Assembly: GCA_021613535.1 (NCBI GenBank) | Contig: CP075493.1 | Location: forward strand, 14,756,001-14,820,000 | Length of the DNA stretch: 64,000 bases | Reading direction: 5' to 3' | Origin: Adineta vaga | Lineage: Eukaryota; Animalia; Rotifera | Part shown: positions 1 through 64,000 of the stretch, in pieces | Position numbering within the stretch: the first letter of the stretch is position 1 | Layout: the number at the start of each line of letters is the position of its first letter | Notes under the pieces: model-generated | The model's input: the letters and a program-made list of their open reading frames with translations, nothing else | Databases searched by the model: none | What the model was told of the DNA's origin: nothing | Program-made: the position numbers and the translations under genes

Positions 1-222
1 TAGATGAGATAAATATGCGATTAGTTTTTGGATATAGCCGCATTAATATTGCGATCCGCCATGATTGATACTCAGAAAAAAGATGGCGAAAATCATAATA
101 CATATCGATACTATTTTAAAGTTTTTCCCATCCATCTGTAAGACAATACATTTCGAAATGTCATATAAGTAAAACTACTTATTTTTTATATTTCAGATCA
201 TATTTTCATCAAATAAGTAAAA

Positions 223-1882
223 ATGAATTTCGATAATTTATCACAATACTCTGAATCACCATATCTTATGATTGGATTGGATTTAGCAAATGAATTAGTG
301 AATCATTCGAATTTGTTCGGCATACAAAACTTATTCAATAGTATAGACGATTGTAAAAATTTCATTCAAAAACAATCAAATGATAAGAAAATTGTCGTTG
401 TTATTTCCGGACATATATCTTTTCCTGAAATAAACCAACTCGAAAGTCTTTTACAAACCGAAGCTATTTATCTATTCACTCAATCTAATAATCCTAAAGA
501 ACAATTGAAATGTGTCTATACAAAAATAACGACGAGACAGTTTTCCGAAATACTCGTGAAATTATTGAAAAAGTTTTGGTTTCTTTTCGGTTTAGCTATT
601 GTCGTAGTTTTCGCTGCTTTATTTCCTCGTATAGGTGCGTCTGGTGGACCACTCTATGCTGAGTATACTCTCAAATGGGGATGTGTTATCATCATTTTTT
701 TTCTTAGCGGTTTATCATTACCAACAAAAACGTTAAAGCACGAATTATTTCGTTTTCGTTTACATATCTTTACTCAAACGTTTAATCTTGTTTTTATTCC
801 ATTTACTGTCTTTGGAATCTGTTTATTACTGAGTGAGACATCATTCAATAAAATATTTATTGGTGGTATTATAACAATGGCTTGTACTTCGACGACAATT
901 TCAAGTAATGTAAGTATTTCAGAAAATAGTCTAGATAACAAGTGATGTGAGAGATCGTTTCTTTACATTTACATGCATCTTTATTGTATATCGGATATAT
1001 ACTAATGTAATATCTCCAATCGCACTATGATAATTTGAACTTTTCATTGTATATATACGAATAAAGGAAAGAAAATTTTGTCTCTAGGTGATAATGACAA
1101 AAAATGCTGGTGGAAATGAGCCGGCTGCCTTAGTCAATGCTGTCTTAGGTAATGTACTTGGTATAGTGGTATCACCTGCACTCATTTGGCTATTTATGTC
1201 AAATGCGAATCTGAATGTTCTAGAACAACCGTATCAATTGCAAGATTATTTAAATGTATTAATGAATTTAAGTATAACCGTACTTGTACCTATTATAGTT
1301 GGTCAAATAATTCATTTACTTTGGACAGAACAAATTACAAGGTTAAAAGAAAAATTTCATTTTACAGAATTAAATAGTCTATCATTATTGATCTTACTTT
1401 GGTCCGTTTTATGCGATTTATTTGGAAGTCAGGCATTTGAAAGTGTGAGAACGATTGATGTTTTAATAATTATTGTTCTTAATGCATCATTTTACATAAC
1501 GTTTTCTTTGATAGCAATGTTTCTTGCAAGATTACCTAATATTTTCATTTGTTGCAAACGAAACAAACATGGTGATAATCAACCATTATTAATAGAGTCA
1601 TATGAACATAAACAAAAGACATGTCTTGATCGATGGCGATTTTCCCGAGAAGATACTATAGCAATTATGTTTTGTGGCGCAACAAAAACAGTTGCAAAAG
1701 GCGTACCATTAATAAATGCTGTGAATTCAGCGAATAATCAAGGATTAATTGGTCTATTTGCACTACCATTGATATTTTATCATGTTGAACAATTAATAAT
1801 TGGTGCTATCGAAGTTTTTCTACTTCAAAAATGGTTGAAATCGAAATATGATGCAAATATTCAAGAACTTGTTCAGAAATAA
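223..1882 (+). CDS. SLC10A7/RCH1-like sodium:bile-acid symporter family transporter with an extra N-terminal soluble domain; join(223..909,1088..1882)
   Basis: GT-AG intron 910..1087 joins the two ORFs in frame to give TTISSN|VIMTKNAGGNEPAALVNA (SBF-like signature). Also FCGATKTVAKGVP and many TM helices. Confidence 0.88.
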
Positions 1883-2266
1883 CACAAAATATTGACATTG
1901 CAAAGAAGATGAAAATGTCAGAAATGATATTCTTCACTTCTTTTCTAAAGTTTCAATCAGACGTTTCATCCTAGTTTTATTCTAACACTCTTTCTGGAAT
2001 TCATCATATAATTAAAAGTCTTTCGAATAGAAAAAAAGTTGAAAATATTTTTCAATTAAGATAAAAAAAGACTTTCTTTGCTTTACAGCTCTAAGTACAA
2101 TAAATGAAATATCACCATCGAAATGTTCAAGAGGTCGATAATCATCTCCATTTGCACTTTTTTAAATAAATGTTGATCCACTGACTGATGTAAATACTTT
2201 ACCTTTGAGTTTAGTGACATAGATACGTTGAATAGTTGAACTTGTTGTATCAACAATTACATATTT
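1799..2266. repeat. Direct repeat A, left copy (3' end of the transporter plus 3' end of the GNAT gene)
   Basis: Near-identical to 9451..9794, apart from ~115 bp extra (about 1937..2053). Confidence 0.92.
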
Positions 2267-2320
2267 GAGGATGTGGGTGTGGGTATTAGACAGATGTAGT
2301 ACCCATACCCGCCCCTCAAA
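2264..2320. repeat. Telomere-like inverted-repeat hairpin element
   Basis: TTTGAGGATGTGGGTGTGGGTA-loop-TACCCATACCCGCCCCTCAAA; the arms are imperfect reverse complements. Confidence 0.85.
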
Positions 2321-2715
2321 AGATCGACTTAAACTATGTACGTCAAGTTATTGGTTGTTTGCTTCGAAGAATTTACTCGGTCGAACAACACAATGGTAAA
2401 GTGATTATTGATGAACATTTTTAAAAGAACCTTATGAAATGTCATAATAATTTATTTGGCTTTTTTATTTTATTATGAAACTTTCTTTTGAAAAGAAATT
2501 CAATTTACGAATATTTTTGAAACTAGATCATAATAATCGACATACATCAGAAAGGTGACGTTTTGTGAATAATGAGTTCTAACTTTTTAGAAAACCGTTA
2601 GAGTAAATTACTAGATCTATCTTAATATAGACTTTGTAGAGCGTCTTAAGGCGTATCTTTTAAAAAAAAATCAAGATTCTATCATTTTTCTAAGCTGAGA
2701 TCTACGCAAAATACA

Positions 2716-3066
2716 GTGTTGCAAACATTTTGGGACACCCAGTATAAATGGGAAACGTTTCGAACATATTTATTATCACAAAAAAAAACAGGTAAGTTTA
2801 TGACTCAAAGAGAAGTTTGTGTGAACCTTGTTCAAGAAGGTATGATGGAAGATATTTATCCACAACTATTATTATCAGCAGAAATATTTCCGATTGCACC
2901 AATTAGTACGGTTATTGTGGAAAGAGATTTTTCTACAATAAATCGTGTTCTTACAAAATTGAGAAATTGATTAACAATTGAAGATGTAGAAGTTTTAAAC
3001 GAAGATACGAAAGAAGAAGTTATCAATCATTGAAAAAATGTCACATCACATCCTTTAGCAGTTTGA
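2716..3066 (+). mobile_element. hAT-type transposase remnant (C-terminal dimerisation domain)
   Basis: PISTVIVERDFSTINRVLTKLRN*LT matches the hATC motif (S..ER.FS....T..RNRL); in-frame stops. Confidence 0.75.
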
Positions 3067-3648
3067 GTTACATAATGTTCGTTTTTGTTATTTTGATATT
3101 TTTCATTGTTTTTATTGTCGCTTGTTGATACAAAGTTTTTTCTTATGTATTTATTTTTTATATTTTATTTGTAGATTTTGCGTGCATCATTTGAATAAAT
3201 GAAATGAAAAAACTGATTTTTACACAATTTACAAACTATTTCTTATGAAAATATGTACATTATGAACTAGATAACCTTTAGATTACACTTTTAAATATGA
3301 AGTAAGGCGTGTGTTGTGTTCTTTTTTATTATGTCAGCACTTGTGTACCGTAACGTACTTTTCATACGGACGTTGTATAAGATTTCACAAAAAACACGCT
3401 GAATCGTTCTTTCTAAACGCACAGAACGGAAAGTGAGAAAAAAGAAACACATTACTTTTCTTCCCTTTAAATACGAGAGCATTTTTACTTCGTGAAGGTT
3501 GTTCTCGGACCATCAGCGGCACACGTAATTATCATTTTTTTATTTGATTATTTTTTTAGATACAACATAACAATTTTATGATATATATTTCTGCTGAGAA
3601 ACAAACGAATTATTTGAAAATGTAAGCATCAAAACAACAAAAAACAAC

Positions 3649-3916
3649 GCGTCATCATTGTCCCTGGAGGAGTTGAGAAAAGCACAGGTTATAAAGAGAT
3701 CGAACAACTGTTGGCAGACAAATCTATTTCCAACAACAGTCTTATTCCTCTTGGTAATCGAGATTTAAAACGTGGTCAATATCTCTGAGTGAAATTAGAC
3801 TCTCCATCGAATGAATATGTTCTTCAGTCAGATACATCATCAGCAGAAAGATCGCTTGTACTACCGGTGAAATTAAACAGAAGTACGGAGATCAGCTAGA
3901 TATTCTCATTAACAGC
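3649..3916 (+). pseudogene. Degraded carbonyl-reductase-like classical SDR, 5' part
   Basis: Frameshifted pieces RVIIVPGG, LGNRDLKRGQ and EIKQKYGDQLDILIN match the CBR-type SDR N-terminus. Confidence 0.65.
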
Positions 3917-5217
3917 ACCCTTCTTTTCTGACGTTTCCCAAAACTGAATAACGGTAAGACCGGTCGGACTGAAATTTTTACTAACAATACAGAATGAAAA
4001 TTGATTAGATACGTGTTTCAGCAAAAATTTACTTCTTGAGTCATCTTCATTGTGTTACGAAAAACTTCACCTCGATCGAGTGAAATTTCAAGAAGTTATC
4101 CTCAGGACAATGTGAAGATTTATCTCAGAAAACGATTTTGACGAAAACGTAAAATGAATGTTTGAAGTGCATCTTAAGATCGACAAAAATTGAGAATCGA
4201 TTTTTTCATAGTTTTCTACATAATTCGTTGCAATGGTCAACATTACCGTATTATGAGACTTACAAAGATCTTTTCAATGTGTTTCGTCAAAGCTAGTAGT
4301 TGATTCCCTAACAAGACTACCTGCCTCCCACTCGTTAATCATATCTGTCAACTCATTTCCCTCTCTTTCGAGTGGTTCTTGCTTTCGTAAATAATAAAAT
4401 TTGCACTAGACAACAGATGTGGCAGTCGTAATCTTACACTCCCACTTGTTTACCCAATGCTTATGAACTGACCCATAGGAGTACAGTGTTTTGCCAGAAA
4501 ACGAAAAACGAATTAACAGACCGATGCATTAAATATCGTGCTTGCAAAAATTCTTCTCTAAGTTCCATGAAGCCTATTGCAACGCCGATCGAAAGAACAA
4601 TGTCTACCCTATCATACTGATGAACAAAACATTAAGGTTTTTTTTTCAAAATTTTCATAAAAAAAGAGAGATTAGTCTTCACCGATTTTTTAACGTTTAA
4701 AACACGAAACTAGACACTGAGAATCTGTTTTGTAAACTAAAACATCGTTACAATATGGCGAACAATCTTGGGCTAAGAACTTTTTTTGGGGCGAGGGAGG
4801 GGACACTAGGTGCACGGTATTCTTTAATTTCTGCATGTGCAAATCGACGCGTTGGTACAAGGATCTAAAAACCTCAGTGGTAGATAATCCCATCGCTTGG
4901 CGAGAATCTACAAAACGAGTAACTAGAAATTAATTATGCATAAAAGGTATATTCAATTGTTTGCATTCGCATACAAGAAGAGAGAAGGGAGCTACCTCAA
5001 GGTCTAAACTTTAAGTTGCGTGGCATTCATGTTGCTTTATACACACCAAAATTTGGATACAATGATATATATATATAAAGGTGAAAAAATCACAAACATG
5101 TGTTATCATATTTTTAGATTAGTTTTTCAAATCGCTAAGCTTGCAAATTCTAATTTCTGCTTTACAACTCGATTAAGCTGTCAGTGGTCACTCTCTTAAA
5201 AGTATTTATCAATCAAA

Positions 5218-6111
5218 ATGCGCGTCTTCGTAACAGGTGCCGCTGGCTTCATCGGTCGTGCCGTCGTTCAAGAACTTCTTAACAATGGTCATCAAGTGCT
5301 TGGTCTCGCTCGTAGTGATGCATCTGTCGAGATTATCACTAAAGCCGGTGCAGAACCTCATCAGGGAGACTTGGAAGATATCGAGAGCCTTAAGAGTGGT
5401 GCAAGAATTGCTGATGGTGTCATTCACCTGGCCTTCATCCACGACTTCAGCGACTATGCAAAAGCCGCAGCGGTCGATAGAGCGGCCATTGAAGCTATGG
5501 GGGAAGTGATGGCTGGCACAGGAAAGCCACTCGTCATCGCTTCTGGCACGATGATTGTGGTCAAGGGAAAACTCGCGACAGAGGATACCGAACCTGACCG
5601 AAGCTCACCCTTTGCCGAACGTGCGCGGTCTGCAGATTTGGTCTACACACTGTCAAAGGAAAAGAAAATACGCGGTTCGGTGATCCGACTGCCACCTACG
5701 GTCCACGGCGCAGAAGATAAAGGATTTATTCCCATGTTGATCAATGCAGCACGTCAAAAAGGCTTTGTCACTTATGTCGGTGATGGTTCAGCTCGATGGC
5801 CCACCGTTCATCGATTAGATGCTGCGGTTCTATTCCGTCTCGCATTGGAAAAAGGCACCGCTGGTGCGACCTACCAAGCCGTTGCTGAACAAGGCGTACC
5901 GACCAAAGACATCATGACTGTCATCGGCAAACATCTCCGACTGCCTGTCGAAGCTAAACCTTTGAACGAAGCTGTCGAGGCTATTGGTTTCTTAGCGCAT
6001 GTAGTCGGTTCGGACAATCCCACCTCAAGTGAGAAGACCCAGAAAGAACTGGGATGGCACCCCACTCAACCTAAATTGCTTGCCGACATGGAAGCGAACT
6101 ATTTCTCTTAG
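5218..6111 (+). CDS. NAD-dependent epimerase/dehydratase (atypical SDR), intronless, fungal/bacterial type
   Basis: MRVFVTGAAGFIG Rossmann motif, VIHLAFIHDF, RLPPTVHG, WPTVHRLDAA, LGWHP. Visibly more GC-rich than its flanks. Confidence 0.92.
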   Translation: MRVFVTGAAGFIGRAVVQELLNNGHQVLGLARSDASVEIITKAGAEPHQGDLEDIESLKSGARIADGVIHLAFIHDFSDYAKAAAVDRAAIEAMGEVMAGTGKPLVIASGTMIVVKGKLATEDTEPDRSSPFAERARSADLVYTLSKEKKIRGSVIRLPPTVHGAEDKGFIPMLINAARQKGFVTYVGDGSARWPTVHRLDAAVLFRLALEKGTAGATYQAVAEQGVPTKDIMTVIGKHLRLPVEAKPLNEAVEAIGFLAHVVGSDNPTSSEKTQKELGWHPTQPKLLADMEANYFS

Positions 6112-6939
6112 GAGATGAAATCGAAATATTCCTCATGAAGAAGAATGCTTTTATGTACTGACGTTGACAATTTTTTAGCACAGAAAAAAATACGTGTGAA
6201 ATATAAGTTCTACTATGAATCGGCTTTTGTTCAGTAGCACGATCAAATCATTTTTAGAGTTTAGAAATTCTTATATCATTGTTTTCTTTATTGCATATCT
6301 CATAATGTGTTTAACAAATTCAAGGCGATGTCGCCTACCGATGGGTGACACTATAGTTTAGCGAGAAATTGTATAGAAAAGAACTTTCTTTTGCTTCTTT
6401 CTTCAGCAAGAGGTAGAATATAAGATGTCATTTCTCCTGTCTTTATTACTTTATTTGAATCCTTTATTCTATATAGTACAATGCTTATGATTAAAATATT
6501 GGAGACAAAAACAGTTTATCACAGTCAGAATATAATGACACTAAAAAAGGACTCCGCACTTTATAATGAATGCAAAATCTTTTTTTAATTTTGTATGATC
6601 AAGGTTTTGCCCGAAACCCTTTTGAAAATTCGATTAAAAATGGTTTCGTTGAAATTCATTTTTTGCATTTCAGTCCAAGGAATTTGTATTCAACACGTCC
6701 TGAAATACAATATCATGTTATTTGAACTGCTCTACTTCGCTGTTTTCTTTGACTTTCGTCAAAAAATTGCAATAAATGTTAACGATGATAATTAATAAAA
6801 TTTTGAGAGTCAGGGTAGTTAACATTGAATAACATTCAATGGCATGAGTTTTTATGTAAATCATTAAATAATGACGATAGATCTTATACTAATTTGTAAT
6901 GGAAAGTAAAGAAACTTGTTTGTGAATTCTATTTGATGT

Positions 6940-7013
6940 GCTCTTGTAGCGTAAGTGGTAAATGCATCCGGCCGTTAACTGGAAGACAGGTGGTTCGAGT
7001 CCACTCGGGAACG
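6940..7013 (+). tRNA. tRNA-Asn(GTT), copy 1 (acceptor-stem mismatch; possibly a pseudogene)
   Basis: Cloverleaf with anticodon arm TCCGG-CCGTTAA-CTGGA and T-loop TTCGAGT, followed by a T-run terminator. Confidence 0.75.
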
Positions 7014-7531
7014 TCTTTTTTTCTTTTTTACATAATTATATTTGACATTATGATGAAAATGATTGCAATATTGCGAAAGTTTTCATCAGTTATTATCAAA
7101 TAATATCTCTGATCTCTCGATAAATAATATCAGTTATGTAGAACTGATAACGATTATATGACTTTCGTTTTTCTGTGTGTGTAAAAGTGCAAGATATGAT
7201 CTTGAATGGACGATGGTTCCAGACAAATTTATCTATTATTTAAAGAGTTAACTTAATTTTTCTGTAAAACCTTCATCTAATCATTTTAAATTACAGCAAA
7301 TTATTTTTCATTCTTCTGTTATGCTCCAAACAGACTAAAAAGGTTAATACTGAGTTAACCAGTACGATTCGTATTGCTATGAAAAACACCAATCATCTTT
7401 CTTAATTTAGCATTCATTTTTCTATCACATGATTGATCATCATTTAGACAATGGTCCACTAGACATTGTATTGTGTAATATGTATGTCTATTTTTTTCAT
7501 AAAATAATTCGCTTTCATTACTTTTTACGAA

Positions 7532-9047
7532 ATGAATGGACCGATTAAATTACTGGACTTACTAGATGAGTTAATTTTATTCATACTGAATAAAGTTAAA
7601 CCTACTGTATTTTTACTTTCTTCTATGATTAAAATTGATAATAAGCGTTTAAAATCGCTTGTTTTTCATAAAAATCATTTAATTGATTTAACTTTTGATT
7701 ATTATCCATCATCACATAAATCCATTATTGATAGTTTTTACACTGATGTTATGTCATGTATTATAAGTAACATTCACTCACTAACATTAAACATGCATCA
7801 TATTTCCAGTATCAATCATCTTGTTGAAACATATTCAAATGGAATTCTTACACATTAGGTAAAGTATTATTGAATCGAATAGTTGAATCTCTGATTGAGT
7901 ATCGATTTCGTATATGAAGGATTATATTATTTTTATTTCTATTTTAACTTATAGGCAATGCTCTTCATGGTGTGTTTCGATTTTCTCATCTATTCCCGAA
8001 TTTTCTGTATTTGATAAAGGTAAATATGGTCATATTCTATGTACATTTGTTCATTCATCAATAATTCAAACAATAAAGTCATTCGAATTAGATGAAGATT
8101 GTACATTAACAGACATCATTAATGAAAATAATTTATTGATGAAAAATTCGAATAATTTAACTGATATTCGAATATCATTACATCAATATGAACATTTTAT
8201 TTGTTTATTAAATCAATTTGGTTCACAATTGCATACACTTATCATAAGCATGATGTATGTTAATTTGATATCAAATGCTCCTTTAATTGAATCGTTAAAG
8301 AATATCTCATGTCCAAATTTAAAATAATTAACAATTAAAACCTCTTTCTTTCTGTTATAAAAAAATTATCAAATATTGAATATTTATCATTATTTTTAGC
8401 TGTTAGTTTCGAAGAATCTGGACATAATCAATTTATTGATGGATTTCATTTAAAAAAAAGATATTATTTCATATATGTCTCATTTACGACAATTTCATTT
8501 TCATATTCGTTCAATATTAAAAAATGCTGCTCAAATACAAATTAATACAATTCGTCAGAGTTTTATGAATTATCAGCAGTCTTTTGATTGTATTTCAAGT
8601 CGTTTTCCATTCTTTAATGATGATAAGAAATGTTTGATGGTAACTAAATTATTGCTTTATGATAATATTCAAGCATTTGAAAGTCATTTCTTTAAATGTG
8701 TTTCTCATGCTTTGCCTAATCTTCGACCACTTGATGTAATCAATGGGCTTAAACAACAAGAGAAAACAGATATGATCATAGATAATCTTCGATTTCCTTA
8801 ATTAAAAACTCTGATTTTATTTGATATAATTTTAGATTATGCTGAACAACTATTATGTCGAGCTGATCTTCCATATCTTGTTGAGTTAGCTATTGATAAT
8901 GATATTTTATTAACAATAATCGATCAAAACCAACAGAGAACTAGAGATAATTGTTCTCATGTTGAAGTTTTACGAACTTTACAATCGTCATTTGATGTAT
9001 CGAAAGAAATTCAAAACTTCTTTCCATTATATTGTAAGGACTATTGA
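7532..9047 (+). pseudogene. F-box/LRR-like gene, disrupted
   Basis: N-terminal LLDLLDELILFILNKV is F-box-like; LRR-like segments (CPNLK, MSHLRQFHFHI, LPNLRPL) are broken by stops and frameshifts. Confidence 0.75.
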
Positions 9048-9450
9048 AAAATTCGTTTAAGACGAAAAAAGATTCTGTTTTGTCGAATATACTAACGAAA
9101 AATCTATTCATTTGCATTCAAAGATATTAAACAACCGTTATCATTTAAGTCAATCAAATATGTAATCTGAATGTGAGATTAAAGAAAAAGCTTTCAGAGT
9201 AATTCCTAGTATAAGCTTTGAAATGTAAAACAAATTTAAATTAGTGTGTTATTGCGAAGAACTTTAATGTTTAGCATCGATTATTAAGACGTATTATCAT
9301 TTGTTAATGATGTTCTAAAAGTGTTAACAAGTTTGTAGAGAGTAAAGATAAATCTGATCTATAAATATGGTTCTCTCATTTGCAATATCATCCTTTCACA
9401 CGCTGACGCTTCACAAAATTAGGTAGTTCTAGGAATCACACACATTTTTT

Positions 9451-9794
9451 ATTAGTGCTATCGAAGTTTTTCTACTTCAAAAATGGTTGAAATCGAAATA
9501 TGAAGCAAATATTCAAGAACTTGTTGAGAAATAACACAAAACATTGAAATTGCAAAGAAGGTGAAAATGTCAAAAATGATATTCTTCAATTAAGATAAAA
9601 AATACTTTGTTTTACAAATAAAGTACAATAAATGAAATATCACCATCGAAATGTTCAAGAGGTCGATAATCATCTCCATTTGCATTTTTTGAAATAAATG
9701 TTGATCCACTGACTGATGTAGATACTTTACCTTTGAGTTTAGTGACATAGATATGTTGAATAGTTGAACTTGTTGTATCAACAATTACATATTT
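9451..9794. repeat. Direct repeat A, right copy
   Basis: Matches 1799..2266 and continues into the full GNAT pseudogene. Confidence 0.92.
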
Positions 9795-10337
9795 AAATCC
9801 TCGATGACGAACGTGATCAGGAAAAACTTGATTGAGTTTCGTTCCTAAACCTATACAAAAAAAACGCATTGAGCCAAACATAAAAGACAATCGTCCGACA
9901 TGAGTCATTCGTTAAACAATGATAGGTTGATTATTATTTAGTATCGAACTATTTCCCCTTGGTTAATTGAAAAAAAAAACATCTCTGTTCATAATCTTTC
10001 ATAAAACATCGCTCTGATTGTTGCATCAATTCCATAATTGGATCAATTTGTTTGTTGCTCTAGTGTTGAACGTCTTTGCATCAACGCCTAGTACAATACC
10101 ATGAATTTCATTTGTTTGTTTATGTCGAGCAATGATAGATAAGTTTACATCGAAAATGGCTTTGATAGGAAAAGTGCTTCGAAAAAGAATTCTTCGTATA
10201 AGTTACTTTCATATATAATTCATATATGGATTATCCTTTGTGAATGTATGAGCAAGAAAAGTTGCACATTCGATACAATCTTTCTCTTGTAGAATTTCAT
10301 AAGTGTAGCTTTCGTCTTGATCGATAATTTTAGACAT
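9612..10337 (-). pseudogene. GNAT/arylalkylamine N-acetyltransferase-like gene with frameshifts
   Basis: Starts MSKIIDQDESYTYEIL..CATFLAHTFTKDNP; C-terminal GLGTKL..RGFKYVIVDTTS is the acetyl-CoA motif region; internal frameshifts and stops. Confidence 0.6.
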
Positions 10338-10540
10338 CGTACAAGTAATTCATGTATATTTGTCACTGCATTTATCGGATTTGAATACGATTATGAGAAA
10401 AAAGAACTAAAGAAAAATTACATTCGTTTTATATAAAAACAGTACATATTCATTTGTTAGATTGTGAAAACAAATCAGAACTATAGTAGTACGCAATATA
10501 GAGAACGCTATATGATAAGAATGATGAATCTAATTTGTTT

Positions 10541-10788
10541 TTGTTTTCAATAGTTTCTTATTCATCTTATTGTCAATGAAAACAATGAAATAAATAATCG
10601 AAAAAAAAACGATAGTGATTTATACAGAAAAATCCAATCATGTCCGCATCCAAAAGTAATAGTATTTCATATACAAATAATAATTGTAGTCCCATTATTT
10701 GTTCATCATGTGGTCAGTCTATTAATATTGCATCCAATGATGAAGAATATTACAAATGTTAACAATGTGCATATCATCATGTTTGTAA
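10541..10788. repeat. Direct repeat C, left copy (truncated 5' end of the ZZ-finger gene)
   Basis: Matches 18487..18856; carries a CAA>TAA change and lacks a 122-bp segment. Confidence 0.92.
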
Positions 10789-11613
10789 CAAAATCAACAA
10801 ATGATTTGTTTCATTAAATGATTTTTTAATTATTACAATATAAACAAGAGGAATTTAGTCGACGTTTTAAAAGAAGACGGTGAGACGCCGAGTTCGGGTA
10901 GACATATTTTTACAGCTGAGAAATCATCTGGCATAGTTCTGAACACAGAGGACAAATCATCGCGGAAGACGGTGGAAGAGAATTAAGGAAAGCAGTGCCT
11001 TCGAACCTCATCTAGCCAAAATTATTTCTTTATGTTCTTTTATTTCTCTTCAAATATTTGCATTTTGCTGATTAACAAAAAAATGATGTGGAGACAAAAC
11101 AATTTTCTTTTCTATGTGAATTCCACCAAAGTGTGCGTCTGTTCTCTTATGGCTGAAACCCATAGATACACACTATGCACGTAGATTTCAATATGACTGC
11201 ATTTGAATGACTTTCTTGCGAAAGAACGAGGAAAAAATGTTTTTTTTCCCAGTTGACTGAAGAAATATATTAGTCGTCTCTAAGAACGTTGTGTAACGGG
11301 AGAATACATTCAAATAGCATTTCTTATATAAAATCTCACCCTTCGAATTAACCTTTCTATTCCACGATTTTAAAGATTACCGAGCCAGTTCCGCGTGACT
11401 CCTGAATTAGTAGTAATTCTAGATTTCTTTCGTAGAATCACACCCTTCTGTTTCACCCACATGCCTTTTGTTGTATATCGAGACTAATTGAGTGATCGAA
11501 TTGCTGTAGCTGGTCGAAATCAGTTCTGAAATGTTTAACATCACAGAATAGGATTATTACTCACTCTTCGACACTCGTAATCTATTTCTTTAGCGTTAAT
11601 ACAATTCATAAAC

Positions 11614-14600
11614 ATGGTGACAATATGGTGCGTAAAAGTGACATGTCTACGACGACTTGTGGGAAATGACGAGTTAGCGAAGGAGTTTGGTATTGAAGAA
11701 AATAGAGCTACCGTCCCACGGAATCAATCAGGACCGAATTTTTTTGCTTGGATAAACAAGTTTGCGGATGAAAATGAAGCTCATAAGTTTGCTAAAAAAT
11801 GGGATAGAAAAAATATTTGTTCCTATACAATTACATGCAAGTCAGTAGAACGCAACGATAATGGTAGAGCTCGATCGGTATCTATAGCGACTTCTCGATC
11901 ATCTATGACTCAAAATCAAGCTTTTACGAATTGGCTTCCCGCCGCTAATCAAGTTACAACAATGTCTATGCTAGGTAAGTTTCATCTAGAAATTCTGGAT
12001 TAAAATCTTATGAGAAAAGTGAATAATTTTTTCTCTATCGTTCTTTCTTTTCCTTCATATTCGATACTGTATAAATTATAGTATCGTAGTAGGATTACCG
12101 GAGCCTCGCCAATATTACTTGAGTTCCTTGAAAATAGGTGTTTAGGTGAGCTGCGAATACGTTCTATCATGCTCATTGTGAAATGCGTAGGTTATCATAG
12201 TAGAACAATTTCTTTTCTCTATTTGAAGACGATACCACATCAAAAGCTAAACATAAAGAAAGAGATGATGACCATGGTGATAATCGTAACGTCACAACAA
12301 TAAATTCTATTACTTTACGTCAATCGCGCCAAGATAAACATTCCTTCCAATCTGATAGTAAACCTATCATTGGTATGGCAACCGTTGCTACTAAAGGTAT
12401 GCGTAGTTCGAGTACGTTTGGTGGAGCTTCGAAACCATATGTATACCCTCGAGATGATACTTGTTCAGATGATGTGAACGACACTTCAACATGTAAAGAT
12501 GGTTTTAACTGCGAAAATTTCGATTGTAAAGCTAGCCATCCGATCGGTAGAACAAAAAAATGTCAATATGCAGCAAAATGCACAAACGCGGAATGCAAAT
12601 GTTTACATCCTTCGTTACCTACGGCCGCTTGTACAGACTTTAATCATTGTCAAGTGTGGCAATGTCCTGCATCACATTCAGAAAATCGACCGAAAAATTG
12701 TTTGTATGGTCCACATTGTTATATCGCTACATGTACTTATCTGCATCCATCTAGCCGAAAAGTATGTTTCATTGGTGTTGATTGTAAGGATCTTGATTGT
12801 TCCGAGAACCATCCACCCGGACGATCGTCGATATGTGATCAAGGATTCGATTGCGGTAATTATTATTGTCACAATCTTCATCCTGCTACTTGGAATCCGT
12901 GTGAAGATGGTAGAGAATGCGTCAATCCTATTTGTCCATATACCTCACATCCGCCAGATCGAATAATGTCTACTATCTTAAGGTTCTCTGAGAGAAGAAG
13001 ACCAATGAAAGCTTTGAAACTATTGAAGACAAAAGAACAGCGTCAAGAGGATAGAAAAAAAGCAAACTTGCCAATACTTGCTTGTGAAAAGGATTTTTGT
13101 CAACGATTAGAAACAGAACGCGTCTTGGTCGTTACAGCTGAAACAGGCAGTGGAAAAAGTACACAACTACCTCAATATGCGGCTGAATATTTCCATGGGC
13201 TTGTCGTCTGCACTCAACCGAGAGCAATTGCAGCTATCTCGCTTGCTCGTCGTGTAGCTGATGAGTATGATGGAACATCGGTAGGAGAATCGGTTGGCTA
13301 CGAGGTGGGTCGTAGAGGCGCAAATATGACCACCAATAAAGTACCTGGGAAAAGCATTGTTTTTATGACTGATGCTGCTTTGATACAAAAAAGTCAACTA
13401 AACCGTCAATTGGATGATGTGCGCGTATTGATTATTGACGAATCTCATGAACGATCATTAAATACAGATATTGTCTTGGGTTTAGCGAAACTATTATTAT
13501 GTGAGCGAACATCTGATTTCTATGTTGTTATTGCGTCAGCGACAATTATGCCCGATCAGTTTCTTCGATTCTTTGATAGGAATGATAACCAAGCGCTTAA
13601 CGTTCCCGGTCGAACTTACCATGTTGAAATTGAATATATTCCAAAACCAGATGATTCAGATGAAGACCATGTTGTATCAACTTTACTGAAAGTCCATAGT
13701 CAGCATGAAGGACATACTTTAGTATTTCTGCCGGGTCAACAGGAGATTGAGCAAGCCATCAAACTTTTCTCAGCTAACATACCAAACAACTGTGTTGCAT
13801 TACCATTGCATGGAGCTCTTTCGCCCGAAGAACAAACTGGAGTCCTTCAGTTTGATGAAAACCCATCTGAACAGCGACGTATGGTGATTTTTTGTACCAA
13901 TATTGCCGAAACATCGTTAACGATAAAAAATACTCGCTTGGTTATTGATTCTGGATTAGCAAAAGAGGCTCGCTTTGATCCTAGACGTCGTTTCACTATT
14001 ATCGAGACAGTTCGTATTTCCAAATCGTCTGCAACCCAACGTACTGGTCGAGCAGGTCGGACAGATAAAGGCCATTGCATTCGTTTATACAAAGAAGATG
14101 AATTACAACGTCTGAATATTGAGCCAGAAATTCATCGCTCATCACTTGACTTGATTGTTCTACAACTCCTTCGCTTGGAACTAGATCCTATGAAGTTTCC
14201 TTTTATGGACTCACCAAATGACGCAGATCTACATGCATCATTGACACTGCTAAATCAACTTTCCTGTATCCAAGAAAATAAAAGTCTTAGTCGGCGTGGT
14301 GAACTTTTCAATGAACTCGGACTTGATCCACGTTTGAGTGCGTTTCTAGTAGATAGTTATCTGGAGCACGGTCCTATCATTGAATTGACTGCGACTATCG
14401 TCGCTATCTTAACAGCACCGGGATCAATTTTTATCATGGGTGGTGCGACCAAGGAAATTAAGCAAGCGGCTCTTGGACGCGTTTCACTAGGCGCGCAGCA
14501 GTACGAAAGCGATCTAATCTATTTTAATACAATTTACAATCAATGGAAGAAAATAGGTGTAATAGATCCCAAATCTCGTATCTGTGTAACATGTCAAAAA

Positions 14601-17600
14601 GTCGTCAAACGTGAGCAAGCATGTCGTTTGTGTCGTCTTAAATATAGCTGTGATAATAACTTGAACAGTAAAATTCTCTACAATGTAGAAAACTCATCTG
14701 ATGTTTTTATTAAAATATTTAAAAACCAACGTTGGGAGCTCAATTCTGGCTTTTTAACAAACGTGATCGAAAGCGATTTTATCAGTAAATATTTGTTAAA
14801 ACATTTTCCTGAACATTATGGATATCTTCTCGTACCACACCTACCGAATGAAGGTGCTTACTTACAAAAAAATGATCTTCGAGTACGCATTACTAGAACG
14901 AGTGTTTTTGTTCAACGTCGAACAAATAAAGTTCATTTTATTGCTATGTCAGTCACTCAATTGCCTAACAAAGAGTATGTAATTGAGCGTCTGCATCCAG
15001 TTAATCCACCAAATGATATATATATTCCGATTTTGTCACAATTAGAAATAATTGAGAATGTCGGCTGGGAATGGAACACTGAGATACGAAAGAAAATGAA
15101 AACTTATGGCACAACACCATGGACTAAATGGCTTGTCTATGAATATGATCAGAATCAATGTAAATTCATTGTATGGGGTGATACAAATACAAAGAATGAT
15201 CTTTGTCACAACTTAAATACCGTGACACAGTCAACTCGCGACGACTTATTAGATCGTAATCGTTCTCTCGATTGTGGACCTATTCGAGGATTATTCAGCA
15301 GCGGTCTCACGTGTATACGTATCGATAATATGCATCATATGACGAGTTCCAATAATCGAATTGATTTACAACATGTTCCATGTAGAACATTGGAAGAATT
15401 TCATGAGTGGTTCGAATCAAAAGCAGGTTGTACTCGTCAGTTTATTCGTGATCATAATTTTCGGTCATGTGTTGAACCTGTATCAGACAGTAATGCTTAT
15501 GAAGCACCACAGTTTTTTGTCGTTCTTAATTCTGATGATTTTTTTAATCGGGTCATGGATCAAATACCAAAGAATTACATAAATCCATGTCCAACAGGTG
15601 TATCCAAAAGTGTCCATATGTCTGAAAAAACCACTTGGGGTCGACAACTAATATTGAAAGTCAAAGATGTCATACCGATGACTGAAGAACAAGTAAAAAC
15701 AATCCTCGGCAACTCGATTATTAGTTGCAAACGACAGGGTAAGAAAGGATTATCTGTCCTACATTTAACAAATTTGCCAGCAAAGATTGAAGAACAACAC
15801 ATAAAAACACTTCTCGGAAAAGATATCATTCCTAGACAGATTACTATTCTTCCTTCTGATTCAAATAATCGTGAAATTGGTAGCACTACTGTTCGTATTA
15901 CTTTTGATGATCCACAGTTGTGTGATAAAGTCTTTCATTCCCTTCAATCTAGACTATGTACGGGAACACACATGATAACTATTTTTTCGAGCAAGAAACA
16001 AAATTACATAAAAATTCCTGTTAGTCCTACCTGTAACAAACTGAAGATGGAACCTTCAGAATTTCTAATTACTACAAAGAGTCGACAAGATGCACATGAT
16101 ATCTACTCCAAATCATGGCCTAATTGGACGGTGCATAGTTCCTCATGTGTCACTGTAACACATTTGGAGCTACATCCAGATCTCAAAAATTCGATCTCAT
16201 ACATATGCAGCAAGTTTAAGGTTCATGAAGAATACCATCCTCTACTACAGAGAGGTGATTATCAAGCTGCGCGTTATTATTTTACAGGCAATATTCCATC
16301 TGCGACTGCTCTTGCTGCTTCTATGCTCTATCAAATAACATCGCCAATCGTAATTAAATTAAGTGATAATCGACAAAGATATTTCTTCAAAGAGCTATTT
16401 AAACAAAATCTTATGCAAACTTGGGCAAAAGAACTCAAATTAGTATGCGAAGAGAAGGATAAATATGGAGCCATTGTGCAAATTTGTGGACCACAAATTG
16501 AGCAGGGTCAATTGATGCGTCGTATTGGTGACTATTCAGATCAGTTCGATGATCGATTTATTGTTTACGATCTGAATACTACCACTGTGGGCTATTTTGG
16601 TCGTCAAAAAGCTGCTGATGTGAGATTACAAGAGATTGATATTAAATGTAATTCTGAGGGATGTAGTGTAACTCTTGATCGTCGAACAAGTTCCATTATT
16701 TTTTATGCACAACCAAATGCAACAAAGGAGGCAATTCATCGTTGTAAGACAGATGTAGAACAATTGTTGAAGTTAGTAACGAACATTGTTGATGATGATG
16801 ATGATTCAGACATATCTGATACAATCTACCAACAAGATTGCACGCGTGAATGCGCTTTTTGTAAACACAAAAAAATTGCTACGCGAACATTTCGTATTTG
16901 TGGCCATGCCTACTGTCGATGTGCAGTAAGCACATTGAAAAAACTGCCTTTGACATGTCCTAAATGTCAATTAAAAATTCATATTCAAGACATAATAGAA
17001 ATTTTTTGCAGTAATCGTGGAGACTTAATTCAATTATGCAAAACTGCGATCCAAAATTATCTTGAATCGACTGCAAATCCAACCGATGAAGATCTCTTGT
17101 TCTGTCCAAATGAATCTTGTGAAGGTTTAATTATACGTAGCAAAGGTTATCAAATATGTTATACCTGTGGACACAGTGTATGTGGAAAGTGTAATTTAAT
17201 CGACGACGAATGGCATGAAAATCGTACATGTGTGGAACGTGAACAATTTCAAAAAGAGAAAACAGAATTTTTCCCACAACTTTTCAAGGCTGTTAAAGAA
17301 TTCGTAAAAGACAATTGGCCACCGTTATTACCGAATGTCCTTGATATCATATGTAATCCATATATTGAACAACCTAATTATCCATCTTTGACACGGTTTT
17401 ATGCTGGTGTCCATGAGCTAGGACAACAGCCACCACCTGATCTGAAACAAGGATTTTTTGCTTTTCATGGTACATCACCCAAAGCAGTTGAATCCATCTG
17501 TCATTCTGGTTTTGATCCAAGTAGACGTTCGGGACAAGCATACGGACCTGGAGAATATTTTGGTGTGACAGCAGCTGTTTCGCATGGCTATTCAAAAAAA

Positions 17601-18338
17601 GATAATCCATCAACTGATAATTATATGATGATAGTTGCATACCTTTTGAAATCCGATCGAGTAAAAACCTTCAAGGATTTTTGTTATGTAGTAAATAATC
17701 CAATAGATTGGAAAACTTCATTTAACTTACCTGTAGCTTTGATTACATATGGAAAAAAGCCTACAACTGGTCCTTCTTTCTCTCTCATTCTCAAACCAAC
17801 TTTAGCAAGTCAACTTCAAGAAACTACTCGGTCTATTACATGGAAGTCACCTTTTCGGTGGTATTGGCGCAAAGATAATGGAAATTTTGAGCCATACAAC
17901 GATAAGATTAATCAAATATTAGAAGAGTTCTATGAAAAATGGAAAATTGAAAAAGGACCATCATCCGTCGTAACGCCACCGCTTATTCGGTATATTGATG
18001 ATCTTCCACAAACCTATCGAATTGACTTTGTAACTAATCGACAAACTCATGAAAGAACTCACTTTGTACGTCCTATTGAACGAAAACGTTCCACCGAATC
18101 AACATTCGAAACCAAAATGCGATGGTTTTATCGAAATGAATACAAAATATGGACTCTTTATGAATCTATGGTACAAAAACAAATTGACGATGCTTATCAA
18201 TCCTATATTTCATGTAACGGTCCAAGCAAACTAAATGTTCAATTTCCTGGTCGGCCAGAACAGTATCAAATCAATTTTGTAATGGGCACACAAAAAAATA
18301 CGATCTCGAATGAGACACGAGAGATTAAACATGAATAA
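11614..18338 (+). CDS. Multidomain RRM-7xCCCH-DExH helicase/HA2-RRM-RING-IBR-PARP(ART)-2xWWE protein, ~2156 aa; join(11614..11974,12229..18338)
   Basis: Phase-1 intron 11975..12228 (GTAAGT...GAAG) joins the RRM-like exon in frame. Motifs: AETGSGKST, TQPR, DESH, SAT, TNIAETS, QRTGRAGR; CAFC..CGH..CPKC; CPNESC..CYTC..CGKC..H..C; FHGT..YGPGEYF; two WWE-like repeats (WYW..FEPY; WFY..WTLY). Confidence 0.92.
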
Positions 18339-18440
18339 ATAAACTTTTAATCAATAAAATCACCTAATAAATGATTGTCAAATAATACTGTTTATCTTAA
18401 TAACATAGATACTTTAACAATTAGAAAGTTCGAAAACCAT

Positions 18441-18489
18441 CTTGAATGGTGAGGATGAGGATGTAAAGATTCCATCGACTCACACCTTG
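18441..18489. repeat. Degenerate telomere-like hairpin at the cassette junction
   Basis: CTTGAATGGTGAGGATGAGG...ACTCACACCTTG abuts the start of the right copy of repeat C. Confidence 0.6.
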
Positions 18490-18856
18490 TTTTAAACAGT
18501 TTCTTGTTCCTCTTATTGTCAATGAAAACAATGAAATAAATAATCGTGCTTATAAAAATCATAGTGAGATTGTTTTCACATATCAATAATGACGGGAATT
18601 TCCATCGATTACTCATTGTATGCGCAATCAACCGATACTAACCAATTATTACCTTAAATAAATAATCGAAAAAAAAACGATAGTAATTTATACAGAAAAA
18701 TCCAATCATGTCCGCATCCAAAAGTAATACTATTTCATATACAAATAATAATTGTAGTCCCATTATTTGTTCATCATGTGGTCAGTCTATTAATATTGCA
18801 TCAAATGATGAAGAATATTACAAATGTCAACAATGTGCACATCATCATGTTTGTAA
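18487..18856. repeat. Direct repeat C, right copy
   Basis: Matches 10541..10788 and continues into the full ZZ gene. Confidence 0.92.
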
Positions 18857-19758
18857 AAAATGTTTACAATCACCAGTGAATAAAGAAAGTAATCATCAGT
18901 TTAAAAAGGTAAATTGTTGGATTTCATTGAAAATGAAATTATTTATTTTTGATTTCTGTTTCAAAGATTTTACCGACAATTAGTAAAGTACAAGATTCAA
19001 TGACTAGTACCAACTCACAACCCCTCTCTATATTCAGAAACAATGACTATTTATTATTCTATATCACATACTGTGATCATTGCTTGAATGTTCTCTATGT
19101 TAATAAGCAAGTAATATATACATGTGATCAATGTCCTAGTTTTGTTGCCTGTGAAAAATGTGTCAATCTCGTAACAACTCAACATCCAGTACAACATAGA
19201 TTTATAAAGAGTAAGATATCTAATAATGATGTTGGTCGACACTTTGGAATAACATGCGACGGTTGTAAGGAAGGAAATATACGAAATTTAAGATATCAAT
19301 GCGAACAATGTGAATAAAGTTATGATTTATGCTATAAATGTTTTCGACAATCAAAGAAAATTCATAATAACTTACATACGTTTAAATTTCTACAGGATCC
19401 ATTAATTCGTTCAAGTAATCGTCAAGTATTAGCTCGACGTACAGTAGATTGGTTTGCTCGTCAAAAGACTTCGAATGTTAACCAACGGGAACCCATAACA
19501 GGATGGACAAAAAATGATGCGGAACAAATTATTCAAATAGAAAATCAATTTCTTCAAGATTACAAACGAACTAAACAACAAATTGAGGAAATAGAATGGT
19601 ATGGGGAAAAACAGAGACAAGAACATGAAATTAGAATGGCTCAAATGATTGCTGATTCACAATTACGAATGTTGAGAATGGATATAGATTCTTCTAATAA
19701 AATGTTCGATAGACTCAGCGATGCTGCATCTGCAAGTTATTATCGATATCATTACTAA
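18708..19758 (+). pseudogene. Triple ZZ-type zinc-finger protein with a premature stop; join(18708..18908,18967..19758)
   Basis: HFGITCDGC..RYQCEQCE*SYDLCYKC is a ZZ consensus interrupted by TAA at 19315; two more CxxC-CxxC-CxxC-H units upstream; 58-bp intron. Confidence 0.8.
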
Positions 19759-20241
19759 TATTAAACTTGATATTAATAACAAAATCCATGTTTTAATTAA
19801 AATATTAACCCTAATATTTTTATAAATAGCTCCATTTATGTATTTATTCCTCCTTTTATAAACATGAAAATTGGAAAACAGAAGTTTAATAAATGATTGC
19901 ATTAAAACAAAAGAAACATTTTTATTATCAAAACAAATTGTACATTTTCCTTCCTCGAAAATCTTGAATTTTGTTAAAACTAAATTAAAATTTGTAATAC
20001 ATACATCACGTATATTAACAATGAGAATCAATAAAATTTCGAGATTTCTTCGTTTGGAAAACATGATCAAAGATAGTTAACATCGGATAGCTTTCAATGA
20101 TATGAGTTTTTATCTTAATCAAATATGCTTTCCTGTAAATCATTAATAATCTCGACGAAACATATTTGAAAGCACAATTTCATTGTATAGTATACTCATA
20201 ATGAAAAGTAAAGAAAGTTGTTTGTGAATTCTATTTGATGT

Positions 20242-20315
20242 GCTCTTGTAGCGTAAGTGGTAAATGCATCCGGCCGTTAACCGGAAGACAGGTGGTTCAA
20301 GTCCACTCGGGAGCG
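20242..20315 (+). tRNA. tRNA-Asn(GTT), copy 2
   Basis: Acceptor stem GCTCTTG/CGGGAGC, anticodon arm TCCGG-CCGTTAA-CCGGA, T-arm GGTGG-TTCAAGT-CCACT, T-run terminator. Confidence 0.82.
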
Positions 20316-20883
20316 TCTTTTTTTCTTTTTTACATAATTATATTTGACATTATGATGAAAATGATTGCAATATTGCGAAAGTTTTCATCAGCTATTATCA
20401 AATAATATATCTATGATTCATAATTTTTTTCCTTCCAGATAGTTACAAATAAAAACAAAAACTGCGCATTCAACGATTGATCAAAGATTCATTGTTTTGC
20501 TTAAAAACGTATGGCAAATATATTTTCTAGTTCTGCTACAAGAAAATGCAATTTATCATTTTTTGCGAACATATTATTTCATTCTTCTGATTATCTCTGA
20601 CCTCTCGAGAAATAATGTCAGTTATGTGAAACTGATAATAATTAAAAAACGTTAGTTATCACATTTATGCAACGATCATACACTATCAAGTAAGTAAAGT
20701 ACGCCATATTTTCTTCTTCGACTTTAATTGGTTTGATAAAAACAAAAGAGGAGGTTTCATTTTCAAAATTTATTGTTTTACAGATGAATTTAATAACATA
20801 ATTCGACTCTTATTAGTTGCTTATATATTTAGATAAACAACGTCTGTGTTCCTGCATACAAGAAAGTTATTCAAAAAGTGCTA

Positions 20884-21257
20884 ATGATGACAATAATATT
20901 TATATGTGGACTTTATAATTTGGCTTTTGCATTGTTTCATATTGATTTTTGGAAAATATTTCAATGGAACAATGAATTAAGAAAATTAAGCTTTGCCAAT
21001 CGAGGAATTATGCAAATTCTCAATGGACAAATGTCTACTATTTCTTTTCGGTTGCTTTCATCTGTTTCGTTTTTCCAGACGAACTCATATCTACGAAATT
21101 AGGAAATACTTTCCTACTCATCTGTTCGTTATTTTGGTTTATAAGAACTTTACAACAATTTATATTTCTGAGATCAAATCATTATATAATTCATATTTTG
21201 ACAACTTTCTTCATTGTTGGAACTATAATATTTGCATTGCCAGTTTTTATAAAATAA
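20884..21257 (+). pseudogene. Small 4-TM bacterial-type membrane protein with one frameshift near 21030
   Basis: GLYNLAFALFHIDFWKIFQW..LRKLSFANRGIMQILN continues in another frame as ..FPDELISTKLG..SLFWFIRTLQQF..LPVFIK*; intronless. Confidence 0.65.
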
Positions 21258-23755
21258 GGTTATCTTTTGTTAAATAAATCATTTTCTTGTACAAACCATT
21301 CCTTTCTCACAGAAAATTACGTTTAGAAAATGTTAGCCATCGCCATATATTAGCTGACAGAGATATCTTCATTATAAAGAACAACCTTGCTAATCATTAT
21401 GCAAGTCTTTGTATGAAAGATTTCAAAAGTTTATAAAATTTGACAAAAAAAACCTCAGTTGCAAAACTTTTCGCACCATTATTTAAAAATCACAACCATA
21501 TATAGCAGTCTATTATTTTGTCGTTTAGAAATAAACGCATACTTGAACACATGCATCGATTACACAGATAAAAAAATTATTAAATTACTATCAAAACTAA
21601 TTTATATATGATTAGTAACTGTCAAAAATGAACTGGACAAGATTTACATTTTAAAACAATTTGTATAAGATTCTCTACTACATATCACTTTTGATCACCA
21701 ACAAGAGAAAATAAGTATGAATGAATATAAATGAACTGATGTAATATTATTCGAGTATATCAGTGTCATCATTTTATCTTAATTATGATCTATCTTATAT
21801 GATTTTCTCATCCACAGTTTTTTTTACCAAAATAGCTTATTTGTCTAATAAATATACGCAGCAAAGAATGACTGAAGATCCGTTAATACTCTCATCGTTC
21901 ATCTTTATTGATTGGTCATTTAATTTCAATACTTTTTTTATTTATTCATTCTATATAATTGTAAGGGATATTACAAATTCCTGTTTAATTTCCATTAAAG
22001 TAAAGTTCTAGTATTGATTAATGAGATAAATCAATGAAATGAATGAAATTCTTCTTGGTCTTTTTATTGAAAAAAATGAACAACAAATGAATAATTTATA
22101 GATTTTTAAATTTTAAATCGTTCATACTGTTTAGAATATTGTTTTAATTCTTCAATAATTGGTTCTACCAATGTATGAAAAAATTCGACTTTTATTTTAC
22201 CACAAAACAATAAGACGTTTGCAATTACTGTCGAACTATATATGGCCTATCATTGTAAAGATCGACAAAGCCAATAGATTCGTATTGGTCTAAAGCGTCC
22301 ATCAAAACCAATACTTTTCTATTTAATTGGTTTACAGCGGCACTACCTAAACATAATTATTTCTTTATTGAAAATAGAAGGAAATATTTTGCGTATTTAC
22401 CGTTAAAGAGAATATAACATGCGTCGTATTTTTTACCCACTTCAATAATATTTGAAACTGTATTGAATACCTGAATTTCACAAAATTTAGCGATATCAAG
22501 AAGTCTCTTGACATTTAGATGTTTAAAAATATCAACATTTTCAAGTCATTCAAGAATTTCTCCGGCTGTCTAAATAGAATATGAATAGATGATTAATTGA
22601 TTATTAATTTCATACTTACAACAAGTTCGAAATCGTCACGTACAAACTTCTTATGACCTTCACCATCCAGTAGTGTCAAACTCGAAACTAGAATTCAACT
22701 ATTCAAATATTCATTTATTCAAAGAAGTAACGCTCGTTACCCAGACTCACTTTACCCTTAACTGTGAAAAAAAGGTATTCTCTACGTGTGCCAATAGTGA
22801 AACAAATCGATCCAGCAACTTTATATACGAGGAAACGATTCAAATTTTTTCCACCCACACCCTCAAGATTCAAACTATTTGACGCTGTTTATGAATATAT
22901 ATATTACCTAACTCCCAGTAAAATTCATATTTTTGAACGGTTCACATTTTAAGCAGACCGTATTTTTCCTATTTCATACCTCATAACTCTATCAGAAAGT
23001 ATTATGAGCAAAAATCTACGGCATCCACCACCTTGGCAACCACAGCGACGACAACAGCACGCGTTCTTCAAAAACCTACATATAGTACAACAACAGATAT
23101 TCTCATTTGTCGTATTGTATAACTGTCAGCTTCGTGCTTTCCCCAAAGCAATACTACCTGATGATGTACAAATACTGCTTATGAAACTAATTAACACTGC
23201 CAGGCATCCCCGACAACTCAGAAAGACGTATCCAAAAGAATCGCAAACATCAACTCACATTTCCAGCTATATCCCCCAAAAAATGTTTAATTTTCACCGA
23301 AACCCTCGATTAATTCTCCACAAAACAACTTCGGCATTGACTTTCTTGCCTATATTTCATCTCATACAATTCTGACATCCACAAAAATAATTCACATTCC
23401 TCCACCGATCCATTTCCTTCAGCCCAAACGAGTCATACTTCAATCGAACATATAAGAAAAATAAGTAAAGGATATTTAATCCGAGAAAATTCTAAAGAAA
23501 TTAGGTATTTGCAGATTTTTTTAAATTCATCAGATATTATCGGAAGTGTATTCGAATCTGACAGTCGGATTCCAATTCAATTCCGTCACCATGAATCCTA
23601 CAGAATTCTGTTGGATCATCGGTTCCGATCGGATTGATTGACTTGGGTATATTTATTCATATCTCTGCGATGGTTTTACAGTTGGTTGTGATGGATGCAG
23701 AGTTAAATTCTACATCGATTGATGGTACTTTCAAGAAGGCCATAGACCAGAAAAA

Positions 23756-23812
23756 TTGAGGATGTGAGTACCACATTTACATATCAATTTCACCCTCACT
23801 CACACCCTCAAG
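23756..23812. repeat. Telomere-like hairpin element
   Basis: TTGAGGATGTGAGT...ACTCACACCCTCAAG. Confidence 0.85.
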
Positions 23813-24137
23813 TCATTTTAGAAGACGAATGCGAATGGTGTAAGTTAAATTTATTTGCTTTCAATTGTGACTGTAGTTTCTTAACGAAAGAATTATAAGT
23901 GGATACACGATTATCTTTTATTACAACATATTTTTCTTTGTCTTTCTTTCCTATATACTATATGAAAAAAATCGAATGTAAGTCTTATTGAGAGTGAGCG
24001 TGTGATAAAGGCAAACTGTAGAATAAAATGAAACTCGGCATCAGTTGTTTTTCTCCAACTAAGTATCTATATATCTATATATATATATACGAGATGAACT
24101 GGAGATGACTTGATTAAAAAATATTCGTAAGACTAGT

Positions 24138-25617
24138 ATGACAGAAAACACTTTTCAATTGATATTAACACAATTAGATGAAATACAAAATCATGAAGAT
24201 TTCATAATTATTTGGTTCCCTTCAAATGGACGCATAGCAAATGAAGAGAATATGGGTGATTATTTAAAGAAATTCGATTCTTTAGAGACTTTGAATAATT
24301 GTATACAAGAAGTACAGATTGAACGTAAAATTCTTTTGGTTTTAACAGATTCGTTCGATCGTTTACCATATTTTGATCAATTATTGCAAATTCATGTGAT
24401 CTATATTTTAAACAAATCTACTCAAAATATCGAATATAGAAATTATACACCCTCAAAATTAGTTGATATTTTCACAGATGAATATACATTAATTGAAAGA
24501 TTACGTCGAGATATTCTTCTTACATATCGATCAGATTTCTCGATAGGTATTTTCCGTGTACAAGACACGACAATTGAATTAAGTTCAACGATTTTAGATG
24601 AAACAGCGATGATGTTTATGTGGAATCAAGCATTTATTTATTATCTCGTGAATTCACCATTATTACCTACAGATATGATTCAACTTAAACAAGAGATGGT
24701 CAGTCAATGTCGATTAGAATGTATAGGTAAGCCTCATGCATTAGTTCAAATCGATAATTTTGATAAGAATTGTACTCATAAGAATGTTCTAGAATGGTAC
24801 ACGCAAGATTCGTGTATTTATAGTCTATAGTTAATAGAGTATTTCGTACTCGAAATATGCATTTAATTTGCAAATTTCGATATTTTATTATATTTTTAGA
24901 TGACAAATTGAAACAATTAAACGACAATCAACAAGTAGAAAATTATCCTCGTATCTATCGTGGACAAGAAATGAAAATATATGAAATACAAAATTTAATA
25001 TCAAATATTGGAAATCTTATTACAACAAATACAATAATGTCAGCAATACGAAATCGAAATATTGCAGAAATATATTTGCCTATAAATGAAATCAATGTTC
25101 TATTCGAAATATTTATATTCTTAATGGAATTTCTAGTCTATTTTTTCCATTTGCTGATATTTCTGAATTTAGTTGGTTTCCCGAAGAACAAGAAACTCTC
25201 TTCTTTTCTGGTTCAGTTTTTCGAATTGAATATGTCCAATCAAACATTGACTCAACATGGATTGTTAAATTAACGTTAACAAATGAAACAGTTTTACTGA
25301 CAAAACACTTAATCAATATATTTAGTAAAGAACTAAATTATAAACTATATTGGAATGATTTTTTTACAAAAACATACGATTTAATCCTTCTGGGAAAATA
25401 TTATACATTGTTAACAGATAAAAATTATTCAACTAATCTAATATTAACAAACCGAACGAGTATTGATATATGTTATTTACTTAATAATTTAGGTAATTAT
25501 GAAAATATAATCGAATATTATAAGAAACTTTTATCGGCTATGAAATCTATTGTTCTTAATATAATTATTGGTTATGATTATTATCATCTTTTCGAGTATT
25601 ATGATACATTATACTGA
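24138..25617 (+). pseudogene. Arginine-type (R-S-E) ADP-ribosyltransferase with TPR-like tail, frameshifted
   Basis: WYTQDSCIY/VNRVFRT, IYRGQ, TNTIMSA, VLFEI and FADISEFSWFPEEQETLF..GSVFRI are spread across three frames. Confidence 0.8.
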
Positions 25618-26872
25618 AAAATTATCGGAAACAATTAAAAAGTGAAACGAATCTTCAACCAATTAAACATGCAGATATATCTTGAGGGTGTCGATGATTT
25701 CTCTTATAACTAAAAATGTTTGTATGTTATGAACAATCAAGCATTTATGTCTTATACGATTCGATGTGATCGTTTGATGATGATGCACATGTCTCCAAAA
25801 AAAAACATTTTGATTCTGTAAGAAAAATCGAAAGTAACTTGTCGACACATAACTGAATAGTAAACAGGGCACTCTCACATGAAACGGAGTGCAGTTGGTA
25901 GACATCTTGGCAGAATGGAGCAAAAAATCTACCTATACATTCTGCTGACGTCAATACGAAATAAAGAAATGTTTGAATTCCATTCACTATTGAAGTTGTT
26001 GCATCCTTTTTACGAAGAATTTCAAAAGCAACGAGCCTTTGAAGAATGTGGGGGCAGTCTTATTGTGAAACAATAAGTAGGTGTTCACCCTCCGTTGATA
26101 TTTATTTTTGCAAGAAGAGTCATACAATCTCTGATTTGAAATTTCTATAATGATAAAAGACGAAATAAATACATTAATGATAAATCAAGCAAGACAGAAT
26201 AACTATGAATAAAATTGACTATCAACACATAACGAAGTTGTAAATATTTTTATTGAAATTATCAGTCATATCTATATTCATATTTTAATCAAATGCTATA
26301 CTACTTATCAGTAACACAAATATTGAAATTTTTATCAACTTTAGCAAGTACCACCCGTCTACTGTTGTCATTAATCAAATTAATGAACTTAGAAATGAAG
26401 ATAATTCTTCTTGCATCTTATCGATTTCATGACTATTTCAATATCATCAACCAAAACAGAAAGAGTATCTGCTAAAATACGATGAAATGATACCTAATGC
26501 GTTTCGTACTCATAGCATAAGAACAGTCGCATAACAGTGAAATGGTGGTTGCATTTTTACTATTTGTTTTCTCTCCCTCTTTGAGAATGCAAAAATTGAG
26601 TCTCCAAAACATTTTTAACGTGAAAGAGTATTGCACACCAAGGAGCGATTCCTGATTATGCCCTTAGTCCGTACTGATCTGATTAGAATGAATATAACCA
26701 AATGTCTTTGCGGATAGTTGATCTATCCTTGAATAAATCAAGTGATATGCATTTAATACAAGCTATAGTCAAAATGTACGTTGAAAATATTAATTTCAAG
26801 TTCTACAAAGAATAATTAATGGTACAACAAAATAAATAAAAGTATTGTTTTCGTTGAAATGAATTATTGATA

Positions 26873-28472
26873 TTAATATCCAAATGAAATGCCAAGATTA
26901 TCAAAAGCTAATTCAGTTCCATTTTGACTCCATCCAGAAACTGGAAATCCAATTGACGTTGCAAACGAAATTGTATCTATATTAGTGCAAATACCACATG
27001 AAAATGTGGTCGAGTTTATTGGATTGAGTACACGGCTATTGCTCAATCTTAGTGCGCCTGATCGATATAATGCGATGGATACTGTGAGATTATCTCGCCA
27101 AGCAGAAATCCATGTGATCCGATCAAAGGAAAAACTCGAACCATTCGCCGATGCTATCGTAAAATTAATGCCTCCTGGATTATATGCAACATAGGGTGAG
27201 GCAGGTAAAAATTTCAGAAAACCGCTTGTTGGCATTGATGACCCATTCAAATAGTTGACATTGGTCCAAGTAAGACCATTATATCCATTTGGAACAACTC
27301 CCGATGACGATGATTGACTAGGAATATCATCGAATGTAACAATTGTTGAAGAAACACCTAATAAAATTTAAGAAAACCGAAGAAGTTATGTATCATGAAT
27401 CTGAAAACAATGTTACTTACCAGGTTTTGTGGTTGTCGTTGTACTAGTTGTAGCAGATGTACTAGTGGTTTCAGTGGTTGTAGTAGAAGTGGCAGACGTA
27501 GTACTAGTAGTGGCCGACGTGGTACTAGTGGTGGCAGACGTGGTACTAGTTGTGGCAGACGTGGTACTAGTGGTGGCAGAAGTTGTACTGGTAGTGGCAG
27601 ACGTTGTACTAGTAGTGGCCGACGTGGTACTAGTGGTGGCAGAAGTTGTACTGGTAGTGGCAGACGTTGTACTAGTAGTGGCCGACGTGGTACTAGTGGT
27701 GGCAGACGTGGTACTAGTTGTGGCAGATGTCGTACTTGTAGTGGCAGTAGTTGTGGTAGTAGTAGCGCTGGTTGTACTAGTGGTAACGCTGGTAGTAGTA
27801 GTGGCCGATGTCGAAGTAGTAGATGTACTTGTCGTCGTATTCATATTGACTACAATAGATTTTCATAGAACTGAAATATCTTTCATTTTGATTTTTGACA
27901 CATACTCGTTACTGCTGCTGCATTTGTATTTGTGTCTACAATTCAAATAAAATCATCTAATTTCGTGTTTATTAAAAGAAAATATTTAGATGCACAGTAC
28001 ACTAACTCATATTGTATTGAAAAAAAAGGATTCATTGATATGAAATGTATAGTTTTTTATTCGAGTTTTAGTTCTCAAAAAACTATAGTAACCAAGTATT
28101 ATATCGCTACTGTTATGAAATCGCACGTCCTTTACTGATTTCTAATTTACAGAACGAAGAAAAAATAAATACCTGATTTTCTTAATCCCAACACAAGGCC
28201 TGTAATCAATGCAGCAATTGAGAGAACAACAATTAACCCCACAAAAGAACAGCAACAACAACGATGATTTCTGAAATATGATTAATAGATAAACAAAACA
28301 AATTAAAATTATAAAGATGTTCTCACTGAAACCAGGTACAGAGTTGACGTTTGCCAGCATCACGGTTCTCTGAACCTTTGTCGGATTTGATATGCGAAGT
28401 TGGTGTCCACGCTCGATATTTGTCTTCTGATGTCACAATTCTTGGAGCACTGCTTATTTTATCAGAAATCAT
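26873..28472 (-). CDS. Type II membrane protein with Thr/Ser mucin stalk and a C-terminal bacterial-like beta domain (5 exons)
   Basis: Four GT-AG introns join in frame the N-terminus, a TM segment (VGLIVVLSIAALITGLVLG), (TTSTTSA)n and TIVTFDDIP..VPNGYNGLTW..YVAYN..SAWRDNL. Confidence 0.75.
27485..27745. repeat. 21-bp coding tandem repeat (TTSTTSA), about 12 units
   Basis: Units such as GTGGCAGACGTGGTACTAGTA repeated head to tail. Confidence 0.95.
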
Positions 28473-30159
28473 TGTGACTTATGAACAATCAAAGAAATGA
28501 AACGTGTGTTTATTCAGTCATCTATGTTTTTATACGATTTATGCGCGATCATTCCCTAACGACACGCATGTGCGTCATTTGAAGAACACAATTTTTTTTC
28601 AACCTATATTGCAAAATAAAATTGATTAGAGGCATTGGAAGAAATTGAAATCGTTCCTCCTACACATCATTCAAGAGTAAATAAGGTGTCCATACATATG
28701 AAAAACGTGTGCATTTGGAGAAAAGCTTAATGAAGAGAAGCAAAAATAACACCTACACATTTCGATGACGTCAATGCCAACTCTGAAATGTTTGAATTTC
28801 ATTAACAATCGAGTTTGTTTTATTCTTCTTGCCAAGAATTGCGAAAAAAACAAGAAAGGAACATCGAATAAAACTACATATTACAATAACAAATTCTTTT
28901 TTAAAACAGATGCCATACTAATAAACAGTAAGAACTTTATTTCGAGATGGATGTGTGGGTAAATTTTTAATGTAACAGTGCGTTGGTGCTTTTTTTCTAG
29001 TGCGAATTTCTTGTGAAAAAGAACGGAAGAGGCATTGTTTCTTAGATTTGGAATTCATGTGACCATAATGAACAGATTGAATACAACAACAGCATTATAG
29101 AGTTTATCATAAAAAGAAATTTTTGAATACGTTTATCGAAATTAAGCGCTATAGTTTGCTGTACACGGAATTGTGATGTACTATTTCAATAAACACATTG
29201 ATATTATCTTATACAGATCTTTTACCATTTCAACATCATTTTTCGTTTATGAAAAGTTAGTGATAGTTTAACTCATACAGTCTTTCAATATATATATATA
29301 TATATATATATATGACACCAAACGATAGAAAGCTCAGACTATAAATAATATGTTTTGGTACATAACTCAATAAGCTGCATCATTTTATTAAAGTTTTGTA
29401 TGAAAGTAGAGCATCAAAAACAAAATTAATAGAGAATTTTTACCTTACTTGTAATTAATTATGATAGGCCTCTTATATATGTTTGATGTATATTGCTTCT
29501 TCACAAATAATGTAATTAAAGATAATATTCATCATTGACACGTAGAAGAAATCCTACGTATACACAGTCAATTCATTTCACTATTTGTTCGTTCTTCAAT
29601 TAAAGTTAAATGATCGATTATTATAGATTTGCCTAGAAGGTTGGTTTTTTTTACTCCTTTTGATTTAAAGTGTGAATAACTATAATGGGAACATCGTTAT
29701 TGCTTAACGGTAAATATCACGATAAGATTTGTAATTCATTCTGCACTGTAATAAAAAAACCGGTGCTGAGTTATTGAAATATTGTCATTCAAATAAATAG
29801 TTCTATCGTTTTAGTCCATTTTATCTGTTAATAGACTTTATTAAAACTACAGCTTAATTTTGATCAACCGACTAGAAAGTCGATCTTTTTCGAGCAGATA
29901 CAAATGTAGGAACTTATTAACAATATATGTATTACTAAACAAAAGAAATAGACACGAAATCTAACGACGAGTAAAACAAGAATGTTCTGAGCTGTAAATG
30001 TTTTTTGAAACGGTATCATTCTGAGAAGAATATTCTTCTGATAGTAGAATATTTATGTGAGGTTAGAAGTTAAACACTTATTTTACATATATATATTCTA
30101 CTATGAGTCGTTGAGACTTCTTGCTTACTAATTTATATAGACTGAGATTATAGTAATAA

Positions 30160-30505
30160 TGTAACATGGTCAGTCAACATGTTTGGAATTTTATCGACTG
30201 TTCTTCTCGGTGGCGCTCTATTGTATGTATATTCTTATTAATATGAATGATTCAACATTGGATGGCGTCTTTAGTGCCACTTCGTTAGGCAAGTTTCATT
30301 ATTACTTTTGTTTCCTTACGCTTTGAACAATAATTATAATATATCTTTCAGCTGTTGCACCTTATCCTTTGGATGCATTTGCTCCAAGCTCCTATCTTAT
30401 AATTGTGGGCATAGAATTATTGATTCTATTGTTAGCAGTTATTTTCAATCCGATCACATATTATTGCCGCCGTCGTGCGAAGATAAATGAAATATATCAT
30501 GTATG
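30160..30505 (+). CDS. 3' exons of a small multi-pass membrane protein (5' structure unresolved)
   Basis: Last exon after TTTCAG reads VAPYPLDAFAPSSYLIIVGIELLILLLAVIFNPITYYCRRRAK..*; upstream hydrophobic exon and splice-like sites. Confidence 0.35.
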
Positions 30506-30966
30506 AACAAAGAACGAACGTCATAACAAATGAAATAAAATAAAACAAAGTAATAATGATCAAACCCGTTCAATACAGACGCAATGATGGGCAAACAGGT
30601 CGACATCTTCTAACATTTTCCTCGTGAAAATTTCTATTTCGTAATAAGATTTCGAATTTTGTTTTGAATTTTGTCATTAATTCTGTACAAATTTATCCTA
30701 ATTACTATCAATTTGCTAAGAGGATCGAAACTTTGTACTCACTCATCCTTTAGTACATTAAAAATCTGGATAGTTTCTGAATTAGATATCTCCATCTATA
30801 CCATTGCTCAACTTTATATTTTCTTCCTTATTATAAAACAGACTCTTACAAAAAAACACGTCATTATGTATATAGAAAAAAAGCACGTGTTTGATGTAAG
30901 GCCGTGTAAATACTTGTTTTTTCTCTCATGCTATAGTGATCGATCAACAAGAAAAAGGAATAAATT

Positions 30967-32423
30967 ATGGCTGGTAAAACTTCGAAAAATGAGTATTATA
31001 ATGATGATGAAACAAATGATAATGCGTCAGATGAAGACGATTGGTTAAAGGAAACGAATCAGATAGTTCGTCGATGTCCATCCGTAAATCTTCTTGATCA
31101 ATACTATCAACCAGAGGAATTTGAAACTAAGTTTGTTACATATGGTGATGGCGGTTCAGCGACTCTTCAATATCCCATATGGATATTTGATGGTTTATCT
31201 AATTCTATTAATGACAACAATACCGATGTTAGAGAAGAGTTATTACAAACATTTTATCAATTGAATGATCAACGAAAAGATTTTCACAAATATCCATCAC
31301 CTGTAGAAGATATTATTGATCCAGATCTTTTACCATATAAACCTAGTGGACCTCCACTCACCTTAAATCTATCATCTGATGACGACCATCCAAATTATGA
31401 TTCCGATGAAGATACAACTGAAAATGAAACAAATGCTACTTCTTCATTCTTACGTGATACTTATCAATGGACTCCAAGTGAATTTCGAATCGTGCATGAT
31501 ATAGATAAATGTGAAGTACATATCGAAACACCTATTAATCATTTACCAATGACACAACAATATGAAACTACCTACCGAAATCTAGAAAAGATATTTGTCA
31601 AATTAGTACCAATGTTTGGAGAAATATTACGCTTGAATACAAGTAAAGGTGATACACGATTACAAGTTATTGTGAAAGTACAAAGTTATAATCTTCAACC
31701 AGGTGAATTAATCTGCTTCAAATAAGTATGAATCATTGACGATATCTTTGTTTTTTGTTAGGAGTGAAATATTCTGGCCGGTGGCACACAGAAGGTCGTA
31801 CGGAGAATATCGAAGCAGTTGGTGTTTATTATTTGTACATCGATGATGAACTTGAAGGTGGTGCACTCAAATTTCGACCATCAAGAACACCAGACAAAAC
31901 ATATGCGGAATGGAGTAACATTGAAGTCAATCGTTATGTAATGCCCAGAACTGATACTGCGATTGTTTTTGCCAACAGTCTACCACATCGCTTCTGTTCG
32001 ATGCGAAATGCTACTTCGATTGCTCGTCGTCGTACATTCATAAATTTTTTTGTTGTTTCTCCAAACTATCCAATTGATAGTTTATCAATATCAGATTTTC
32101 CGTTGGTTAGTTATGAACAATGTCGAAGTCTCTTAGCAAAAATTGAAGATGAATATCAACGAACAATATTGCCTGATTTGGTGATTGAAAAGATTCTTTC
32201 GTTCCTCAAAAATAATATGTGGAAAATGGATGAAGATGCAAAAGAATTTCGAGGACGTGTTCGGCGTGAACTGCTCGATGAGAAGAGTGGTTGGGCAGGT
32301 ATTCATTTTGGTAATAGTGGTGATATTGTTTTTATAAAATCAAATGCTGATTTATCTCGCAAAGAACGACGTTCTGGATCTCATAATGTGCCTTCCGTTC
32401 TGGATCATACCGAATCTGATTAG
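30967..32423 (+). CDS. DUF4246-like / 2OG-Fe(II) oxygenase-fold protein; join(30967..31702,31762..32423)
   Basis: A 59-bp intron gives LQVIVKVQSYNLQPG|VKYSGRWHTEG..AVGVYY..GGALKF..FANSLPHR (HxE...H triad); also IIDPDL and YQWTPSEF. Confidence 0.82.
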
Positions 32424-33153
32424 AGGATATAAAACAAAAATGAATTGAAATGAACGTTGAATAGAGAGTTATATATATCGGTATTCAAGATTATAACTTC
32501 AATGTAGTTGTTTTTCCAAATAAATATAATTATTCTAGAGTATTTATTTTGTTTTTGGCAAAACAATCAATGCATTAGAAGGAGTGGATGTGAATAATGA
32601 ATTGAACAATCACTATTATATTAACTCTATTCTTTATATTCGTCTTGAAGGGATGTGGATGTAGATGATTCGATAACAATAATAATTACTTTAATTTCTG
32701 TATCGAAATATACTGTAATTAGTCTTTTGCTTTGGACGATCTTGACAGAAATTTATCATCCAATTATATCTTTTATAATCATTATTCTATCTACATCAAT
32801 TGTTATTATAATGACAACACGATAAGATGAAAATATGAATAAACATCAGATCTATCGAAAATTATTTTAGGAATATCTTGTTTGATTCTTTCATTTATAT
32901 GCGATTGTATGTTTATACCATCGAAAACTTACAGAAAAGAACTAAACATATCGATTAAACAAATAGGAAATACAACTACAACACGTTTGCAATGACTTTT
33001 GATGAGAATGTGGGTGGTCATTGTATCTCATTCTCACTCTCACTATGCATATAGTCATTTTATATCGTGAAGATAATATTGAAGAATTTTATTAAATATG
33101 TGATCATTACATTTACATGCATACATATTATCTTTCGGAAAATTCTTCGTTGT

Positions 33154-34401
33154 CTATTTATGACTTCCATCCCATCGGCCGTTCGCTGCACAACAATCCT
33201 TGTCACATAATCGATACCATGAATCTTGATCCATTTTATGAGCTTGATTCGTACGAATGAGAAGTTCTTGCTCGGCAGTATATATATAACAATTCATTTC
33301 TTCATGATCTTGAAATACCCAAAAGAGCGGTGCAACAAATCGTACGCGCTGCGCCAGACTATTCCAATCACTTGCAGCTGTATGATCTAATTGAAGCGTT
33401 GTTGAATTCAACATTTTCAACATGACATCACGTGCTTCTGGTAGTGTCAATTTTGTCAAATATGGTGAAAAATCTGATCCATTATGTGTACCTGAAGGTA
33501 TATTCTGTTCGGCCAGGATACGATGTGAACCAACGATAATGTGTACCATAAGTTTAGTAGCAATACTATTAACTAACTCAGGACATTCAGAAGCGTTTTT
33601 ACTTGGCCAAAATCGACACCATGCCAGCGTATAACCAGGAAGAGATGCATTGATATATGGATCTACGTGCGTCTGTTCTGCTAAACCGGCATACATGCTT
33701 TGAATAAGAATGAGTTGATCGCGTTCAGTATATGTTAACGATCCATCTCTTCCAAAATGAGCTTTAAAGAGTGCCCAAAATGCTTTTGCTAAAGGACATT
33801 CACCATCTGCACACACGTTTTTCTGAATAAAGTCCGCTAATCGTGCATCATCTGGTTTTGTTGTCTCGGCACAGAATTCCATCCCATACCGCGAATAGGG
33901 CTGAGCAATATCATTAAAAATCAATCTATTACCGTCACCGAGTGCGATTGCTGTATGTTGAAGAATGTCTTTGAATAATAGTTCAACGACTTTGAACGGA
34001 ATTCGATCGAGAACATTTTGCATCCATTGTGGTAATTTACGAATAACATACGTCCACAATTCGGGTATCGACTGTTGACGAATACTAAATCCGACGGCAT
34101 GTGATGACCACGATGCTAACGATGTCCATGGACCAATAGCAGGAAAACCGGGTGTGCTATCGGGAGCTGTTCGAAACAACTTTTGAAACGAATGACTAAT
34201 ATCTTGATACCAAAGATTGATTGCCCAATTACGTGCAATAATATCGGTCATGTTTAAAATTTCCAACTGTCTCTCATATAGAAGATGAAAACATTCACAC
34301 GATTCTAAAGGAATTCCTGGACAAGCACTAACACGATCATCTGCAAAACCAATGTTTACGATCGTTAGAGTAATAATAGACCAGTTAATCACTAGATGCA
34401 T
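33154..34401 (-). CDS. Secreted 415-aa protein resembling an uncharacterised bacterial helical family
   Basis: Signal-peptide-like N-terminus; intronless; motifs ARN..I..WY, WTSLASWSS..G..IR, GNRLIFNDI, G.AEQ, DW.SL..RVRFV..LF. Confidence 0.75.
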   Translation of the reverse strand: MHLVINWSIITLTIVNIGFADDRVSACPGIPLESCECFHLLYERQLEILNMTDIIARNWAINLWYQDISHSFQKLFRTAPDSTPGFPAIGPWTSLASWSSHAVGFSIRQQSIPELWTYVIRKLPQWMQNVLDRIPFKVVELLFKDILQHTAIALGDGNRLIFNDIAQPYSRYGMEFCAETTKPDDARLADFIQKNVCADGECPLAKAFWALFKAHFGRDGSLTYTERDQLILIQSMYAGLAEQTHVDPYINASLPGYTLAWCRFWPSKNASECPELVNSIATKLMVHIIVGSHRILAEQNIPSGTHNGSDFSPYLTKLTLPEARDVMLKMLNSTTLQLDHTAASDWNSLAQRVRFVAPLFWVFQDHEEMNCYIYTAEQELLIRTNQAHKMDQDSWYRLCDKDCCAANGRWDGSHK

Positions 34402-34855
34402 TCTATTGGTATCGATAAAAGAAAAATGAATGCAAAACTAGAATGATGTGTTATCTGTTAACGCAATTACCATGTATTTTTCATCACTTGTCCTATATTA
34501 ATCGCACTCAACAGCAGGTGTTAGTTCTCAGATTTACTTCTTTCAAATCGTTAAAAAAAACCAATAAGTAAAAGAGAGAAAGTAGGTTGTTTTAACTTCA
34601 TACACATCCATGTTGCACGTTTATAAAATTATTTTTATAAATGAAGATAAGGACATTTTTTAATTCATTTTTGGTTAATTTTCTAACAAATGTTTCGTAA
34701 TCTGTTGCAGTTATTCAAAGCGATGTCAATAACTGTATTAAAATATCATGATATTTTTGTTGAAAAAAGGGCGTTAGAGTTCTATAAATCGTTAACGTTT
34801 TTTTCATTTCACTATTCCTTGATGATAGTAGAAGTAATGAGGCTCTACAACGTCA

Positions 34856-34905
34856 TTGAGAGTGTGGGTGTGGGTAAGACTATACTCGACATGCTCACTC
34901 ATACC
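34856..34905. repeat. Telomere-like hairpin element (opposite orientation to the 48348 copy)
   Basis: TTGAGAGTGTGGGTGTGGG..CTATACTC..CTCACTCATACC; the core is the reverse complement of GAGTATAG. Confidence 0.75.
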
Positions 34906-35439
34906 GGCTTGGCATAATACCAGCAAACTATTTGTTTTAAACAATTAGTCATTGATTAAAACTGATCGTAGATTCGAATTGTTCATCTTTTGATAAAGTT
35001 GTATGCAGAAAAAAAATCGCTTTTAATATCCACTTCGTTTTGAATCCATCAGCGAAGTGTGGACGGATGATTCATGTTTTTGAGACTGAACGAGGAAATC
35101 AAGAAAAATAGTGTAAAGAGAAAACCACGTCCATATGAAAATCTTATCGAATATTCTGACATTATGAGATTGTTATTGGTATTTTCTAATAGGTTTGCCA
35201 ATGTTGCAGTTCCATCGAAAATGTAATTCTGGTAATTTTGTTCTAAGATCTTTAAAAGTCATAAGACATACAAAAAGAACTAATGATGGCATTGATAAAG
35301 AGAACTCAACGATCTGTTCACTAATATTTGAACCAAAATTTGAATCATAACACGTTTCCTAATTGCATTGTGAAATATATTTCATTAGTAAGAACAAAAC
35401 GGCTAAATATGCCGAATAAATTTATATAAATAATAATCA

Positions 35440-37340
35440 AGAAATTGATATAACAAACAATACGAAAGATATAGAAGGCCAAATTATACCAAAATAATAA
35501 GAACTTAAATTCCAATAAACATAACCATAACATAAATTACCATTATAAACAAAACATGCAAAAGCACTAATAATTTGACCAACAATTGTTGGATATGTTG
35601 CATTAATCCAACCTGATGCATATGTTCCACATACAAATCCTTGGCCAGAATTTGGTGGTGATGTTGCTAATTTTGTTTCACCTGGACTTACAAAACGAAC
35701 AAATGTTGGAACATTGAGACTAACATTATTTAAAATAGTTGAATCACAACCTCCAGCTACACCTGCTTTTGTTAAACGTGTTGCATCACTGATTGTCGTA
35801 TAATTATAACATTGTGCAGGTAATAACGCAGTCGTTGTAACTAAAATTAAACAAAATCAAATAAGTTTGTCTATATTTGTTGTTAGTTACGTGGTTTGGT
35901 TGTTGTTGTTGTTAATGATGACGGAGGAAAGGGTGTTGTAGTTGAACGAAATAAAATAGTAGAAGGTATTTGAACAATTGAATATGATGTTGATAATGCT
36001 AATCCAATACGATTATTTTGCATATCAAATATATACTATAAAAACGTCTCATAAAAAAATCTCCAAGAATCCAAATTGGATTTGTATTTGCATCATTTTG
36101 ATTAGTTGATGATATAACAGTATAACAGAAATAATTCGTTGGACCACCAACTATTTGCAAATACATCAAGGGTGTTAAGGTGAATGAAACGCCACTGATG
36201 ATTATTGTTATGTTTGGAAATGCTGACAATGGCTTTCTTTGACAATCAACAGTATACTAAAACTATTAATTGAATTGCAATGTAGAACTTTTACATGTTT
36301 TCTTACCCAACCGAGTGATGAATTGAATGTCGCATCTAAAATTGAATTAATCGTATTTATGTAATTTGAGGGACCAAGAATCGCCGCTGTTGTTCCCGTA
36401 TCTAAAATGGCATTGATCGATGTTACGATTGTTGTTGTTGTTGTTGTTGTTGTTGATTCAATAGTTAAACTAACACTATCAGCAACAAGTTCCCAAAAAC
36501 CTTTGAGACTAACAGTTGCATAAGTGAAACATCCCGTATATTTTGTTGTATCATAACCACCTAAAATTAATTCACCCGTATCGGAACCAGTCGATAATCT
36601 ATTAAATAAAGAAAATAATTTTCAAATACATGGTTAAAACTAAACTTACGGTCCAAACCAAAAGCCAAATAAAGGAAGAGTTAATTGACCAGCTTGAAAC
36701 ATTGCCCATATAACTGGTACTCCACCACCACTTCCAATACTTTGATAATCCATACCTAATAAACCATCACGTACACTTCCATTCATACCAATCGCTGAAT
36801 TAGCAATTGCAAAAGATTGTTTGGAAACAGATATACCAGCAATCTATATAAAAGACAAATAAAATATGAGATATTCTCCTCTGTTTTTTTCTTCGTCTTA
36901 CATTAACTGTATCAATTGCCCATGTTCCATTAACATTGCTTCCATTACCATATTTAAGATTTTTTGATGCCTTACACGTTGATGATAAACTTGGATTGAA
37001 TGTATGATTACCACCTATTATGAACAAAATTGTTAATTAATTAAGATAAATAATTGATTATTTTACCGCAAGAACGACCACATTGTATTCCTGGTATCCA
37101 AAGATCACTTGATCCAGTATCAAAATCGACATAAAATGTTTGACCTGGTGTACCAATTGTAATTGGACCTATCCAATATGTCTAAAGATGAAAATTAATT
37201 TTGAATTTCTTTAAAAATTCGAATTCTTACTCGCCAATATACATCTAACAATGTTTCATTTGCTGTTGTAGGTATAACTGATCATTTACTTCTTGTTGAC
37301 GATGTTGTTGTTATTGTAGTATCATTTCTACTCCGACATT
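35440..37340 (-). pseudogene. Pepsin-family (A1) aspartic protease fused to a C-terminal D8C-like Cys domain; disrupted, multi-exon
   Basis: [40 protein letters not shown]; TGA at 37282..37284 and a 2-nt insertion near 36030. Confidence 0.82.
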
Positions 37341-38168
37341 TATGTCTTCCTCCACTACTCAATATATATATATATGTATATGCGTTGACATACAACATCG
37401 AGAGAGGAGATTTTTCCCTTTTTTTCAATTAGAATATTTTTTTCTCGGTATACGCCCATATTTTTGCTATTACAACTGAATCACTTCATCACTGTAATTA
37501 AATAGAAAGAAAGCAGACGATTTTTAATCAAGGTTTTTCTTTTCTAACTAGAAGTTAATTTGCAATCAACATTAACAAAAAATGACGTAATATGGGAGTT
37601 ACCATTGAGAGCAATGATGTGTTTCATTTGGGTAAATAAAAGTAATTAAGTATGTACTTTAAACGCATTTGTCATCTCGAATTTAAAGTGATGTTTGATG
37701 CATATTTTTCTATCAAATTCTTCTAATACGAATAGAAATTATTTTATTAAAAGAAGAAATACAATATAAAACAAAAGATTTCTTATTCATATAAATTGTC
37801 ACTGACTATTGTGATGATTTTTAATGGAAGAAGTCCTAGCACTGATAGCATGACGTTTTTCTTTATTTCTTCTAATCAAGAATCGCCTCTTTTACATACA
37901 AAAACACCCAGCTATGTATGCAACCAGAAGAGTAAAGTGAGATAAGTATATATATATATATCATAAATGAGCGCCATCTAATGAAATGTCTGTTGCTGAA
38001 TGAAGATTTGTTTAATAACCAATGAATGAATTTTGCTCGTTCCATGTTTTGTCTTCTCCGTTTGATCTATTACTCTAATCCAACATTGCTATGTTTGTTG
38101 CCACGCTGTCAAATACATGTCTAGTATAAAACCAGTTTTTTTATGTGAATTCTCAATATGCCAACCGA

Positions 38169-39713
38169 ATGCTACTCATAATTATCTCTCTAATTATTAC
38201 ATTTATTTTTCTTATTTATTGGAAATTAATTCGTCGACAAAAATGTTTGTATAACACATATCGTGAACAAGGTATTTCATGTGAACCATTCAAACCATTA
38301 GTAGGTCAATTACTTGACTTTCGTCATGCCTCTGACAATGATACAATTGTAAATTATCGAATGAAATTAATTGAAAAACATGGTTATGTTTATGGAATTG
38401 GTTTAGGACCATCGATAACTTTAATGATCATGGACGCTGATATGCTTGCTGATATATTTGGTCGAACACATGCTCAAGATTATCGAAAACCAAGTGGAAT
38501 GGATAAATATTTTAAACCATTGATTGGTATACATAATTTATTAGTTAGTGAAGGAGAAGAACATACACGTGCACGAAAAATGTTAAATCCAGCTTTTCAT
38601 TATGTTAAATTACAATCGATGACTAATATTATGATTGATCAAACAAAAAAATCTATTGATGAACTTTTATTACTATCCAATGATAATCAATATCTTGATT
38701 TAGATACTCAATTGAATAATATCACTTTAACAATCATTGCATCAAGTGCATTTGGTAAAGATTTTCAATCAATATCAAATTCCAAACATATTCTACGTGA
38801 ATCAATTAGTCAATTATTGACAATTCTGGAATATCGAGCAATGCGTATGATTGATGATATACCTTTGATTGGTCAATTACCATTTTGGGGTAAAAATACT
38901 TTAAACAAATGTTCAGGAGATATTTCAAATTTTGTTGATCAAATTATTTCTGATCGTCGACATGAAAAATCAACAAGTCTTTCATCTGATGAAGATTTAC
39001 TTGATCTTCTTCTTTCAACAGTTGATAATGAAGGAAAACCATTTGATAATCAAGAAATTAAAGATCAAGCTTTAACATTTGTTCTTGCTGGTCATGAAAC
39101 AACAGGAAGTTTAATGACATGGACTATGTATGTTTTAATGACAAATGAAAAAGTTTTTGAAGCATGTCGAGAAGAAATTGATCAAATACTTCCTAATGGT
39201 ACTGAACTTACACATGAAAATCTCAATGAATTAGTTATTTGTGAAGCTGTTCTTCAAGAAACACTCCGTCTTTATCCACCAGCATCATTTATCGCACGAG
39301 AATGTATTCATGAACATTATATAGGAAAAGAAGGACAACGTCAAATACGTATTCCTGTTGGAGCAAGAATAATGGTTAGTTTACAAGTTCTTCATCAAAG
39401 AGAAGAATATTGGTCTCGACCAAATGAATTTGATTATACGCGATGGATGCGTGATCCTATTACGGGATTAAAACCAAAATTATCTCATCCATTTTGTTAT
39501 TTACCATTTGCAGCTGGACCACGGAATTGTATTGGGCAAAGTTTTGCTTTACTTGAAGCAAAAGTAATCTTAGCAATGCTTATTCAACGATGCAATTTCG
39601 AAATAGAACCAGGTCAAAAAATTGTACCTGTTGTTCGACTTGCTATGCGGTCGAAATATGGATTAAGAGCAAAGGTTACTAAACGCCCTTCTAATCAACA
39701 CCGCGACGTCTAA
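38169..39713 (+). CDS. Cytochrome P450, intronless
   Basis: N-terminal TM anchor, AGHETT, ETLR, PFAAGPRNCIG haem motif. First in-frame ATG at 38169. Confidence 0.95.
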   Translation: MLLIIISLIITFIFLIYWKLIRRQKCLYNTYREQGISCEPFKPLVGQLLDFRHASDNDTIVNYRMKLIEKHGYVYGIGLGPSITLMIMDADMLADIFGRTHAQDYRKPSGMDKYFKPLIGIHNLLVSEGEEHTRARKMLNPAFHYVKLQSMTNIMIDQTKKSIDELLLLSNDNQYLDLDTQLNNITLTIIASSAFGKDFQSISNSKHILRESISQLLTILEYRAMRMIDDIPLIGQLPFWGKNTLNKCSGDISNFVDQIISDRRHEKSTSLSSDEDLLDLLLSTVDNEGKPFDNQEIKDQALTFVLAGHETTGSLMTWTMYVLMTNEKVFEACREEIDQILPNGTELTHENLNELVICEAVLQETLRLYPPASFIARECIHEHYIGKEGQRQIRIPVGARIMVSLQVLHQREEYWSRPNEFDYTRWMRDPITGLKPKLSHPFCYLPFAAGPRNCIGQSFALLEAKVILAMLIQRCNFEIEPGQKIVPVVRLAMRSKYGLRAKVTKRPSNQHRDV

Positions 39714-39896
39714 ATACATTTGAAAGACAGGATTTCGACTTTATTCTTTTTGAAATTACTAAGATTACAATAAAATCAAAATTTTCTCTGGAAGCATTTT
39801 TTCCCTTTACATCATACAAAATATTGCGTAATCACATATTATTTATTCAATCATATAAATCATATTTTCACCGTTGTATTAAAATAAGTAAAAGAG

Positions 39897-40511
39897 ATGT
39901 CTTAAAGTTCTTCATTAATTGATCAATATGAATATATGAATGAAAATGAGATAAATCAATATATAAAATGTATAATTTGTATTCAACCATATCAATTTCC
40001 AGTAAGTTTACCTTGTCGACATACATTTTGTGAAGTTTGTATTAAAAAATGGATACAAACACAATCATCGTGTCCAATTTATCGTTTATCATGTGGTACA
40101 ACTCCTGTGCTAAGACAATTAACAAATGCAAAGATTTATTATCAACTCAATAATTTGCGTGTTTGATGTCTACGATGTAAAATGGATGGAATTCGACGAG
40201 ATCGTTTCGCAAATCATTTTCAACGATGTTCAAGAGGTCATTTTACAAATTGGTGGTATTGGAAAAGAAAATCGAATCATCAATCTCAACGAATACATTC
40301 AACAACAACAACACCAGTTGATCATTCCATTGAAACGGGAAATACAAATGATGAATTGATAGATATTTATCAGGAAAATCAACTACAATCAACAAATTCA
40401 CATGCGAATGTTACTCAAATACCAAACGATACATTTTTATTTAATGTAGCTGTTTTAATGTTTGCTAGTCTCGGTTTTATTATTTGGAAAAATTTAATTC
40501 ATTCTTCATAA
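39897..40511 (+). pseudogene. C3HC4 RING finger gene with C-terminal TM, disrupted
   Basis: CIIC..PCRHTFCEVC..CPIY (last Cys lost); in-frame stops near 39903 and at 40164 (LRV*CLRC). Confidence 0.75.
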
Positions 40512-41182
40512 GTGAAAATAATACTTTATTTTAATAAATATTTTAATTTTAATACTAAGAAAAAAGTTATCACAATTTCTTAAGTCAAAATCCAGAAAGC
40601 AAGGAGTGATGATACGAATGATTTTATTCTTGAGGGTGAGTGTGGGTGAGGTAAAGTTGGGACTGGTCCAATCGGTTAAAATATTTCTAAACCGGCAGAA
40701 TTGTCGGGCGTCTTAAGACGCTCCCTATTTTCTGTGTTTGTAAATAGGTCTACATCATTTATCGGAATAATAGTAACTATCTCTCTATATTTGTCGATAT
40801 ATAAAATTTTATACCAAACGAGTATAGAACGTTTATTTACGAAAATAGAAGTCCTGCAATCGATTCTTGACTATTAACGCAAGATTTTCCATTTGATTCT
40901 ACAAAGTATTTTATACTCTTCTATAAACCATAGTTATTAATTGAATGAGATGTTTAAAAAATATCACTGGGATCAAGTGAAAGCTTAATATCTAGTGGAA
41001 AGCAGCCTTTACAATATAAAATAAATAGTTTCTAAAATAAAACTGTTATTATGGCAATAAAGAACTTAAACGTACAGTTTTACATAAATCATACAAAAAA
41101 TGGTGTATGTAAAAGGATAAAATTTATTTTCTAACTGAAACCCGAGGGGGGAATACGTCAATAAAAAAAATTGTATCAGACC

Positions 41183-41252
41183 GAGGGTGTGGGTGTGGAA
41201 TGAAAGAGAATACAATAAGGACTATTCTCACCCACACTCTCATCCACCTTCA
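41183..41252. repeat. Telomere-like hairpin element
   Basis: GAGGGTGTGGGTGTGG...CTATTCTCACCCACACTCTC. Confidence 0.8.
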
Positions 41253-42002
41253 GGTTGACTTTTATTATATCTTCGTTATACCATTAAAGATGTTCAAGAG
41301 AGAATTTCAAAAAACTGTTCGCCAATATCAAACAAATTAACGAGGTTTTCTGCATTCAAGTCGATAAATGCAATAGTAAACTAATAAATGATTACATATT
41401 TTAACTATCTAAACAGTTGAATTGAAAACTTACTTTTGTGTGCGATTTTGTCATTTTATTTTACTATTCGGACAAATTTCGTTATATAATATCTTCTTAT
41501 TCATATTTATTGGTTAATACATAACTGCAAAAAAGATCTATCGACTACGCTCTTCTCTACCAATTGATGAAAATCAATGTGAAAAGTTTGTTGTTTGTTG
41601 TTTGTTGTTTGTTGAAAATTCATTTTTTCCCACTAAACGAACGACAATCAAAGAAGCAAGAACAAAATCGGTGGAAAATACCTTTGGATTAAACCATGAC
41701 AAGTTCACTCTTGTCCACAGAACAGAAATGTGATTTCGTTTCTCTTACTTTTCAGCATGACTCACGCGCAACGCAGAAGTGATCGGTATTGATACAGCGT
41801 CAAAATCAACAAAAAAAATCGGTTGTTTATTTAGTGGAAAGGGAAATTCGGTTACACAACAATAGCAATGGCATGAATTGCATAACTCTCTTAAACAAGG
41901 GAAAAATCGATGAGATGACGCCTATATAAGAGGACAACAAACTCAGATCTTTCATTGCGAACACAAAAAAACACACTTTTATCAGAAGAGTAACAAAAAA
42001 CA

Positions 42003-42923
42003 ATGTCAAATAACAATGGTCTAATCATCCTGGGAAATACGGGATCTGGCAAATCTTTCATTGGAAATCTTATTCTTGGACAGGATTTCTTCCAACACGA
42101 ATGTAGTGCTTCCTCCGTAACGCATGTAACTGAATTTCAAGACTTCCGAGAAGGATCAAAACATTTTTCGATCTTCAACATTCCTGGCCTCATCGAAGAC
42201 AATCAGGCGGCCGTCGATCAGAATAAAGTCGAAATTCACAAGGCCTTCGAAATGCGACCTATTTCAATTGTCGCTTTTGTATTCAATGGTGGTGCTGGCG
42301 GTCGAATCAAGGAAGAAGACATAGTTGCATTCGAAGCCATCAACAAGGCCTACTCATTCGAGTCCAAGAGTTTGCTCCTAATAGTGAATGATCTGCCATC
42401 GAATCGACCACCACAATACGAAGGAGAGACAACAGTTAAGTTACAGAATCTTCTCAATCTTCCAGATGTCAAAGTGTGCTTTCTCGATCGAATCGATACC
42501 AACAACCAACAAAATCGGCAGGTTTTGCGTCGGAAATTACTGAAAGCTGTCCTAGACCGTATTTCTAAGGTCCATCGAAAGCAACGCGAGATTCAACTCC
42601 GACTCGATCAACTGAAAGAGATGAAAGCAGAATGGAAACGTAAACAAAGTCAGCTTGAAAGTAGTATTACGAATCTTCAAGATCAAGTATCGAGAGCACA
42701 GAATCGCTATGATGACCTACAAAGACAGTTTAACAATTTACAAGAAACTAGACGTGAACCTCTAACGACATACTCCGGTCCAAATAACTATGTGGTACCA
42801 GTACCGATCTATTACCCACCTCCAGCATCCGCGTGGGGAAATACACCAATACTGCCAATGAACCATCCTGGTGCAACGGCGCAAGCAGATCGAATCTGGA
42901 GCAGACTTCAGAATGGAAATTAA
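42003..42923 (+). CDS. AIG1/GIMAP-like P-loop GTPase with coiled-coil and Pro-rich tail, intronless
   Basis: ILGNTGSGKSFIGNLILG, SASSVT, FNIPGL (G3 variant), heptad-rich C-terminus. Confidence 0.85.
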   Translation: MSNNNGLIILGNTGSGKSFIGNLILGQDFFQHECSASSVTHVTEFQDFREGSKHFSIFNIPGLIEDNQAAVDQNKVEIHKAFEMRPISIVAFVFNGGAGGRIKEEDIVAFEAINKAYSFESKSLLLIVNDLPSNRPPQYEGETTVKLQNLLNLPDVKVCFLDRIDTNNQQNRQVLRRKLLKAVLDRISKVHRKQREIQLRLDQLKEMKAEWKRKQSQLESSITNLQDQVSRAQNRYDDLQRQFNNLQETRREPLTTYSGPNNYVVPVPIYYPPPASAWGNTPILPMNHPGATAQADRIWSRLQNGN

Positions 42924-43161
42924 ACACCGCAATCACTTCGATGTAACAAACGACTATAGCTCTTAATCTTGAGTTTTAATTTTGCAAACTGAATAACAAA
43001 ATCATATGTGATAAAAATTCTTGAAATGTGAATTAGAAACTTTCTTATTATTTTCTTCAGCATCTAATAAATACAAACAAGAAGCTAACTCATATTTTTC
43101 ATAAAAATGTTCATTTCATCAGTCGTGACAGATAGTGTTCATACTAGAGATATATGGTTCA

Positions 43162-43220
43162 TGATGGTTGTAGGTGATGATTAAGAGTATAGCCACACAT
43201 GCACACACCGACACCCTCAA
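43162..43220. repeat. Telomere-like hairpin element
   Basis: Shares AGAGTATAGCCACAC...ACCCTCAA with the 48348 copy. Confidence 0.75.
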
Positions 43221-44040
43221 ATCATTTCGACTTACAGTGAAAGAATTTGATTAACTCCATATACCATCTGAGAACTGTTAAAATCAAGATACAAACTTTG
43301 TTTACTGAATAGATCTGAATATCTTAGAGAAAATACGAATAACGTTCTCGAATGTCTATTGAATCTAAAGAATACTCAGTTAAGATTAATAACAAAAGAA
43401 AACTTTTCATCTGAAATAAATCATGCCTATTTTGTATTGTGTGCCATTTTTGTTACTCTTTGTCCTAAACATTCAACAAACATAGCAATTTATAAATAAT
43501 GATTCCAATATACGGTAAAACAAAAGAGAGAAATCTTAGATAAATAGTATGCATTATACTCATTGATTTTACATAACAGATTAATCGAAGATTATCAAAA
43601 TATTTTATTAGATCCATTCATATAAAAAAAATCGATCGTGATTATAGAACATATATAAGTTTCATGACTATTTATTATTACCATACTTTTTTATTATGCA
43701 CTACATACTTTATCCATCTGCATGAATTTATAAACAAAAGCAAATGCGTATTCTTCTCATCAAACAAAACTTCAGAAAAAATGCTTCTCTTCTTCAACTT
43801 ATGGACTACTTTGATGACAGAGAGAAGAGAAGCAATTTCTTTCATTTAACCTTAATATACATATTTATATATACAGAAAGAATAAAAAAAAGTTCTCTAT
43901 TATAGGACGGCGCGTCTTCTAATATGTCCTGGATTTTAATCATCTCGATGACATTTCAAACTGTTGAATAGGAAATAATTACGTTTTGTTATAAATCAAT
44001 ACTATGAAAATTTACTTTACATAGTTTCAACATATTTGAT

Positions 44041-44091
44041 CTTGAGGGTGTGGATGTGGATAATACACTTCTCTCCACACCACATCCTCAA
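44041..44091. repeat. Telomere-like hairpin element
   Basis: CTTGAGGGTGTGGATGTGGA...TCCACACCACATCCTCAA. Confidence 0.85.
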
Positions 44092-44323
44092 TTCATTTCT
44101 AATTGATTAGATATATAAATAATCGCAAAATTTATAAAATTACTTCAAGTAGTATATAGACAACGTAAAGAAACCTTCGTTAACCACATGTTCCCTTCGC
44201 TATAATAAGTCATGATCTTAACGTATCGTATGAATAATATAGTTCTTTTTTCTTTGAAGAACGTAACGATAATGTGAAAAGAATTCATTAGTTTTTAGCA
44301 TAAGACTATATACGTGGTTGATA

Positions 44324-47300
44324 ATGATACGAGAACTTCATCTTCGTTTAAAAAAGTGGATATCAGAACTAAATCTTTTTGAAAAATCTTCAAGTAATGA
44401 ACAAACTCTTGGCAGAGAACGATTTGCTACACGCATTTTTCTCATTTCTTTTCTTTGTCTACTTATTATTATTAGTATTATTTCATCATTAATTCTTCAT
44501 ACAGTCAACAAATCGGAAAGTTCACCATATTTATCAAGATTCGAATATCTTTTAAATAAATATCCAAAGGCATTGAATTGTCCTTGTTCAAAAATTGGAA
44601 TTACTTATTCAACATTTGTTACAATAAATGTCGAATTTCATCAAGTATGTTCAAGTCAATTTATTTTAAAACCATGGATCGAAAGTGTTTTTGCTCAAAG
44701 AAATACATTATTTTCAGAATCTGATGATTTTCATCAAATTTTAAGTTTCTTTTGGCAAATAATTGCAGATTTTTGTACAATTAGCAATCAATCATTGAAT
44801 GCAGCAATAATCAATTTCAATTCATCATTTATACTTACTCCTACAGCTCTCTCAAAAGATGTTATTGAAAATCAAATTTATTCAGATTTAAATATATATA
44901 TTCAATCAATTCAAACAAAACTTGCCCAACATTTATTAGCAGTTCAACGGACCATCGCTGGTAATCAATATGTTTCAGCTTTAACCAATAATTTTTATTT
45001 TGTTTCTTCGACTGAACAAAATTCTCTTCGAATGTCACCAAAACAATGGAATAATTGTTCTTGTATGAGAATTACTGGTTGTCCACATCCAGCTATGATA
45101 AATGAAACTATCATTCCTGGAATGATCATGGATTGTTATTTGATTGATGCAACATTATCATCAACATTAGAATGTTATTATAATCAAACTTGTTTTTCTC
45201 TTTTACATCCATCAATGTCAATGAAATTACTTTCAACGGATAAAAATAAACAATTTTCATTCAATTCAACTATTCAATCTCTTCTAGAAAAACTTATGAT
45301 TGATAATTTAACTATTATTATTCATTTTGATTTATTCTATGATCATTGTAAACCAGTATTTTGTTCGTATTCATATTCTCATCGTTTCGATATCTTGTTT
45401 ATCATTACAACATTGATTAGTAGTTTTGGTGTATTATCATTCATCTTACCATTTATTGTACAATTAATAGTTATGATTATTTTTGGTTGTAAAGGAAATA
45501 ATTCAAATAGATCAGGTAAATATTCTTTCATTTCTGTACTATATATAATAAAGAATTCTTCCATATAGTAAAAGAAATCATCATTAATGAATGTCGATCT
45601 ATATTTGGAAAAATAATTAATATAAACCTTTTTGAAAATGGAATGACAGATGAAAAATATATATATGAGCAACGGTTTACAACTCGACTATTTCTTCTAT
45701 TTTTTATGATCTGTTTTATTATAATTAGTATTATTATAATTTTCTCGAAACAGGAACAATTGATAACGATCTCTGAACCAACTGAAGAAGATTATCAGAA
45801 TTTATATGAAAAATATAATTCAACACTTGTATGTCCATGTTCACAAATCTCTATTCCATATGAAACATTTCTCAATGTTACTTTTCTTCTTCATCAAATC
45901 TGTTCAAGTAATCTTGTTTCAATTCAATGGATCAATTATTTATCATCATTTAATCCAATGAATGTACCCGATTGGATTGTTGAACCTGTAGCAAAAGATT
46001 TTCGAGTATTCGGTACTTCTTACTTTGAATTTCTTCAAATCTTCTGTCTATTAGCAAATCTTACGATTGAAAATACTCAAAAAACCTTTCTAACAACTGA
46101 ATTGATCAGTAAAAATCTTCTTTCACCAGATATTTTTCAACAGAAAACAACAGATCTCATGGACATATTCGTTCGTACTACTCAAAATACTTTTATTGAA
46201 ATCTATCAATGGCTTCAAGTAATTAATACAATTAATCTCTTCATCACTGGGACAAAATCAAATTTTGATGGTTACATTGAAAATAATCAAGTATTGTTAA
46301 TGGATCTATACCTTAATCAGGGTGTCTTTATCAGAGATGGCTATGTAACAGGTGCAGGTGTTGTGTACATGCTCAACAAAGAGAAATTTATGTCCCATTG
46401 GACTTCTTCTCTTTAAAAATGCATCGAATATTGTCAGTGATGCATATTTTTTCCAAGAAATTCCATATGGTTGTATACCTTGGAGAGGATTTACAGGTTC
46501 AACAATTGAATGGTGGTATAATCAAAGTTATATTGATGATATTCAACATACGTATGCTGCAACGATTTCAAATTCACTTTCGCCAATTGTAATCTCACTT
46601 GACCAATCAATAAATTCATCGTTTCATGGGAAAAAAGTGGAATATTTAATCCAAAATATGTTTATTGAAACAATTATAAAAAATAATGCAAATTTTAGCA
46701 CATTTTACAGACAATGTGCACCACAATCTTGTTCATATACAATTATTCAACGTCGACAAGATTTCATTCTTCTTCTCTTTCTTTTAATATCTACAAGTCA
46801 AGGACTTAATCAAATTCTCCGTTTATCTATACCTTTACTTAGTCAATTGATTCTATCTTATCTTCGGAAATTTTTAAGTTCCAATCGAAGTATAGTACGA
46901 ATTTCAACTATTCAACGATTCAAACGATTATTAAAATCCATTCGATATTTTAATTTATTTCGATCAGATAAGAAAAACGCAATCAGTTTAAGCTTACAAC
47001 TAATCTATACACGTGTTTATCTCATTCTTTTTACTATTTGTTTAATAATTTTGATTTTTTACAACTCAATTATCGACCGTACTCGTACAATAGTAACATC
47101 CAATCCAAATTTAGAAGATTATCAACAACTTCTAAAACTTTATCCAGATAATGTTAATTGTCCATGTACACAAATTACTATTCCTTATGCACAAATCATC
47201 ACTGAACTTAACGTTACATCATTTCATCAAGTGTGTACTACTTCATTATTAGGAAACATGGTACAACTAGGTCGATTTTCAGGAAGTACTACTGTTTCTG

Positions 47301-48187
47301 ATGGATTAAAATTTGATTCTTGGAGATATTCATTTCTTAATGGTCTTACTATTCTTTGTAGCTTATCTCAAAACTATGTCAAGAATAATATTGAAATGCT
47401 TCTTTCATCAACAATGTTGGCTTATCAGACTATACCTCGAAATATCTTCCATCAACAAATCAATACTACTATAACTCGTTTTCAAAATGAATTACCAATT
47501 ACATTTAATCAAACACTTGAACTTATTCGAGCAACCAATCATGATAATGCTCTGATTGCATTTTTCCCTTCAAATTGGAATATTTTTGTTGCAGATGATA
47601 ATATTTCATTTCTTACTAGTCCTGTAATATATAACTTGACAGATATGAATACAACATGTTCATGTGCAACTGAACGATCTTGTACAATGCCAGTAATACT
47701 CTATGATTTTGAAAGTAATATGTATGTCAATTTACCTGAAGGTGTGGTGTACAGTTGTACATTAGTTGAAATAATTCTTCATTCATCATTATTTTGTTTC
47801 TATTCAAAAACATGTGTTCTTCGATATCGACAATTATCAGCACAACCACCTCTTCGACCAACATATTTTGATCAAATTACTGCAAATATTTTCAATTCAT
47901 CATTGACCCGTTTCGCAATGAATGACACAATTGAAACGATGGTCTCTTCTATGTTTATCGAATCATGGTCGAGTAATACATCCTATGAAAACTTCTTTGA
48001 AACTTGTTCACCATCTCAATGTATTAGTACTTATCGTTATCGATTTGATATTATTGAAATATTTACTATTTTCTTAAGTATTTATGCTGGTTTGGCTTTA
48101 ATATTAAGATTCTTAATTCCCCATTTATTTACGATTATTAATAAGATTCGGAATTGTAATCGTGTTCAACCATTAAATACTTCTTAA
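44324..48187 (+). CDS. Membrane protein of three tandem ~400-aa TM/Cys-rich ectodomain/TM modules; intron 45516..45568; one frameshift near 46360
   Basis: Each module has NLF..TR.(F/Y)L, CPC..I.I.Y, HQ(V/I)C, C.C and C.P..C. The intron joins modules 1 and 2 in frame. Confidence 0.75.
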
Positions 48188-48347
48188 AAACAATGAACGT
48201 ATGAACATATATGTCAAGAGAACATTTTCTTCTTTTTTTCTTTTTTGTTAAATGTTGTCCAGATAAAGAAACTATATACTCGATGAAAGATTATTGAATA
48301 AAGCAGGGATACATTTTCAAATAGATTCTGTCGAAAAAAGTACATCG

Positions 48348-48400
48348 TGAGGGTGTGAGTGATGGTTGAGAGTATAGCCACACTCACACAAACCCTCAAG
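48348..48400. repeat. Telomere-like hairpin element
   Basis: TGAGGGTGTGAGTG..GAGAGTATAGC..CACTCACACAAACCCTCAAG. Confidence 0.85.
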
Positions 48401-48860
48401 AATGTGTTTATCAAACACGTTTTATTGTGTAAACACAGATATTTTTTGTTTCGATAAAACGAATAAACGAAGTTATATGCATGGATAATTACATCATTTT
48501 GAGGGTGAGGGCGTTCTAGTGCTTTTATTTGTCAACAAATAGCAGCATGGTAGATATGACTCAATACTCTGCCACTATAGTCTGAAAGGTAGTAAAAAAA
48601 AGGCTATTTTACGTGTCAGCAAAATACTTTTTTTTTCTTCCTTCCAATTGTCGTTCACTCGTTAGAAGAGAATATCGTTATTGAAAATAAGAGGAAAGTA
48701 AAAAAAAAACCAAAAGATGTGACCACATGCAAACAAGTCGCGCACTTAAAAAGTGCATTGCATAAAAGAATACAGGTTCACTTATTTTTAACCATTTACA
48801 TATATAAGTAAATGTGTTCTAGAAATATGTAAATTTTTGGTTTTTTTATCTCTCGCAGAC

Positions 48861-54729
<5,869 letters not shown>

Positions 54730-55048
54730 CCTTTGTTTGTAAAATATGATAATTATACTTCCTTTTTGAAATAAAACAAACTGATTCGAACGTGAGTTCG
54801 TTGCATGACAACAACAAGTGAATGTTTACTTGAGAGTGTGTGGGTAACATAACATCTGATAAACGACGATTGTCTATTAGAATAATTTAGGACAATAATT
54901 TGTCTTAGACGAGTCTTAATCTGCGATAAACTTTATTTTAAATACTCGTCGAAAGCAGATAGATAAAAAAGGAAGCTGGCTTAGAGAATGGTGAATAAAA
55001 AGGAAAAAATAAGCGGAGATTCTTAGATTTGTTCATAATAAAATTTCT

Positions 55049-55456
55049 TTAGACACGAAGCTGCTCAGGTTTTAATAAGCCGGATGCGGTCATTTTTGTG
55101 ACATAGTCTTGAATGGCATGTTCTATTGCACCCGTTCGGCTTTTCCACTGTGTACTATCGCCCGTAATGGTTGGACTAAGTGATGGACACCAAAACTTGC
55201 CACTCCATTTCCATTGCCAACGATGAAAACCACCTTTGAACTGTGTATTACATGTTGTTCCAAAAGCTTGTTTCGTGTCGACATCACTCCACGATCCGTA
55301 ATGCTTAAAGACGGCTGTGCCCACTGCAATGCCACATGCAGGCCAGTTTTGCGCTAGACACGAGCTCAAGTTAACATCAAGACAATTAACTTTATGATTG
55401 AAACTTGCATTCAGCAAGATAACAACCACTGCCAAGACATACATGTTGAAATTCAT
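55049..55456 (-). CDS. Anti-lipopolysaccharide factor (ALF/DUF3254)-like secreted peptide
   Basis: Signal peptide; C-x20-C loop CNTQFKGGFHRWQWKWSGKFWCP; ITG.S...SRTGAIEHAIQDYVTK...GLL parallels the ALF pattern WCP..I.G....S.SG......DFV.KA...GLI. Confidence 0.85.
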   Translation of the reverse strand: MNFNMYVLAVVVILLNASFNHKVNCLDVNLSSCLAQNWPACGIAVGTAVFKHYGSWSDVDTKQAFGTTCNTQFKGGFHRWQWKWSGKFWCPSLSPTITGDSTQWKSRTGAIEHAIQDYVTKMTASGLLKPEQLRV

Positions 55457-56238
55457 CGCCTATAACAACTTCTGTCGATGTAAAAAATGCTGAAATGATT
55501 TCGAACGTTTGCATCTATCTTTCTATAGTGACAATTCACGTACTCATATATTTCGTTTACTTGTGAAGAACGAAATATTTACAGAAGAAGTCGGAAGAAG
55601 CACCCCATTAATATGTATTTTATATGCATCTCTTCTTCATTCTCGTTTTTCTTGTTGTGTATATGTCATCTGTCAAGTACTACTTGATTTATGCTATACA
55701 TATGTAAGCAATAGAGCCCTGCGAAGTCGAATGTTTTCATTTCGAAACCTGCTTTTTATTCCTAAGTTTTTTTCTCATTATTGATTTATCTTTCATTATA
55801 ATATTTGTAAAGTTGACGACAATTTATGTATATTTTATGTTATATGATGTATGGAATAAAACTGCATTACAGCATTAGAATCAGAAAACTTTTATTTGTA
55901 TTTTACTGGTATAACTTCGATTTCGAGTCCGGTGGAGTCAGAGTTTGGTTATGGGAGTGGAATGAAAGGCTCTAAATGAGAATATGAATCATATTTGTTT
56001 TTGAAAAACAAAAAATGACATTTCCTTCTTCACAAGAGGGAGTGAGAGTATCGCTTACTCATCTAAACCCATATCCATACCATCATTCATCTTAATTCTA
56101 TTTTGTTTTGCAAGATATTTTATTGAGAATAATGTAAACTTTGTCTTAATATCTCTCATTTATGGACGAAATAAAAATATTTATCAAACTAAATAAAAAA
56201 AACGATTCTAAAAAATGAGCAGTTTTTGGAAGGCGACA

Positions 56239-58131
56239 TTATATTATTTCTTGCAATAAATGATGATTACTGTTAAATTCTATTGTTATCCATGAAGTTT
56301 TTTCACCAATACTTAAAACATCAATTGATATTTCATTGTCATCTATCAGTTGTAGTTGTTCTCTTATCCATTTTGAAATGAATTCACGATTATTTTCTTT
56401 GAAATTTTCTTCTTCTACAGATACTTTAAGCATTAATGAGTATAAATTAAGTTTTAACATTTGTAAGATATTTCGAAAGTCTTCTTGTGTTCGAACACGT
56501 ATTTCCAGATGTTTAAAATGACTCTTATTTCTGATGTTATTTAGAAATATAAAGTCACCAGTGATTTTATACCAAATACATAAAGTATTCAAATTTGGAA
56601 GATGAGAAATAAGATTTGAAAGAGCCACGGAGTCCAATTGTATTGGATAGGATAATTCCAATTGTTGTATATTGTTTAGATTTATTACATTCGATAATAA
56701 TTCAATAATATTCTGCAATTCTTCTTTACTATTGAGACATAGTTTTATTACATGGGAGAAATAGTAATGATACGGTCGACTGGATAAATCGTCATCCGAA
56801 CTGATACATAACGTTAACTCTTGTATTCTTTGTGTATAATGATACGTATAAGGCACAACTGGACTTGTTATTTGTGTACGATAATTACTCAATGTTGATT
56901 CAGAGCCTCCCAGGTATATAGAAGATGTTTCACAGTAAGGTAAAGTGTAAAGAATAGTTGATTCATCGTCCGTTGAACCATAAACAAACCATTGATGTTT
57001 ATTAAGCCAGAAATCAGTTTTAAATGTGCTAAGAATATCATCCAAATCAATTGTAATCCAATCACCAACATGATATTCTCTAAAAGAATAAAGTTCATCT
57101 TAATAAATATAGACTTCATCGCATCTTACGTACATATAATTCCAATTATTTTCATTTGTTACAGTAAAATGAAATTGAAACTGCTTTACTGATGGCAAAT
57201 AATGGTAAATTAATTGTTTCCATTGTTGTCCATCAAGTAAGGTTTCATGGACTTCACCACTAATGACTAGGTGTTCGAGTTGAAATAGCGATGTATTGTT
57301 CAATTTAAATAATTTCATCATAGTATTCATAGTATAGAAATCTGTGTTACCTCTTAACTCGATTTTTAGATAAGATAAAGTCAATGGAATGCATAAAAAC
57401 ATGTTGGTGTCAAGATTCATTGTTTGTATATCATTAGTATTAGATAATTCGTATAAATTTAAATTTAATTTTTTTAACTTTGGTGTCCGTTCTAAGAAAT
57501 GGTGAACATTGTCAACATAACAATTAAGTGCTAAAATTTCAATATTTGATAATGAATAAATGGTTGTAGTATCACAGTATAGAATACCATCAAGTGTAAG
57601 AGATTTTAATATTGGATTTTGATTTGAAAATAAATGTTCAAATAGGAATTCATCATTATCTTCAGGAATATCAAGAATAATAAGATTTGATAATTTATGT
57701 AATTGATGAAGATTAGAAATAATCAAATGAAACGATTGTTGAGAGAGTTTGTTTAATTTTAAGGATCGAAGATTTTTTAAAGTTTCTATCGGAAATCGGG
57801 ATAAAAATTGAAGTACATAATGACGTTGATCATCATTTTCTGATAAATGAAGAGATTTAATTTGTGTCGGATTTAGATTGGATAGAAGACATTCGAACTG
57901 TAATTTACGCACATCACTATCGATTTGTATTGAAGACCAATGAATAGTAATCAAATGAGTAAAACGAATATTAAGATTACGAAAACTTTGCTGAATTTCG
58001 TAGAATGAAAGATAATCAAAACAGTGATAGATTATCTCATTCGGAAGATCAAGTATATGTGATCGTGTTAACATTTGAAAAATTTCTCTTGATATTTGAT
58101 TGCAAACTGTTCGAGTATAATTCTGATTCAT
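56239..58131 (-). CDS. F-box/LRR protein; complement(join(56239..57079,57134..58131)); alternative start at 58074
   Basis: ILDLPNEIIYHCFDYL F-box, LRRs, and a 54-bp phase-2 intron (GTACGT...TTTTAG) that restores the frame to ..DILSTFKTDFWL..LYTLPY. Confidence 0.85.
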
Positions 58132-58719
58132 TTGCAAGCACCATTACTGCATTTATATTTTCATTGACTATATATATATAGATGTCTCTCTCGATCGTTA
58201 TTTGAAAAAAACAAAAGTCGATTCAACAGTAGTGTTTTTTCTTGCACTGTTAGATTTGTGAATAAGCATTGACTTATATAGTACATAGTTCGTGAAACGA
58301 GAGATTATCATTTTGCTTCTATACATTTTGGATAATTTTCATAATCAATTTATTATAACACGAAAATGCATATTGAATAGCGAGATATTTTCTTATAATT
58401 TTGGATAGTATAATTCAAATTGACCATTTTTATTTGATAGAATATAAGATACTACAATATCACTATAATGTTGATCATTGTAGATAAAATAAATGGTTGT
58501 AAAATGATTGAATAATATTCTGAGTCTACCTATTTTCCACCCTCAAGTTGATAATATTTTGATTGATTTCTAAATTGATCATCCAATTGATTGTTTTTTG
58601 TTCGATATAATATCTGTTTCACCTTTCGCCGCAATTTCTTTACGTCTTATTGATTCCATATTGTGAAATACGGTCGCCGTGTATAACTACAAATATCATA
58701 GATTGCGTATGGATGACCG

Positions 58720-59591
58720 TTAAATGTGGATGCATTCTTCTTCGTCAGAAAGGTTCGAATTATCTATGCTCAATCTAGTACCAACATAGTCAGGGTAAGC
58801 CCAACATAATCCATTTTCAAATGTCCACGAACGATAGTGAGAACGTAGTTCGCACATATAGTTCATATGACGCATATTCAAACATCCTCAATACCGACCT
58901 AAATCAGTTTGAAAAACTAATCTCTCATACCATGCAACACATTGTCCATATTCGCATGACCATTTGTTTTTAAAACAAATACGTTCATTACAATCGATTG
59001 TATTCGATTTCCATTATCACACCGAAATTCATTAAATTCAAGTTTGTCATAATTTTCTTCATCCCATCCACTTTCACATTGTTGTACACTGTCACATATA
59101 TCTCTCCAGTCAACACATAATATGGCAGCGCTATTATCCATCCTTGTATAAGCTTGTAACGTATGTGAAAGCTTGAACGAATTCATATCATGAGTTAATT
59201 CATATTCGCAAAACTTGCCGAAGGTACTTTGCTGTGTACAATGACAGAGAAAGCGTCGTTCTTCATCTGAGTGAATCAGTGAACGATTACCGTAGTAGAC
59301 TTCTGAATATTCATCAGCCATTTCGATGCTTGAACTCCATTGAAGTACATCGATCGGTGAAATATTGTCTTTCAATAAGTTTACAAAATACTTCGTTTCC
59401 GCTTCATTCCCACATTTGTTGTTAGGCATTTCAAAGCTCTCAATCTTGTCTGGTCGACGGCAATATGGCACTCTTCCAGCAGTACTGTCACCATATTGAA
59501 TGTCTATTTCATCAATCACATAAATACAGTCGAATTGTTCTGATGTTGCACTATTTTCAGTATCGTAAAGATAATTTTGACTACTAGGCAT
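58720..59591 (-). pseudogene. 5' fragment of an EGF/LDL-receptor class A repeat protein
   Basis: CHCTQQSTFGKFCEY, CVDWRDICDSVQQCESGWDEEN; frameshifts and truncation downstream. Confidence 0.7.
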
Positions 59592-60793
59592 ATCAACGAA
59601 GCAGAAAACAGTGATGATAATGTTTCAGATCATTATTTTACATTTGCAATTACAAATACATCATAGTATTATTTTGTAATCAACTAAGATTTTTTCATAG
59701 AGAAAAGAAAAATAAACATATCGAATTCTATGTTTTATAGTTGTTGGTATATTGAACATAGCTCATAGTCGTGACTGCGAGACATATTTATCTGTTAGAA
59801 AATTCATGTAATCTATATTGTCATGCTTTAATGTTTGTTAATCTATGATTAGATATAAACTATTGACAAATTCAAGTAAAAGAACAGGATATCACTTCGA
59901 AGCTATGGGAACTGATATAATGTGAGTGTATATGAGAAAAAAATGTGTCAAGGGTTTCTTTGATAAAACGTACTCTGACATTGTTTCATTATGTTATTTG
60001 TGATAAATTTCTCGACATCAACATTCTCAAATAATAATTTCAGTTCAATCATTACTGTTTTCGATAAAACTTGTCATACAGTTTTAATGATTTTAATTGC
60101 AAATACATGTCTTATACAACTTTTAGCTGCTACAAATGCACTTGATATGAGTATCTTTACTCACTGGTAATATCGTTTATACAACGGTGTGTGTATGTGC
60201 ATGAGAATGTGGATGAAAATGACAATTTTCGAATTCAAGCTATCATTCATTATCAAATTGGTTCTTTCAAGAGTTTTCTAGTATACACTTTTTTTTATAG
60301 AAATTGAAATTCTTCAACAATCTGAACATCTGATGAAGAATACAAAACTTCTCTTGAGAGTGAGTGTTGTTTTAAGAAACACACCCTTACACGTAAGAGT
60401 TTTAATTTATGCTTTTCAAAGGTATATAATCATTTGACCAATGATAAACAGCTGAATGATTACGATATCAGTTCTCTTCTCATTGTATTGATTCAATATT
60501 TGATATTCATCCACAAGAAATAAATATTACTTTTGAGATCGATAACAAAAAGATAAGATTTCACAAATATGATTAAAAGTAAAGTATGCTACGATTTTAA
60601 GTTGCTCGATATGCGTAGATTGAAAGCGATAGCAAATACAAATATTATCATTTCTATCAAATTTCTAACACAATCTGTTTTTCGAAAAATTTCTCTTCTA
60701 CACTATATATACATGTACATCTATGAAAAATATTCTTTAATCATTTCTTTTTTGCTTTCACATAGAACAGTATCCCTGCAAAACACATCATAT

Positions 60794-61261
60794 ATGCCAT
60801 CTCTTCGATATATTGCTTTTGGATTTTTTCTTCTATTAGGTATGTTATTCAGTCTTGAGAAATATACGGAATATAGTTCAAACATTAATGTATTGTCTAA
60901 TTTCTTTTAGCATTGAGTGCGCTTGCCGATGGTCTCAAATGCTATCAATGTGCTAATTGTAATAGCCCATTCAAACCAAGCGATGCGACAGAAGTAACAT
61001 CAAGTGATGCAAGAGCCTCTTGTTGGGTGAGTTAAAGATTGTTTCTGTAGATATATGCTGAATTTGATATGATCATAGAAAACGACTGCACGAAATGTTG
61101 CTACGACACGCGGCATCACTACAGACTGTAAACAAGTTGATGCAGCTGGTATTGGTACGTGGTGTTGCAATACAGATCTATGTAATGGAGCTATTCCAAC
61201 AAAATCATCGGTCTATCTCGTCTTAACAATCGCGACTATTGTCGCGACCATGTTAATCTAA
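60794..61261 (+). CDS. Ly6/three-finger (Quiver-like) protein, probably GPI-anchored; join(60794..60839,60911..61026,61079..61261)
   Basis: Signal peptide, LKCYQC start, CCNTDLCN end motif, hydrophobic tail; both introns keep the frame. Confidence 0.88.
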
Positions 61262-61491
61262 AAGAAAAACTATGATATTTTTTTTTCGTTTGACATTTCT
61301 TTTTTGCTAATCATTCTTTATTGGCAATATTTCTATGAATAAATAAAGTCCATCTTATATAATAAATATCATTTTACACACATTTATATTCATCAAAATA
61401 AAATACTTTTAATTGAACTTTTAAAGATTATATTTATTATGCTGATGTGATTGAAAAAATGAATACGATTGTATACGGTTATCTCAGCCGA

Positions 61492-61860
61492 TTACTGATG
61501 TTTAGCAAAAGGATGATACAATTCAGTGGTATTTTGAATATCACTTCGGCTGACGCCACGTCCACCGATCACTAACATTTTTTCATTTACTAATGTAGAT
61601 ACTCTATGATGATATCGTTCATATTTCATACTATCAGCTGTTGTCCAAGTTTCTGTTGATAGAAGATGTATGATAATGTCGGGCAATATTCATGCGAGCA
61701 GATTTAATCCAACTGCCTATAATTGGATCATATATTTCAGCAGTATTTAAATGATAGGTACCATCGAATCCGCCCTTAATTAAGATTCGTCTATTATTTA
61801 GAATGGTTGCTGTATGAGCCAATCGTGAACGATGTATTTTGCCAGTATCCGACCATCTCA
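61492..61860 (-). pseudogene. Kelch-repeat fragment
   Basis: HTATILNNRRILIKGG..AEIYDP..W..MNIAR; frameshift. Confidence 0.7.
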
Positions 61861-61939
61861 GATGCAGACATCAGAAAATAGACATCTCGTGAGAATAACA
61901 ATCTACGAGCTTTTTTGAACAATTTTTACGCTGACTCAC

Positions 61940-62215
61940 TTGTTGTAGTTGGACAAATTTGTTGATTCATCATTGACAAAGGATAACAAACAGGGAAGCC
62001 ATGACAATGAGAATGTTGAACACAGACAGTGTCAAGCGAAGGGCATGTATTATTTGTAGAATCATACGGTTGAAGTTACGTATATGTTGCCCACAAGAAG
62101 TCACACATACTAGTGTGACCGGTATTTGTCATATGAAAGCAGCCGCAGGTACTGTTTGTTGAGCAACGATTATACTGTTTAAGTCCATCACATAGTTCAG
62201 ACTGCACTTGAACTA
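61940..62215 (-). pseudogene. Cys-rich secreted-domain fragment
   Basis: CSTNSTCGC..CDFLW..VCVQHSHC..PVCYP..QICP with an in-frame stop. Confidence 0.5.
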
Positions 62216-62824
62216 TTTAACATAAGAAATCAATCATTGAACGTTTACAACAAAAGAAAAATCGATGCATTTAATGAAGAATAAAATATAGAAATCTATA
62301 TTATTTACCACAGAAAACTTAAAATAAAGGAGTAGATGATAGTTTTAAACATCGTTTTCATTGAAATGAATTACTTCAGTTATTGAATGGTTTTTATACA
62401 TCTAGTATACCGATAATATTCTAAGTCTGAGTATTTTAAAGTAAAAAGAATCATTTAATTTTTAATCCTTCGGAAAATGAAAACTAATACAGCGCAATTG
62501 TTAATATGAAGGTAAGTAACTGTATAAGAAAATACGATTTTACATCCACAATCATATCTTCAAGAATTACACAACGATCTCGAAAATGTATTATGACTCA
62601 AAGCACTGGGTTATTTTCATTGTGGAGAAAAACCCATTTCCGGATTACTTCGTAAGTATAAATTCAGATGATATACAGAGAATTATTTATACTGCGAGAA
62701 AAAGAAATAGAACAGACCGAAGTAAAGAAAAAAGTGAGTCATTGATATCTCCTCAATTCATAGAAGATGATTGCACAAATATGAGTAATATATTGTTCTT
62801 TCTTCATATTTCTTTATAGATTAA

Positions 62825-64000
62825 ATGTCTACTACCAAAAATACAACTAACGAAAACTCAAAGCAACATTATACCACCAATGTAAGTAGTAGAAAATTAT
62901 CTAAAAGTATCTTTTAAGAATTTAATTTTTCTCTTCTCCAGAAAATCATGGATCAAAAAACAGATGTTCTTGCTGCATTAACATTGACTACGCCAAATGA
63001 GCAGAGTACAATTCCTAAATCAATTTCATCAGCGACAACGGAATCACAGGAAGTCATCGAAGATTCGGATGATGTGATCTACACCAATCATTTTCTCTGT
63101 TCATTTGCTCGTGATCTTACTTTCTACCAGTACGACGTTAATGTTGAAGAATACCATGAACACCGAAAAGAATACATTAACATTTCCAATCGTGAGAAAC
63201 GTCATCAATTCGTCACTGATCTTCTAGTAACCAAAGTAATTCATCCAACCGCTGTCTGTTGGTATGACGACGGAAATTGTATCTACAGTACGACAGACTT
63301 CAAGGAAAAACTTCCGATTGAATATGAAAAAGAAGAGCAAGGATATAAGCGTCGTTTGACAATCAAGAAAGGTTCGATTGCAAGTACTACAAATGATCTA
63401 AACCAATTATCGATTCAAATTATCGAAATCTTGATTAAACAAGTGCTCAAAGAACAATTCAGAGCAATAGGTTCAGTTTTCTATCAATTGAATGAAATAC
63501 CACAACAGGATGGACCTTATGATCTTCTTACAGGCTTCAAACAGGCAATATGTCTTACTGAATCAGGTCCAACTTTGAATTTAGATACAACGATTACTCG
63601 ATTCTATCCACATTCTGACCTTTTACCATTTATATGGGAACGAATAATTCAACAGCAGCCATCTGATTTCCAGGGAAAGCTATCGAATCAACAATATGTT
63701 CAAATTTGTAACCATTTGAAAAGAGTTGAAGTTACGACAATTCAATCAGATCATCAAGATAAATATGTTCTTACAGGAGATTTATCAGATGATCTTCCTG
63801 AAAATATTTTCATTAAAGAGGAACAGAGTCTCTCTGACTACTATAAACAACTCGGTTATGAGATTCAACATCCACAATTATATTGTTTGAAAGCCTATCC
63901 AGTCGGCAAGCCACATAAATTAGTTGATCTATCAATTGAACATTGCAGTCTTCGAGAATGGCAACAAGTCACGGAAAATGACTACATGAAACCCGTTCCA
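62825..64000 (+). CDS. Argonaute-family protein, N, L1 and PAZ portion, truncated by the window end; join(62825..62881,62942..>64000)
   Basis: Open frame missing from the ORF track: IYTNHF..FYQYDV, WYDDGNCIYS, GFKQAICLTESGPTLNLDT (L1), SLSDYY..YEIQHPQLYCL..LSIEHC (PAZ). Confidence 0.88.

Follow-up and report, generated by a model that had tools for sequence, protein, structure and literature searches.

A predicted RNA-binding helicase of the bdelloid rotifer Adineta vaga that carries RING1-IBR, PARP-type and tandem WWE domains and is related to DEAH11/12-type helicase-RBR ligases

The gene I4U23_004878 of Adineta vaga, which lies in the window analysed here (the whole stretch of 64,000 nucleotides), is an intact, spliced and transcribed gene under purifying selection. 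Comparisons of its sequence and predicted folds identify the product as a member of an old, uncharacterised and scattered eukaryotic family that derives from helicase-RBR ligases of the DEAH11/12 type. In this family, the catalytic RING2 has been replaced by a mono-ADP-ribosyltransferase domain resembling those of PARP12, PARP10 and PARP15 and by a Deltex-like pair of WWE domains, and in front of the helicase the bdelloid copies have gained an array of Nab2-type CCCH fingers preceded by an RRM-like domain. From N- to C-terminus the predicted domains are an RRM-like domain, an array of seven CCCH fingers, a DEAH helicase together with its ratchet and OB domain, RRM-like and KH-like modules, RING1-IBR, a PARP-type ADP-ribosyltransferase (ART) and tandem WWE, and every element that an earlier sequence-only reading had listed is present at its place (Table 1). 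A single chain would carry RNA binding, an RNA motor, one half of an RBR ligase, an ART whose NAD pocket is intact, and two predicted ADP-ribose readers.

Gene structure and expression

In a database protein search, the product of the ORF at 12375..18338 (1987 aa) is 100% identical to the NCBI protein I4U23_004878 of Adineta vaga, which is 2156 aa long, exon 1 supplying the remainder. The gene was analysed exon by exon, and the database protein was used as the full-length product. It had been described as nearly intronless, and a single intron is indeed what the RNA supports: a 770-nt RNA contig from run X11 connects 11592-11972 with 12227-12614, in run X10 the end of exon 1 stands before 12227 in two allelic contigs, and the depth over the intron is zero in runs X1 and X2. 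Coverage confined to the exons was seen in four runs from three studies. An AATAAA signal at 18334-18339 overlaps the stop codon, and Rfam gave no match in the intron or in the gene.

In draft genomes a long model with many domains is sometimes the product of a fusion, and one could suppose that two neighbouring genes, one for the helicase and one for the PARP-WWE part, have been read together here or that the locus is a pseudogene. Nothing specific was found in favour of this supposition, and we consider it extremely unlikely. The ORF runs for 5964 nt without a stop, and 45-49 relatives, Hydra and protists among them, share this colinear architecture. Overlapping RNA contigs cover the gene from 12227 to beyond 17499, and one of them, 3972 nt long, extends from 14424, at the boundary of ratchet and OB domain, to past the start of the PARP domain, with overlapping contigs leading back to the splice junction, so that the transcripts span helicase to PARP as had been anticipated. 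Of the 40 allelic or strain differences listed in the gene, 24 are synonymous, where chance would predict 21.5%, and none is an indel. In runs X1 and X10 an odd contig has short stretches that match 12449-12469 and 17445-17462, and 34 other letters stand between the two; we read it as a short chance or paralogue match and not as a splice form.

Table 1. Features of the I4U23_004878 locus (positions in the window)
Feature	Positions	Strand	Basis and remarks
Upstream copy of direct repeat	10541..10792	+	Decayed copy of the start (promoter, exon 1) of the ZZ-finger gene downstream; in-frame TAA
Exon 1	11614..11974	+	Start codon and RRM-like domain of ~80 aa (about 11614-11853), then low-complexity linker; matches the I4U23_004878 N-terminus
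Intron (sole)	11975..12228	+	254 nt, GT..AG, phase 1; spliced RNA contigs
Exon 2	12229..18338	+	6110 nt; TAA stop 18336-18338; ORF list, sequence, RNA contigs
Seven tandem CCCH fingers, Nab2 type	12492..12950	+	Pattern search; phmmer; weak Pfam zf-CCCH_tandem and Nab2-zf4
DEAH/RHA helicase: RecA1, RecA2, winged helix, ratchet (HA2)	13029..14618	+	PDB sequence matches; Pfam DEAD, Helicase_C
Four-cysteine knuckle (CxxC...CxxC), then OB-fold domain	14580..15053	+	Family consensus; AF2; hhalign
Ferredoxin-like modules: two RRM-like and two KH_DEAH11-like	15054..16787	+	AF2; Foldseek; hhalign
RING1 (C3HC4)	16851..16967	+	Eight zinc ligands; HOIP/RNF31 profile match; hhalign
IBR (C6HC)	17103..17231	+	Pfam IBR 29.7 bits when scanned alone, above cut-off; eight ligands invariant (49 relatives)
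PARP-type ADP-ribosyltransferase domain, H-Y-Phe type	17256..17762	+	Pfam PARP 36 bits, above cut-off; short acceptor-loop region
Tandem WWE	17847..18335	+	WWE1 17847-18089, WWE2 18117-18335; Pfam WWE x2, E 3e-21
Downstream copy of repeat	18487..18860	+	Intact start of the ZZ-finger gene, ATG 18708; split by a 110-nt insert

RNA-binding modules and helicase

Pfam gave no match to the domain of exon 1 alone. The domain is conserved among 16 bdelloid paralogues, and a profile built from them matches the RRMs of nucleolin (E 2e-6) and Prp24 (1e-3), in agreement with the RRM-like exon of the sequence-only reading. The seven CCCH fingers that follow occupy exactly the interval first given for them. 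Six have the spacing C-x5-C-x4-C-x3-H and the last has x4 before the His, i.e., the tandem C-x5-C-x4-6-C-x3-H arrangement of Nab2 and ZC3H14. A phmmer search aligns the array directly with fingers 5-7 of Nab2 (2lhn, 5l2l; E 4e-8), and Nab2 provides the only PDB matches, so that fingers initially likened to those of ZAP and PARP12 turn out by spacing and by PDB match to be of the Nab2 type. Nab2 likewise has seven fingers (PMC5388407), and fingers of this type bind poly(A) (PMC2924000, PMC5388407). Nab2 itself has no enzymatic domains, and any preference of the rotifer protein for poly(A) is predicted. Nab2-type fingers would be equally suited to housekeeping poly(A) RNA metabolism.

Pfam, PDB matches and conserved motifs all agree with the DExH helicase with HA2 proposed for the next region. 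Helicase, winged helix and ratchet (ORF residues 219-748) match Prp43, DHX15, Prp22 and HrpA with E-values from 1e-82 to 1e-70, and the PDB alignments to Prp43, Prp22 and DHX8 extend to ORF residue 748; Pfam HA2_C gives a weak match only. Among 49 relatives the columns GSGKST, DE[A/S]H, SAT, TNIAETS and QRxGRAGR (motifs I, II, III, V and VI) are invariant or nearly so, motif II of I4U23_004878 being DESH. Together with the winged helix, the ratchet and the OB domain, these motifs place the enzyme in the DEAH/RHA group. The OB domain is seen in the AF2 model as a beta-rich stretch at model residues 85-163, which hhalign places against OB_NTP_bind of a DEAH11-like protein.

The middle 600 residues gave nothing usable with Pfam, and the KH_DEAH11 models produce no direct match there. 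Their AF2 model (pLDDT 83) contains a run of ferredoxin-like modules that Foldseek matches to the tandem RRMs of U2AF65, Prp24, PABP and Sxl, and the second RRM noticed in the first reading, at about 15747-15992, falls inside this run. When the middle region was aligned by hhalign with 33 DEAH11-like proteins, the match covered 647 columns with a probability of 99.4 and an E-value of 1.2e-21, and RING1-IBR, compared in the same way with 33 DEAH11-like proteins, gave a probability of 99 (E 7e-18). The kinship with DEAH11/12-type proteins that had been proposed from the architecture is thus one of true homology: DEAH helicase, OB domain, RRM-like domain, two KH-like domains, RING1 and IBR are homologous and stand in the same order in both. 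Proteins of this type, which carry the Pfam domains KH_DEAH11 and KH_DEAH11_2nd, are found in plants, molluscs and cnidarians and, to our knowledge, have no established function. They constitute the 'Helicase' or 'Plant I' subfamily of RBR proteins (PMC2904391). A search for a canonical DEAH11-like helicase-RBR protein in A. vaga returned generic RBR matches only.

RING1-IBR and the absence of RING2

The eight zinc ligands of RING1 (C1662, C1665, C1678, H1680, C1683, C1685, C1697 and C1700) are invariant among 49 relatives, and the RING1-IBR profile matches RING1-IBR of HOIP/RNF31 (2e-6). Invariant alignment columns confirmed the cysteine starts of RING and IBR at 16851 and 17103. The hhalign match ends just after the IBR, where the helicase-RBR proteins go on to RING2; at this point the DEAH11-like CPxC...GCNH..C..C gives way to the PARP domain, and no cysteine cluster of the RING2/Rcat kind follows the IBR. 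Of the RBR module implied by the first reading, RING1 and IBR therefore stand, and the catalytic RING2 is missing, with PARP-WWE-WWE in its place. The family is thus unlike the DEAH11/12 ligases in what follows the IBR as well as in the N-terminal additions of its bdelloid copies. Since the match to RBR proteins ends after the IBR, I4U23_004878 is not a complete RBR ligase, and ordinary RBR chemistry cannot be assumed for a protein that lacks RING2. We know of no case where an RBR-type RING1 domain activates E2~Ub alone. A docking prediction of RING1-IBR (residues 1650-1800) with an intronless UBE2D-like E2 of A. vaga scored 0.13, the mark being 0.34, which speaks neither for nor against such a contact.

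ADP-ribosyltransferase and WWE domains

The nearest solved relatives of the ART domain by sequence are PARP12 (8e-7), ZAP (3e-4) and PARP10 (2e-3). Its fold, which is that of the diphtheria-toxin-like H-Y-E clade, aligns in VIA-align with PARP15 over 148 residues (Z 14.9, rmsd 3.1 A), and PARP14, PARP10, PARP12 and tankyrase 2 score similarly. Invariant columns put the FHGT motif at 17463, as first noted. Among 45 family members, from rotifers to metamonads, the NAD-pocket residues H1867, Y1897, S1905 and Y1908 are present in all and G1868 in 44, so that the His and Tyr of the triad and the nicotinamide-stacking Ser and Tyr are all in place. The third triad position is taken by F1938 in 38 of the 45, its register being derived from strand pattern and chain ends and not from a residue-level superposition, as the HMMER alignments to PARP12 end before this residue and fold comparison yields no more than ranges of residues; no conserved acidic residue that could serve as a catalytic Glu is found near this position in the 45 members. 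The third triad Glu is needed for elongation of poly-ADP-ribose chains, and the Phe would fit a PARP of the mono-ART type, PARP12 and other mono-ARTs also having a hydrophobic residue there. The active-site strand also contains C1939, conserved in 44 of the 45 members, which could belong to a ubiquitin-ADP-ribose chemistry or, just as well, have a structural place in the buried interior. The acceptor (ARTT) loop region is only ~10 residues long, compared with the long loop of PARP12, and the targets of the ART cannot be guessed for this reason. By its pocket residues and fold the domain is likely to be catalytically competent.

The two WWE domains reported at the C-terminus are recognized by Pfam, profile and Foldseek alike, and with the ART alignment they bear out the ART/WWE reading of this end of the protein. 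Their closest match is the tandem WWE of DTX1 (3e-13), the structure of which was solved with ADP/ATP bound, followed by the WWE of TRIP12 (5e-8); Foldseek returns DTX1, WWE1-2 of ZAP and Drosophila Deltex. Both the Q and the R of the ligand pocket have been kept in the family.

It can be argued that the protein is mostly a scaffold, with the ART serving as a non-catalytic binder of NAD or ADP-ribose as in ZAP, RING1-IBR persisting as a structural relic, and chemistry limited to the helicase and RNA-binding parts. ZAP sets the precedent of an inactive PARP domain and is among the closest matches by sequence and fold, RING2 is gone, and the acceptor loop is very short with no conserved catalytic Glu. 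ZAP, however, has lost the triad His, whereas the NAD-pocket residues are kept here almost without exception, and none of the 16 zinc ligands of RING1-IBR varies, even across very deep divergences. One would not expect a relic to be conserved to such a degree, and we regard the scaffold explanation as improbable.

The resemblance to the vertebrate antiviral proteins PARP12 and ZAP (PARP13), on which the sequence-only reading leaned, holds for the ART domain and for the presence of CCCH, WWE and ART on one chain. It does not extend to the fingers or to the WWE pair, which is Deltex-like and C-terminal to the ART; N-terminal ZAP-type fingers and a WWE before the ART, the marks of the ZAP/PARP12 group, are both absent from I4U23_004878. 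The rotifer protein also differs in its much shorter acceptor loop, in having kept the triad His that ZAP lost, and in carrying a helicase and RING1-IBR in addition. In mammals ZAP works with a DEAH helicase, DHX30, and a RING ligase, TRIM25, as separate proteins.

With Deltex and DTX3L-PARP9 the protein shares the combination of RING, ADP-ribose reader and ART, and its tandem WWE finds its best match in DTX1. In contrast to Deltex, which combines tandem WWE, RING and DTC, it has no DTC domain by Pfam and its RING is of the RBR RING1 type followed by an IBR; the ART lies on the same chain and not, as in DTX3L-PARP9, on a partner protein.

Family, distribution and origin

The architecture is encoded at six loci in the A. 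vaga genome, and its relatives form 256 clusters at E<=1e-30 in a representative library. Bdelloids have many members, others occur sporadically in Hydra, an oomycete, metamonads and amoebae, and homology searches show the family to be patchily distributed and missing from most eukaryotes. It had been asked whether the architecture is widespread and already described: it does occur across scattered eukaryotes, but the literature searched contains no paper that describes it and, as the first reading had it, no characterised protein with this combination. The nearest paralogue in the A. vaga genome is about 50% identical and there is no close homoeologue, and the best matches in A. steineri and Rotaria are only 53-55% identical. 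In a FastTree tree built on an FFT-NS-2 alignment, the deep nodes of which are unreliable, the bdelloid sequences fall into three old subclades, each with both Adineta and Rotaria, and the bdelloid clade adjoins a Pelomyxa/protist group and not Hydra.

The sequence-only reading placed the gene on an inserted cassette. A blastn comparison of the window with itself does reveal a bracketing pair of repeats, 205 nt at 97% and 60 nt at 93% identity, which occurs in two copies only in the whole genome, but the repeats are no longer than this and represent the start of the gene that lies downstream, so that the cassette has weak support. This neighbour has a Pfam ZZ match in its next exon and, within the A. 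vaga genome, no relative that is more than 37% identical. An arrival by insertion or horizontal transfer, either at this locus as a recent cassette or in bdelloids as a whole with a protist as donor of the family, would be compatible with any of the functional readings. It would account for a bracketing duplication found nowhere else in the genome and would agree with the lack of a close homoeologue for either gene, with the single intron, with the presence nearby of (TGTGGG)2 hexamers of telomere type and of an epimerase gene that is intronless and richer in GC and, as to transfer, with the position of the bdelloid clade in the tree. However, neither transposase, reverse transcriptase, LTR nor TIR was found, the gene's own junctions have no telomeric hexamers, an empty site was looked for and none was found, and the distance to the nearest paralogue means that the genome holds no recent donor copy. 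The deep nodes that would speak for transfer are unresolved and long-branched, and the three subclades predate the split of Adineta and Rotaria, so any transfer into bdelloids must be ancient. We consider arrival by either route possible but doubtful.

Possible mechanism and role

The explanation that we favour, with a confidence somewhat better than even, is that this member of a DEAH11/12-derived family acts in RNA surveillance or defence by the following mechanism. The fingers and the RRM/KH-like modules would select single-stranded RNA, probably A-rich or polyadenylated, on which the DEAH motor would translocate or remodel the RNP. Using NAD+, the ART would attach single ADP-ribose units to RNA ends, to proteins bound to the RNA or to itself, this mark would be held by the WWE pair, and RING1-IBR would recruit a charged E2, leading to ubiquitin on or beside the ADP-ribosylated target. 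For the hand-over from ADP-ribose to ubiquitin, Deltex offers a precedent by analogy: the chemical coupling of ADP-ribosylation and ubiquitination has recently come to light, Deltex E3s attaching ubiquitin to the ADP-ribose that proteins and nucleic acids carry (PMC7615817, PMC10810221, PMC11467253). The biological role is likely RNA surveillance or defence against viruses or transposons, as we infer from the logic of the domains and from the expansion of the family in bdelloids.

Alternatively, the protein may be no immune effector and do housekeeping work in the metabolism of mRNA or poly(A) RNA, such as 3'-end quality control, RNP remodelling or decay, with ADP-ribosylation and ubiquitin recruitment regulating ordinary RNPs. 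This alternative draws on the Nab2-type fingers, on a helicase closest to the Prp43/DHX15/Prp22 class, on the age of the family and its presence in free-living protists of several supergroups, and on the finding of RNA contigs in every one of the four runs examined, which gives no hint that a challenge is needed. Yet a core RNA factor would be unusual in being absent from most eukaryotes, and the many diverged bdelloid paralogues, the low identity of the best A. steineri and Rotaria matches and the missing homoeologue also speak against it. We therefore take a housekeeping role to be rather unlikely.

A more far-reaching form of the proposed mechanism can be imagined. Without RING2 the usual transfer step of RBR ligases is impossible, and the PARP domain might do the lost domain's job: E2~ubiquitin bound to RING1-IBR would be discharged onto ADP-ribose (or NAD+) held in the ART and WWE pockets, and the resulting hybrid mark would be placed on RNA ends or RNA-bound proteins under the guidance of the helicase and the RNA-binding modules. 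We think this a long shot; if true, it would represent a route to ADP-ribose-ubiquitin that is independent of Deltex and old within eukaryotes.

The investigation of this family may be of interest for bdelloid biology, where it would constitute an expanded group of RNA-directed enzymes, and for the evolution of ubiquitin ligases, as it may show the fate of an RBR ligase whose catalytic RING2 was swapped for an ART domain. Because the domain order is kept from metamonads to animals, the family lends itself as a natural experiment in which to see how the activities work together. The C-terminal 520 residues, for which the predicted model has a pLDDT of 87, are small enough for direct biochemistry.

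Gene structure and transcription

I4U23_004878 of Adineta vaga is a real and unusual gene, and it is one member of an old, scattered and unstudied family rather than a one-off. The genome assembly comprises 100.8 Mb in six contigs, and the window lies on the chromosome-scale contig C1 at 14,756,001-14,820,000. The open reading frame at 12375..18338 (1987 aa) agrees in full (100% identity from end to end) with the NCBI entry I4U23_004878, a 'hypothetical protein' of 2156 aa whose model extends 169 residues further upstream. The protein analyses were done on this database protein (P0001, to which residue numbers refer) and on its separate exons.

The RNA evidence consists of assembled contigs, not single molecules, from four public runs (X1, X2, X10 and X11; three studies), compared with positions 11500-17499. 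A 770-nt contig of X11 runs from 11592 to 11972 and then from 12227 to 12614, leaving out 254 nt with GT..AG ends, and in X10 two allelic contigs carry the last letters of exon 1 immediately before 12227. In X1 and X2 the depth is zero in the intron and upstream of the gene, and the exons are covered in both runs. Overlapping X10 contigs (12327-13349, 13329-14368 and 14339-14453) connect to a single contig of 3972 nt, which begins at 14424, continues for about 900 nt beyond 17499 and would thus reach through the RING, the IBR, PARP and both WWE domains. The objection that no transcript joins the helicase to PARP fails because these overlapping contigs, assembled as they are, cover that span. 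About 1% of sites in the RNA runs differ from the reference, with no indels. Among the 40 differences with the best support 24 are synonymous, where random changes would give 21.5%; the reading frame is under purifying selection. One further contig, found in X1 and X10, matches 12449-12469 and 17445-17462; 34 unrelated letters separate the two stretches, and the sequence outside them is unrelated as well. This contig probably comes from another gene that has such short words in common with I4U23_004878 and is not an isoform.

Features of the helicase-PARP gene and of the repeats around it (window positions)
Feature	Position	Remarks
Exon 1	11614-11974	
Intron	11975-12228	GT..AG
Exon 2	12229-18338	
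Exon-1 RRM-like domain	about 11614-11853	kept in 16 bdelloid paralogues
Seven CCCH fingers	12492-12950	position exactly as in the sequence-only reading
Helicase, winged helix and ratchet	13029-14618	Prp43/DHX15/Prp22/HrpA, E 1e-82 to 1e-70, ORF aa 219-748
RING ligands, C3HC4	from 16851	all eight invariant (49 relatives)
IBR ligands, C6HC	from 17103	all eight invariant (49 relatives)
ART domain, FHGT at 17463	17256-17762	Pfam PARP 36 bits
Two WWE domains	17847-18335	Pfam E 3e-21
Repeat pair bracketing the gene	10541-10792 / 18487-18860	205 nt at 97% and 60 nt at 93%
Repeat pair, 214 nt	6897-7110 / 20199-20412	97%; each holds a tRNA-Asn(GTT) gene
Repeat pair	1799-2266 / 9451-9794	93-94%; first copy overlaps the 3' end of an SBF-like transporter ORF (1088-1882)

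Domain composition

Every domain that had been read from the sequence alone was borne out when positions, Pfam matches, profiles and models were checked domain by domain. The exon-1 domain has no match in Pfam, and a profile of its 16 bdelloid paralogues matches the RRMs of nucleolin (E 2e-6) and Prp24 (1e-3). The helicase motifs are invariant in 49 relatives, motif II being DESH in I4U23_004878, and Pfam IBR rises above its cut-off once the IBR segment is scanned alone. By sequence the ART domain matches PARP12 (8e-7), ZAP (3e-4) and PARP10 (2e-3). The final 517 residues were modelled with AlphaFold2 on an alignment of 45 relatives (mean pLDDT 86.9). The ART part of the model aligns with PARP15/14/10/12 at Z 14.9 over 148 residues, and the WWE pair has structural matches in the tandem WWEs of DTX1, Drosophila Deltex and ZAP.

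Descent from helicase-RBR ligases

Pfam finds nothing in the 740 residues that separate the helicase core from the RING. The predicted fold of this stretch (pLDDT 83) begins with an OB domain, after which come several beta-alpha-beta-beta-alpha-beta modules in a row, which Foldseek matches to tandem RRMs. The comparison set was an alignment of 33 DEAH11/12-like helicase-RBR proteins of plant, mollusc and cnidarian origin; in one of them the Pfam order is helicase, OB, RRM, KH_DEAH11_2nd, KH_DEAH11, IBR, IBR_1. In profile-profile comparison with this set the middle region gives a probability of 99.4 (E 1e-21); its 647 aligned columns keep the same order from the OB through to the second KH-like module. 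For RING1-IBR the probability is 99 (E 7e-18). The likeness to DEAH11/12 noticed from the sequence alone is therefore, by these two matches, true homology. A helicase-RBR subfamily has been named before (PMC2904391).

The RING1-IBR alignment stops just past the IBR, where DEAH11-like proteins carry RING2 with the motif CPxC...GCNH.xC..C, whereas the relatives that share the helicase...RING1-IBR-PARP-WWE-WWE order (the helicase-PARP family) have a long helix and the ART domain there and no cysteine cluster. I4U23_004878 thus lacks the RING2 after the IBR that defines an RBR ligase. On these comparisons the helicase-PARP family is a helicase-RBR lineage whose catalytic finger has given way to PARP-WWE-WWE. 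The family also keeps a CxxC...CxxC knuckle between the ratchet and the OB (residues ~905-925, window ~14580-14640), where just one Cys is present in the DEAH11-like proteins.

Comparison with ZAP/PARP12, Nab2 and Deltex

The proposed likeness to ZAP/PARP12 holds for the ART domain alone. The CCCH fingers are spaced C-x5-C-x4-C-x3-H, as in Nab2, and the only solved relatives of the array are fingers 5-7 of yeast Nab2 (E 4e-8); Nab2 binds poly(A) RNA and has seven fingers of this kind (PMC2924000, PMC5388407). In I4U23_004878 the WWE pair, whose best match is Deltex, comes after the ART domain, whereas in ZAP/PARP12 WWE precedes it. The Nab2-type fingers make a housekeeping function in poly(A) RNA metabolism a serious rival to a possible role in defence or surveillance, which the domain logic and the bdelloid expansion with its fast divergence suggest.

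Distribution and phylogeny of the family

Searches with the whole protein and with the C-terminal part yielded about 70 clusters (90% identity), the majority of them bdelloid (Adineta, Rotaria, Didymodactylos). One or a few copies each were found in Hydra vulgaris, the oomycete Lagenidium, the metamonads Chilomastix and Carpediemonas, the amoebozoan Pelomyxa, 'Eukaryota sp. TZLM1-RC' and several transcriptomes. Pfam reports the helicase...IBR-PARP-WWE-WWE order in the proteins of Hydra and Lagenidium and in one transcriptome protein, which has RRMs in place of the fingers. When 1.84 billion representatives were searched exhaustively with a profile, 256 proteins came out at E<=1e-30, and in many of them RING1 to WWE2 form one stretch at the C-terminus of proteins of 1900-2800 aa. 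The A. vaga genome holds six loci, the nearest of which is only about 50% identical, so that I4U23_004878 has no close homoeologue in this degenerate tetraploid.

In a FastTree phylogeny rooted on DEAH11-like proteins, the bdelloid sequences form one clade of three subclades; since each subclade contains both Adineta and Rotaria, the bdelloid expansion is old. In this tree, whose deep nodes are unresolved and long-branched, the clade lies next to sequences of Pelomyxa and of unnamed protists, not next to Hydra. No description of the architecture was found in the full-text literature searched: two broad surveys of PARP evolution (PMC2964712, PMC4245714) mention no helicase, DEAD or IBR partner, and PARP1 is the sole PARP listed in a survey of bdelloid DNA-repair genes (PMC6264785).

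Genomic surroundings

The gene had been thought to sit on an inserted cassette. Comparison of the window with itself gives three pairs of repeats, short rather than long. The pair that brackets it, which speaks for an insertion, occurs nowhere else in the genome and represents the promoter and first exon of a cysteine-rich ZZ-finger gene lying directly downstream (18708-19317 and onward, ATG at 18708); the upstream copy (10588-10792) carries a stop codon, and in the rest of the genome the best relative of the ZZ-finger gene reaches only 37% identity. The tRNA-Asn(GTT) genes (6939-7015 and 20241-20317) lie in repeats that are among the direct repeats framing the region. Against a cassette stand the shortness of the repeats, the absence of transposon hallmarks and telomeric hexamers at the gene's junctions, and the failure to find an empty homoeologous site in the genome. 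A local rearrangement or insertion is plausible.

Several neighbouring features were also recorded. An SBF-like CPA transporter is formed by two adjacent ORFs (223-1882; Pfam SBF_like, E 5e-49), its 3' end overlapping the repeat at 1799-1939, which is duplicated at 9451-9591. A telomere-type hexamer pair, (TGTGGG)2, lies at 2272-2283 directly after the repeat at 2045-2266 and beside a segment bearing an intronless ORF for an NAD-dependent epimerase/dehydratase (5218-6111, 297 aa; local GC 41.5% vs about 30%), which looks like a horizontal acquisition of a kind known in bdelloids. A 21-nt unit is repeated in tandem at 27437-27805 (~18 copies, 78% match), within overlapping ORFs, and would encode a 7-residue protein repeat.

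Catalytic sites and possible mode of action

The ART residues H1867, Y1897, S1905 and Y1908 are present in 45/45 family members, from rotifers to metamonads, and G1868 in 44/45; ZAP lacks the ART His. In PARP1 the catalytic Glu sits on a strand whose counterpart in the family has the sequence F-C-Y-V-V-[N/D]. With Phe1938 at the Glu position (38/45), in a register inferred from strand pattern and distance to the chain end in structural alignments, the predicted site is H-Y-hydrophobic, of mono-ART type. The adjacent Cys1939 is conserved in 44/45. The segment leading from the preceding strand to this one has about 10 residues; PARP12 has a long acceptor loop at the corresponding place. In WWE1 the Gln and Arg of the ligand pocket are invariant in 45 relatives, and in WWE2 the Gln and Asn are at least 90% conserved.

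Beside the established anatomy, ancestry, site conservation and transcription of the gene, a mode of action may be proposed. The fingers and RRM/KH-like modules would select RNA on which the DEAH motor would work, the ART domain would carry out NAD+-dependent mono-ADP-ribosylation, the WWE pair would catch the ADP-ribose mark, and RING1-IBR would recruit E2~ubiquitin. Enzymes of the PARP10/11/15 class can ADP-ribosylate RNA ends, an activity that would suit an RNA-bound ART. The interest of the protein lies in the possible coupling of RNA recognition, ADP-ribosylation and ubiquitin on a single chain, and the Deltex family provides a precedent for the hand-over from ADP-ribose to ubiquitin (PMC7615817, PMC10810221, PMC11467253).

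The E2 repertoire of A. vaga is itself large: in six-frame translation the whole genome yields about 120 matches to the UQ_con family of ubiquitin-conjugating enzymes, many of them complete and intronless and some in clusters, e.g. around 19.3-20.0 Mb on contig C3 and 5.84-5.85 Mb on C1.
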